Of a DNA stretch of 64,000 bases, positions 1 to 64,000 are shown one piece after another. The position numbers were made by a program, and so were the translations under genes. The stretch covers positions 179,986,001 through 180,050,000 of the forward strand of contig OX597814.1 of assembly GCA_951406725.2 (NCBI GenBank), read 5' to 3'. Numbering within the stretch: the stretch's first letter is position 1; each line of letters starts with the position of its first letter. This DNA comes from Octopus vulgaris (Eukaryota). The notes under the pieces are model-generated. The model ran no database searches, was not told the DNA's origin, and saw only the letters and a program-made list of their open reading frames with translations.

Positions 1-49
1 ACATATGTATATATATATGTATATATATATGTATATATATATATATGTG

Positions 50-207
50 TATATATGGACTTGTGTGTGCATGTGTGTATGTAGATATGTGTGTGTATGT
101 GTGTATGTGTATGTGTGTGTATGTATATATTTTTTTGTGTGTATATGTATGTGTGGGCGTGTGTGTATATATACATGTGTGTGTGTATATATATATGCAT
201 GTATATG

Positions 208-278
<71 letters not shown>

Positions 279-628
279 ATGTATGTGTGTATGTATATGT
301 GTGTGTGTGTGTGTATATATATACATATGTGTATATGTATAAGTGAGAATCTCCTTATTTACCTAAAACTCTATTCTTCTATATATTTTTCTATATATTT
401 TTTTATTCTTTTATTTATTCTTTTATCTAATTTACCACTGACTCCTTGACCACTCCCCCAAGTATGATATTTTTGCGCTATGCCTACCCCCAAAAAGTCC
501 CCCACCACCACCCCTTTAAACCTGCCTAAATGTATAAATGCCAATACAATTCTTGTTAACTAGCTTCCTGATGATTTCTCTTGAATGAAACAGTTCTAGT
601 CCTGTAGAAGCTCCTTCTATATAATAAA
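50..628 (+). mobile_element. ORF-less hammerhead-bearing Penelope-like element, family H1 (TG/TA-rich body plus unique 3' part); may start before the window edge
   Basis: Near-identical to the reverse complement of 26025-26605 and, in part, to 26968-27325. Contains a hammerhead at 562-612 and ends in (TA)n. Confidence 0.8.
562..612 (+). ncRNA. Type I hammerhead ribozyme (H1 family)
   Basis: AGCTTC-CTGATGA-T-TTC(TCTT)GAA-T-GAAACAG(TTCTAGTC)CTGTA^GAAGCT. Intact core, stem I AGCTTC/GAAGCT, stem III ACAG/CTGT, GUA cleavage triplet. Confidence 0.8.
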
Positions 629-634
629 ATAAAA

Positions 635-712
<78 letters not shown>

Positions 713-860
713 ATATATATATTAGTGCATATATATGCACTTGCACTTGCAGCTTTTGAATTAGATATCAGAAGGTTAAAAAAAGTAGAATAAATATGAC
801 ATCCGGCGGAAATAGTCAATACTCTGGCGCTGCAAAAAGTCAGTCTTCGTACTGTGCACA

Positions 861-892
<32 letters not shown>

Positions 893-1462
893 GCACGCAC
901 ACACACACACTCACACACTCACACACACACAATGAAAGAGCGCGTACATACAAACACATGTACAACACATACACATGTACATTTTATACGCACTCATCAT
1001 TTTAAAGATATTTAGTTTCATCTTATCCGAATTGGTTATTAACTATATACCTACTGTCGTGTCTAATTTAGTGTGAAATGTTAATTAAAAGCAATAAATT
1101 AAACAGTAGCAGACAACATCATCATATAGAACCAAACGAAGATTCAGACTCCAAGTTGTGCCAAATGGAATGACCCGTCCTATTAGAAATGGAACGTCTC
1201 ATATGCCTACATGATGTAGAAAATAACCTGTACGTTGTGAGCCGTCGAGTCAACACTGTAGTACTGTAGTATTTATCCTTCATGTAGCAATCCCACGTGG
1301 GAGCCCATACGTGTTCATGCGAGCAACTAGAAATTGTAGCTAAATCTGCTCCATATCACATCATAACGTTTAAATAAAAGGAGTCATTTCAAAAATGTAG
1401 TTCCAAATACCATATGTCTGAAAAGTTTTAAGTACATGATAATCAAACAGTGTCTGACTATA

Positions 1463-1663
1463 AGAGCTGGCAGAAACGTTAGCACACTGGGTGAAATGCG
1501 TAGCCGAGTTCAAATTCCGCCGAGGTCGACATTGCCTTTCCTCCTTTCGGGGTCGATAAGTAAAGTACCAGTTTCGCACTGGGGTCGATGTAATCGACTT
1601 AATCCCTTTGTCTGTCCTTGTTTGTCCCCTCTATGTTCAGCCCCTTGTGAGCAATAAAGAAAT
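1463..1663 (+). mobile_element. tRNA-derived SINE, family A (internally deleted)
   Basis: GAGCTGGCAGAAACGTTAGC head, B-box GAGTTCAAATTCC, central GCCTTT..CCTTTCGGGGTCGATAA domain, AAAGAAATA tail. Confidence 0.85.
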
Positions 1664-3023
1664 ATATAAGTCAATAGATCAGAGCTGACCTGGAAATATA
1701 TTTTTCGTGTCAAGGGTGAAATAAGCCGTGTGAAGTCTTGTCCTCCCGATTGTTAACTACAGAGAAATATAACTAGTATGAGAATAGAATAAAATGAATT
1801 ATGGCAATTAGAGGACGAACCGGTGTCTTTAACTTGTCTCTCCAAGAACGATGCTACAACATCACATATAAAAAGGTCGTTTCTGTCACCATGAATTTCT
1901 GGCCTACGTCTTCGTATCTTACTCTGCGATAACATGGGGAAATGTTTCTACCATATTTTTCTCTGGCATTGTGAATAGAGTTTGATTTTGAAACTTCAAA
2001 ATAACAGGCGTGGCGAGAAAATATCAGTGTTCTCGACAGAGGAGGAAAACATGTCATTCAATTAAAATTACATTCTACGTATTGAGAACATTTCTTGGCT
2101 GTGCGTCAGGTCGTCAAATGAATTCTAAAGGGTACCAACTACTCCGCAATAGTTTGTTCGCTCTATCTACTCGCTGTTTGTGCACTATTATAATATTCAA
2201 ATATACGTTACTGCTTTGTTTGGAGGGAAAAAAAGGAGAGTGTTCACCAGACTTTATGTTTGAAGGCCTACGTGTCTGTTAAGAGGAAGAGAGAAATTTA
2301 TCACCAAATCAGATATCTAATCGGTATGCTTGCAAAAGAATAACCTCTCCTGAAGACGTCCCAGGACCGAGTGGAGATGTTGAACCAGTCGGAGTATTAA
2401 GTATAGCCCCAAAAAAAACTCAGAACCAGAACGATTACAGAACAGCATTTTTGTGTCGCTGAAATAATTCCGCAAATTCACCACCATCGACTGGTACATT
2501 ACTTTATCGATCTCAAAAAGATGCAAGGCAAAACCGACCTGGTTGGGATTTGAACTCAGAGCGTAACGGAACAGGAACAAATACTACAAAGATTTTAGGA
2601 TCCACACTCTAAAAATCTGCAAATTCGCTGCTTTGGTGGAAAATCAAATGTCAGTTCTATGACTGTCTTTATGCTAATCTACAAATAAAACGGTACATGT
2701 CGGGAATACTCAGTTTGTCATCAAATCTGTAGAGATTATGGTGTATATATACAACCTTAACATTCAATTGATTCGAATTATGTTCAGCTCTACCGTATCA
2801 TAAACTAGCATTAAAGTTTCAACTACCATCACCCCACCACACACACATACACATACGCATACACGCACACACATACGCACAAACACACATATATACTCCC
2901 ACACACACACACATCACACACACACACACATACTCACACACACACACACAAGACCCATATCAACGTTTACACCAATTCATTTCAATTCAATCACCTGTAT
3001 TAAGAGGAGGAGCTGGAGCAGAG

Positions 3024-3107
3024 GAAGAAGAAGAAGAAGAAGAAGAAGAAGAAGAAGAAGAAGAAGAAGAAGAAGAAGAAGAAGAAGAAGAAGAAGAAGA
3101 AGAAGAA
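3024..3107. repeat. (GAA)n microsatellite
   Basis: Directly visible. Confidence 0.98.
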
Positions 3108-3390
3108 ACCGTAAACAGAGACGTCAGAAAGATGTCATCGAAACGGACACAAAATGCTCTACAAGCTATTTTGGAGTATTTGGGCGCAGCTTTTTAATCG
3201 ATATCCTTAAAAAAGATGCAAATACGACACTTCTCACAGGGTTTATTAACAAAGCATAGATAAAACAAGTACCAGTTGAACACTGGGGCCGACGTACGTA
3301 ATAGACTCATGCCCACCACCTCAAAGCAGCCCTTGCGGCAAAAATTCTAAATAATTATTACTGTTACTTCAACATCAACATCACAATACC

Positions 3391-3583
3391 TATTTCTTTA
3401 TTTCTTTACTGCCCACAAGGGGCTACACACAGAGCGGATAAACAAGAACAGACAAACGGATTAAGTCGATTACATCGACCCCAGTGCGTAACTGGTACTT
3501 ATTTAATCGACCCCGAAAGGATGAAAGGCAAAGTCGACCTCGGCAGAATTTGATCTCAGAACGTAGCAGCAGACGGAATACCG
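3391..3583 (-). mobile_element. SINE family A, headless unit
   Basis: Reverse complement of the 184-bp unit seen at 58320-59238. Tail is abutted by AATACC. Confidence 0.88.
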
Positions 3584-3979
3584 TTACCTTCACATTCACC
3601 AACAGCACAAAACCTAACCCAGCAACACCATCACTCCTACCACCACCACCACCACCACCATCACTACCACCACCGCAGTCTCACAACCATCACTGTCACA
3701 ACCATCAGCAACCACTACAGCTAATACCAAACATACCGCGCCTCACAACGTTTCTGTAGAAACGTGTATGGAGAAATGTGACAGTTGTTATTTGCCCAAA
3801 CAAATTAAGTTATAAAACTGTCTTGGCACGTTTACTTGAAAAGGAGGTTCCACAGCAAGTTTTAATTTAGATTATTTCTGAAGAGATACGTATAGAGACG
3901 GTTACACAAGCTAAGCATTCGTACATTTTTAAGTAGGCATACGCATATGTGCTGGCGTTTCTGTATATATATATATATT

Positions 3980-4068
<89 letters not shown>

Positions 4069-4311
4069 GTGTTTGTGTGTGTGTGTATACATATATATAT
4101 GTACGTGTATATATATACTTACATATATATATATATATATATACCCACAGATTTTAAAATATACCTATTCATATAGATGCATATATAGCTATATATGTGC
4201 GTATATATATATATATATATATATACATAAATATACATGCACACACATGCGTACACATGGTATGTATCTGTATGTATAGCAGCTACTGAGACGCATATGC
4301 AAATATGTATT

Positions 4312-4376
<65 letters not shown>

Positions 4377-4953
4377 TCATGTATATGTGTGTGTAGGTAT
4401 GTGTGTTTGTATGTACATACATATATATGTGTATATATTTATGCATATATGCGTATGCATGAATGTGTGTGTATATATATATATATTTATATATACACAG
4501 ACACACACCATGTAAATATGTAGGTAAATGTATGTTTCTGTATTATACGTATTATATGTGATATATACTCATACATATAGACACATATATAATGTATCCG
4601 TGTGCTAATGACTTTCGGTGTTCATATGTCTTGTGTTTGTAGTTTTTGAACTTTTATGTATATACTTTAAACCGTCTGTTCTGAGTTTACTTACTGAAAC
4701 AAACATTAACTTTTTTATTGTAATACCTGTCTTGACTATTTACTATTTTTCTCTATTTTATGAGTGTGCAGGTATATGAATATACATAGGTGTGTATATG
4801 TGTATATATGTTCATGTGTGCATCTGAACATACGTAAGTCACTAATTTTATTTTTTTCATTTTGGTTTCTACAAAAGTTTAGATATTTTAAGCGATGAGT
4901 CTTTAGTGACTTATATATATATATATATATATATCCATGCACGCTCATATACA

Positions 4954-5009
<56 letters not shown>

Positions 5010-5023
5010 TACATGTATATATG

Positions 5024-5054
<31 letters not shown>

Positions 5055-5732
5055 ATCTGTATACATATATTACATATGTGTATATGTGTGTGTGTGCGTA
5101 TGTATATATATGTATATGCAGGCTCATATACAAACATATATATATATTTACATACAAGCATATATATATATAAATACATATATATATACATATATATATA
5201 TGTAATATATGTATGTATATATACATAGAAGCATACATATACTTATATACATATATATATACATATATGTGTGTGTATTTTATGGCTTTATTGTGTAATA
5301 GATATATAAAGAAAATTTTATCAAAAGCTAACTTTATATCGAAAGAAATATTGTTTGTGACATAACGTAATTAGCCGAAACTATCATCAAACTAGGAGTG
5401 GGTTGAAAAATTTTAGATAACATCTATCTGTTTGCTTGTAAGTACATATGCATGCATGCATGTATGTATGTATGTATGTATGTATGTATGTATGTATGTA
5501 TGTATGTATGTATGTGTTTAAGCATATAGATTAGTAAGTAGGGAGGTAGGAACAAGTATGTATGAATGTATACATACACATATGTACATGTATTTAGGTA
5601 TGTATGTATGTTTGTATGTATGCATGTATGTATGTGTTTACGTATCTATACGCACATACGCATATAGATGTGATTTTTATTTATGACTATATCAAAACAC
5701 AGAACGTTTATATATGTGTGATAATATATATA

Positions 5733-5764
<32 letters not shown>

Positions 5765-6114
5765 GTGTAAAGAAATAAGATTCAATGATTTAGGTACTTA
5801 AGTTGAGGCACCCACTCAGTCCAAATTATCTGCAGACCTCGAACATAACTTCCCAGCAGCTAGAACTTAAAGTAAATCAAAACCTTCGATTCAGTAGCAC
5901 TGTGTACAAACTCTTTACCTGGAATGACCAATTTTAAATACTACTGGAATTTACTCACAAGGTATTGGAATCTTATATGTATACCATTCTGCCTAAATAA
6001 TGGATCTACAAGTGCAATATCCCTGCATATCTCACATCTATTTTCATTCCTCCACTTCACTCTCTATTTCGTATCTTATCTAAATTAACTATTACTTAAC
6101 CACTTTCTCACTCC

Positions 6115-6162
6115 GTCTCCGATGAAGGGATATAATAAATATCCTGGAAACAGCTGTAAGGC
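6115..6162 (+). ncRNA. Minimal hammerhead-like motif (PLE terminal repeat) with one core mismatch
   Basis: GTCT-CCGATGA-AGGGATAT(AATAA)ATATCCTG-GAAAC-AGCT-GTA^AGGC. Palindromic helix III; CCGATGA instead of CTGATGA. Confidence 0.6.
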
Positions 6163-6234
6163 CTATTTATAAATACTCTAAAATCTTCTCAGCCTTGGAT
6201 TTTTATCTAATTCTGAAAAAAAAAAAAAAAAAAA

Positions 6235-6307
<73 letters not shown>

Positions 6308-6802
6308 GTCATCATGTACATTGTTTTGCCTTGGTATAAAAGATGGGCTACAGCAAATATTCTGCTCAATACCACAGATTTGCTTGTCAGTTGTTTGACC
6401 TTAACCAGTTGAGCATGTCCCTTAGTGGCTGACAATACGTGCATCTCTGATCACGAGCAGAAGTAGTGGGGGAGCATCATAGCCATGTGTTGAGAGGGAT
6501 TCTTTGGAGTTTGAATAATTCACCTCTGGAAACATAGGTGTTTCGTTCAACATCCTAAAGCAACCCTTATTCAGGGACCTTTTGAGCAGGATGGGCTACT
6601 CGACCTGAAGAAAATTCTAACTGGGCCCCACCTGCAAGGTCATGTGCTGTTTATCTTGATATGAGATCACCATGTCGCGCACATATGGTTGTGATGCATG
6701 TGCCTGGTGTACCTTTATCAGACGGGTAGTCATGATGGGTATGCTGGGCTTCGTATATTTTACCCCAGTGTCACTTTGATGGCATGCACTGCTCTCTCAC
6801 TC
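6308..6802 (+). mobile_element. ~500-bp non-coding insert splitting an (AAT)n tract; possibly the 3' UTR of an (AAT)n-targeting Dong/R4-type retroelement
   Basis: Balanced-GC block flanked by (AAT)n on both sides (6236-6307, 6803-6980). The family assignment is inference. Confidence 0.5.
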
Positions 6803-6898
<96 letters not shown>

Positions 6899-6981
6899 TA
6901 ATAATAAAAATTAAAATAATAATAATAATAAAAATTAAAATAATAATAATAATAATAATTAAAATAATAATAATAATAATT

Positions 6982-7391
6982 TGAGGGAATATTATTATTC
7001 CAAACTTTCAGGGAAAAATTCAATTTAGAAATACTAAATCAAATTTCACAAAATATAATATATATATATAAATTAGAAAAAAAACACCTTTTATCAATTC
7101 AAAATGAAAAATCAAATTACACCATCTAGAAAATTACATATAATAGAAATATTAAATATAAGATAAAAAGATATACTGATGATTAAGTAATGTGTAAAGT
7201 AATAAATAAAACGTATATATTTGGTATTTATATACGTTTTACTTATTATTTTGCACATTACTTAATCATCGGTATATTTTTTTATCTTATATTTAATATT
7301 TCTATTATATGTAATTTTCTAGATGGTGTAATTAAATTTTTCATTTTGAATTGATAAAAGGTATTTTTTTCTAATTTATATATATATATAT
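6982..7391. mobile_element. Fold-back insert (~160-bp arms) with unpaired tail, PLE-like
   Basis: 7060-7219 is the reverse complement of 7229-7391 with roughly 10 mismatches. Tail 6982-7058 begins AGGGAATA..TCCAAA..CAGGGAAAAA. Confidence 0.7.
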
Positions 7392-8461
7392 AAAGTACAT
7401 ATATACCTAGAAACGTCACACACACAAAATGCACTTAAATGCACATTGTGGAAAAAGCGAGAGATAGAGAGATTATATAATGTTAGATAAGAATGCATTT
7501 CTATGATATTCATGGAAAATAGAAATAAAAATAACATCGGAATACATAGGTTAACTACAGATTAATTAAACCTCAAATTAAGTTATTCGTGTTTTGTACG
7601 TGCAAATTAATTGCCCGCTAGGACACTATATTTTGTTTTGGACCATAATATGCTACCAAGTATATTACACGTTTACGTTGCTTAAATACACATTATGTGT
7701 TCGTGGATAGTTGATGGGTTGGATGTGGTGCTATTGAAAGAGTAATAGCTCTTCAAATATGCATATACACATATTACCTTTTTTTTCTATTTTCGATCGC
7801 ATTGTCCACATAGAAGCATTCGTTTACGAAACATCTTAACTTCCAGTGTTAGATCTGAATTCTATAGAAAATCTATATAGATAATCTTAAATGTGAAAAT
7901 ATCGCAATACTAACAGAAGCTGAGACACAATATTGATTTGTAAACCTATCATATACTTGGTTGTATATTATGGTTGCAAAACGGAATAATGTGTCCTTGC
8001 CAACGATTAACTCTCTCACATGAATGCGCGCATGCACGCACTCTATTATGTTATTCGCAACATGGCGGATCGATATTTGGAGTAAAATTATTATCCACCT
8101 GTTTGCATTGCGTTTTCACTTATTTAAAACTATTTTATCCACTTAACATGTTAGTATTTGTATTTGTATAAACTTACATAGGAGCATACACACATACATA
8201 CAGACTTATGTACATGTATGTATTGTGAAGATACATGCTGTAATGTTGAAATTGTTGAATACATGATTAATATGTTATGAGTTTGGTTCCCGGACCAGGC
8301 ACTGAATTATGTCTTGGCAAATGTTCTTACTTTTATGTTGTTCCAGTCTATTTAGCTGAAAGTTATTGCCAGCTGATTGCTAAAGCAGCTATTTTCCCCT
8401 TCAACTGTCATATCATTGATGATCTGCTCAGGCCAGAGTAGGAGGATTGACAGTGTGTCTA

Positions 8462-8680
8462 CGAGGGGGTGCTGAAAAGTTTCTGGCTTTGGGTAAAAGA
8501 AAATACAGGAAGATTAGTTCATTATGGTTTTATTTAATATATTCACCTCTCAGATTCACACACTTATTGCAGCGGCCCTTCAGTTTTTCTAAGCCCTGCA
8601 AAAGTACTCGGAAGGTTGGGCCTCCAACCAAGCATTTCGCAATATCCTTAAAACCAGAAATTTTCAGCATCCTACCTCCG
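8462..8680. mobile_element. Mariner-derived MITE
   Basis: TIRs CGAGGGGGTGCTGAAAAGTTTCTGG / CCAGAAATTTTCAGCATCC..CCG with TA flanks. Homologous to 57042-57635 and partly to 32060-32176. Confidence 0.75.
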
Positions 8681-8761
8681 TATGTCTGCTCGCGACTACA
8701 TAGGCAATTTAAGCAACGGGCGAAAGCACTGAAGCAAGAATGTCATACTCACTTTGTGTGC

Positions 8762-8827
<66 letters not shown>

Positions 8828-8850
8828 GGTGGTGGTGGTGGTGGTGGTGT

Positions 8851-8897
<47 letters not shown>
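8762..8897. repeat. (AGT)n/(GGT)n compound microsatellite
   Basis: Directly visible. Confidence 0.97.
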
Positions 8898-9774
8898 AAG
8901 TTGTTTTCAGATAATCACGTGGTATTAACAGTTAGCTCTCCATTCGAAATCGGCAGTCAGTAAACGTAGCTATCAGAGTTGAATCGTAGATGTACCCATA
9001 ATGTTCTGTTGATCTGAAGAGTTAGCTTTCTTTATTAGCATTAATTTGTGAATATAAAATTGTATTGTATAATGCTGAACATACATATTGATGTAAACGT
9101 GTACGTATAATTTTGCATACTGAAATAAATAATATTACATAATAAAGCTTTTACGATAGCTCTAATCATGTGGAATTCATATCGGAAAAATTAAATCTAT
9201 ATATATTCACCTCTTTTACCTCCTTACTTGATGTTTTGTACGTGTGCACGTGTGTGTGCACGTGTGTGTGCACGCGTGTGTGCACACATGTGTACGAGTG
9301 TGTACGTGTGTGTGTACGTGTATTTATTTCTTCGTGTATGTGTTACGTGGCTCCTCAATAACTTAAATGACTACATATGCGGTCGAGTAAACCCTTATAA
9401 AAATTAGCCGCACTTAATTGCCAGTGATTCAATATTATTTGCTCAAGTAAGGAGCATTAGCGGGAGGAGATGATGTTACTGCCAGCTTGCAAGTATATCA
9501 CCTGCTTCGTGTATAAAAATCACAGATAGTGTATAAAAGAGAGATCGGTTGATAACAGTTTAAACTAGCAATTAACAACACAATAATTGCTATGGAAGCC
9601 ATCAAACTTTGGTTTACTCTTTTTCTGCGTTGCATGCTAATTACGTACAACGAACTCGATATTCTGACAGAAAACAGGTGTCGACAAAATATATTTCCAC
9701 GTAATTCCAGCACCTTCGACAGAACTTGATATTGTCTGCGTGTTTTCTCTAAACACAATGATTTTTTCGTTTTA

Positions 9775-10000
9775 TCTTTTATCGTCTACTTGTTTCAGTG
9801 ATTGGAACTGTGACCATGCTGGGGCAGCTTAAAGGCCTTTAGTCGAACAAATCAACCTTAGTACATATTATTTTTATAAATCCTGGTACTTATTCTATCG
9901 GTTTCTTTTGCCGAACTGTTAAGTTATGGGGAGCTAATCAAAGCGGTTGTCAAGCGGTGATAGGCGACAGTCGCAAACACAAAGGCACCCACATACATAT
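9775..10000 (-). mobile_element. SINE family B, diverged 3' half
   Basis: Matches ACTTGTTTCAGT...GTACTTATTCTATCGG..TTTTGCCGAAC...GTTGTCAAGCG of 62293-62761. Confidence 0.7.
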
Positions 10001-10382
10001 ATATATACTTATAAACAAATATACATATATGTGATCAAAAGCATTTCAAGCGAAAATATCCTTAAATTATCCAAAGCTACGGCTATCCCGAAACCACATA
10101 AACCAATATGTCTGTACTTTTACTAAGTCGATAAGACTAAATCTAACGGATATTATTTTGTTATAGAGACTCCCTTGTTGATATGATGCCTAATAATTCT
10201 TTCTACTATAGACACAAGGTCTGGAATTTTTGTGGGTAAGAGCTTGTCGATCACATCAACCCCAGCGCTCAGATGGGCATTTGAGACCAGAGCGATATTT
10301 GATATTATACCGGAAGAAATGCCGCTAAGCAATTTATCCGACGTGCAAACGGTTCTGCCAGCTCGTCGCCTTGACACGATAG

Positions 10383-10600
10383 GGCAACCAGCTGGGAGAA
10401 TCATTAGCACGCCGGGCAAAATGCTTACCAGTCTTTCATCCGTCTTTACGTTCTGAGTTCAAAATCTGCCGAGGTCGACTTTGTCTTTCACTCCCCCGGA
10501 GTCGATGAATATAAGTACCAGTCGAGTACTGGTATCAATGTGCTCGACTTAATCCCTCACCCAAAATTGCTGGCCTTGTGCCAAAATTTGAAATCAATAT
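10383..10600 (+). mobile_element. Older SINE A-related copy (GGCCTTGTGCCAAAATTTGAAA tail); opposite-strand relic at ~10190-10370
   Basis: A-type head, B-box and central domain with a different tail. Similar copies at 37070-37265, 61207-61422 and 63595-63792. Confidence 0.7.
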
Positions 10601-11493
10601 TTATGTTAGCAAAGGAGATCGGTTGTCATGATGTTCATAAGCTTACGAACGAAATGAGGAATGTTAATAGAATGAAACAGCATTGACTAAATTGAAGAAG
10701 AAAGTTGGTCTGTATCTACTGGCAGCTGCTCTAGAAAAATTAAATATTTTTTCCTATTCTTGCTATAAGTCTAAACATTTTGATTCTGAGAAATAGTTTA
10801 TTTAATACAATTACAGTGCGATAAACATATATTTACTATTCAAATGCACTCAAACACATTTACTTCGTGTAAACATTATTTAGTGTCAAAATTTTTATCG
10901 CAACAACTGCGACCTGGTCACAAGCTCTGAATATTATTTGACACCAAATAATAAATGCTTATATGAAATGAATACATTTTGCATATTTTTCAATGACTTT
11001 CATGCAGTAATCGTTTTAGTTCCAACGCATGATCTCAGATCAAACCACTCGCCAGGCAAGTACATCTCCAAAGTTCATTTAATATATTTTCAATAAATTA
11101 ATGTAAGTGTGTGCTGCTGCATACCTGGTCCTTTCTTTGTAAGGCCTTGCCTCTTGAACAATGGGAATTAAAGTCGTGCTTATGCTAACTAATAGACACA
11201 ACTCAATATCACAAGGAACTTAATCTGTAGTATTACCGCTTACACACACATATATATGCATATGAAAAGGTTAAACGAAAGCGCTTACATACTAGAAGAA
11301 AACTTCCTCCGGATTGGTTAGTGACATTGTCATAAAAGATTTCGTACCATTTTTTTAATTATCTATTTTTAAAAATTACCTACACACTTCAAAATTGTAT
11401 TAAGTAATTCTCATAGGCTTTCGTATATATATATACATACACACGTACGCTTTAAAATACACACACATACACACATACATATATATATATATA

Positions 11494-11800
11494 TGGACGT
11501 GCAATAGCCCAGTGACTAGGGCAGCGGACTCGCGGTCGTAGGATCGCGGTTTCGATTCCCAGACCGGGCGTTGTGTGTGTTTATTGAGCGAAAATACATA
11601 AAGCTCCATGCGTCTCCGGCAGGGGTGGTGGTAACGCCTGTTGTACTCTTTCGCCCCAACTTTCTCTCACTCTCTCTTCCTGCTTCTTGAGTAACGCTGC
11701 GATGGACAGGCGTCCCGTCCAGCTAGGGGGAACACATACGCCACAGAAACCGGAAAACCGGGCCCATGAGTCTGGCTAGGCTTGAAAAAGGGCGCATAAA

Positions 11801-11805
<5 letters not shown>
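11494..11805 (+). mobile_element. tRNA-derived SINE, family C, tail variant 1
   Basis: tRNA-like head (GCAATAGCCCAGTG...GGTTTCGATTCC) shared with 36371-36759. Tail CTGCGATGGACAGGCGTCCCGTCCAG...GAAACCGG; A-rich end. Confidence 0.8.
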
Positions 11806-11847
<42 letters not shown>

Positions 11848-12779
11848 AACAAAAATATATATGTTGATCTCATATATACGCGTCCTAGATAGTATTTGAA
11901 CTCAGAAATAAAATAGCCGTAACGTACAATGCACGGCATTTTTCGACACTGTTACGAGTTTTCCAAATCACTATCCTTTGTATATTTCTAAATTGTATAA
12001 TTTATTCTCAAATCACCGTTTAAGCAATTTCATACGGAACGGTAAGAGTGAAATTTCAATTTTGTCATTCGTATTTTGTTATTCGGTATGTTTTAATTTA
12101 ACACATGTTGATTTAGTAATTAGAATCTCCCAACCGAATAGAATAGTTTATGCAGCCAGCAATATTGTTTTCTCTTCGCTGATGAGTGGATGCTCACACA
12201 AAACCTGAGGTTTCATTGTTTGATAAGAAACATATATTTAAACATTTCATATGTATCTTTAATTATACTTGAATGTGTATCTTCTATGAACATCTGATCA
12301 ATATATATGTTCAAACCATTATTGATCTTTCTGCATCTCTGGTAGAGAACAGGATATATGTACACCCACACACCAACACACATACAGGCACACACACACA
12401 CACACATACATAAACGCACACACCCACACATATACACAGACACATACACAACATGCACACACACAAACAAAAATACACACACACACACACAAACACACTC
12501 AAATACACACACATGCACGCACACATATATTCGCCTAGAAGTAGTAAGAAACTCTACATAGGAGTTGAGCAGTAGGTCTTCAGAGAAGCCCTCCCCACAC
12601 CAACCATGCAAATGTTTCGGCCCTTAATTCTTTACACTCAAAGGAGGCCGGGCCGCATGCAGGTCTAACTCGTGGATAACCCTCTGCTACCACATTCAAC
12701 CATTGTAACGCTGTAACGCACTGGAGGGTTAAGGTACCCCAGACTCTTGGTACCTTTGTGCAATAACCAGCTCATTGGA

Positions 12780-13085
12780 AGACACCAGTTGATTGTAGGG
12801 TATACACAGCCTTTTGAAATTTCTTTCCATTCCTCATAGATCAGATGAAATTTGGAACTCAGTTGCACCTGCCATTGCCTTAAGAGCTCTGTTTCCCTTT
12901 CTCCCAGAAATTGAGAGCTGCTTTATGAGGTCACATACAGATTTTTCCATAAACCCTCTCGCACCTATCTTTATGGCGGAATATCTCTACTTGTACTTTC
13001 AAACTGGCTGAGAAACAAATGTGGCTCTCTTTAATTTCGTCCGGTAGTATCAAGAGTTTACCACTTTTTCCAACCCCAGTTTGAA
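12780..13085 (-). pseudogene. Non-LTR retrotransposon C-terminal RLE fragment (HERO/NeSL-like)
   Basis: Minus-strand translation IKIGARGFMEKSVCDLIKQLSISGRKGNRALKAMAGATE matches the (E)VG.RGF terminal motif. Frameshifted. Confidence 0.55.
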
Positions 13086-13102
13086 ACTTATGGTAGGGAT
13101 AC

Positions 13103-13268
13103 AGTTCTATATTTAAGAGATGAGGAGTTATGTACATTATTTAATTTATTTACATTATTTACATTCGACGGATATTTGTCCTCATCTTGTTTGTTGTTAA
13201 CACAACGTTTCGGCTGATATACCTTCCAGACTTCATCAGGTGTCTTGGGGAAATTTCGAACCTGTAAA
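13103..13268 (-). mobile_element. Solo 3' fragment of a PLE terminal repeat (family H2) with 15-bp TSD
   Basis: TSD TTATGGTAGGGATAC at 13088-13102 and 13269-13283. Homologous to 35994-36100 and 36940-37018; same ATAGAACTGTA end. Confidence 0.8.
13199..13244 (-). ncRNA. Ultra-minimal hammerhead-like motif (H2)
   Basis: Minus strand: GACAC-CTGATGA-A-GTCTGG(AAGGTATA)TCAGCC-GAAAC-GTT^GTGTT. Stem I GACAC/GTGTT; loopless helix III. Confidence 0.6.
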
Positions 13269-13673
13269 TTATGGTAGGGATACTTCAATATATTTATAAA
13301 ATAGATTCTGTATTCCGCGTATTGCTAGAAGTAAGAGTCGAAAAATACTCAAGCCACAAGAACATGGAAAATTTAACAAACTGACGAAATTCGAAATCGA
13401 GGAGCGAGTAGCAGCCAACCTACCATAGCGGGGGTAAATCACAAATGAATTTGCAGATATATCCATATCACGTAATTTCGAACTCTGAGTTCTCTTCAGT
13501 GGGTTTCGCTGCCTGGGGTTAAACTAATACTCGATTCGTCATGCTTCTTAAAATCGTCGAAAGATTGGTACTATCTTGTACCCTTAATTAAATTTACCGT
13601 TTTGGTTTTTATGATTACTAGCCACTTATATTATTATTATTTATTAATAATAATATCCTTATTTATGTACACA

Positions 13674-13713
<40 letters not shown>

Positions 13714-13720
13714 TATATAT

Positions 13721-13782
13721 ATAAAGTGATCACGTGATACATTATATATATATATATATAATGTATCACGTGATCACTTTAT
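13721..13782. repeat. Perfect palindrome around (TA)n
   Basis: ATAAAGTGATCACGTGATACAT-(TA)n-ATGTATCACGTGATCACTTTAT. Confidence 0.85.
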
Positions 13783-13878
13783 CGCCCATACTATTGGATG
13801 TTAATATACATCACAATGTGCTTCCCATCATTTTAGCTTTCGAATGATATCACCCCGTCGGCTAGACGAGCAGGCCCC

Positions 13879-13981
<103 letters not shown>

Positions 13982-14009
13982 TGCGTGTGCGCGTACGTGT
14001 GTGTGTGTT

Positions 14010-14160
14010 TGCCCTTCGGGAATAGGGAAAAAAAAAGAAGGAAAAGTATTTTAGGTTTCGAGTGAAACCCTTCGTCTGAAAGAAAGGAATGGCGAGGAGA
14101 GAAAAACGAAGAAAGGAAATGGAGAAGAGAATGCAGGTATATGTACAACCGTCACGAAAT
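14010..14160 (-). mobile_element. PLE-like terminal repeat fragment (family H3) with degenerate hammerhead
   Basis: Minus strand: CAGACGA-A-GGGT(TTC)ACTC-GAAAC-CTAAAATAC. Similar to 39100-39275. Confidence 0.45.
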
Positions 14161-15229
14161 TCTGAAATATACGGTATTTTAAATTACATTATGCTGTATT
14201 ATATTATGTTACAATGCATTGTATATACATAAATACATGCATATGTATATATAGGTTTTAACATACGTATAAAGATATGCGTTAATAAATTTAAGTTTTT
14301 GTTTATTTTTCATGACTTATAATAAAGCAAATTAAAATATTACCAAAAAATATATTTATTTTCCGAAAAATAAGTAACCATAAAAATACAGTTTATTATA
14401 ACTCTATGTTAAATCTTTTACGAAATAGATACTTTTTTTAAATTTCACTTATCCTTCTTCTTTCAACCATCCTACACGGATTTTTAATTGATGAACAGTA
14501 TTGCAGAGTTCAGCTTCAATAAATTCATTTGTTTCAATTATTATTTTTACTTTTTTGTTTTAGAGATTGTGTTTTCTTTTTTTTTTTTTTTTGACGGTTT
14601 TGTATAACCAACATTTTACAAAAGGTCTTGTAAAACTACATTATAGAAACCCTACATTAACTGATATTGATTCGATGCTTGCGTGTCCCAATGGATTTCC
14701 AATTTGTTGCCTTTCTAATGATTCTTTGACAACAACAATTCTATGATCTTCAATTGAAGATCATCCAGTTGAATGGCTTTAATAAAACTTGATCTTTTCT
14801 TTCGTTTGGGTGTGCATGCGCATGTGTGCGTATGTGTGTTGTGAATGTGTGTACTTGATTATTTTTCTGTAAAATATTCTATCGAATGCGTCATGGCACT
14901 TAAACTGAAGGAGCTGTTATGGGTCTATTTATAATCTTGCACATTAGGGGCTATCTCACTCTCATCATAACAATACAGAATCTCAGCAATCGAAAGACTT
15001 GTTTCCAAACTTATAATAACGTTCTAGAAAACAATACAAGCATGTATAGGTTCATACATATGTATGTATGTACGTATTTATGTATGTATGTACGTATGTA
15101 TGTACGTGTGTACGTATGTATGTATGCATGTACATATGCATGTACGTATGTATGTATGTATGTATGTATGTATGTATGTATGTATGTATGTATGTATGTA
15201 TGTATGTACATATGCATGTATGTATGTAC

Positions 15230-15260
<31 letters not shown>

Positions 15261-15335
15261 TGTATGTATGTATGTATGTATGTATGTATGTATGTATGTA
15301 TGTGTGCATGTATGTATATGTGCATGTATATATGT

Positions 15336-15915
15336 CAATATTCAGTTTAATTCAAGATTTCTTGCAAATAGAAAATGAACCGGTTTCTAACCTAGATCCA
15401 AGACTCCTTGATTGGAATTTTGATATCTACAACAGGGTATTTTTGTTTGTTTGTATGTACGTACGTATATAAGTATGTGCAGATTTGCATGTTTTATGTA
15501 TATATTCTCATGCATATCGTTGCATTTCTAGACATGCTCATATATATTTAAATGATAAACTTCTGGAAAGTTTTACAGATTTTTTGTTCCAGTGATGGTT
15601 TGGATCTGTAGTCTTCGAATTAGCTTTCTCCATTCTGGTTTTGAGAAGCTTAAATTCTCAAGATTGGTATTTAGACAGTGTGTTACATATTTCAGGGCCC
15701 CAATGATTACAGGTATAAACCTTAATTTGTAATCTGGATAGAGTAACTGCAGATTTCTCAATAGTTCAGCATAGGTGTTCTCTTTCATTGATCTTCAGCT
15801 TTATGTTATCATCCGCTGGGCAGCTAATTTCCACAACTGTACAGTTTCTCTTCTCTATCCCAAATCATCATATCAGGCCTGTTGTGCTTACATTTTATTG
15901 GGGTCTTCATTGTCT
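15336..15915 (-). pseudogene. RLE-type non-LTR retrotransposon 3' end (PD-(D/E)xK nuclease region plus 3' UTR)
   Basis: Minus strand KHNRPDMMIW..VVEISCPADDNIKLK..KENTYAELLRNLQLLYPDYKLRFIPVIIGAL. The 3' UTR recurs at 40790-41056 and, diverged, near 48400-48570. Confidence 0.75.
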
Positions 15916-15989
15916 CATTAATTCAGCAGAAATGTTTTGTTTTGCATCAATCATTGACATTTTTACATCAACTGCTTTATTTTTTGTTT

Positions 15990-16376
15990 TTCAATTGTTT
16001 CAGTCATAAGACTGCAGCCATGTTGAGTCATTGCCTTGAAGAAATTTAGTCGAACAAATCGATCGTAGTACTTTTTTTAAACCTCATACTCATTCTGTCA
16101 CTTCTTTTGCCGATCTGTTAGATTACAGGGACACAAACACTGGTTTTCATCGCCGACTTTCGAGCGATGCAGTAGGAAAAGACACGCACACACAAACACA
16201 TACACTCCCATATAAATATATATTACTACTTTCTATTTCCGTCTAATAAATCCACTCAGAAGGCTTTGGTCGGCCTGAGGCCATAGTAGAAAATACTTGG
16301 TCAAGGTGTCGCACAGTAGGACTGAACCCTTAACCATGTGGTTGGGAAGCAAACTTCTTATCGCACAACCATGCCA
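15990..16376 (-). mobile_element. SINE family B, diverged full-length copy
   Basis: Both halves alignable by eye to 62293-62761. Confidence 0.75.
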
Positions 16377-16629
16377 ACTATGCAACGAGTATCAATTACT
16401 ACTTACTTTACTTGAATCCTACATTTTCTCCGAGGTGTAGGCATTCAACGAATTTTTTTCTGCACTGTTCTAAGCCTGGGATGTTTTTCTGCTTTTTCAT
16501 CATTCCCTCAGTACCCTGTCTCTTGTTATTTTCGGGGCATTCTCACTTCTGCCTCATTTGCTGGTTTCAGGTCGGTGAAATGTAGGAACTTAGTTTTACT
16601 GCACCGAGTCATATTGTTTCCGTAAGGGT

Positions 16630-16830
16630 AGGCTTTCATATGCCAGATTTTGATTTCAGTTACTATGCACAGTTTCTTTTCTGTGTCACAGATATTTATA
16701 TCTGATCTCTTACACATATGGTTTATTGAAGCCTCCTTAGGAGTATTCCACCAGTATTCTTTCAGGTAATGTGTGATTGGGTCCTCCACATCACAGTGGT
16801 TTCTTAAATTTGTATCTTCGTGATTATACA
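16630..16830 (-). pseudogene. Second decayed RLE fragment
   Basis: YWWNTP...SDINICDTEKKLCIVTEI resembles the WWD..PDI..D..K.C.I.E region. Confidence 0.45.
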
Positions 16831-17339
16831 TTCTACAGCGCCCGTTATAAAACGTTTCTGGTATAATGTATTTATATATGTACGAATGTACGTACATACC
16901 TACATACATATGTACGAATACATGTATATATGTATAAGTATAACAAAACCTATAGAGATTTTTCCAATTGAAGATAGAATTCTATAATTAATTCTCGTTG
17001 TTTTGAACAAGTGCAAGAACGGAATAATCGCAGAAATATCATGCTAATGTCAGAATGACATCTTTGGTGGAACAATTTCACAAAAGATACCTCGAAACTT
17101 TGCAATTTGTTCTACTTCCGATTTGTGAATACAACTCCTTTCAAGACGAACAATTCATACGCTAATAATTTCATACATTAATATGTAAAGAAAGTATACC
17201 TCTGGAGAATCTGCTATATTTTTGTTATATTTTATTTTATTTCCATGCGTGGATTTTGTCTATAATCGATTTGAACATAACGGTAATTTCAGAGAAGCGA
17301 TCAGAAGAAAGGATTCTCATTGTTGTCGTTGCTACAGCA

Positions 17340-17378
<39 letters not shown>

Positions 17379-17471
17379 AGTTCATACATGTATGTAAGCA
17401 TGTAGCGCGCGTGTGTGCGCGAGCGTGTGGCTTGTGTATGCGTCTATGTGTATATGTATGGAAGTATGTAC

Positions 17472-17508
<37 letters not shown>

Positions 17509-17664
17509 GTGTGTGTGTGTGTGTATACATGTATATATATATATGTATATGTGTGTATGGGTGTTTACACACACATACGCATGCATATATATATATATAT
17601 ATATATATATACGTATATATATATATTTATACGTATATATATATATTTATACGTATATATATAC

Positions 17665-17744
<80 letters not shown>

Positions 17745-18458
17745 GTAAATATATATTTATACGTATATATATATATTTATACGTATATATATACGTATAT
17801 ATATATATATATATATATGTATATACACGTATATATACATGTGTGAATGTGTATTTTTGTACGAATATATACATGTATATATTGAGATATAGAGAGGAGG
17901 GAAAGAGAGAGACGTTATGTGTTCAGGTGTGTATGTGACATTGTAGTTAAAACCTAAACCTAGTTGTTACTTCCTAGATTATGCATTTAATGTCAAACAA
18001 CGCTTTAAAATATATCATATTATCTCATTGATATGAATATCTCGTAAGTAAATACTTTGTACGATAACAAGCATATCAAATCTTTGAATATGGAACATGC
18101 TTTGAAAGATGCATGAGAATTTTATGTAGTTTTCTATTTATGAACTGACAAATATTCTGATATCGTGTGTCTACGGGCCTGGTGCGATCTTCAGATTTAT
18201 TATTCCTAGATGTTTCTTGCCTTCAGCACATTTCGACATGGAGGATTTGTCGTTGTTGTTACTTGGTCCTAATTCAACTCTGGTTGAGTAGACTTATTAT
18301 ATACGCAAAGTTATTCTGTTTGTAACCATCGCGTCTTTCCCTTTTGTAAGTTGGGAGTTTATTTTAGGGAAACTGTTGTTGTTTTTAAGGAAATTGTTGT
18401 TGTTTAGGGAAATTATTGTTGTTTACTTCAAATCGAGTCTAACTGAATTTATCTATGA

Positions 18459-18852
18459 CTAGCAGTATAGCCCGGCGTTTCCTGGGTTTGTTTTCTTTTC
18501 GACACTTTAGAATTGAAATTTTTGAAAAGTAAAAATTTCGCATTATGTAGCTTGTTATTCTCTTTAAATGAACATTTTTCTGGTTGAAATACACCGAAAA
18601 ATGGTGACAGCAGTAAAAAAAATCATTAAAAAATAGGGATTTTCATAGAAAAAAAGCACCTTTTTGATGCAAATAATTTTTGGTGTTAACATGGTCCGAT
18701 TTGCATTTTATCTTCTACAGAATAAAGAGCAAGCCTTCTTCTATCATACTTTCAATTTTGGTCAACTTGCGCCGCAGGGTCTCGGAGGAGATAGTGTTAG
18801 TTGAAGGCTACCAAACCTGCCACACACAGACAACTTCAGCTTTATATAAAGA
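18459..18852 (-). mobile_element. Non-autonomous Helitron
   Basis: Minus strand has 5'-TC, a subterminal CCC..GGG hairpin and CTAG-3'. Inserted between A and T with no TSD; empty site preserved at 19097/19098; second copy at 57225-57595. Confidence 0.85.
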
Positions 18853-20559
18853 TTATGGACATTCCATCCGGGATCAACTATTTATAGCAGGAGATTTTGT
18901 TGGCTCGATATGTTGGTGCTAATTTAAAGTGTGAATATGCTGTATTCTCTCTCTCTCTCTCACACACACTCTTTCCCTCACACTCTTTCAATATCCCTTT
19001 CTTTCTCTCTCTTGTGCTCTCTTCCTGTTATTGTTGTTATCACGCCTGTTATTGTTGTTATCTACTTCAAATCGATTCTAATTAAATTTATCTATGATTA
19101 TGGACATTCCATCCGGGATCATCTCATCTTTTTTTCGAATATAGTATATCTAGTACTTCACTCTCAGACTTTTTAACTCGTTATGTGTGGCGTGTTTTAG
19201 AAGAGAATTTGCTATCATTGCTAACAATTCATGCGACTGTGTCGTCGCTGCAGGCCAGCAGAATCTGGCAGTCGCTACTGTGGAGATGAGCAAGATGGAG
19301 TCAGTCAGGATGAGCATTCGATACACGACGACTGACACTTTCTTATTACTATACTTAGCAGTAACTTCAACTACAGAAAATTTTCTAGATTTAAAATATA
19401 TTAAAACACATTAAAATAGATTGTTTTTGTTTTTTGGTTTGATTTTTTTTTTATATGATGTTCCATATAAACTTCACAAGTAAAAGAGAATACGTTACAA
19501 CTCCCGGAAATTTAAACACACCATTCAAGATCGAGAAGATAAATACGAAAGAAGGAATCCATTGGAGCTTCAATGAAATGAACTGATGCAAACATAATCT
19601 GCTGAAATTGGCAAATGCATTATTTAAAGATGAAGCGAGGGCGGTCAGATTGTACAAATAACTTTATTTGCCTGAATGAGTAACTCCTAAGAAAATGTAA
19701 TATCACTGTCCGAAATTTTGACAGAAAGGGAAGAGACGGTAAACCTGACTAAATTTTATGATATGAAGACTAACAAAGAGATGAGAATTCTTGATCAAAA
19801 TGTCTGTTTTAATTAAATGATATACGTAAAACTGCTACGTATTGAAACTTTAACTCAAATGAGAACTTCAGGGTGGGTTGCAAACAGGAAAAAGAATTGC
19901 CAAGCTGGCATGCAGTTTATCTTAATATGTATTAAGTTATTGCAGCATCCTCTAAAGATTCACGTGTATTAGAATCAGCGTGGGAAAAAACAAAGTTGTA
20001 TCTTAGGATCTAGAAACGAAAATGCAAAACTTAGAAATTTGAGACCGAAGAGGAAAAAATTTTCGTAAATTTGTTGATAGCGGCAAAAATATTTACAAGA
20101 ACAGCGAGGAAAGTAAGAAATAATATGACATTTATTTAAACAATATTGGTACAAACCAGAAATCTGTTAGAATTTAGTATAATTAGTTGAATACTCATGA
20201 AGGGTTGGAAGAAAATGACGTGTTTGACAATATTTGAACTGAAAATGTAGTCACAGTATTTATCAAAACATTAGCATATTGCATTGTCATATAAGTTTCC
20301 TTATAAAATAGGTTATCATTAGGGTTAGGGTTAGGGTTACCCGATGTCATCCACAATTAGGATATTATTTTCACTGGATCTATGTCAGGAAATCCGCAGT
20401 GATTGTTGAGATTATATATATATTGGCCTGCTCGCTTAGCCAGCGGGGTGACGTCATTTGAAGGCTAAAACTATGCGAAACGCATTGTGACCAGCGATGT
20501 GTAACAACATCTGATAGCCTGGTCGGTCACGGTGATCACGGTGATATATATATATATGT

Positions 20560-20608
<49 letters not shown>

Positions 20609-21071
20609 TGTGTGTCTGTGTGTCTGTGTATTTATGAGTTTGTGTATATACATATATATAATGCGTATACATACGTACATACATATTTACATATATAAAC
20701 ATAAACATTTATATATACGTATGTATGTATGTATGTATGTATGTATGTATGTATGTATGTATGTATGGTGTGTAGTCGGTAAAATGTGTTCTAAGCTTTA
20801 GATAATGTACACGTTTTGCCTTTATCAGTATGCCGTCCACCCTCAATTACGAATACATTTAAGACCTATTAAGCGACACAATGCAACCGCCGCCTTCGCC
20901 AGTATTGGACTTCTTCACTTATGAACTTAACGGTGGTCGACTTCCTAGAATAAAGTATGTATTATATAGAGCTGCGGTTCTTAACCATTTTTTGCCTGTA
21001 GATCCCTTTGATTCTTCTTTTACTCTAATGAGAATGCGGGATACTACTATATTACTAGAAATAAGAATTAA

Positions 21072-21436
21072 AACTCTTAGAGTCGCAAGAAAGCACATTT
21101 CCATATACTGACGGGAGAGGTAACCACCCCAATAAGTGAAGCTAGATTAACCTACCCTCAGTTACATTTCCTTATTAATTTTATTTTGCGTATAGTTGCC
21201 TTTGCTATTTTATCATTTTCACATTAGCATTTTGCAAAATCAGCCATAAATTCATATGATAAATATATGTACTGACAGTCAGGATTTAGCCACACCATTC
21301 AGCAGTGGAGTTGTCACTACTGACAAGCTTGTAATTTTCAAGCAAAACTAGTCTGGTAAAGTGATCTAGCGTCGTTTATTGGGGCAATGATCTTTCCTGT
21401 CAGAATGAAAATGTTTTCTTGCGACTCTAAGGGATT
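21072..21436. mobile_element. Kolobok-like MITE
   Basis: ~28-bp TIRs (CTTAGAGTCGCAAGAAA / TTTCTTGCGACTCTAAG), TTAA on both sides (21068-71, 21437-40), AA...TT termini. Confidence 0.6.
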
Positions 21437-21616
21437 TTAAAGTATATAAAGTATATATATATTAATATTATTAATAGTTAGGGAATATAAAAAATTTGAA
21501 GCCAACAGGGAAAAAATTTCAAATTAGCACACTAAATTAATTTCTATGTGGGTATTATAGGTAATATCTTTTCAGTATTCATTGAATAACTAAATAGCGG
21601 TTTGTCTCTAAATTAT

Positions 21617-21732
<116 letters not shown>

Positions 21733-21733
21733 A

Positions 21734-22100
21734 TAATAAATTAGAGACAAAACCACTATTATGCAAATCAATCAAAGAAAGACTTAAGCAAATACATAAA
21801 ATAATTTATATAAATTAAATTTAACAAATGAATAACCACTACGATCGTTTCGTGTCAGCACATCTTAGACATTCTTCAGATGTCTAAGATGTGCTGACAC
21901 GAAACGATCGTAGTGGTTATTTCATTTGTTAAATTTAATTTATATAAATTATTTTATGTATTGGCTTAAGTCTTTCTTTGTTTGATTTGCATAATAGTGG
22001 TTTTGTCTCTAATTTATTATAATATAATATTTAACTATAAATTGGATTCAATCTTAAATCTGATTTTTCCATGTAAATTTGGATTTATTCCCTAATATTT
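21734..22100. mobile_element. Fold-back PLE-like insert (~140-bp arms plus tail) in (TA)n, carrying a hammerhead core
   Basis: 21734-21872 and 21880-22020 are near-perfectly inverted; loop TCTTCAG. Minus strand: CTGAAGA-A-TGTC..GACA-C-GAAAC-GATC-GTA. Confidence 0.8.
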
Positions 22101-22102
22101 AT

Positions 22103-22152
<50 letters not shown>

Positions 22153-22155
22153 TAT

Positions 22156-22204
<49 letters not shown>

Positions 22205-22285
22205 TATATATATATACATAATATATATATACATATATATATATATACATAATATATATATACATATATATATATACATAATATC

Positions 22286-22318
<33 letters not shown>

Positions 22319-22593
22319 CGTGTGTGTGTGTGTGCGCGCGTGTGAGTGAAGGAGAAATGTACAGGTATGACTCCTTTACTATTTACCACACTTATAGAAA
22401 AGTATAAAAAATAGCACAGAAGCCTTGAGAATATGCGATAACAAGGACAGGTAATAAAATGGAAATAATCTGGAATATTAATCCTAAATACAGCGGCCAG
22501 CTGGCAGAATCGTTAGCCAGCTGGAGTTGATGTAATCAACTTACGCTGAAATTTCTGACCTTGCTCCAAAATTTAAAACCAATAGTAATTCTA

Positions 22594-24837
22594 AACAAGT
22601 GCACTCAGAGAGCGGAACCCTCCGCCAAGGCAATACCAACGTCTTGATTTCTTTTATTAGGCACAAGGCCTCTCATAAAGGTGGGGCAATACAAAGACAG
22701 ACAAAACAATACAGTGGGGTACACAAAACATATAGCGGATGAAATTATGAATAAATGATAAATGAGATGAAATGGCATACCTGCGAACCCCACCCAAGCA
22801 AGCAGTTCCATTTTACTGTTTATGTCTCACACAGTTCATTATTCATTTTTTTTCTCCATCATTTTTTGAAAAAGTCCTTATTTTAAAATTTCAAATATTT
22901 CACTTACTTTCCTTTATATTAGATATTCCACTATGTCATCAAATACCACCACCGGTGGAAAATCATTGAATCGAAACTGTAACAGTAATATAACTATAAT
23001 TTCTCCCCGAATATTTCCTTCAATCTTTCACACATCTCTTTTACGAGCAAGATTTCATTAAATCCTTCATTGCACTCCCTGGGCGCCATCTTCACACTAA
23101 TTACATTTTTCATTTCCGTGATCTTTTTTTTTTTTTTCAGTTTCCACATTTTTTCTATACTGTATCATAGTTCTTACTTGTTCACCCTTCAGTGTTACTT
23201 TCTGATTTCCATCACTAATCTCTTTTACTGTTGCTGGTGTTTCCATCTCTTTCTCCTCTGCTTGTCTATCGCTCTATGTTGCTGTCATTTCTCTTCCCTC
23301 TTCCTTTTTTTCTTGTCCTTTTAATTTCTCCTCTGTGCTAGTTGCTGGTAACGCTCTCTGTTTTCTCTCTTCGTCTTCCTCGCTTAATTTTGCCGACATC
23401 TCGTTTCTTTCCTGCTCGTTCGCTTTTCCTCCTTTTGGTAACCCTTGTTTCTCCTCAGCACTTCATTTTCTTTTATTCGTGGGACTCTTTGGTGGTGAGT
23501 CCGCGTTTTCTTGTCTTTTCTTCCTCTTCACCACTGTGTATCTTTCTTCCATATTTTCCACTGGCCTCTGCTCCTCTACGCCTTGCACTTCTACCTCTCC
23601 TTGCTGTTCCATCTCCGTCGCCTCCTCTTAGTGTTTCGTGTTTCTGGGGACACTTAGCTTTCATGTGTCCCTGTAATCACACTGAAAATATATAGGAGGT
23701 CTTCAGTCCACTACAACGAGCTTCGTCTCGTCCGGTAACACTAATTCCTCTGCAATTTTGTGGAGGTCTGGTAAACTGATGTGGACCGTCACCTCAAGGC
23801 CGTATCCCCAACTGTCTCCTCTTCTGTAATATAGATAATGGCTGCCACCAGCCAAGCCTATTCAATTTCTGGGAGCATTCTAGCAATCCTCACTCTGGTC
23901 GCACGTTTGCCACAGTATGTTGGTAGTAGTACCCACTCGGTTGATCTCAAAGGCACAGTGGAGTGTTTTATCGCTACTTTGTTCACTTGCGATACATACC
24001 TCCACTGTGCCATATTTCTTTCCTCTGGTAAAATACGTAGTTAGGCTTTTGATTTCTTTCAAGCATTCTTCGACTGCCTCTACTGCAGCTATTTCAACTC
24101 TTTTTGTAGCGATACACGGGGTTCTGTATATTACTGTCCTTTTTCTGCTTTTTTTTTCCATAATTTACTTGGGCGGCGCCAGCCTCAGGCTGTCTCCCTC
24201 CTTTTGTAACAATTCATTATATTTCTTAAAATTTGTATCGTTCAGTCGAATTTCTCTTGCAGAATATCAGCCGTTAGATTATTTCCAGTTACTGCAGCGT
24301 AACTGCCTGCTAGAACAGATTGACTTTCCATAATGTTGTTATTCACAACTTCACCCATAAATGGGGGAAAAAAAATAAAGACTCACATGTAACAATAAAT
24401 TTAACAATTCAGTAATACAACAATTAGGTGCAGTAGACCTTCAACAATTGAAACAACAAGACTCACATGAAGCGAACACGCATCAAATGCAACAGGAAAT
24501 CAAATTACTCGACTACAACACCTACGTTTTCTCAACGATTAGCCAGAGATGCTTTTTAAAATGAGAATATCTGAAATATACTCGACTGCTCTCACAAACA
24601 AGAATATTCAAAATGAACCCGATCGCTCTCAAACATTAAATAAAATTACAGAAAAAATAATCCAGAATTATTGTCCAGTACTGGATCGATCCCAAAATCT
24701 AATCAGTTCGTGGTAGTCACCACATCCTTGAAAGTTTCATCCGAATCCATCCAGCGGTTCTTGACATATCTTGTTCACTGACAAACAAACAAGCAGAAAA
24801 GACTGAAAACAACACCTCCTTAGCGAAGGGGAGGTAA
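22594..24837 (+). mobile_element. Helentron-associated non-autonomous element (HINE-like) interrupted by a ~2-kb retroelement
   Basis: 5' AACAAGTGCACTCAGAGAGCGGAACCCTCCGCCAAGG. 3' part 24626-24837 has AAGTTTCATCCGAATCC, (ACAA)n and a terminal hairpin ACCTCC..GGAGGT. Confidence 0.55.
22644..24625 (-). pseudogene. Decayed retroelement ORF1/gag-like coding region with CCHC-type knuckle and K/E/R-rich tail; no RT seen
   Basis: Minus strand MEKKSRKRTVIYRT..RGKKYGTVEV then RPPIYFQC.LQGHMKAKCP (decayed CX2CX4HX4C). Multiple frameshifts. Confidence 0.6.
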
Positions 24838-24839
24838 TA

Positions 24840-25430
24840 AGGCAGCAAGCTAGCGGGCTCGTTACCTTACTGGAATAAATACTTAGCGGTATTTCGTCTG
24901 CCGTTACGTTCTGAGTTCAAATTCCGCCGAGGTCGACTTTGCCTTTCATCCTTTCGGGGTCGATAAATTAAGTACCAGTTACGCACTGGGGTCGATGTAA
25001 TCGACTTAATTCGTGTGTCTGTCCTTGTTTGTCCCCTCCGTGTTTAGCCCCTTGTGGGTAATAAAGAAATAGGTATTTCATCTGTCTTAACGTTCTGAGT
25101 TCAAATTCCGCCGAGGTTGACTTTGCCTTTCATCCGTTCAGGGTCGATAAAATAATTACCAGTTAAGTACTAAAGTTGATGCAATCGATTAACCTTCCCC
25201 TGAAACTGCTGACTTAGTGCCAAAATTTGAACCAATATGAATTCTAAATGAAAAATATGTACATAATATTAAATTTACCATTATTTCGTCTGTCTTTACG
25301 TTCTGAGATCAAATTCCGCCGTGGTCGACTTTTCCTTTCATCCGTTCGGGGTCGATAAATTAAGTACCAGTTGCGCAATCGATCTAATCGACTGGCCCCC
25401 TCCGCAAAAATGTCGGGCCTTGTACCTAGG
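24840..25430 (+). mobile_element. SINE A cluster: diverged head, near-consensus 184-bp unit, older bodies
   Basis: Junction AAAGAAATAGGTATTTC at ~25062-25079, the same junction as in the 58272-59238 array. Confidence 0.8.
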
Positions 25431-25915
25431 GTAAAAAAGAATATTAAATTTGCCATAATATTAAAGTTATGTGAGTTGATTACAGGCTTTCTGCGAGTCA
25501 ATCGTCGAGTATATTTCAGATATTCTCATTTTAAAAAGCATCTCTGGCTAATCGTAGGTGTTGTAGTCGAGTAATTTGATTTCCTGTTGCATTTGATGCG
25601 TGTTCGCTTCATGTGAGTCTTGTTGTTTTAATTGTTGAAGGTCTACTGCACATTTAAGATAGCTACAGCAACAAAGAAGAGTATACTATTTTACTCTTTT
25701 ACTGTTTCAGTCATTTTGACTGCGGCCATACTGGAGCACCGCCTTCAGACGAGCAAATCGACAACGGGACTTATTCTTTGTAAGCCTAGTACTTATTCTA
25801 TCGGTCTCTTTTGCCGAACCACTAAGTTACGGGGACGTAAACACGCCACCATCGGTTGTCAAGCGATGTTGGGGGGGACAAGCACAGAAACACAAACACA
25901 CACACATATATATTT

Positions 25916-25958
<43 letters not shown>

Positions 25959-26041
25959 GGTCCCGGGTTGATTCGGGGTTAACCACAGTAAATAAGGTAC
26001 TCAATACATAGCAGAGTAAAATTAATTTATTATATAGAAGG

Positions 26042-26092
26042 AGCTTCTACAGGACTAGAACTGTTTCATTCAAGAGAAATCATCAGGAAGCT
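26042..26092 (-). ncRNA. Type I hammerhead ribozyme (H1)
   Basis: Exact reverse complement of 562-612. Confidence 0.8.
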
Positions 26093-26391
26093 AGTTAACA
26101 AGAATTGTATGGGCATTTATACATTTAGGCAGGTTTAAAGGGGTGGTGGTGGTGGACTTTTTGGGGGTAGGCATGGCGCAAAAATATCATACTTAGGGGA
26201 GTGGTCAAGGAGTCAGTGGTAAATTAGATAAAACAATAAATAAAAGAATAAAAAAATATATAGAAGAATAGAGTTTTAGGTAAATAAGGAGATTCTCACT
26301 TATACATATACACATATGTATATATATACACACACACACACACATATACATACACACATACATACACACACATATATATATACATATATAT

Positions 26392-26442
<51 letters not shown>

Positions 26443-26934
26443 CATATATATGCACACACATATACACACACACATGTATATATACACACACGACCACACA
26501 TACATATACACACAAAAAAATAAAAAAATATATACATACACACACATACACATACACACATACACACACATATCCACATACACACATGCACACACAAGTC
26601 CCTATATACACATATATACATATATATTAACTAGTGGACTTTTTGGGGGTAGGCACAAAAATATATTAACTAGTGGACTTTTTGGGGGTAGGCATAGCGC
26701 AAAAATATATTAACTAGTGGACTTTTTGGGGGTAGGCATGCAAAAATATCATACTTGGGGAGTGGTCAAGGAGTCAGTGGTAAATTAGATAAAACAATAA
26801 ATAAAGAATAAAAAAATATATAGAAGAATAGAGTTTTAGGTAAATTAGGTAAATATACATACACACACATACACATACACACATACACACACATATCCAC
26901 ATACACACATGCACACACAAGTCCCTATATACAC

Positions 26935-26976
<42 letters not shown>

Positions 26977-27257
26977 GTGTATATAGGGACTTGTGTGTGC
27001 ATGTGTGTATGTGGATATGTGTGTGTATGTGTGTATGTGTATGTGTGTGTATGTATATTTACCTAATTTACCTAAAACTCTATTCTTCTATATATTTTTT
27101 TATTCTTTTATTTATTGTTTTATCTAATTTACCACTGACTCCTTGACCACTCCCCAAGTATGATATTTTTGCGCTATGCCTACCCCCAAAAAGTCCACCG
27201 CCACCACCCCTTTAAACCTGCCTAAATGTATAAATGCCAATACAATTCTTGTTAACT

Positions 27258-27308
27258 AGCTTCCTGATGATTTCTCTTGAATGAAACAGTTCTAGTCCTG
27301 TAGAAGCT
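27258..27308 (+). ncRNA. Type I hammerhead ribozyme (H1)
   Basis: Identical to 562-612. Confidence 0.8.
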
Positions 27309-27770
27309 CCTTCTATATAATAAATATATATATATATATGACGGATTTCTTTCAGTTTCCGTCTACCGAATCCACTCACAAGGCTATAGTAGAAGACACT
27401 TGCCCAAGGTGCCACGCAGTGGGACCGAACCCGGAACCATGTGGTTGTTAAGCAAGCTATTACCACACAGCCACTCTTGTGCACTCTCGTGCAACTCGTA
27501 TGAAAGAATTACCATGGTATACTTTTGATTACCATGGTAAATTTTTGATTCAAAGAACTAGTTAATTAGAGTCCAAATCCCTGGTTGACTATAAGACTCT
27601 ATTGTTTGAAATGATCCAACGGTTAATGTTAACTGCCATCACAATTTATCAATTATCCAGAACAACGTACATTACCGCCTACACAAGAAAAATAAATACA
27701 TACACACGTTTTGTCATTAACTCACACATGCATGCTCTCTCTCTCTCTCTCGCTCTCTCTCTCCCCACAC

Positions 27771-27823
<53 letters not shown>

Positions 27824-27954
27824 CACACATACACACACGAACAGTCACACTCACTCTAAAAGTGAATATTATTAGAAACGGATACCGCAAGAAGAAATAT
27901 ATAACACCTATACATGCATACATACGTACATACATACATACATACATACATATA

Positions 27955-28010
<56 letters not shown>

Positions 28011-28625
28011 TGTGTGTTGGGGGTATGTTAAGAATGATGAAGGGAAGGAAGAAGAAAGAGAGACAGAGAAGAAAATTTTAAGTCACTATAAACTTGCATT
28101 CATGAAATATAAACATCGAAACAAAATTACGGAAAGCGAGGCATTATATATACACTTCCGAGCAGTTAATTCTAAATTTCTTCTCGTGTTTAATAACGAA
28201 CGTAAATGCCCTCTGTCGCTGAAAATGAGAAAACAAAATGTATAAAAAAAATTTAAAACAAAAATAACAAACTAACAGTATTAATACAGCGTGACAAAAT
28301 AAGTACGAGAAATTTGCAACACTTTTATTGATGGAGAGTCTCTGTTGCAACAAATCACGGAAAATCAATGAAAAATAAGTTTCGTAAAAATGTTCGCCAT
28401 TTATGAGGCCCTGACTATTTCAAGCATAAAATTAGACTGGGCGCGCTACTACAGATTATCACCTTTTTTTTCAATATTCAGTGGCTTCACCTTAATAAAA
28501 AAAAAAAAAAGAACTCCCCAGTCTGAATGAAAGCACATTTCAACTTTGGTGAAGGTTCCAGTGGAAAAAAAATCTTCATTCTCAGCAAGCCTTTGTGTGT
28601 ATGTGTGTGTAAATATATGTATGCA

Positions 28626-29040
28626 TATTTCTTTACTACCCACAAGGGGTTAAACACAGAGAGGACAAACAAGGACAGACAAACGGATTAAGTCGATTAT
28701 ATCGACCCCAGTGCGTAACTGGTACTTAATTTATCGACCCCGAAAGGATGAAAGGCAAAGTCGACCTCGGCGGAATTTGAACTCAGAACGTAGCAGCAGA
28801 CGAAATACCTATTTCTTTACTACCCACAAGGGGCTAAACACAGAGAGGACAAACAAGGACAGACAAAGGGATTAAGTCGATTATATCGACCACAGCGCGT
28901 AAATGGTACTTAATTTATCGACCCCGAAAAGATGAAAGGCAAAGTCGACCTCAGCGGAATTTGAACTCAGAACGTAACGGCAGACGAAATACGGCTACGC
29001 ATTTCGCCCGGCGTGCTAACGTTTCTGCCAGCTCGCCGCC
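28626..29040 (-). mobile_element. SINE family A, head plus two tandem units
   Basis: Full head GGCGGCGAGCTGGCAGAAACG; internal junction GAAATACCTATTTCTTT at ~28802-28818. Confidence 0.92.
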
Positions 29041-29577
29041 TTCAAATACATACATAATATATGCATGCGTATAGGTTGATACGTAGTTATAGATATGTAG
29101 ATATAAACATTCACGCAAGTTCACTTTGATGTAGAAATAAACAGAAGATCTGTCGAGGAAGTCATCAGTAATACGATCGTATCGTATTCAGGAAAGATGG
29201 TATTTTTCGTTGCCTTGTTCATTCTATAATATTGGTAGCAAATCAATTCATGGGTTTCATGATCTCTTTCACATCTCGACGATACGGTGAAAAAGCTGTT
29301 TGTTATCTTATATGCATTTTTTTCTCTAATTAAACATTTTTAAGAGGAAACCTATGCTCGTAAAATTGTAATTGCATTTCCCAGGGAAGTTGCTATTTTA
29401 TTTTTGATACAAATAAAATTACGCAATTTCTGTATTGATGATATAAAAACCAGCGTACGCTTTTTAGTGTAATCAGTAAACTCACGTCGCCCAGCAACTG
29501 ATTTAAAGACTGCAAGGCAACACCGAATAACTCCAGTTCATTTATTCAAAAAATATTTGATGTGTGTGCACACACAT

Positions 29578-29633
<56 letters not shown>

Positions 29634-29638
29634 TATGT

Positions 29639-29689
<51 letters not shown>

Positions 29690-29720
29690 TATATATATAT
29701 ATGTATGTATGTATGTATGT

Positions 29721-29751
<31 letters not shown>

Positions 29752-29882
29752 GAATGTTATATATATATATGTATGTATGTATATATGTATATATGCATTT
29801 ATATATTCATATATATGCGTGTGTATGTATGCGTATATGTACGTATGTATGCGTATATATATGTAATTTATATTTATATATG

Positions 29883-29989
<107 letters not shown>

Positions 29990-31165
29990 CATTACGGTGG
30001 TTTGTTACATGTGCATTTTCGTGGTTTATCTCTTTTTCTGTGGAATCTAGCTTACAAATCAATAAAATGAAATAATAAAGCGACACAATACTGCTTCATA
30101 AAATGCCAGTAACCAATCAAGAAAAGGTTTAAGTTCATTTCGTGACCTTACAGCTAGATGTGAACTTTAGAAAAGAAAAAAAGAAAAAGTTCGTACTTGT
30201 TTCATTTTTTTTTTTCTTCAGATTTTGTTTTTGTACTGAGAAATATTTCCTTGTCCTATTTGTCATTTGTGAAGCTAAAAAAAAATTGTTTTCTCTAAGG
30301 TTTGTGATTTTCAACGACTTGAATGATTCCAACTTAACAATCTTAACAATCATAAATCTTATTCTCGGTTAATTTTCTTGTTGGTATTGTTATTTTTGTG
30401 TCGTTTCCTTTTATCAAATCTATTTTTCTTTTTAGGTAAATTTCATTATGATTTGAAAATAACATAAGAATAATTTGATTGTAGAACGGAGGCTAAATTC
30501 CGGTGACTTTTCGAACGTTTGGTTTTTTTCTTCTTCATTCTTTATTAATATCTCTAACCAAGAAAGAAAAGTGATTTAAAATGAAGAAAGCAGTTCAACA
30601 GGAACATATAAACGAACTATTACAAGAAGGACATTTACTACGTTTATAATCATTAAAATTCTTGTGATTAACAAAAAGGAAACACCTCCATATTTCTTCC
30701 TAGTATGAGATGCAATAAAAGGTATATATGCAAATGTATAATGTATACACTACATTGTGTAAGTGTACGATTCTCATTGTGGACAAACCACCCACAATGA
30801 TTATCAATCACATCCCCTTCAAACTTAAATAAAAAACGGTTATATTCCACAATGTAATCCATGATATACAAAGAGATAAACTTGGTCATAGCCTGATCTG
30901 TGGCTAAACAACAAAAAGTGTATAGTAATTTACAACGCATCATAGGTAACCAAATGGTTTGGGTAATGAGCGACCAGCTGAGACGTTAGTAGTTCGAATC
31001 TTTAGGGACACAGACAGTTGATTCTTAAATGCCTGTCAGCGCAGCTGGGAATAGGTAACACTGGGTACAAAGAAACATCACTTCGACTCGGAAAAGCCTT
31101 ATAAAATTGAAAAGTAGTTTGTTAACCACTTTTCAATTTTTTCAAGACTCACTTCAACTCTTCAC

Positions 31166-31612
31166 ATACCGCACTTTTTTCCCAAAATTTAAAGGCCAAA
31201 ATCCCTAGTGCGTACTATATACGAGGTTAAAAATGAAAATTATTTTCTAAGCAATGTCCGAGGCTCTATTTGCTGTCCGGCAATATTTATTCAGACGCAT
31301 TTTGTGATGTCGGGCGCGAAAATACCTTAAATCATCCATAACTTGCAGTTAGCAGCATTTATTAAACGTTATTACTGTTATTTTTTTATTTTCTGCAAAC
31401 AAAATGCACAAAAAAGCTACACGTTTGCATTATGTTATATATACAATAATAATGAAGGACGTTACCGTTTACAGTTTTACAAACCGAGGACGTTATATAG
31501 ACTTCCTTGACTCAAGTTAGAGAAGGGGTGCATATTATACACAAGGTTTAGGTTTTTCAGAGGTACAGCCCCCTAAATATTCCCTGCGTATTATACTCGA
31601 GGATTTACGGTA
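31166..31612. mobile_element. Tc1/pogo-type MITE
   Basis: Right end TGCGTATTATACTCGAGGATTTACGG|TA. Subterminal TGCGTA.TATA.ACGAGG motif repeated at ~31209 and ~31530. Confidence 0.5.
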
Positions 31613-32175
31613 CATAGGAATTTTAAAGGTCCTAGGATTCAAGTCGTGATCGTCTCGTCTTTATAAAAAAGAATTACAAGTTGATACTCAAATGAAAAAA
31701 GGAAACTGTAGATTCTGAATATACATAATTAAAAGTAAAACGGAAACAGATTGGAAACTAACCAAGTGTAACTTAGCTTCCAAGAAAGCTTAGCTTCTGA
31801 GAAACTCCCCTTTTAGACTTTAAATTGTCGTCTTGTGGCTTTTCAATTTTGTGGGTGTCCCAGGAAGTTCAAATGATCAGGTGTTTAACATTAACTCCAA
31901 TCAAAAATGCATACAAAAGGCCGACACAAATATGTTTTAATATTTCTGCGGTACGATTATGAGCTTCATTCTCAGAGATTCGGTGAAGAAGAAGGATTAT
32001 GAATTTCAATCAATACATTTAGAAATCTCAATATCCTCGGATTATCGTTTTATTACAGTGTTTGATCAGCGGTCCTACAGTTTTCTAAGCCCTGTAAAAG
32101 AACTCCGAAGTTTGAGCGTCAAACCAGGGTTTTCATGATACTTTAAACCCAGAAACTTTTCAGCACTCCCTTGTG

Positions 32176-32238
<63 letters not shown>

Positions 32239-32565
32239 TCCTAAGTCATGAAACTTGTCGAATCGACGTTATCTATAAATATTCTTGTAAGAAAATAATC
32301 CTTTCTACTAAAGGCACAACCCCACTGTTTCAGAGATACTTAATTTATCGACCCCGAAAGGATGAAAGGTAAAGCCGACCGCAGCGGAATTTGATCTCAG
32401 AACATACAGGCAGATGAAACGCCGCTAAGCCCGTTGCGCTAACGATTCTGCCAGCTCATCATCTTAAAATAATACCTTACTACAACCTCTAGCGTACCCA
32501 TATATACAAAGAATCTTGATAAGTCATAATAAAACCTTCAACCAACAGAAATTGTAACTTCAGTA

Positions 32566-33883
<1,318 letters not shown>

Positions 33884-34594
33884 TGGATATATTTACTATA
33901 TACAATCCATATACAATTTTTCTGCTAACATCCAACATTAATGAATATGTGTATCTACATAATTACACATGCCGGGCCAAACAATAGCTAACTTTCTTTA
34001 TTAAATCAGAAAAAGAAACGGTCTCCACTATATCCGCCCACGCCATACAAACGTATACTCTCCACATTCCTTTTCCATCTCATCTTCTAATAAAACCGAT
34101 TCTTTTTTCTGCCTACAAACCTCACATTTCTTGTATATATTCAATTTTTTCGCACTTCTTATATGCATCCAATTCTTTCCTAAGTACTCTCCATGAAGAA
34201 ATGTGTTCTGCTATATCGAAAGATTACTATTATGTAATCCTTCGAACGTTATTTTCTTATATTTTCATTCTTTAGGGTTTTTTTGTAAAGTTATTGAGTC
34301 ACAGAAATTGTGATGGATTTCGTGATTTTCCAGTCTCTCTCGTATCTATACTGTTTCCTTCTTAGTCCTGGTTCTATACAAGTCTTTCTGAATTATCTCC
34401 TGAACACTGTCAGAAATAATTCACCTTCGGAACTGGTACTATGATGTTTGCAGATAATCACGGTGATGAGCAAACACAAGAAAAGATAGAATGAGTGAAT
34501 GAGTTTTAACAAAGGTATTTTTAATACAGCGCGTAAAAGGGAAAGGAAGCAATCACTGACGTTTCGCACTATATATATATATATAAGAATATAT

Positions 34595-34683
<89 letters not shown>

Positions 34684-34691
34684 TGTGTGTG

Positions 34692-34937
34692 TGGAGGCGC
34701 AATGGCCAAGCGGTTAGGGCAGTGGACTCGCGGTTGTAGGATCGCGGTTTCGATTGTGAGTATTTATTGAGCTGGAGCCCTGCTTTTAGTCGAACAAATC
34801 GACCCCAGGACTTATTCTTTGTAAACCTAGTACTTATTCTATCGGTCTCTTTTGCCGAACCTCTAAGTTACGGGGACGTAAACACACCAACATCGGTTGT
34901 CAAGTGATGGTGGGGGAACAAACGCAAACACACAAAC

Positions 34938-35022
<85 letters not shown>

Positions 35023-35181
35023 CAACGGGCTTCTTTCAGTTTCTGTCTACCAAAATCCACTCACAAGGCTTTGGTCGAGGCTATAGTAGAAGACACTTGC
35101 CCAAGGTGCCACGCAGTAGGACTGAACCCGGAACCATGTGGCTGGTAAGCAAGCTACTTACCACACAGCCACGTCTGCGCC
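34692..35181. mobile_element. SINE C head (+) fused to a tail-truncated SINE B (-) with internal (GATA)n
   Basis: TGGAGGCGCAATGGCC..GGTTTCGAT at 34692-34770; B body at 34771-35181. Confidence 0.8.
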
Positions 35182-35263
35182 AGTTTAGCACAAAATTTTT
35201 ATTGTATCACGAGCTTCCAATTTGTCTTCAGGTCCTGGTAGCATTCTACCAACTAGTCAGCTA

Positions 35264-35347
35264 CGACAGGCAGTATTAGTGCGACAGGCAGTATTAGTGC
35301 GACAGGCAGTATTAGTGCGACAGGCAGTATTAGTGCGACAGGCAGTG
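35264..35347. repeat. 18-bp minisatellite, ~4.6 copies
   Basis: CGACAGGCAGTATTAGTG tandem. Confidence 0.95.
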
Positions 35348-36370
35348 TTCAAAGTGCTGACACAGCTATCTACTTCAATCTGGAATTAAAAGAAGTTGAT
35401 AGGTTAACTTATTAGATGTATAGTAGATTTGCATTAGGACTCCCTTCATCGACAACCGGTGACTGCCGTACGCTGAAGACAGGCAAATACCTAGAAACTG
35501 CAGTCCGTGCGTGTCACCTAGGTTGACGAGGGAGAGATGACCTCCCTTTGCAAATACCATAAGGGCACAGAAAGTGTGTCTAAAGCCAGCTGGAGACGAT
35601 GATCTCCTGGGGCTACAAGCTACAAACACCCACCCTTAGTGGTTAGCCATATTGAGATGGCTAGTATACCTTAAATTATATACTAAAATTACAATAATTT
35701 GGACAGCTTTAACTGCCCCTCCTAAACAAGTCTCAAAACTTCTGGAAAGTACCTCCTATACATACATACTCACACACAGACACAATACACACACACTCGC
35801 GCGCGCGTTTTTGTGTGTGTGTAATAGTAGATCATCCGACCATCTGACGAAGTGTGCATGCCCTACACCCGTGAGACTAAAGTAATGGGAAACTGAGTCA
35901 AATTATTACTTTCTTTTGCTTATTCACTCGCTAATCTGATAGTAAAAAAAAAATTGTGATTTAATAATCATTTTATTTGAATAACCTTAAATGTTCATTA
36001 TTTACATTTGACAGATATTTGTCCTCATCTTCTTTGTTGTTAACAACGTTTCACCTGATATACCCTCCAGACAGGTGTTTTGGGGGAAATGTCGAACCTG
36101 GGTTCTCATTCCAAAGGTATTTTTCGATGTTGTTATTATTATTCAGGTCACTGCCTGAAATCGAACTCGGAATCTTGAGGTTAGTAGCCCGCGCTCTTAA
36201 CCACTACGCCATATACTTGTGAGCAATTAAGGGGTGAATTTTAAATAGACTGAAGTTAAAATAATAGACAGAGAACACCACTGGAGAATATGAAAACTAA
36301 AAGAAGCAGCACATTTGCTAGGATACAACCTCCTAAGCAGACCGAGTGCAGATATGAATAGCATATGGGA

Positions 36371-36759
36371 TGGATGGAAGCACTCCGTCGGTTACGACGA
36401 CGAGGGTTCCGGTTGATCCGATCAACGGAACAGCCTGCTCGTGAAATTAACGTGTAAGTGGCTGAGCACTCCACAGACACGTGTACCCTTAACGTAGTTC
36501 TCGGGGATATTCAGCGTGACACAGAGAGTGACAAGGCCGGCCCTTTGAAATACAGGTACAACAGAAACAGGAAGTAAGAGTGAGAGAAAGTTGTGGTGAA
36601 AGAGTACAGCAGGGATCACCACCATCCCTGCCGGAGCCTCGTGGAGCTTTTTATGTGTTCTCGCTCAATAAACACTCACAACGCCCGGTCTGGGAATCGA
36701 AATCGCGATCCTACGACCGCGAGTCCGCTGCCCTAACCACTGGGCCATTACGCCTCCAC
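36371..36759 (-). mobile_element. SINE family C, tail variant 2, full length with 11-bp TSD
   Basis: TSD AGCATATGGGA at 36360-36370 and 36760-36770. Confidence 0.92.
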
Positions 36760-36840
36760 AGCATATGGGAACCGGTATTAAGGAAGGATAAGAGAATATT
36801 AGATTTATAAGCCCTAAAATTCACTCCATATTTGCCCATA

Positions 36841-36903
36841 TGGCGTAGTGGTTAAGAGCGCGGGCTACTAATCCCAAGCTTCCGAGTTCGATTCCAGGCA
36901 GTG
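36841..36903 (+). promoter_or_regulatory. tRNA-like Pol III internal promoter inside the PLE terminal repeat (mirror copy ~36148-36212, minus strand)
   Basis: A-box TGGCGTAGTGG at 36841-51, anticodon-like loop CTACTAA, B-box GAGTTCGATTCC at 36884-95. Confidence 0.65.
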
Positions 36904-38325
36904 ACTTGAATAATTATTATTGAATAATAATAACATGAGAACCTAGGTTCGAAATTTCCCCAACAAACAAGATGTAAATAATGTACATAATTTCTCATTT
37001 CTTTATTATAGAACTGTATAACCTTAAATGCTCGCCTGCTCCACGCCTTTCTAGTCTTATCTACTTTTTAGCCGGTGAGCTGGCAGAATCGTTAACACGC
37101 CGGACAATTCCCCGTCTTTATGATCTGAGTTCAAATTCCACTGAGACCGACTTTGCATTTCACCCTCTCAGGGTCGATAAAATAAGTACCGGTTGAGCAC
37201 TTGGGTCAATGTTATCCACTTACTCTCTCATTAGAAATTGCTGGCCTTGCGCCAAAATTTGAAATCACCATCTATGCATTCATAATCTCAAAAGTTTGCC
37301 TGAATGTCTGCGTCGCGTGTGTGTATTTGTATATCTGAGAAAAAAGTAAACAATACTATGAACTTTCCTTATCCATTTTTTTTTTTTTTTTTTGCGTTTT
37401 CTAGTTCTGGGTTACCTAACTTTTCATTAGATCAGTTCACTTTTGACGAAACTCGAATCAGTTAACACTGCTCCTTAAATCTTCGGTTGTAGTTTTGAAA
37501 GTGGGGTGAAGTTTCAATTTAATCTGTTTCTCACGCATTCTCAGCTACCTCTGGAAAGAATTTTAACATCTCAGGATGGGAGACACTCTTCTAGTGGAAT
37601 TATTACAGAGATTAATTTCTAATATATTTTTTTGAAAACCATAATATTTTATTTTCAAAATTCCTTTAACTTTTGTGTTCATATCTGATCTAGCTAATCG
37701 CAAGTAATGTTCCATCATCGACGTCTGAAACGTATTTGCTTTCCATTAATCCTCATTTCTTGAGATTATTCTAAAAATTAATAATGATCCATAATCATCT
37801 TCAAGTTAAATTGAATTCCTGTTATTGTTATATTTCACGTGAAAACATAGCAGTTATTGCGACATTCTTAATTATTTTATTTGCGTGGTAGTTATTGTAA
37901 GAACCTTAATTGACGATTGGCCGCTTCTCATTCCAGTTAATGATTAGTGATTCCAATTTCATTTTATTTGTATTGCAGTTATTGCGATAACTTAATTAAA
38001 GATTTACTGATTCTCATTTCAGTTATGTGATTTCTGGAGAGGTAAACCCTCTAAGCGTGTCTACTTATCGGGAACGACTGCTAATGTTGTGGAACGAGGC
38101 AACCGTTTATCATACGGGCAAGTATTGTGATATTTCAGTACCTTAACCCAGAAAAATAATTGATAGTGACATCACGAAAAAGTGAATTCTCCTGAAAAAG
38201 TGCTAACATTCCAACCAAACATAAGCAACAGTGTGTCAGCAAACTGAAGAAAGTTTTCGAGGAATCGAAAGGGACAAAAATGCATTTTCCAGTGAGGGAG
38301 AGGTTTATAGAACGTGAAGGAAATA

Positions 38326-38526
38326 CAGTAATTCCTCGCCATATCGCGGTTCACCTATCATACACTCAGTACATCGCGGATTTTTCTGGCTAATATATGT
38401 AAATTTATATTGCGGACTTCTAAGTACATCGCGGGTTTCTGCGGCCGATAGGTATTTTTTTAGATTTCAATTATTTCTATGGAAAGTTTTGGAACATAAC
38501 ACCCGCGGGTAGTCGAGGAATTACCG
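38326..38526. mobile_element. Tigger/pogo-type MITE
   Basis: TIR CAGTAATTCCTCG / CGAGGAATTACCG with TA TSD. Confidence 0.75.
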
Positions 38527-38778
38527 TAGTCATTGAACGATTTGACATATCTTTCGCTGAAGGTGAGAGACTGATTACCTCATATCAATAGGTAATCAGA
38601 CCACTCGGTATACACTGATCCATAGCGTACATACCAGACGAAATGGTTATTAGGTTTCAAATTATAAACTAAAATAACTTAAATGCGAAGCCCTATACCC
38701 GTACTCCAGTGATCGAAGCTAGTAAAACAGTAAAAGATAAATGAATACCTCTTTGTACGTATGCGTGTATATATATAT

Positions 38779-39050
38779 AAATTATAATTTAGGGTATCTA
38801 AGAGACACCTCCACGCTGGAAATAGCAGCCAAAACTTGACTCTAAAACCACATTAATTGTTCGTACATTTGTATGAACATTTAATGTGGTTTTAGAGTCA
38901 AGTTTTGGCTGCTATTTCCAGCGTGGAGTTATCTTTTAGGTACCCTAAATTATAATTTTAATAATAATTATTACCTTTGAAGGATTTTATTCCCATGCTG
39001 GCCACTTGAAAAGATCGATATTTAAATTAACGATCTTATCCTTTTTATAT
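38779..39050. mobile_element. Fold-back insert (~88-bp arms plus tail) in (TA)n, PLE-like
   Basis: 38779-38867 and 38870-38958 are inverted. Tail contains GGATTTTATTCCC (minus strand GGGAATAAAATCC). Confidence 0.7.
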
Positions 39051-39052
39051 AT

Positions 39053-39099
<47 letters not shown>

Positions 39100-39102
<3 letters not shown>

Positions 39103-39275
39103 AATTTACAAAAAAAAACAGAAGACGGGTGTGTAAACAACAAACAGATGTATTAGTTTAACGCTCGGTAAGTGAGAAAGTATTTTACGTTTCGAGTCTA
39201 CGCTCTTCGACAGAAAGGAACATAGGAATAAACAGGGAGAGAAAATAGAAAACGGTTTAGTGACTAGCGATATAT
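39100..39275 (-). mobile_element. PLE-like terminal repeat (H3) with variant hammerhead motif
   Basis: Minus strand: TTT-CTGTCGA-A-GAGC(GTAG)ACTC-GAAAC-GTA^AAA at 39183-39216. Abuts (TA)n. Confidence 0.55.
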
Positions 39276-39344
39276 TATAATATAATATTAAAAAAAGTGA
39301 GGTGGTACAAGACGAGAAAATTTATTTCACCAGTTGACATCTGT

Positions 39345-39516
39345 ACAACGACGATCGTTTCGCAGTCTCTATCATATAAAAGCAACTTATTTTATCGTAT
39401 GATAATTAAATGAATAATAAATTATTTTACATGCTTGTATTAATGTATATAAATTATATAATACAGTTCTATAATTTATTAATTGACAGAGGTATTAAGA
39501 CTTGCTCATCAGGTAA
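39345..39516 (-). ncRNA. Hammerhead-like motif with ~130-nt stem II loop
   Basis: Minus strand: CTGATGA (39512-39506)-GCAAGTCT...AGACTGC-GAAAC-GATC-GTC (to 39350). Stem I is weak. Confidence 0.6.
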
Positions 39517-39598
39517 AATAATATCATAGGTAATTTACGTTTTTTATTACCTCAGTATATATATGAATATCACCGCGTTACTTAAATCCGTATATTGT

Positions 39599-39669
<71 letters not shown>

Positions 39670-39729
39670 CATACATACATACATACATACATACATACAT
39701 ACATACATACATACATACTGCTCCAGCTC

Positions 39730-40765
39730 TTGCTCGATGAGTCTGATGTCATTTCAGGTTAACGGTCCCAGCAGAGTAACCGTGCGTAGAGCTGACCAGG
39801 TCCACAAGTTCTCTCTATCCCTGGTGGGTCTGTAGCAGCCCCTCTGCACCCACCAAGATGACGTGCCTTCCTTAATCACGTCCAACTATCTGATGCGATG
39901 CCAGCCACAGGGCTCATCCAGCCAGCTACTGCTGCCTCGACGATAGTAAGGTCCTGATATTGTGATCTGATAGGAGGGCGAGAACATGTCGGAACCAGTG
40001 CATGCGACGGATGGCTATGGGACGGGAAGCTACGGTCTGATGCGTGCACGCACATAGCTCTTCGTTGGAAACGTGATGGCACCATCTGACGTTCTCGATT
40101 GTCGCTAGGGATCTGCCAGAGGTCTTCGTGAGAAACCACGTTTCTGCTCCATAGAGGAGAACGGAGAGGACCGATGTATTGTAGATGTGGAGCTTCGTAT
40201 TCCGGGAGATAGAGCAGTGGCGCCAAAATGGCTTCCATAGGAAATGCATTCTCCGGCGGTTAGACCACTCTGCGGTTCATCTCCGGAGTCAGGTCTCCAT
40301 TGTTGGTGTTTGTGTATCCCAGATAGATGAAGAAGCTAACAAACTCTACGACACCAGAGCCAATATAGAGCAGTGGAGAGTCTGGGCCATCACCGACATG
40401 CATCAGTTTGGTCAATCTGACAGTCAATCTTTGCTGATTCCTCTCCGTATATGGTCAGTGCGTCTCTGATCTGGTCGATCGAGTTGCTGAATAGGGTGGT
40501 AGTGTCCACATACTCCACGTCGGTAAAGTGGTAATTCTGATAGAAATTCACTCACAGACTTTGGTCATCAGATAATCGATGACACAGTAGAAGAGTGACA
40601 TTGGGAGGCGAGCCGATGACAACATTCACAATTTTCCAGAGAGATGTGTGATCGACCTTGTCGAATGCTACCTTGAGGTAAACAGAGGCGATGCAGAGGT
40701 GGTTATCTTCACAAAACTCCCGAGAGCTTTCAACAGTGAGATGAAGGGCAAAAATACTGGCGGTT
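39730..40765 (-). pseudogene. RTE-clade LINE RT and C-terminal fragments
   Basis: LKVAFDKVDHTSLWKI, TDVEYVDT (decayed YADD region), KLHIYNTSVLSVLLYGAETW. Confidence 0.8.
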
Positions 40766-40789
40766 GTATATATGTGTGTAAATATGCCA

Positions 40790-40892
40790 TTATTCAGTTT
40801 TATTTCAAGATTTCTTGCCAATAGAGAAAGAACCGGTTTCTAAGGTGGATCCAAGCTCATATACTAATGGAATTTCAAGATCAACGGGTATG

Positions 40893-40926
<34 letters not shown>

Positions 40927-41056
40927 TGTATGTATGTATGTATGTATGTATGTATGTATTCTCATACATACAGCTGCAAGTCTCGACATGCTCTTATATT
41001 CTTAAATGATAAACTTCTGGAAAGTTTTACAGATTTTTATACTTCCAGTGATGACT
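40790..41056 (-). mobile_element. 3' end of the RLE LINE seen at 15336-15600
   Basis: Shared ATTCAGTTT..CAAGATTTCTTGC..GAACCGGTTTCTAA and AAATGATAAACTTCTGGAAAGTTTTACAGA. Confidence 0.75.
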
Positions 41057-41122
41057 TCATGTATGTATGTATGTATGTATGTATGTATGTATGTATGTAT
41101 GTATGTTTGTATGTATACATGA

Positions 41123-42350
41123 AGGATTCTCTCGTCGTGAACGACAAATAAAGGTTCAGTAAAATAAAGCGGTAATAAGGTTCTATGGACACGAATGTGT
41201 CTCTTGAGACCTGCTGGTGCCTTGCAAATCTTTTGGCAAATGAAACAAGTTGAGGGCTCATGTACTCGCGTGCTTGTGGATCATTTGAAATGTGATTTTT
41301 TTTGTTTGTTTGTTTTTTTTAGTGGACAGCAAGGCCTGCGTCGCCCCGTGCCACAAAACACAATGATAGGTGAGTTTTTCACCTAGAAGTGCAGTGTTTT
41401 GCCAGCGTGCCGTCATGCTTGCACGAAGTTGGTCCTAATGTTGGAGCAGACTTTACTCAAATCTTTGAACTGAAGACAAGCAATACTGGCGCCAGGTCCT
41501 GCGTTCTGATACTTTGTTTTCCCAGAAAGGAAAGGAAATGCTGATTTGCTTCAGATTGTTTTTTAGTTCGTCTTTGAAGTGCAAAAGTGGCCTTCTAACT
41601 GACCTTCCTGTTGGGAATTGGCCAAAGAGAGGTTGCTTCGGACTTCTGATATCACTCATTCGTAATAGATGACCTGATATCTAAGCTGTATTTTGATGAG
41701 GTAGGCTTCAATACCTGATATGCTGCATTTTGTTTGCACCTCACTGTTACGAATATGGTCACTTGATTTTATGTTGGAGATAGTACGCAAGTGTCGCATA
41801 TGAAAAGCATCGAGGTGATTGATGTGCTTTCGGTGAAGGATCCAAGATTCAACACAAAAAAGTAAAGGTGTCAGACCACCGACCTTTATATATTAACTTT
41901 CACCTTCAACGATACGTCGTAAAGGTGTCAGACCACCGACCTGTATACATCAACTTTCACCTTCAACGATACGTCGTAAAGGTGTCAGACCACCGACCTG
42001 TATACATCAACTCTCACGTTCAACGATACGTCGTGGCTGTTCCAAAGCTTATTGTAAAGCTTACCGAAAGTGAAACTAGCCTTCCTGATTCTGGTCTCAA
42101 TTTCTTAATCCATCTTAGCATCATTAGATAGGTGAAAGAGGAAATGGTTTTTAATGCCTCCCCGTCAACATATACAGTAGGGGCAACAGCGGGAGGATGG
42201 TCACGAATGGGCTGATGGACAAGCTCAGTTTTCTTGATGCTGATGGTCAGACCAAAAGCCTTCGATGCACGCGAAAAGTTGCATGTCCTCGAGAGAGTGT
42301 GTTGCAAGTGCACAATCGTCTACGAAGAGCAAACCTCGAACTGTTTGCAC
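41123..42350 (-). pseudogene. RTE/Bov-B-like LINE 3' fragment
   Basis: FSRASKAFGLTISIKKTELVHQP, SSFTYL, ESWILHRKHINHLDAFHMRHLRTI, RSPKQPLFGQ..RRPLLHFKDELKNNLK. Confidence 0.85.
41862..42032. repeat. 57-bp tandem triplication inside the RTE fragment
   Basis: Units start at 41862, 41919 and 41976. Confidence 0.95.
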
Positions 42351-42367
42351 CAAAGTCATATGTATGT

Positions 42368-42437
<70 letters not shown>

Positions 42438-42555
42438 TGTATATCAAATGGGGTGATTATAATCACCCCATTTGATTTATATGGATAATACCATACCAAA
42501 TTCTGGTGCCTTTAACTTAAGTACCATATTCATCTGAATCTAAATTTTTGCTGAA

Positions 42556-42612
<57 letters not shown>

Positions 42613-42731
42613 CTTCTAAAGTGGAGTTGGGACAGCATGTTCTTTGTCTATCACATTAACGTCTTGGAGATTTTAGGTATATTTATATTAATAAGTTCAT
42701 CTGTTCTAATTTAATTAAATTCTATGTCTTT

Positions 42732-42820
42732 GTGCAGCTGAAGATTGCTCCGCATTTTAAATTGATGTAATGATTGCATTGTTCAATTAAATAGAGTTGC
42801 ATGAAACGATCGTACTGCAT
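42732..42820 (+). ncRNA. Type I hammerhead with extended stem II
   Basis: GTGCAG-CTGAAGA-TTGCTC...GAGTTGCAT-GAAAC-GATC-GTA^CTGCAT. Stem I TGCAG/CTGCA; lies in a ~250-bp insert between TA tracts. Confidence 0.72.
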
Positions 42821-43104
42821 TACCTCTGGATATTCTTGTTGCTTATTTTGACTTATATACTATGATATATATATTCGTACGTACGTATATATGTATAAGC
42901 AGCACCAGAGCCAAGCGATGATTACACAAGCTTTAGGTTAATTAAAATTACCCTAAAGTTCGTTTTTTCTTCATCACTGCTTGGCGTAGATACGGCTATT
43001 TTTATTCTGACCTGGCAGCCCACTAGCGCAACTCTGTCTCTAATGTTGATTGTTTTTAGTTAAAGCTACGGCTTTCCATCCGCACAGGCTTGTCTCTCAA
43101 CTGT

Positions 43105-43152
43105 ATTCCCTACTGAGGAAGGCTAATGAGCCAAAAGCGCGCGTCAGGGAAT
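43105..43152 (+). ncRNA. Decayed minimal hammerhead
   Basis: ATTCCCT-A-CTGAGGA-A-GGCT(AATG)AGCC-AAAAG-CGCGC-GTC^AGGGAAT. 7-bp stem I; GAAA mutated to AAAA. Confidence 0.6.
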
Positions 43153-43285
43153 TCGTTAGAAGGTAGCACTGGGCAGGTATGGTATTTTTATACCTCTTTT
43201 GCCATATGAGAGAATTTTTCCCCACGGTAACTGCGGTGAATTTACCTTTAGAACTTTAAAAATTTGTCACAAATATATTTTAACT

Positions 43286-43635
43286 GGGTGGAAGCACTCC
43301 GTCGGTAACGACGATGAGGGTTCCGGTTGATCCGAATCAACGGAACAGCCTGCTCGTGAAATTAACGTGTAAGTGGCTGAGCACTCCGCAGACACGTGTA
43401 CCCTTAACGTAGTTCTCGGGGATATTCAGCGTGACACAGAGAGTGACAACAGAAACAGGAAGTAAGAGTGAGAGAAAGTTGTGGTGAAAGATCCCCACCA
43501 TCCCCTACCGGAGACTCGTGGAGCTTTTAGGTGTTTTCGCTCAATAAACACTCACAACGCCCGGTCTGGGAATCGAAACCGCGATCCTATGACCGCGAGT
43601 CCGCTGCCCTAACCACTGGGCCATTGCACCTCCAC
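43286..43635 (-). mobile_element. SINE family C, tail variant 2, with 11-bp TSD
   Basis: TSD ATATTTTAACT at 43275-43285 and 43636-43646. Confidence 0.92.
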
Positions 43636-44465
43636 ATATTTTAACTAACTTACAGTTCGTTCACATATGTGTTTAAAGACAGAGAAAGAAAGAAAAAGTG
43701 AAGTCTATTTAAATGCGTGTCTGTGTGTGCGCGTGCGCAGGTAGACTGAGAAGTGGGATTGAAAAGTGAGACACGCAACCACAGAAAATTTATTTGAGTG
43801 CACCTACAAGAAACTAATACCTAATTGGAAACTGGACAGACATTTTAAACATTTTTCAATTCTTTCGACTGCGACACCATTTAGATATAATTATTAAGCA
43901 AGCGAGAAATGTGTATAAATTGTTTAATTGGGACACATTTCACTAATGATAATTACCATATTTTGTTAGGCACCGACAAGAGAATAGATATAAAGTTGAA
44001 ACTCGTTTCATTAGTTTAACTATTTATCCCAGTTTTACTTCTCAAGTTCGAATTAAAGGACACGTTAAAGGTCGTTTAGTCTGATATATTTTATGGAAGT
44101 TGATGTTAATAGAAAAAGATTTATAGAATTAGAGCCAGCACGTCCACTCTGACTCTGCGAAATACAAATTATATTTTATTATCGACACAAAACAGAAACG
44201 AAAGCAGCATTCCTGCTCATTATCAGTTTTGTCAGATTAATTGTATAAAACGTAGTAAAAAAAAATTTTTTTGATAAAGTACCAGATTGTGTTTGAAGTA
44301 GTCCGAAATGTATGAATAAATACGTTTTTCTTTTAATTCTTTTTTCAGAGTGTCGACATACAGACACATACACACATGTACACATACACACATAAGTTTG
44401 TGTGTGTGTTTTTATGTATAGCTTAGTCATATTAACAATCTGGTGTTAGAACCCAATATACATAT

Positions 44466-44841
44466 GCGTAGGAGTGACTGTGTGGTAAGTAGCTTGCTTA
44501 CAAACCACATGGTTCCGGTTTCAGTCCTACTGCGTGGCACCTTGGGCAAGTGTCTTCTACTATAGCCTCAGGTTGACCAAAGCCTCGTGAGTGGATTTGG
44601 AAGACAGAAACTGAAAGAAGCCCGGCGTATATATGTATATATATATATATGTATGTTTGTGTATATGTTTGTGTGTCTTTAGTCGAGCAAATCGACTCCA
44701 GGACTTATTCTTTGTAAGCCTAGTACTTATTCTATCGGTGTCTTTTGCCGAACCGCTAGGTTACGAGGACGTAAACACACCAGCATCGGTTGTCAAGCGA
44801 TGCTGGGGGGACAAATACAGATACACAAACATATATACACG

Positions 44842-44873
<32 letters not shown>

Positions 44874-45036
44874 CGACGGGCTTCTCTTAGTTTCCGTCTA
44901 CCAAATCCACTCACAAGGCTTTGGTCGGCCCAAGGTTTTAATAGAAGACACTTGCCCAAGATGCCACGCAGTGAGACTGAACCCGGAACCATGTGGTTGG
45001 TAAGCAAGCTACTTACCACACAGCCACTCCTACGCC
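44466..45036. mobile_element. Two SINE B copies in inverted orientation (+ 44466-44676; - 44678-45036)
   Basis: Both carry GGAGTG.CTGTGTGGTAAGTAGCTTGCTTAC heads pointing inward. Confidence 0.85.
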
Positions 45037-46211
45037 TATGGCTATTCATCATAACAACAATAAACCCAAATAATCGGCCCCGCTTTTTGTAAGAAGACCA
45101 ATGCATCCGGGACACCTGTCACCGAATGTGCTTGAACCAGCGTACTGCTATGTAATTGCGCTAGTTGCGAGAAGTAGCTGTTAAATCTCCCTCAAAAGTG
45201 GTCCTATATAAATTATGCCTGAAATGCAAATGAGATGATCATAGCTACAAAACCGTTTATTACAGTCTGTTCTGCAATAGAGCCTAACCCAGGACCAAAT
45301 ATTAACACCAACTGATATGAAATATGAAACATGGAGAAAATTGCAAGGCATTACTATAGCCAGGAAAGACAGTCTATAATTGGTTGCAATTCTACGCTAG
45401 GCAACGAATCACAATGAAATATTTTCCCATGTTATTCATTAGAGAAACGTAACATGCCTGTCTCTGCGCAGCTGGATTTTGAAGTGGATTGATTAAAGTT
45501 GATCGGGCTTCTTTTTGCTGTTTTGTTTTTGTGCAGCAAACATATTTAGTATGATTTCCGCAATACCTTATAAATACAGTACATACATAGCTGATTTTTT
45601 TTTTAAATTAATGTTGCCATAATTAAAAGACCTTCTTGTGCCACAAGGAAGCAGGGTTTTCTTCCCTTTGAAAATTTATTCCACAAAAGCGCAGCCGTGG
45701 CTGTGAAGTGGAAAAGCTTGCATCAAAACCATGTGATCTTGGCATCAGTTCCTCTGCGAGGCAAACTGTGCAAGTATCTTCTATTATAGTCCCGGGCCGA
45801 CCAGGGAAAAGAAGCTCATCATACATATACATTATGTGTGTGTGTCTGTATATGTGAATGGATGAATGGATGGAAGGAGGGAGGAAGGGAGGGGAGGGAG
45901 GGACAGATGTGCATGTTTTTTGTGTTTGTGTTGCGTTTTCCCCCCATCTCCACTAGACAACAGGTGTTGGTAAGCTTGTGTTCCCGAAACATTGCGGTTC
46001 GGCAAAAGAAACCGATAGAATTAGTATCAGACTTTTAAAATGACAACTGGTGGGGGGGGGGTGATTTGTTCGATTAGACACTTGAAGGCTGTACCCCTGT
46101 ATGGCCGCAATCCAATGACCGAAAGAAATTTTTAAAAAATTAAAAGACGAAAGAATACAACGGGTCAAGAGTTATTTTGCTGCTGCTGCTGCTGCTGTTG
46201 TTGTTGTTGTT

Positions 46212-46243
<32 letters not shown>

Positions 46244-47284
46244 CGTCGTCGTCGTCGTCGTTGTGGTCGTTTATTTCCATTTTTAAACGGCTTCGAAAAA
46301 TACGTCTGAAGATTTAAAAACACGCCACACACTATAAAGATGTATCATGAAGAGCTTCTAGTTCATAACCATTATAATCAATCTTAGCATTGTTTATAAA
46401 GACCATAGTATATCTATAATTCTTCGTATATCTATTCCTGTTATATTTCAGTGAGTTGAGCGTTATATAATCTTCATGGCATAGCTTTTCATTACGATAT
46501 TCATACACTAGATTCAAAACTGGTTTTCTCTTTTTCTGTATTAAACGAAATCTTTTACTGTCTTCCACGGGTTCTTTGCATGAAACCAATTTCGTTGGTA
46601 CTGTACAGTCTAAATAGTCTGTCATTGAATCGAAATTTGCGGCTTATGAATATTTTATTTAGTTTGTCTTAATAAATAGAATTTCTGTAGACAGTTAATT
46701 TTGTATTATACGAAGATAATACTTATTGGTGATGTGTCAGTTTTGCTGACAACTGTACTTAGAATTTCTGGATATTGCTAAAGTGTAATTGTAGATGAAC
46801 GTGTGGAAATATTGATTTGTTTTGATTAGACACAGATCAAATTTTGGCGGCTGGTGGGGAGGGGGGTGAGTGTATAGACGATCGATATTCTGTGGTATAC
46901 TAATATACCATAGTATATTATGCATTTTTGTATTGCTTTTACTTTATTTTCATTTTTATTTCTTATTTTTATCGGCGAGGATGAAATTTGACATCTGTGG
47001 ATTTTGAACTCCGAGCTTAAAGAATGAGTATAAATAGTAAAAAAGCATTTAGTCTAGCGTTTTACATTTTCTGAAATTTTGCCAATATTGAATTTTCCTT
47101 TGCTTTTTTTTTTTTATTATTTTTATTCGTATTTGTATGATAGAAGACTAAGACTTTCACAAAGAAGTCGGTCATTTGGTAAAATCGTTAGAGCTTCAGA
47201 TAAATGCCTCGGGGCGATTGCTGCTGCTCTTTCTGTTTTGAGCGAATTTCGACAAAGCAAATGGTCAGCATTTCGGAAATATAT

Positions 47285-47499
47285 ACTCTTTTACTTGTTT
47301 AAGTTATTTGACTGTGGCCATGCTGGAGCACTGCCTTTAGTCGAACAAATCGACTCCAGGACTTATTCTTTGTAAGCCTAGTACTTATTCTATCGATGTC
47401 TTTTGCCGAACCGCTACGTTACGGGGACGTAAACACACCGCCATCGGTGTTGGGGGGAAAAAAGCACAGACACACAAACATATACACACACATACATAC

Positions 47500-47551
<52 letters not shown>

Positions 47552-47710
47552 GACGGGCTTCTTTCAGTTTCCGTCTACCAAATCCACTCACAAGGCTTTG
47601 GTTGACCTGAGGAAATAGTAGAAGACACATGCCCAAGGTGCCACGCAGTGGGACTGAACCCTTAAGCAAGCTTACGTAAGCAAGCTACTTACCACACAGC
47701 CACGCATACG

Positions 47711-47712
<2 letters not shown>
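47285..47712 (-). mobile_element. SINE family B
   Basis: Full-length match to 62293-62761. Confidence 0.88.
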
Positions 47713-47781
<69 letters not shown>

Positions 47782-48635
47782 AGGCAATCATGTACTGGAT
47801 TCGATTCTTCTCTCTCTCTATGACTCCCTCTCTCCACCCCTTTCATTTCGTTCATCAAGATCTGCACTGTGTGGCGGTCTTGACGGACTACTAATTTTGT
47901 TCCTTGCCTTTAATAAACATTTGTGAGAAAAGAAAACCTTTAGAAACGTAAAAAAAATTAACAAATTCTCTCGGCTATCACCCTACGTTTATTTAGTTCA
48001 AAACTACGGAATTGTCATTGTTTGAATACTTTTGAATACCTTTGATCACTGTTCTGCACGATCAAAGCCGTCCTTGAGCAAAACAACGACTTGTAAGCTT
48101 TCATAAGAAATTAATATTTACTCATCTCTGCGTTTGCGGCCATGGACAGACCGGAATACTATAAATAAACGAAACGTTTTTTGAACTCGTTGAAACCTGA
48201 GAAACGAATTTGCTTAAATCAATTCAAATATATAACACTGAAACTTATATTAATGACCAAAGAAGCGTTAAAATCAAAGTCGACTCCAATGAGGTTAAAT
48301 ATAGAAAGGAATTTAGTTAAGTGCTTGTTTGCTTAACTCTCCGGAATAAGTGTGTGCCTGGGTGCGCGTGTGTGTCTCTTTTATTCGTATTCTACCTAGA
48401 AGGACGGAATTGGTTTCTAACAAAGAAACAAAAAGCTCCATTTTTTTTTTTTTTTTTTTTTACAGTTCCACTTTCAGATTGTATCAGTAAAATTCGTGTT
48501 AGCCGCTCTCTTTTATTGTTAAAATATCCTAGCTTTTTTTACAGAGCATTGCAAAGACATTTTCTAACATAAATAATGATTAATGGCATAAATGTGAATT
48601 TGTGTGTATGTAGGAACGTATGTAGATAGGTACTT

Positions 48636-48798
48636 ACGTATGTATGTATGTATGTGTGTATGTATGTGTGTATGTACGTATGTGTGTGTGTATGTATGTA
48701 TGCATGTATGTATGTATGTATGTATGTATGTATGTATGTATGTATGTATGTATGTATGCATGTGTATGTATGTATGTATGTATGTATGTATGTATGTA

Positions 48799-48831
<33 letters not shown>

Positions 48832-49169
48832 ATGTATGTATGTATGTATGTATGTATGTATGCATGTGTATGTATGTATGTATGTATGTGTGCATGTGTA
48901 TATATGTATGTATGTATGTATGTGTGCATGTGTATGTATGTATGTATGTATGTATGTATGTATGTGTGCATGTGTATGTATGTGTGTGTGTATGTATGTA
49001 TGTATGTATGTATGTATGTATGTATGTATGTATGTGTGCATGTGTATGTATGTTTGTGTGTATGTATGTATGTATGTATGTATGTATGTATGTATGTATG
49101 TGTGCATGTGTATGTATGTATGTATGTATGTATGTATGTATGTATGTATGTATGTATGTATGTATGTAT
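48636..49169. repeat. Long (TATG)n-based compound microsatellite (others at 15060-15330, 52850-53200)
   Basis: Directly visible. Confidence 0.97.
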
Positions 49170-49314
49170 TGGAATGTAGACAGAAAGTCCGATTTTTTGT
49201 TTTTGTTTTTTTATGAAATAGCTCATTCTTGCACACTTTTTATGATTCCATACATTGGCGTAAGGTCACAAATTTGAGTAGGAAGTGGTTGACCGAAATA
49301 CTATTTATTATATA

Positions 49315-49408
49315 GGCGCAGGAGCGGCTGTGTGGATAGGCACAGGAGTGGCTGTGTGATAAAGAAGCCCGTCGTATATATGTATATATATATATATGTA
49401 TGTATGTG

Positions 49409-49488
<80 letters not shown>

Positions 49489-49692
49489 TGTGTCTGTGTT
49501 TGTTCCCCCAACATCGCTTGACAACCGATGCTGGTGTGTTTACGTCCCCGTAACATTAGCGGTTCGGCAAGAGAGACCGATAGAATAAGTACTAGGTTTA
49601 CAAAGAATAAGTCCTGGGATCGATTTGCTCAACTAAAGGCAGTGCTCCAGCATGGCCACAGTTAAAATGACTGAAACAAGTAAAAGAGTAAG
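49315..49692 (+). mobile_element. SINE family B with duplicated 5' tip and internal deletion
   Basis: GGCGCAGGAG.GGCTGTGTG twice, then a jump to AGAAGCCCGTCG; 3' half intact. Confidence 0.85.
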
Positions 49693-50732
49693 AGAGAGAG
49701 AGAGAGAGAGTATTAAAAAATTGCATTCGAGTAATATTTGAGGAAAAGCCTTCACTTTTATGATTCTAAATGCATTCTTCGTTTCATAAATAGTGGGCGT
49801 GCCTAAATAAGTGATTCCATATATTGGTATTAGGCCAATAAGTTGGAAGTGGGGGGCCGAAATATTATTCATTATAACGATCCCAACAAGCTGAAAGGCA
49901 AAGTCGACAATGGCGATGATTCGAAAACATGCATGGAGGTGAAGTCGCTGATCTGGCAGAGTCCGTAGAGTGGCAGTCGAAATATTTTGCACTACTCATT
50001 TCGGTTCATTGTGCTCGGCGTTCAAATCCCGCCAAGATCAACTTTGTTTTTCATCATTTTGGGATCAATAAATATGGCACCAGTCCATAGCAGTGGACTG
50101 ATGAAATCAGAGTATCAGATAGGATGTCCTACGGCATTTTTTTTAAAGTTGAAATGCCTTTGTAGACAACATAACTGGTAGACCTAATCCGTAGTTCAGT
50201 TTAACACCACCACTTGGATTTTAAGTGCAAGTATTTAAGCCTGACCTCCTGTTTTAGTATATTTTCATCTTTCTCCCCTAGGTAGAAGGATCTAAAAGGG
50301 GTCGTGACTAAGCAATAAATCGGAAATTCCACAGACTATTTTAGCTAACACTACCGATTCTGTGATCCTCTACTTTTCGGTAACAAGTCAAATTTCTTCA
50401 TAATATAAAATCCCATTTTTGGAGGAGAGTATAAATGATTATATAAAGCTGCGAATTGATCGAGTCTTTATAACATTGGATACATTGCCCGCCAGTATCC
50501 CGTCCAGCACTATGTGTCCTAAGTTCAAATACCACCGAGGATGACATTGTCATTCAATTTCGTGTTCGATAAATGAAGTATCAAGCCAAGGATCGGTATT
50601 CACCTTCATTTTCTTCATCTCTCTCTCTCCCTCTCCCTCTCTCTTTCTCTCCCCCTCTCTCTCTCTCTCTCATTCGTTTACTTGAGGAAATCGCTTGTGG
50701 TCAAACAAGAGGAAAGGGCTGGGCTCCACTAA

Positions 50733-50768
<36 letters not shown>

Positions 50769-50820
50769 ACATATATATGTGTATGTATATATATGTATAC
50801 TATACATACATATATATATG

Positions 50821-50865
<45 letters not shown>

Positions 50866-50941
50866 GTATGTATGTATGTATACATACATATATATATGTA
50901 TGCATGTATGTATATATATATATATGTATGTATGTATATGT

Positions 50942-50987
<46 letters not shown>

Positions 50988-51069
50988 GTATGTATGTATG
51001 TATGTATACATACATATATATATGTATGCATGTATGTATATATATATATATATGTATGTATGTATATGT

Positions 51070-51121
<52 letters not shown>

Positions 51122-51442
51122 CGTGGTATAAATATATATATATATCTAACGTGGTATAATTATAAACAGAGCAAAATTTTAGTCATTTCTCCGCAGACTG
51201 AAAAATCGATGAACAACTTTAATCAATTTTCAAACCCTAGTGGGTCCTTTGGTCGTCTCGAGACTATAGTAAAAGACATTTGCCCAAGGTACCACGCAGT
51301 GGGACTGAACCCGGAACCATGTGGATTGGGAAGCAAGCTTCCTACCACTCAGCCATGCCATTTATGTATGTGCATATATATATTACGTACACGCACACAC
51401 ATATACATACAAGTATGTATGTATAAATGAACACATACAAAC

Positions 51443-51504
<62 letters not shown>

Positions 51505-51664
51505 TCCTACATGGGAACGGCATCATAAACTTCAAGGGTCAGAATAGAAGATGAAAGCAAAGCGGCAACTTTATTTTGGTCCTTTATAGAATCCGGGTAC
51601 TTTAAAGACGTGAACAACCAAAGTGCCTTAACAATATATAGCCGAATTTTATGAACTTTATACC

Positions 51665-51894
51665 TATTTATTTACTACCCGCAAGGGGCTAAACACAGGG
51701 GGGACAAACAAGGACAGACAAACGGATTAAGTCGATTACATCGATCCTTGTGCGTAACTGGTACTTAATTTATCGACCCCGAAAGGATGAAAGGCAAAGT
51801 CGACCTCGGCGGAATTTGAACTCAGAACGTAGCGGCAGACGAAATACGGCTACGCATTTCGCCCGGCGTGCTAACGTTTCTGCCAGCTCGCCGC
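51665..51894 (-). mobile_element. SINE family A, full monomer with 14-bp TSD
   Basis: TSD ATGAACTTTATACC at 51651-51664 and 51899-51912. Confidence 0.93.
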
Positions 51895-53800
51895 TTTAAT
51901 GAACTTTATACCATCAGATATGAACAATTAACTCGAAACCGGTGACTATTTGAAAATAAATTGTTAGGGGACGTAACTTTACACCGCAAGGTATTTTGAT
52001 CGACATACCTTTAAGCCTATAATCCGCCACTATCACAATAAACATCTTTTCACTGTTAAGTAAATATTCATTTGACAGTATTTTCTGCAATTTATTTAAA
52101 CTGTTTAGTATCTGAATGTTCAAAGTAATATGTATGATAGTACATCGCAAAGTGGAAAAGTGAGCTTCTCCATTTAACTAAATTCCATATTTCTTTCTAT
52201 GACATCATGTATTGTATCGCAAGTGGCATTCTACAAATCGTTCTTAATATTTCTGTAGCCCTTGCCTAAGAAAGAAAGTTTAATATAACGACTTACTTTT
52301 CTTAAAGTCAATCGTTCCATTAATATTTTTAACGATTTTTAGACTGCCTATAACAATCGTTTGAGTAAATAATACTGGAAGATAATCCAAATTAAAATAA
52401 ATAAATTTATCATCTAAGGGAGATAATAAAGCAATAATGTTATGAAGAGTTAATTCCCTTCTCATTTTTATTATTTTTCAGAAGCAGATAAATTACTTGA
52501 TAAAGTATGCTTCCTGTGTAAAATACTACTGTGGCTTCAATGATGTTATATAACACATAATAATTTCCATACGTGTTTAAATTTACTTATCACGAAATGT
52601 ACAGATATAAAATGAATACGTGAAATAGATAGAATTAAGAGGACACTGCAACTTTCTTTAATATGAATGCAAAATATATGTGAGGGCTTGAAGAATTCTA
52701 TAAGCTTTCATATGAGCATAAGCGCAGGCTTCGCGTTGTCTAAAATATTTATTGTACAATAAAAAGTAGATCAACAACGAATTTAGATTTATCTAATCAT
52801 TTCTAGTCATTATCAAAAACATTAGTGTGTGACTACGTCTAAGCAGATACATACATGCATGCATGCATACATACATACATACATACATACATACATACAT
52901 ACATACATACATACATGCATACATACATACATACATACATACATACATACATACATACATACATACATACATACATACATACATACATACACGCATGCAT
53001 GCATGAAGACATACATATACACACACTCGCACACGCACACATACATACATTTGTGTGAGTGAGATTGTTTGTTTGTGTGTGTATGTATGTATGTATGTAT
53101 GTATGTATGTATGCATGTATGTATGCATGTATGTATGCATGTATGTGTGTGTGTGTATGTATGTAAGTATGTATGTGTGTGTGTGTGTGTGTTTGTGTGT
53201 GTGTAAGCATGCTTGCATGCAAGGTTGGATGAATGGATTGATAGTTTTGGATCTATGGGTCAATGGATAGATCGATGAATGGATAAATGTTCATACATGG
53301 TTCAGATGCTTACTTCAGAAGCAAGTTTTCTCGTGCCCCCCCCCCCCCAATGGCCTGTGACCGGGGCAACTGATTTTGTCGATCAAGCTGATTTTGAGAG
53401 TGAAATGGAGGAGACGAAATTAATACAGAAACTCGTTAGACCGAATGTAGCTGCTCTTGAGTAATGTACTTAATCCGTTGTCCGTTTTAACTTCACAACT
53501 TGTCGATCGGGAGCAATTAGGGTGGGGGGGCTGTAATTTACAAACATTTGGATGATGTTAGTTTAAAAATAACCCATACCTTTCTCCACCACAGTCAGTC
53601 TCGAAGTAATACGTACAGTGCCTATGATCATTTTTCAGAGCTTCCTAGACGAGTAGGGGAGAGAAATGAAAGTATACTAAAACAGGAGGGTTTAGTATAG
53701 ATTTTTGCAACTAAAATCCAAGTAGTGGTTTAAATTGGCCAGCGGATTAGGTCTACCAACTATGTAGGCTACAATGGCATTTCAACTTAGAACAAATACC

Positions 53801-54013
53801 TATTTCTTTACTACCCACAAGGGGCTAAACACAGAGAGGACAAACGGATTAAGTCGATTATATCGATCCCAGTGCGTAACTGGTACTTATTTAATCGACC
53901 CCGAAAGGATGAAAGGCAAAGTCGACCTCGGCGGAATTTGAACTCAGAACGTAGCGGCAGACGAAATACGGCTACGCATTTCCCCCGGCGTGCTAACGTT
54001 TCTACCAGCTCGC
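53801..54013 (-). mobile_element. SINE family A, monomer with 15-bp TSD
   Basis: TSD CTTAGAACAAATACC at 53786-53800 and 54014-54028. Confidence 0.93.
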
Positions 54014-54969
54014 CTTAGAACAAATACCGCAAGGCATCCTATCTGTTACTTTGATTCTGCGCAGAAACTACATGAACTGCTAAGAGATTTTTGCTCTCTC
54101 TTGTTTCCAATGTTAGAAACTCTTCCAATGTCATCAACAAATATATCACAGCACACGGTTTCAGTGGGGTGGAGCGAGGATTTAATTCGTTTTCACTGCA
54201 GAAGGATTCCGCTTGTGATCTCTTATCAACTAGCCACTTTGAACTGGGTTCTGCTGCTATACCTGAGATTTTAGTCGTGATTAAGAGACTCGAATTTATT
54301 CCACTCCATAGTGTACTGAATAGCCATCAGAAGCATTAGTGGTTTATATCCTTTCGTTGACACTACTCTGAGTTTATGTCCGTAGCGAGAATATTCAGCA
54401 ATCACCCAGTGTCGCGATACGCTAGAATATTACCCATGTAGTCAACAAAATCTGACAAATAACGACTTAGCGTCGAATAGGCTCTAGCATTGATCTCATC
54501 TTTTGGTGCGCTACTTTCTGAGGCTGTCAAACAGCATAAATTCAACACATTGTGACTACTAAACAGAGAGCTTCGGGATGCAGCAGAGAGAACATTGAAA
54601 GATATTGCATGAGTTGGCCAACAGAGACGGTGGACAGCAACTGACAACACAAAGGCAATAAATAGTCGAAGGACAAATGACATTAGAAGTCAGTAGCTGA
54701 CAAGCAACAAACAACACTGCTGTTATAACTACAATAAGAACAAAAACTCTCTCGGTGTTACGTCATTCTTAGTAGTGACAACATTCGTCTTTTGTGTATG
54801 AAAATAATACAATTTCGTTGAAGAAAAATCTCAACAGACTTCAGTGTTCTTTGTACATGTCTAAGACATATGAGTCTCAGGATCCTAGTCCTTTTATTTG
54901 TAAAGAGATAAAACAAGAGGAGAACGGTCTTTCGCTGCTACCAGTGACACCACAATAAGGTCTACAAGA

Positions 54970-55119
54970 CAGTGGCGTAACTAGAGTGTGTGCCGCCGAA
55001 ACAGCCCTTGAGATTGCTGCGCCCCAAGCTTATACAGGCTTATTACAGTAGACTCAAAAGTGCCACGCCCATAAAAGCATCGCGCAGGGCAGGCCCCGTA
55101 CCCGCTAACCACGCTACTG
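54970..55119. mobile_element. hAT-like MITE
   Basis: CAGTGGCGT / ACGCTACTG termini and GC-rich interior. 8-bp TSD only partly matches. Confidence 0.45.
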
Positions 55120-55399
55120 CTATTAGTTTCATTGGTCTGAATGGATGCTTCAAGCTATTTTTATATTTACAGTTTGGAATATAAGCTCAAATGAGTTAAC
55201 CTGCTCTAGATGTATGAACATGAAAATGAAGTCTTCGAGGTGCTCTGATGTCCAGACTGATACAGAATTGCGAGGAGAATTTTCTATAAAATATCAAATA
55301 CTGAGATTTAAGTTTAATATTAGTGAGGACAACGTAAATAAAGAGGATAAAGAAAGAATTTGAGGGTGAGGAAATGCCATCATTGTCGGCTGGCTCTCA

Positions 55400-55960
55400 G
55401 CTTGATAGCGACTGTCTGCGCATCGGTGATTCCCTGAGGTTTGGCCTCCAAATCTATGAGCCTCACAAATGTAACTACAGAACCACTGTGGATTCTTTCG
55501 GCTTCTACCCACTTTTCATGCCATTATAGTGCTAGCCGACTTCCACGCCAAGCTGCTCTCAATGAAATCATGAAGAATGGTCTAGATGACGGAGGCTTCC
55601 CTTCCCAGCACGAGCCAGTAGAGCTAGACCGAGAGGATGGCATGACACTTTTCCCGTTCCTAGGTGGTAGACATCTCGTCGGGAATACTACGATATGGTA
55701 CATTCTCCAATGGCAATTTGGTGGGTTCAGCTACCAGCTCAGGGTCCGCTGCTCGCCAAGCCGAGGAGGAAAAACAGTCAAAGTATCAGCTGCATTCTGA
55801 CAGGTTTATAGTCGAGCCTGTGGCAGTGGAGATCTCCGGCGTTCTAGTCCCCCGGACCATAGCCTTGCTCACCACGATTGGAGGCGGAGATCGCTGACCG
55901 CAAGTGCGAGCCCTGTGAGTCAGAGTGGCTGTTCCAGCGCATCTCCGACGTGTTTTTGAA
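55400..55960 (+). pseudogene. CRE-like non-LTR retrotransposon, zinc-knuckle/RLE region
   Basis: RQAALNEIMKNGL..GFPSQHEPVELDREDGMTLFPF..GSAARQAEEEKQSKY..FIVEPVAVEISGV. Frameshifted. Confidence 0.7.
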
Positions 55961-56074
55961 CAGTGTGCTAAATCTTCTGTGATATGTTGGTGGCCAATAA
56001 TATCTAAAGAACCAAAACAAACACTGACGTCACTGGACGATCCTATGAAGTATCATTTTATTCAAGTCACACCT

Positions 56075-56428
56075 ATACTCTTTGTAAGCCTAGTACTTAT
56101 TCTATCGGTCTCTTTTCCCGAACCGCTAATTTACGGGGACGTAAACACACCAGCATCGGTTGTCAAGCGATGTTGGGGGGACAAACACAGACATACAAAC
56201 ATGTTTACATGGGTGTGTATAAAGTTACTCTTTTACTCTTTTACTCTTTTACTTGTTTCAGTCATTTGACTGCGGCCATGCTGGAGCACCGCCTTTAGTC
56301 GAGCAAATCTTTGTAAGCCCAGTACTTATTCTATCAGTCTCTTTTGCCGAACCGCTAAGTGACGGGGACGTAAAAACACCAGCATCGATTGTCAAGCAAT
56401 GCTAGAAGTACAAACACAGACACACAAA

Positions 56429-56487
<59 letters not shown>

Positions 56488-56892
56488 GTACTTGTTTCAG
56501 TCATTTGACTGCGGCCATGCTGGAGCACCGCCTTTAGAGTGGTGAAAGAGTACAGCAGGGATCACCACCTCCTGCCGGAGCCTCGTGGAGCTTTTAGGTG
56601 TTTTCGCTCAATAAACACACACAACGCCCGGTCTGGGAATCGAAACCGCGATCCTCCGACCGCAAGTCCGCTGCCCTAACCACTAGGCCATTGCGCCTCC
56701 ATATATATATATATATATATACATATATATGACGGGCTTCTTTCAGTTTCCGTCTACCAAATCCACTCACAAGGCTTTGGTTGACCCAAGGCTAGAGCAG
56801 AAGACACTTGCCCAAGGTGCTACGCAGTGGGACTGAACCCGGAACCATGTGGTTGGTTAGCAAGCTACTTACCACACAGCCACTCCTGCGCC
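56075..56892 (-). mobile_element. Nested SINE stack: B fragment, full B (56225-56892) containing a B tail plus SINE C 5' part (56488-56701)
   Basis: Modules match families B and C. Confidence 0.85.
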
Positions 56893-57041
56893 TTATTTAT
56901 TTATGTAGACATTTTGAAAATACAGGGAGATATTAAAGTTGTAAATTGAATAAAGATTTAAATGCAGTTTTAAGTTCAAAGTTTCTCGAAATATGTAGTT
57001 TATTGTTTATACCACATAATGCTATTAAATATATACCAGTA

Positions 57042-57635
57042 AGAGGAGGCGCTGAAAAGTTCCTGGCTTTAAGGGTGTCGCGAAAAGCCTGGTCGGAAGC
57101 TCAACTTTCCGAGTTCTTTTACGGGGCTTAGAAAAACTGAAGGACTGCTGCATCATGTCTGTGAATCTGTAAGGGGAAATATGTTGAACAAAATCATAAT
57201 TAACTGATCCTCTTGTATTTTCTACTAGCAGTATAGCCCGGCGTTGCTTGGGTTTGTTTTCTTTTTGACTCTTTTCAATGGGAATTTTTGAAAAGTAAAA
57301 GTTTTGCATTATGTAGCTTGTTATTCTCTTAAAGTGAACATTTTTCTGGTTGAAGTACACCGAAAATATGGCGACATAGCAATCAAAAAATTGATGTAAA
57401 TAATTTTTGGTCTTAACATGGTCCGATTTGAATTTTTTCTTCTACGGAATGAAGAGCAAGTCTTCTTTTATCATACTCTCAATTTTGGTCAACTTGCGCC
57501 GCAGCGTCTCGGAGGAGATAGTGTTAATTGAAGGCTACCAAACCTGCCACAGACACACACACACACACAGGCAACTTCAGCTTTATATATATAGATTAAC
57601 CAAAACCAGGACCTTTTCAACCGCCCCCCGCCTCG
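57042..57635. mobile_element. Mariner-derived MITE interrupted by a Helitron
   Basis: Inverted homolog of 8462-8680 once 57225-57595 is removed. Confidence 0.72.
57225..57595 (-). mobile_element. Non-autonomous Helitron (same family as 18459-18852)
   Basis: A|CTAGCAGTATAGCCCGGCGTTGCTTGGG ... CTTTATATATATAGA|T. Confidence 0.85.
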
Positions 57636-57967
57636 TATATTTTGAATCCTTTTACTGTCGTTCTCTGGTTTGTAAATCCTATTCGTTTCCATCAGCGTTT
57701 TCTGTCCTACTTTCCAACGTGATTACAAACTAACGAATATGTGCACACCTCGGTCACGCACTGGTTTTCTTTTCTTTTCTATCTCTTCCTGTATTTTATT
57801 TCTCTCTTTCTCTCATGATTGACAAACAGATCGTAGAAAAAGGATATTCATAGAACTCTCTTTATTTCCGCATGAAATTAATATATATAAACTTTAAATT
57901 TCCGTTCATCGATTTTTGTGTTGATTTAAAAATCTTCCCTTGGGTTATATGAGTATGTGAATGTGAG

Positions 57968-58055
<88 letters not shown>

Positions 58056-58271
58056 TTATGGGTATTTCTATACTTTGCGTCTACGTCACAGCATGTGATT
58101 ATGTTAACACTGCTTCACACACACACATTGTATAGAAATGTCACGCTTTCGAATAGCAATAGCGAGACAGATTTAGAATGATAGAGAAAGAACAAAGAAA
58201 AGGGTATATAAAAATGGTATATTTGAAAATGAATGTGTTGATAATGTAACGTGTAGTAGAAATACGGAGAA

Positions 58272-59238
58272 GGCAGCGAGCTGACAGAAACGTTACCATG
58301 CCGGGCGAAATGCTTAGCAGTATTTCGTCTGCCGCTACGTTCTGAGTTCAAATTCCGCCGAAGTCGATTTTGCCTTTCATCCTTTCGGGGTCGATTAAAT
58401 AAGTACCAGTTACGGACTGGGATCGATATAATCGACTTAATCCTTTTATCTGTTCTTGTTTGTCCCCTGTGTGTTTAGCCCCTTGTGGGTAGTAAAGAAA
58501 TAGGTATTTCGTCTGCCGTTACGTTCCGAGTTCAAATTCCGCCGAAGTAGATTTTGCCGTTCATCCTTTCGGGGTCGATTAAATAAGTACCAGTTACGGA
58601 CTGGGATCGATATAATCGACTTAATCCTTTTGTCTGTCCTTGTTTGTCCCCTCTGTGTTTAGACCCTTGTGGGTGGTAGAGAAATAGGTATTTCGTCTGT
58701 CGCTACGTTCTGAGTTCAAATTCCGCCGAAGTCGATTTTGCCTTTCATCCTTTCGGGGTCGATTAAATAAGTACCAGTTACGGACTGGGATCGATATAAT
58801 CGACTTAATCCTTTTGTCTGTCCTTGTTTGTCCCCTCTGTGTTTAGCCCCTTGTGGGTGGTAAAGAAATAGGTATTTCGTCTGTCTTTACGTTCTGAGTT
58901 CAAATTCCGCCGAAGTCGATTTTGCCTTTCATCCTTTCGGGGTCGATTAAATAAGTACCAGTTACGGACTGGGATCGATATAATCGACTTAATCCTTTTG
59001 TCTGTCCTTGTTTGTCCCCTCTGTGTTTAGCCCCTTGTGGGTGGTAAAGAAATAGGTATTTCGTCTGTCTTTACGTTCTGAGTTCAAATTCCGTCGAAGT
59101 CGATTTTGCCTTTCATCCTTTCGGGGTCGATTAAATAAGTACCAGTTACGGACTGGGATCGATATAATCGACTTAATCCTTTTGTCTGTCCTTGTTTGTC
59201 CCCTCTGTGTTTAGCCCCTTGTGGACAGTAAAGAAATA
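58272..59238 (+). mobile_element. SINE family A, one head plus five tandem 184-bp units
   Basis: GTATTTCGTCTG at 58320, 58504, 58688, 58872 and 59056. Confidence 0.95.
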
Positions 59239-59581
59239 AGAAACACAGAGAGGATTAGAATCAAAGCAACTTTTCGTTGTCGTAGAATAAGATTCAGGAA
59301 ATAAGTGTTTCATTTGAATGTCTTATTGGTGTCAGAACGACGCTCGGTTGTCTCAATATATTTTCCTCTTTTTGTGCTGTAATTATTCTGTGCCTTTTTG
59401 TCTGTATTTGAGGCTGAAAATGGTGTCGGTTCGATTTTACAAGTGTGCAGGGGTTACCATACTTGCAAAAGTTAGAAAAAAAATAATTTTAATAAGTGTG
59501 TGTGTGTGTACGTGTACATATACGTGTACATATATACATACATACATGCATACATACATGCGTACATACAAGCTTACATAC

Positions 59582-59770
<189 letters not shown>

Positions 59771-59960
59771 TTGCATTTGCATTTGCTAAGTATCTAACAT
59801 AATAGACACACTATGCTTAAACTGAATTTATTCTGACGTAGGAGAGTGAAGAAATTTATTTAAATCATATCTCGCTTCTGTCGCTTTATCTGGTAAAATT
59901 ATTGATACTGCAACGTATAAAAAAAATGCCTCGCATTTCTTATCTCTAATATATATATAA

Positions 59961-60355
59961 CAAGCAGTATCGCCCGGCGTTGCTTGGGTTTGTAAGGGAA
60001 ATAACTATATAAGCATTTTTAGAGATGTAAAGTATAATAGCCATCTCAATATGGGTAACCACAAAGGGGGGTGTTACTGTAGCTTTTTACGTTCTGAGAT
60101 TTAACAATACATTTTTAGAGAGTTACTTCCCTTATATAATAGCAAAAAAAATGCATTAAAAATGGGAAAAAATGATGGTAAATTTTTTTTAAATCGTAGA
60201 CTCATCGTAGACGTGCGCTAATACCCAGAAGGGCTCGATATGAATCACGACTATAAGATACCCGCTTTTGGTTACACTGCACCGCAAAATGTGGGAGTAG
60301 TTAGGAATCTAAATCGTAGGAGACACACACACAACTTTAGTTTTATATATAAAGA
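59961..60355 (-). mobile_element. Non-autonomous Helitron, same termini but different interior
   Basis: CAAGCAGTATCGCCCGGCGTTGCTTGGGTTTGT ... ACAACTTTAGTTTTATATATAAAGA. Confidence 0.75.
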
Positions 60356-60680
60356 TATATATACATATATTATCTTCCCAGTAAATACTATATTTTAAAT
60401 TCAAACGCTGATATTACAAAGTCTTTCTTTCTTGCAATAACTCAAGTCTTCAATCACTCAAACAAAATAATGAATAAATAATGCAGTAATGTCAGTGTGT
60501 AAGTTAATTTTTTTGGTATAAACAACCCACAGAATTTCTGTTTAAAAATGGAAGTTTTTAACTATATTCGCTGGCAATATTTCAGAATGCTAGATTCCTG
60601 TTGTTTTGTTTCAACGTATAAGAAATTTTATAAGACGTACAAACATGTTTTGTTATGCTTTAATAAATATTCAGCCAAAA

Positions 60681-60745
60681 GAAGAAGAAGAAGAAGAAGA
60701 AGAAGAAGAAGAAGAAGAAGAAGAAGAAGAAGAAGAAGAAGAAGA

Positions 60746-60809
<64 letters not shown>

Positions 60810-61206
60810 TACACAACACTTTTAAGTTTCAGTTATACAAAAGGTTATCAAGGTTATAAATGTTCCTATTCAATGATATTCCAAAACGTTCGAATCTGGC
60901 ATTTCTCTTTGAGGCTTTACTGCCTGAATAGTTGTACGGGATGGTCCAAAAGCCACGCACAAAACAAGTTCAATACCTTCCGATGTTGTCAAAACAAACA
61001 AACTTCAATTATTCTAAAATTGAATAAACATAAATAAAATAATGAATTCACACGTTCTTGTACGAGAAGAAGAAGAAGAAGAAGAAGAAGAAGAAGAAGA
61101 AGAAGAAGAAGAAGAAGAAGAAGAAGAAGAAGAAGAAGAAGAAGAAGAAGAAGAAGAAGAAGAAGAAGAAGAAGAAGAAGAAGAAGAAGAAGAAGAAGAA
61201 GAAGAA
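60681..61206. repeat. (GAA)n+(AAT)n at 60681-60806 and (GAA)n at 61067-61206
   Basis: Directly visible. Confidence 0.97.
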
Positions 61207-61439
61207 TCATTTCTACAATAAGCACAAGGCCTGAAATTTTGGGGGAGGGGACCAGTCGATTACATTGACACCAGTATCAAATATTAATTAACTGGTACTT
61301 AATTTATCTATCCTGAAAGGATGAAAGCCAAGGTCTACACCGGTGGTATTTGAACTCAGGACGTGAAGACAGACGAAATCTCACTAAGTATTTCTCCTGA
61401 CGTTCTAACGCTTTTGCCAGCAAATTTCGACCTAGGTTG

Positions 61440-62270
61440 AACAGTATGGTGGAAGTGCGGCAATTGTAGTTGCAAAGACGGTGAAATCAATAGCAAAGCA
61501 AAATGCAGTTGAGCAATTGGCTGAAAGGTGGGAAGAAAATCCTTTGTATGACAATTATGTGGTCCGTAACAAACAAGCTGATGTAGACCACAAGCACACC
61601 CATCAGTGGTTGCGGAGCTCAGGGATAAAGGCAGCGAGTGAAGGCTTTATCTTGGCTGCTCAAGATCAGAGCTTATTGACCCGTAACTATCGAGCCAATA
61701 TGATGAAAAACGGAGTGGACCTAAAATGCCGATATTGCAACGATGGGATTGTAACAGTGGACCACCTAATCTCTGGGTGTAAAGTATTAGCAAATGAAGA
61801 GTACAGATCAAGACATTACAGAGTTGGCCAATATCTACATTGGACAATGTGTCGGCATTATAAAAATCAAAACTTCTGACAAATGATACAAGCACCAACC
61901 TGAGGCTGTAACTGAGGAGGAAAATGGAACTTCCCAGTATGTATAGACCGGACCATCAAAGCAAATAAACCAGATATTATTGTGAAAGAGCAAAACATTA
62001 AAGTCTGTTTATTGATTGATATGAGCAGACTCTGTGTCCATAATATCTCGGCTCAGAAGATATAAAGGTTTGCTAATCGAAATCGAAAAGATGTGGCATA
62101 TCAAGACGGTTACAATACCAACGATTGTATGAGCACTTGAAATGATCGAAAAAGGAACCAAAAATTATCTTAAAATGGTCCCTGGATTACTTACTATCCA
62201 CGCAGGAAGTGCAAAAGATTGTCTTAACTGGTACGTCATACGTACTGAGAAGAGCATTGTCGCAGTGAAT
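61440..62270 (+). pseudogene. Dong/R4-like non-LTR retrotransposon 3' fragment (CCHC knuckle plus RLE)
   Basis: SEGFILAAQDQSLLTRNY..KCRYCNDGIVTVDHLISGC..YRSRHYRVGQYLHW, then TIKANKPDIIV..CLLIDMS..LLIEIEKMWH. Stops and frameshifts present. Confidence 0.85.
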
Positions 62271-62292
62271 TTTCTCGCCCCCCCCTTTATTT

Positions 62293-62506
62293 TCTTTAAC
62301 TCTTTTAACTCTTTTACTTGTTTCAGTCATTTGACTGCGGCCATGCTGGAGCACCGCCTTCAGTCGAGCAAATCGACCCCGGGACTTATTCTTTGTAAGC
62401 CCAGTACTTATTCTATCGGTCTCTTTTGCCGAACCGCTAAGTGACGGGGACGTAAACACACCAGCATCGGTTGTCAAGCAATGCTAGGGGGACAAACACA
62501 GACACA

Positions 62507-62599
<93 letters not shown>

Positions 62600-62761
62600 G
62601 ATAGGCTTCTTTCAGTTTCCGTCTACCAAATCCACTCACAAGGCATTGGTCGGCCCGGGGCTATAGCAGAAGACACTTGCCCAAGATGCCACGCAGTGGG
62701 ACTGAACCCGGAACCATGTGGTTGGTTAGCAAGCTACTTACCACACAGCCACTCCTGCGCC
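62293..62761 (-). mobile_element. SINE family B, full length (CORE-like CTTGGGCAAGTG, internal TA/TG tract, (AAAAGAGT)n tail)
   Basis: Best-preserved copy in the window; tRNA-like A/B boxes on the minus strand. Confidence 0.92.
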
Positions 62762-63801
62762 TATTTGTTAACTCTTTTATCCTCTTTTCTCTGTCTTTCT
62801 TCCCCCTTTTCTCTGTCACATGACTTTGTAAATGAACAATCTGGTGTGTTTATTTCAATGGCCTGTCAATGTATACAGTGCGTTTCTCTGCTCTAGGTGT
62901 CAGAAAGTCTCTCGGCAAGCAACGGATACAGAATTAGAAGATGATAATGAAAGTAATAATAACTAGAATTGAAAATGTATGGGACTAGCATTGCACACAC
63001 ACAAACAGATCACGCTCGCATACACACACACGCACACACACACACGCACACACAGTAGCTTCCTCCGCATACGTAAAAACAGAACACGCTCGCACACTCA
63101 CACTCACAAGAACAAGAATAAGCACGCGCACACACACGTATCACACACTCACACACGCAAGAAAAAGCATGCACACAAATGCACACACACATGCAGACGT
63201 ACACCCATTAGCTTCCTCTTCCACTTCGACACGTCGAAATAAAACAAGCACGTACGAAGATAGCTTGATGCGAAACTATCGCTCATAGGTTAATGGTGAT
63301 TGAAAATTAACCAATAAAATTCAATCACCACGCAAACAGCCACGGCTTCCTTACACTTTTATTCGCAAGCTAGGCATATATTGACTCGACTATAACATTC
63401 TGTTGTCGGTCACTGCATGCCTGAAACATAATAATCATGTATGCTGAAGACAAGGCCTTGAAATTTTGTTTTGATGAATCCTCGTTCAATGAAGCGACGA
63501 GAGGATCCACTACCTCTGACGTAGTGTAATTTTATCATATACTTACGGTTATGTATAATATTATAGTCCAATATAATGAAAATATTGGCTTCAGATTTTG
63601 ACACAGGCCAGTAAGTTCGCGGATGTGGAGTAAGTTGATTCTATTGCCCCCAGTGCTCAGCTAATACTTATTTTGTCGACCCCGAAAGGATGATGGACAA
63701 AGTCAACTTCGGTGGAATTCGAACTCAGTAAAGACATACGAAACGCCGTTAAGTATTTAGCCAAGTGTGCTAACGATTCTGCCAGCTCGCGACCATTAAT
63801 A

Positions 63802-64000
63802 TTGGGTTGTCCGGAAAGTTCGTGCCGATTTTAAAGGAAAGAAAAAAGTCAATAAATACTTACCATTACATTTTTAATCAACCAAATATGAACCATTTTG
63901 TTGCACAATGTGTCTCCATCTTTCCTTTAACTTTAAAATACCCTCTTCCCAGAATTGAGGTCGTTTCATGACAAAGAATTCATCAAGGCATCTTTTTACG
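63802..64000 (-). mobile_element. Mariner transposon 3' end (transposase C-terminus plus TIR), runs off the window
   Basis: Minus strand LDEFFVMKRPQFWEEGILKLKERWRHIVQQNGSYLVD*; TA|TTGGGTTGTCCGGAAAGTTCGTGCCG TIR. Confidence 0.75.

Follow-up and report, generated by a model that had tools for sequence, protein, structure and literature searches.

A protein-less element with a predicted hammerhead and an imperfect TG/TA body in Octopus vulgaris, likely related to Hydra-clade Penelope-like retrotransposons

An element of about 0.6–0.7 kb without protein-coding capacity was identified in a 64,000-nucleotide stretch of the Octopus vulgaris genome (the window). In it an imperfect TA/TG tract is followed by a unique body, a predicted hammerhead ribozyme and, optionally, a tail. 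It likely derives from a Hydra-clade Penelope-like element (PLE) as a non-autonomous form that carries an imperfect microsatellite. Some of what is masked as microsatellite in the octopus genome is therefore homologous sequence from the body of a mobile element, a finding relevant to repeat annotation, marker design and the question of how compound microsatellites originate.

The copy at the start of the window (H1) gave the layout of the element. Positions 1–700 run from a TA/TG tract through a unique AT-rich body and a hammerhead motif to a further TA/TG run, with the following features.

1–340, plus strand: imperfect TA/TG tract of H1; the conserved element body begins at about 41, and the 5' boundary merges into TA repeats and passes the window edge
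341–561, plus strand: unique body of H1, T-rich then C-rich, without an ORF
562–612, plus strand: type I hammerhead motif with a predicted cut after 606, its shape compared with File S2 of Craig et al.
603–621, plus strand: predicted competing 8-bp hairpin that occludes the cleavage site together with the 3' strand of stem I
613–628, plus strand: short TATA-containing 3' end followed by a (TA)n run, an end common to H3 and to loose ends in three of four sequencing runs

The sequence-only reading had described the TG/TA tract as part of the element, on the basis of ordered interruptions shared with a second locus 26 kb away. Global alignment of the tract alone (50–340 against the minus strand of 26302–26618) gave 11 mismatches and 4 gaps in 300 columns. 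The local score of this pair was 486, whereas ten other TG/TA tracts in the window scored 97–257, indicating that the likeness reflects homology and not shared composition. A MAFFT alignment of 40–640 (plus) with 26020–26620 (minus) had a mean column identity of 96%, and all of the interruptions that had been listed were retained in both tracts in the same order. The upstream tracts of H1 and of the second-locus copy H2, whose alignment had been proposed as a check, could thus be aligned, and the proposal that the simple repeat moves along with the element was borne out. The initial 80 or so bases of the tract were present twice more, at 26931–26853 (minus) and 26980–27058 (plus), with 97.5% identity; independent insertions showing the tract numbered only two within the 64-kb window. 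The absence of an ORF likewise held for all copies, in which the only coding frames were those left open by simple repeats and no ORF remnant was seen.

The expectation that low-complexity masking would conceal the element was also confirmed. When DUST masking was applied hard to the 579-base element (50–628) and detection in other copies was scored, only 194 of the 579 bases (435–628) remained detectable, so that two thirds were lost. Tracts of the element family account for at most 801 of the 8331 simple-repeat bases of the window.

The second locus, at 26–27 kb, was found to be a composite insertion with the following parts.

25700–25955, plus strand: left half of an interrupted host repeat, ending in its own (TA)n run, the target site
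25959–26025, minus strand: tail of H2, 67 bases past the common 3' end, with a hairpin motif at 26017–25997; covered by contigs of all four runs
26026–26630, minus strand: H2, a long-tract copy with its hammerhead at 26086–26048
26622–26749, minus strand: three imperfect 44-base repeats built from element pieces, likely template-jump scars
26750–26955, minus strand: H2', a short-tract copy without the hammerhead end, forming the left arm of the central palindrome
26956–27324, plus strand: H3, a short-tract copy inverted relative to H2, with its hammerhead at 27264–27302 and without a tail
27325–27480, plus strand: what is left of the (TA)n run, then the right half of the host repeat split by the insertion

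The inverted arms at the outer ends (26025–26198 and 27152–27325) were 98% alike, and a perfect palindrome of 154 bases was centred on 26955. When the flanks 25700–25955 and 27325–27480 were joined they matched four intact copies of the host repeat end to end, across the central microsatellite, which places the insertion site within the TA run of this repeat. The flanks of H1 differ from those of this locus, and H1 likewise ends in a TA run. The four 5' starts all lie inside a TA run directly ahead of the same motif, three of them belonging to one event and the 5' end of H1 lying beyond the window. The unique parts of H1, H2 and H3 differed by 4–5 mismatches in 263–264 columns (98% alike).

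The match between the two loci, separated by just 26 kb, might alternatively be accounted for by a local duplication or an assembly artefact in place of retrotransposition, and a fold-back read artefact could also yield the perfect 154-base palindrome. Against this, the flanks differ, the composite splits the host repeat cleanly, H2 and H3 are separated by 4 substitutions and by unequal tract length, and thousands of variant contigs were obtained from independent runs. H2 and H3 are parts of one head-to-head insertion, and the host repeat that it interrupts at a TA run matches an intact copy once its two flanks are joined, which points to transposition; the differing flanks and the empty-site match show the second locus to be separate from H1. 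Local duplication, which the earlier reading had itself named as the finding that would overturn it, was rejected as largely refuted, and we regard it as very improbable.

Dispersal beyond the window was assessed in public sequencing runs. Part of 25960–26300 was contained in 20 of 24 listed runs, covering four organism labels and eight studies, none of them recorded as RNA. Contigs were compared in four of the runs (X1, X3 and X4 among them; three organism labels), viewed against the stretch only, and all four were positive, with 13866, 2425, 1573 and 332 fitting contigs. The tail was covered in all four runs, and loose ends in TA at 26025, the kind of end seen in H1 and H3, occurred in three. 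In run X1, 6027 of the 13866 contigs were less than 95% alike, so older copies exist. The description of the family as young therefore fits the 98% likeness of the copies in the window and does not extend to the relatives outside it. In X1, 24 contigs continue from 26092 into a second, oppositely oriented hammerhead, giving a head-to-head junction at a short palindrome. This palindrome (26088–26096) lies just upstream of stem I, and ribozyme-only inverted stubs seem to be recurrent in the genome.

The scan for hammerheads, which took structure into account, returned four type I candidates in the window, of which three were identical and one, at 35473–35505, was unrelated. The identical cores, at 568–606 (plus), 26086–26048 (minus) and 27264–27302 (plus), agree with the earlier description of identical ribozyme copies with a 4-bp stem III, and have a 6-bp stem I and a 3-bp stem II. 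The parts of the H1 motif, all on the plus strand, are as follows.

562–567 paired with 607–612: stem I, 6 bp
568–574: CUGAUGA
U575·U586: U·U closure of stem II in place of the G10.1-C11.1 pair
576–578 paired with 583–585: stem II, 3 bp
587–590: GAAA
590–593 paired with 602–605: stem III, 4 bp, the A15.1-U16.1 pair included
596–599: CUAG palindrome within the 8-base loop 3
604–606: cleavage triplet GUA

Folding predictions, which leave tertiary contacts aside, placed the active fold of the isolated motif 0.3 kcal/mol above the minimum and gave stem III by itself only -1.4 kcal/mol. With 16 further downstream bases an 8-bp hairpin was predicted over the cut site, and the active fold then lay 4.4–4.9 kcal/mol above the minimum. 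Unconstrained folding did not return the active hammerhead (z = -0.64, or -1.39 with the tail). A strand-swapped dimer formed through the CUAG palindrome was predicted at -24.6 kcal/mol, compared with -14.6 kcal/mol for two monomers, a gain of 10 kcal/mol. These predictions suggest a weak ribozyme that would depend on timing or on dimer formation. In Rfam the window had no match to any family, hammerheads included, at the gathering score, and 330–640 had none at E values up to 10. Common variants fell on 0 of 61 ribozyme bases and on 13 of 232 flanking bases, a difference that was not significant (Fisher p = 0.08).

The 4-bp stem III had been taken as a feature that could fold as a monomer and that sets the motif apart from the hammerheads of PLEs. 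Neither part of this was upheld. A 4-bp stem III is standard in Hydra-clade PLEs, being present in 22 of 25 families counted by eye in the available part of File S2 of Craig et al. (2021, PMC8557442), and the weak stem III, the CUAG in loop 3, the favoured dimer and the downstream hairpin over the cut site are all predicted to disfavour a monomer. A monomeric ribozyme was accordingly rejected as a distinguishing trait.

The same source, in the parts available, supports several further likenesses to Hydra-clade PLEs. Like them, the element has a sense type I hammerhead near its 3' end with a U·U-closed stem II (14 of 25 families, by eye, in File S2), (TA)n targets, an inverted 5' copy and a tail with a similar hairpin motif; the ACAG/CTGT stem of the element was counted in 4 of the 25 families in the same way. 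For PLE insertions, an inverted copy on the 5' side, a tail confined to one end and targeting of (TA)n are described there, and in File S1 the target of 26 of 27 Hydra families is (TA)n (PMC8557442). Insertion into (TA)n is seen for the element at both loci, which end in TA runs, in the empty-site match of the composite and in the TA loose ends of three of the four runs. The composite also has the inverted 5' copy and a tail on H2 only, that is, at one of its ends, the tail measuring 67 bases compared with the 30–40 described.

The differences from Hydra-clade PLEs, again as far as the available parts of PMC8557442 extend, are that the element lacks an ORF, has an 8-base palindromic loop 3 where Hydra families have 1–3 bases, carries a 300-base imperfect microsatellite body and has no sequence match to any listed consensus. 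Five unique motifs of the element were absent from the available supplement of Craig et al. (PMC8557442), and the 3' end of Hydra-1_Obim, as given there, is different and looks unrelated. The only sequence shared with the published Hydra consensus sequences available is a 21-base tail motif. The H2 motif (26017–25997) is similar to sequence in the tail or at the 5' start of Hydra-2_Amil, Hydra-2_Ajap and Hydra-1_Ajap; by eye, the hairpin was found in three of six Hydra consensus sequences available, lying 38 or 43 bases beyond the cut site or else directly at the 5' start, and was missing or partial in the other three. In H2 it lies 30 bases past the cut and has two changes relative to the three-family motif, which fall in the same pair and are compensatory. 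The three-family motif was matched as well by 5 of 5000 shuffles and by 2 of 1390 window tiles, one being the H2 site itself, and a stricter pattern occurred once in the window compared with 0.08 expected, and in 1 of 56 metagenome or viral loci. As the motif was chosen after the sequences had been inspected, it is supporting rather than decisive evidence.

The ORF of an autonomous PLE (reverse transcriptase with RWK and DKT, CxCX5C linker and GIY-YIG domain) was found neither in the copies nor among the 140 window frames of at least 90 aa, and the element was therefore not filed as an autonomous Hydra member. Metagenomes had no match to the exact hammerhead pattern. A looser pattern returned 53 metagenome and 3 viral loci, none of them BLAST-similar to the element. 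At one metagenome locus, L039, an ORF containing CxCX5C, CxxC and CxH, which are motifs of Hydra, is followed after about 115 bases by a hammerhead with U·U closure; because Pfam gave neither a reverse transcriptase nor a GIY-YIG match in the eight frames tested, L039 among them, it is Hydra-type by motifs only. Its positions 275–1250 hold the 3' part of a Hydra-type PLE ORF, the hammerhead and a perfect palindrome that reaches the contig end. Among 12 pattern matches on viral contigs one (L059) folds into the same hammerhead shape, so this shape is not exclusive to Hydra.

The copies could instead be the 5'-truncated 3' ends of an autonomous PLE, of Hydra type or of another TA-targeting clade, with the tract in its 3' untranslated region and reverse transcription stopping or jumping at an internal TA run. 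Most PLE insertions are 5'-truncated according to the available parts of two sources (PMC8557442; Li et al., 2026, bioRxiv 10.64898/2026.07.22.740005), H1 may extend past position 1, and Hydra 3' regions are sometimes T-rich and of low complexity in the sequences available. Summed contig depth, which is not a copy number, drops from the hammerhead toward the tract in all four runs, 5- to 20-fold in X3 and X4, which only hints at 5' truncation or at relatives whose upstream parts differ. It follows from the drop in X3 and X4 that many relatives may lack the tract; the tract-bearing share cannot be measured from contigs. At 26020 in these two runs, loose ends and higher summed depth over the hammerhead plus tail suggest families that share the tail and have different upstream sequence. 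However, the hammerhead is preceded by 560 or more non-coding bases, compared with about 115 in L039 and roughly 100–300, by eye, in the six Hydra consensus sequences available, an ORF remnant is present in no copy and the four starts coincide. We consider truncation of an autonomous element possible, though rather unlikely.

The earlier reading had called the family retrozyme-like. As do the metazoan non-LTR retrozymes in the available parts of their descriptions (Cervera and de la Pena, 2020, PMC7229834; bioRxiv 10.64898/2026.07.22.740005), the element combines a lack of coding capacity with low GC and a type I hammerhead; mobilisation of retrozymes by PLE enzymes and their origin from PLE terminal repeats are proposed there. 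Retrozymes are also defined by two or more head-to-tail units with a full hammerhead, and none was found within the 64-kb window, which leaves the label unproven. The element further differs in being longer than typical invertebrate monomers, and a microsatellite cargo is not mentioned for retrozymes in those parts of the two sources. Since the tandem test fails in the window and there is no ORF, the element was filed neither as a retrozyme nor as an autonomous PLE.

If it were nevertheless a true non-LTR retrozyme, tandem units (tail, TA run, tract, body, hammerhead) elsewhere in the genome would be transcribed, cut to monomers of about 700 bases and circularised, the copies being solo offspring and the UA run of the circle the priming site. 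The order in H2 (TA run, tract, body, hammerhead, tail, TA run) equals one turn of such a circle, the dimer fold is predicted to be favoured, and in the available parts of the 2026 preprint many solo monomers are described for families of retrozymes, with consensus sequences of up to 972 bp (bioRxiv 10.64898/2026.07.22.740005). On the other side are the absence of a head-to-tail hammerhead pair from the window, a monomer exceeding the 150–450 bp usual in invertebrates (PMC7229834, available part) and the report that 8 of 9 predicted retrozyme dimers were uncut in one test (bioRxiv 10.64898/2026.07.22.740005, available part). Contigs of the four runs, viewed within the stretch only, showed no joints and no pile-up of ends, RNA ends being invisible in such data. 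This origin appears improbable. A bolder version, which we consider equally doubtful, is a circular retrozyme of about 700 bases borrowed from Hydra-clade PLEs that uses its own UA run as primer-landing site and inserts in TA microsatellites, leaving long compound TG/TA tracts at very many loci, with a ribozyme switched by the downstream hairpin and by dimerisation. Were that so, up to a tenth of the simple-repeat DNA of the window (801 of 8331 bases) would be retrotransposed RNA and not a product of slippage.

Two other groups of elements were compared. Minimal PLE hammerheads have, in the available parts of their description (Cervera and de la Pena, 2014, PMC4209133), an absent or 1–2-bp stem III, a long stem II and a G10.1-C11.1 pair, whereas the element has a real 4-bp stem III, a 3-bp stem II and U·U closure without that pair. 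It shares with them a palindromic loop 3 (CUAG at 596–599), likely action as a dimer, which for the element is a prediction, and the occurrence of solo or opposite-strand motifs 100–700 bp apart, there ascribed to truncated PLEs. In its way of working it resembles both these hammerhead elements of PLE terminal repeats and the solo monomers of non-LTR retrozymes. DINE-1, mini-me, pearl and DTC84, in the available parts of PMC3879986, also take a microsatellite segment to new sites; these are MITE-like elements with inverted repeats, AA duplications and short tetranucleotide arrays, unlike the element, which is probably RNA-mediated, bears a predicted hammerhead and also targets microsatellites. 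A Hydra-derived non-autonomous element with a microsatellite body was not described in the literature searched, the scope of which excluded most subscription papers. A recent octopus repeat library lists 31 recently active Penelope-like families (PMC13282606), known here from the listing and not by sequence.

The preferred reading, a non-autonomous Hydra-clade derivative, can be set out as a sequence of steps. Penelope-like elements are copied by target-primed reverse transcription, carried out by a reverse transcriptase and a GIY-YIG endonuclease, with template jumps. An autonomous Hydra-type partner would supply both activities in trans and its endonuclease would nick (TA)n, after which the nicked DNA would prime on UA-rich stretches of the RNA, located 16–22 bases beyond the cut site or beyond the tail, which would explain both kinds of 3' end. 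Template jumps would yield the inverted and partly repeated pieces, and the microsatellite-like tract would be cargo, copied as part of the RNA. Cleavage by the hammerhead is probably weak or dependent on a dimer formed through the CUAG loop, and since the copies extend past the cut site the template would have been uncut, multimeric or religated RNA. The element is a candidate non-autonomous partner for Hydra-clade PLEs, and the conserved tail hairpin may be a cis-signal recognised by their enzyme. PLE-derived hammerhead elements that target TA runs have already been described, so the surprise is modest; the novelty lies in the cargo, a modest twist in which a known kind of hitch-hiker has an unusual microsatellite load.

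Several other features were observed in the window. An unrelated insert, at 32854–33701, occupies the TA run in a different copy of the host repeat described above. It has terminal direct repeats of 106 bases (99% alike), a pyrimidine-rich body without a clear ORF and a partial-tandem shape resembling a non-autonomous PLE; its repeat contains CUGAUGA, with a GAAA and possible crossing stems upstream and not downstream (33550–33610). Rfam searches of 33430–33720 and 35350–35650 gave matches at chance level only. Decayed frames resembling fragments of non-LTR retrotransposons lie at 39926–40839, 42020–42319, 61436–61879 and 16526–16981, with weak Pfam support only (DUF6451, 5e-07; zf-RVT, 0.0095). 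A 184-base repeat is present in tandem at 28626–28992 (2 copies) and 58320–59238 (5 copies) and is also dispersed in the window. The unrelated type I hammerhead candidate (35440–35535, core 35473–35505) is single-copy in the window, has a palindromic stem III, a long extended stem I and a fold of -37.6 kcal/mol, and is preceded by an 18-base tandem array at 35264–35346. A hammerhead family with palindromic stem III was also found at about 15 low-GC metagenome loci (L005, L012, L020, L042 and related); the hammerheads of L042 are head to head, that of L020 adjoins a reverse transcriptase-like fragment, and the family probably represents PLE ends from animal host DNA.
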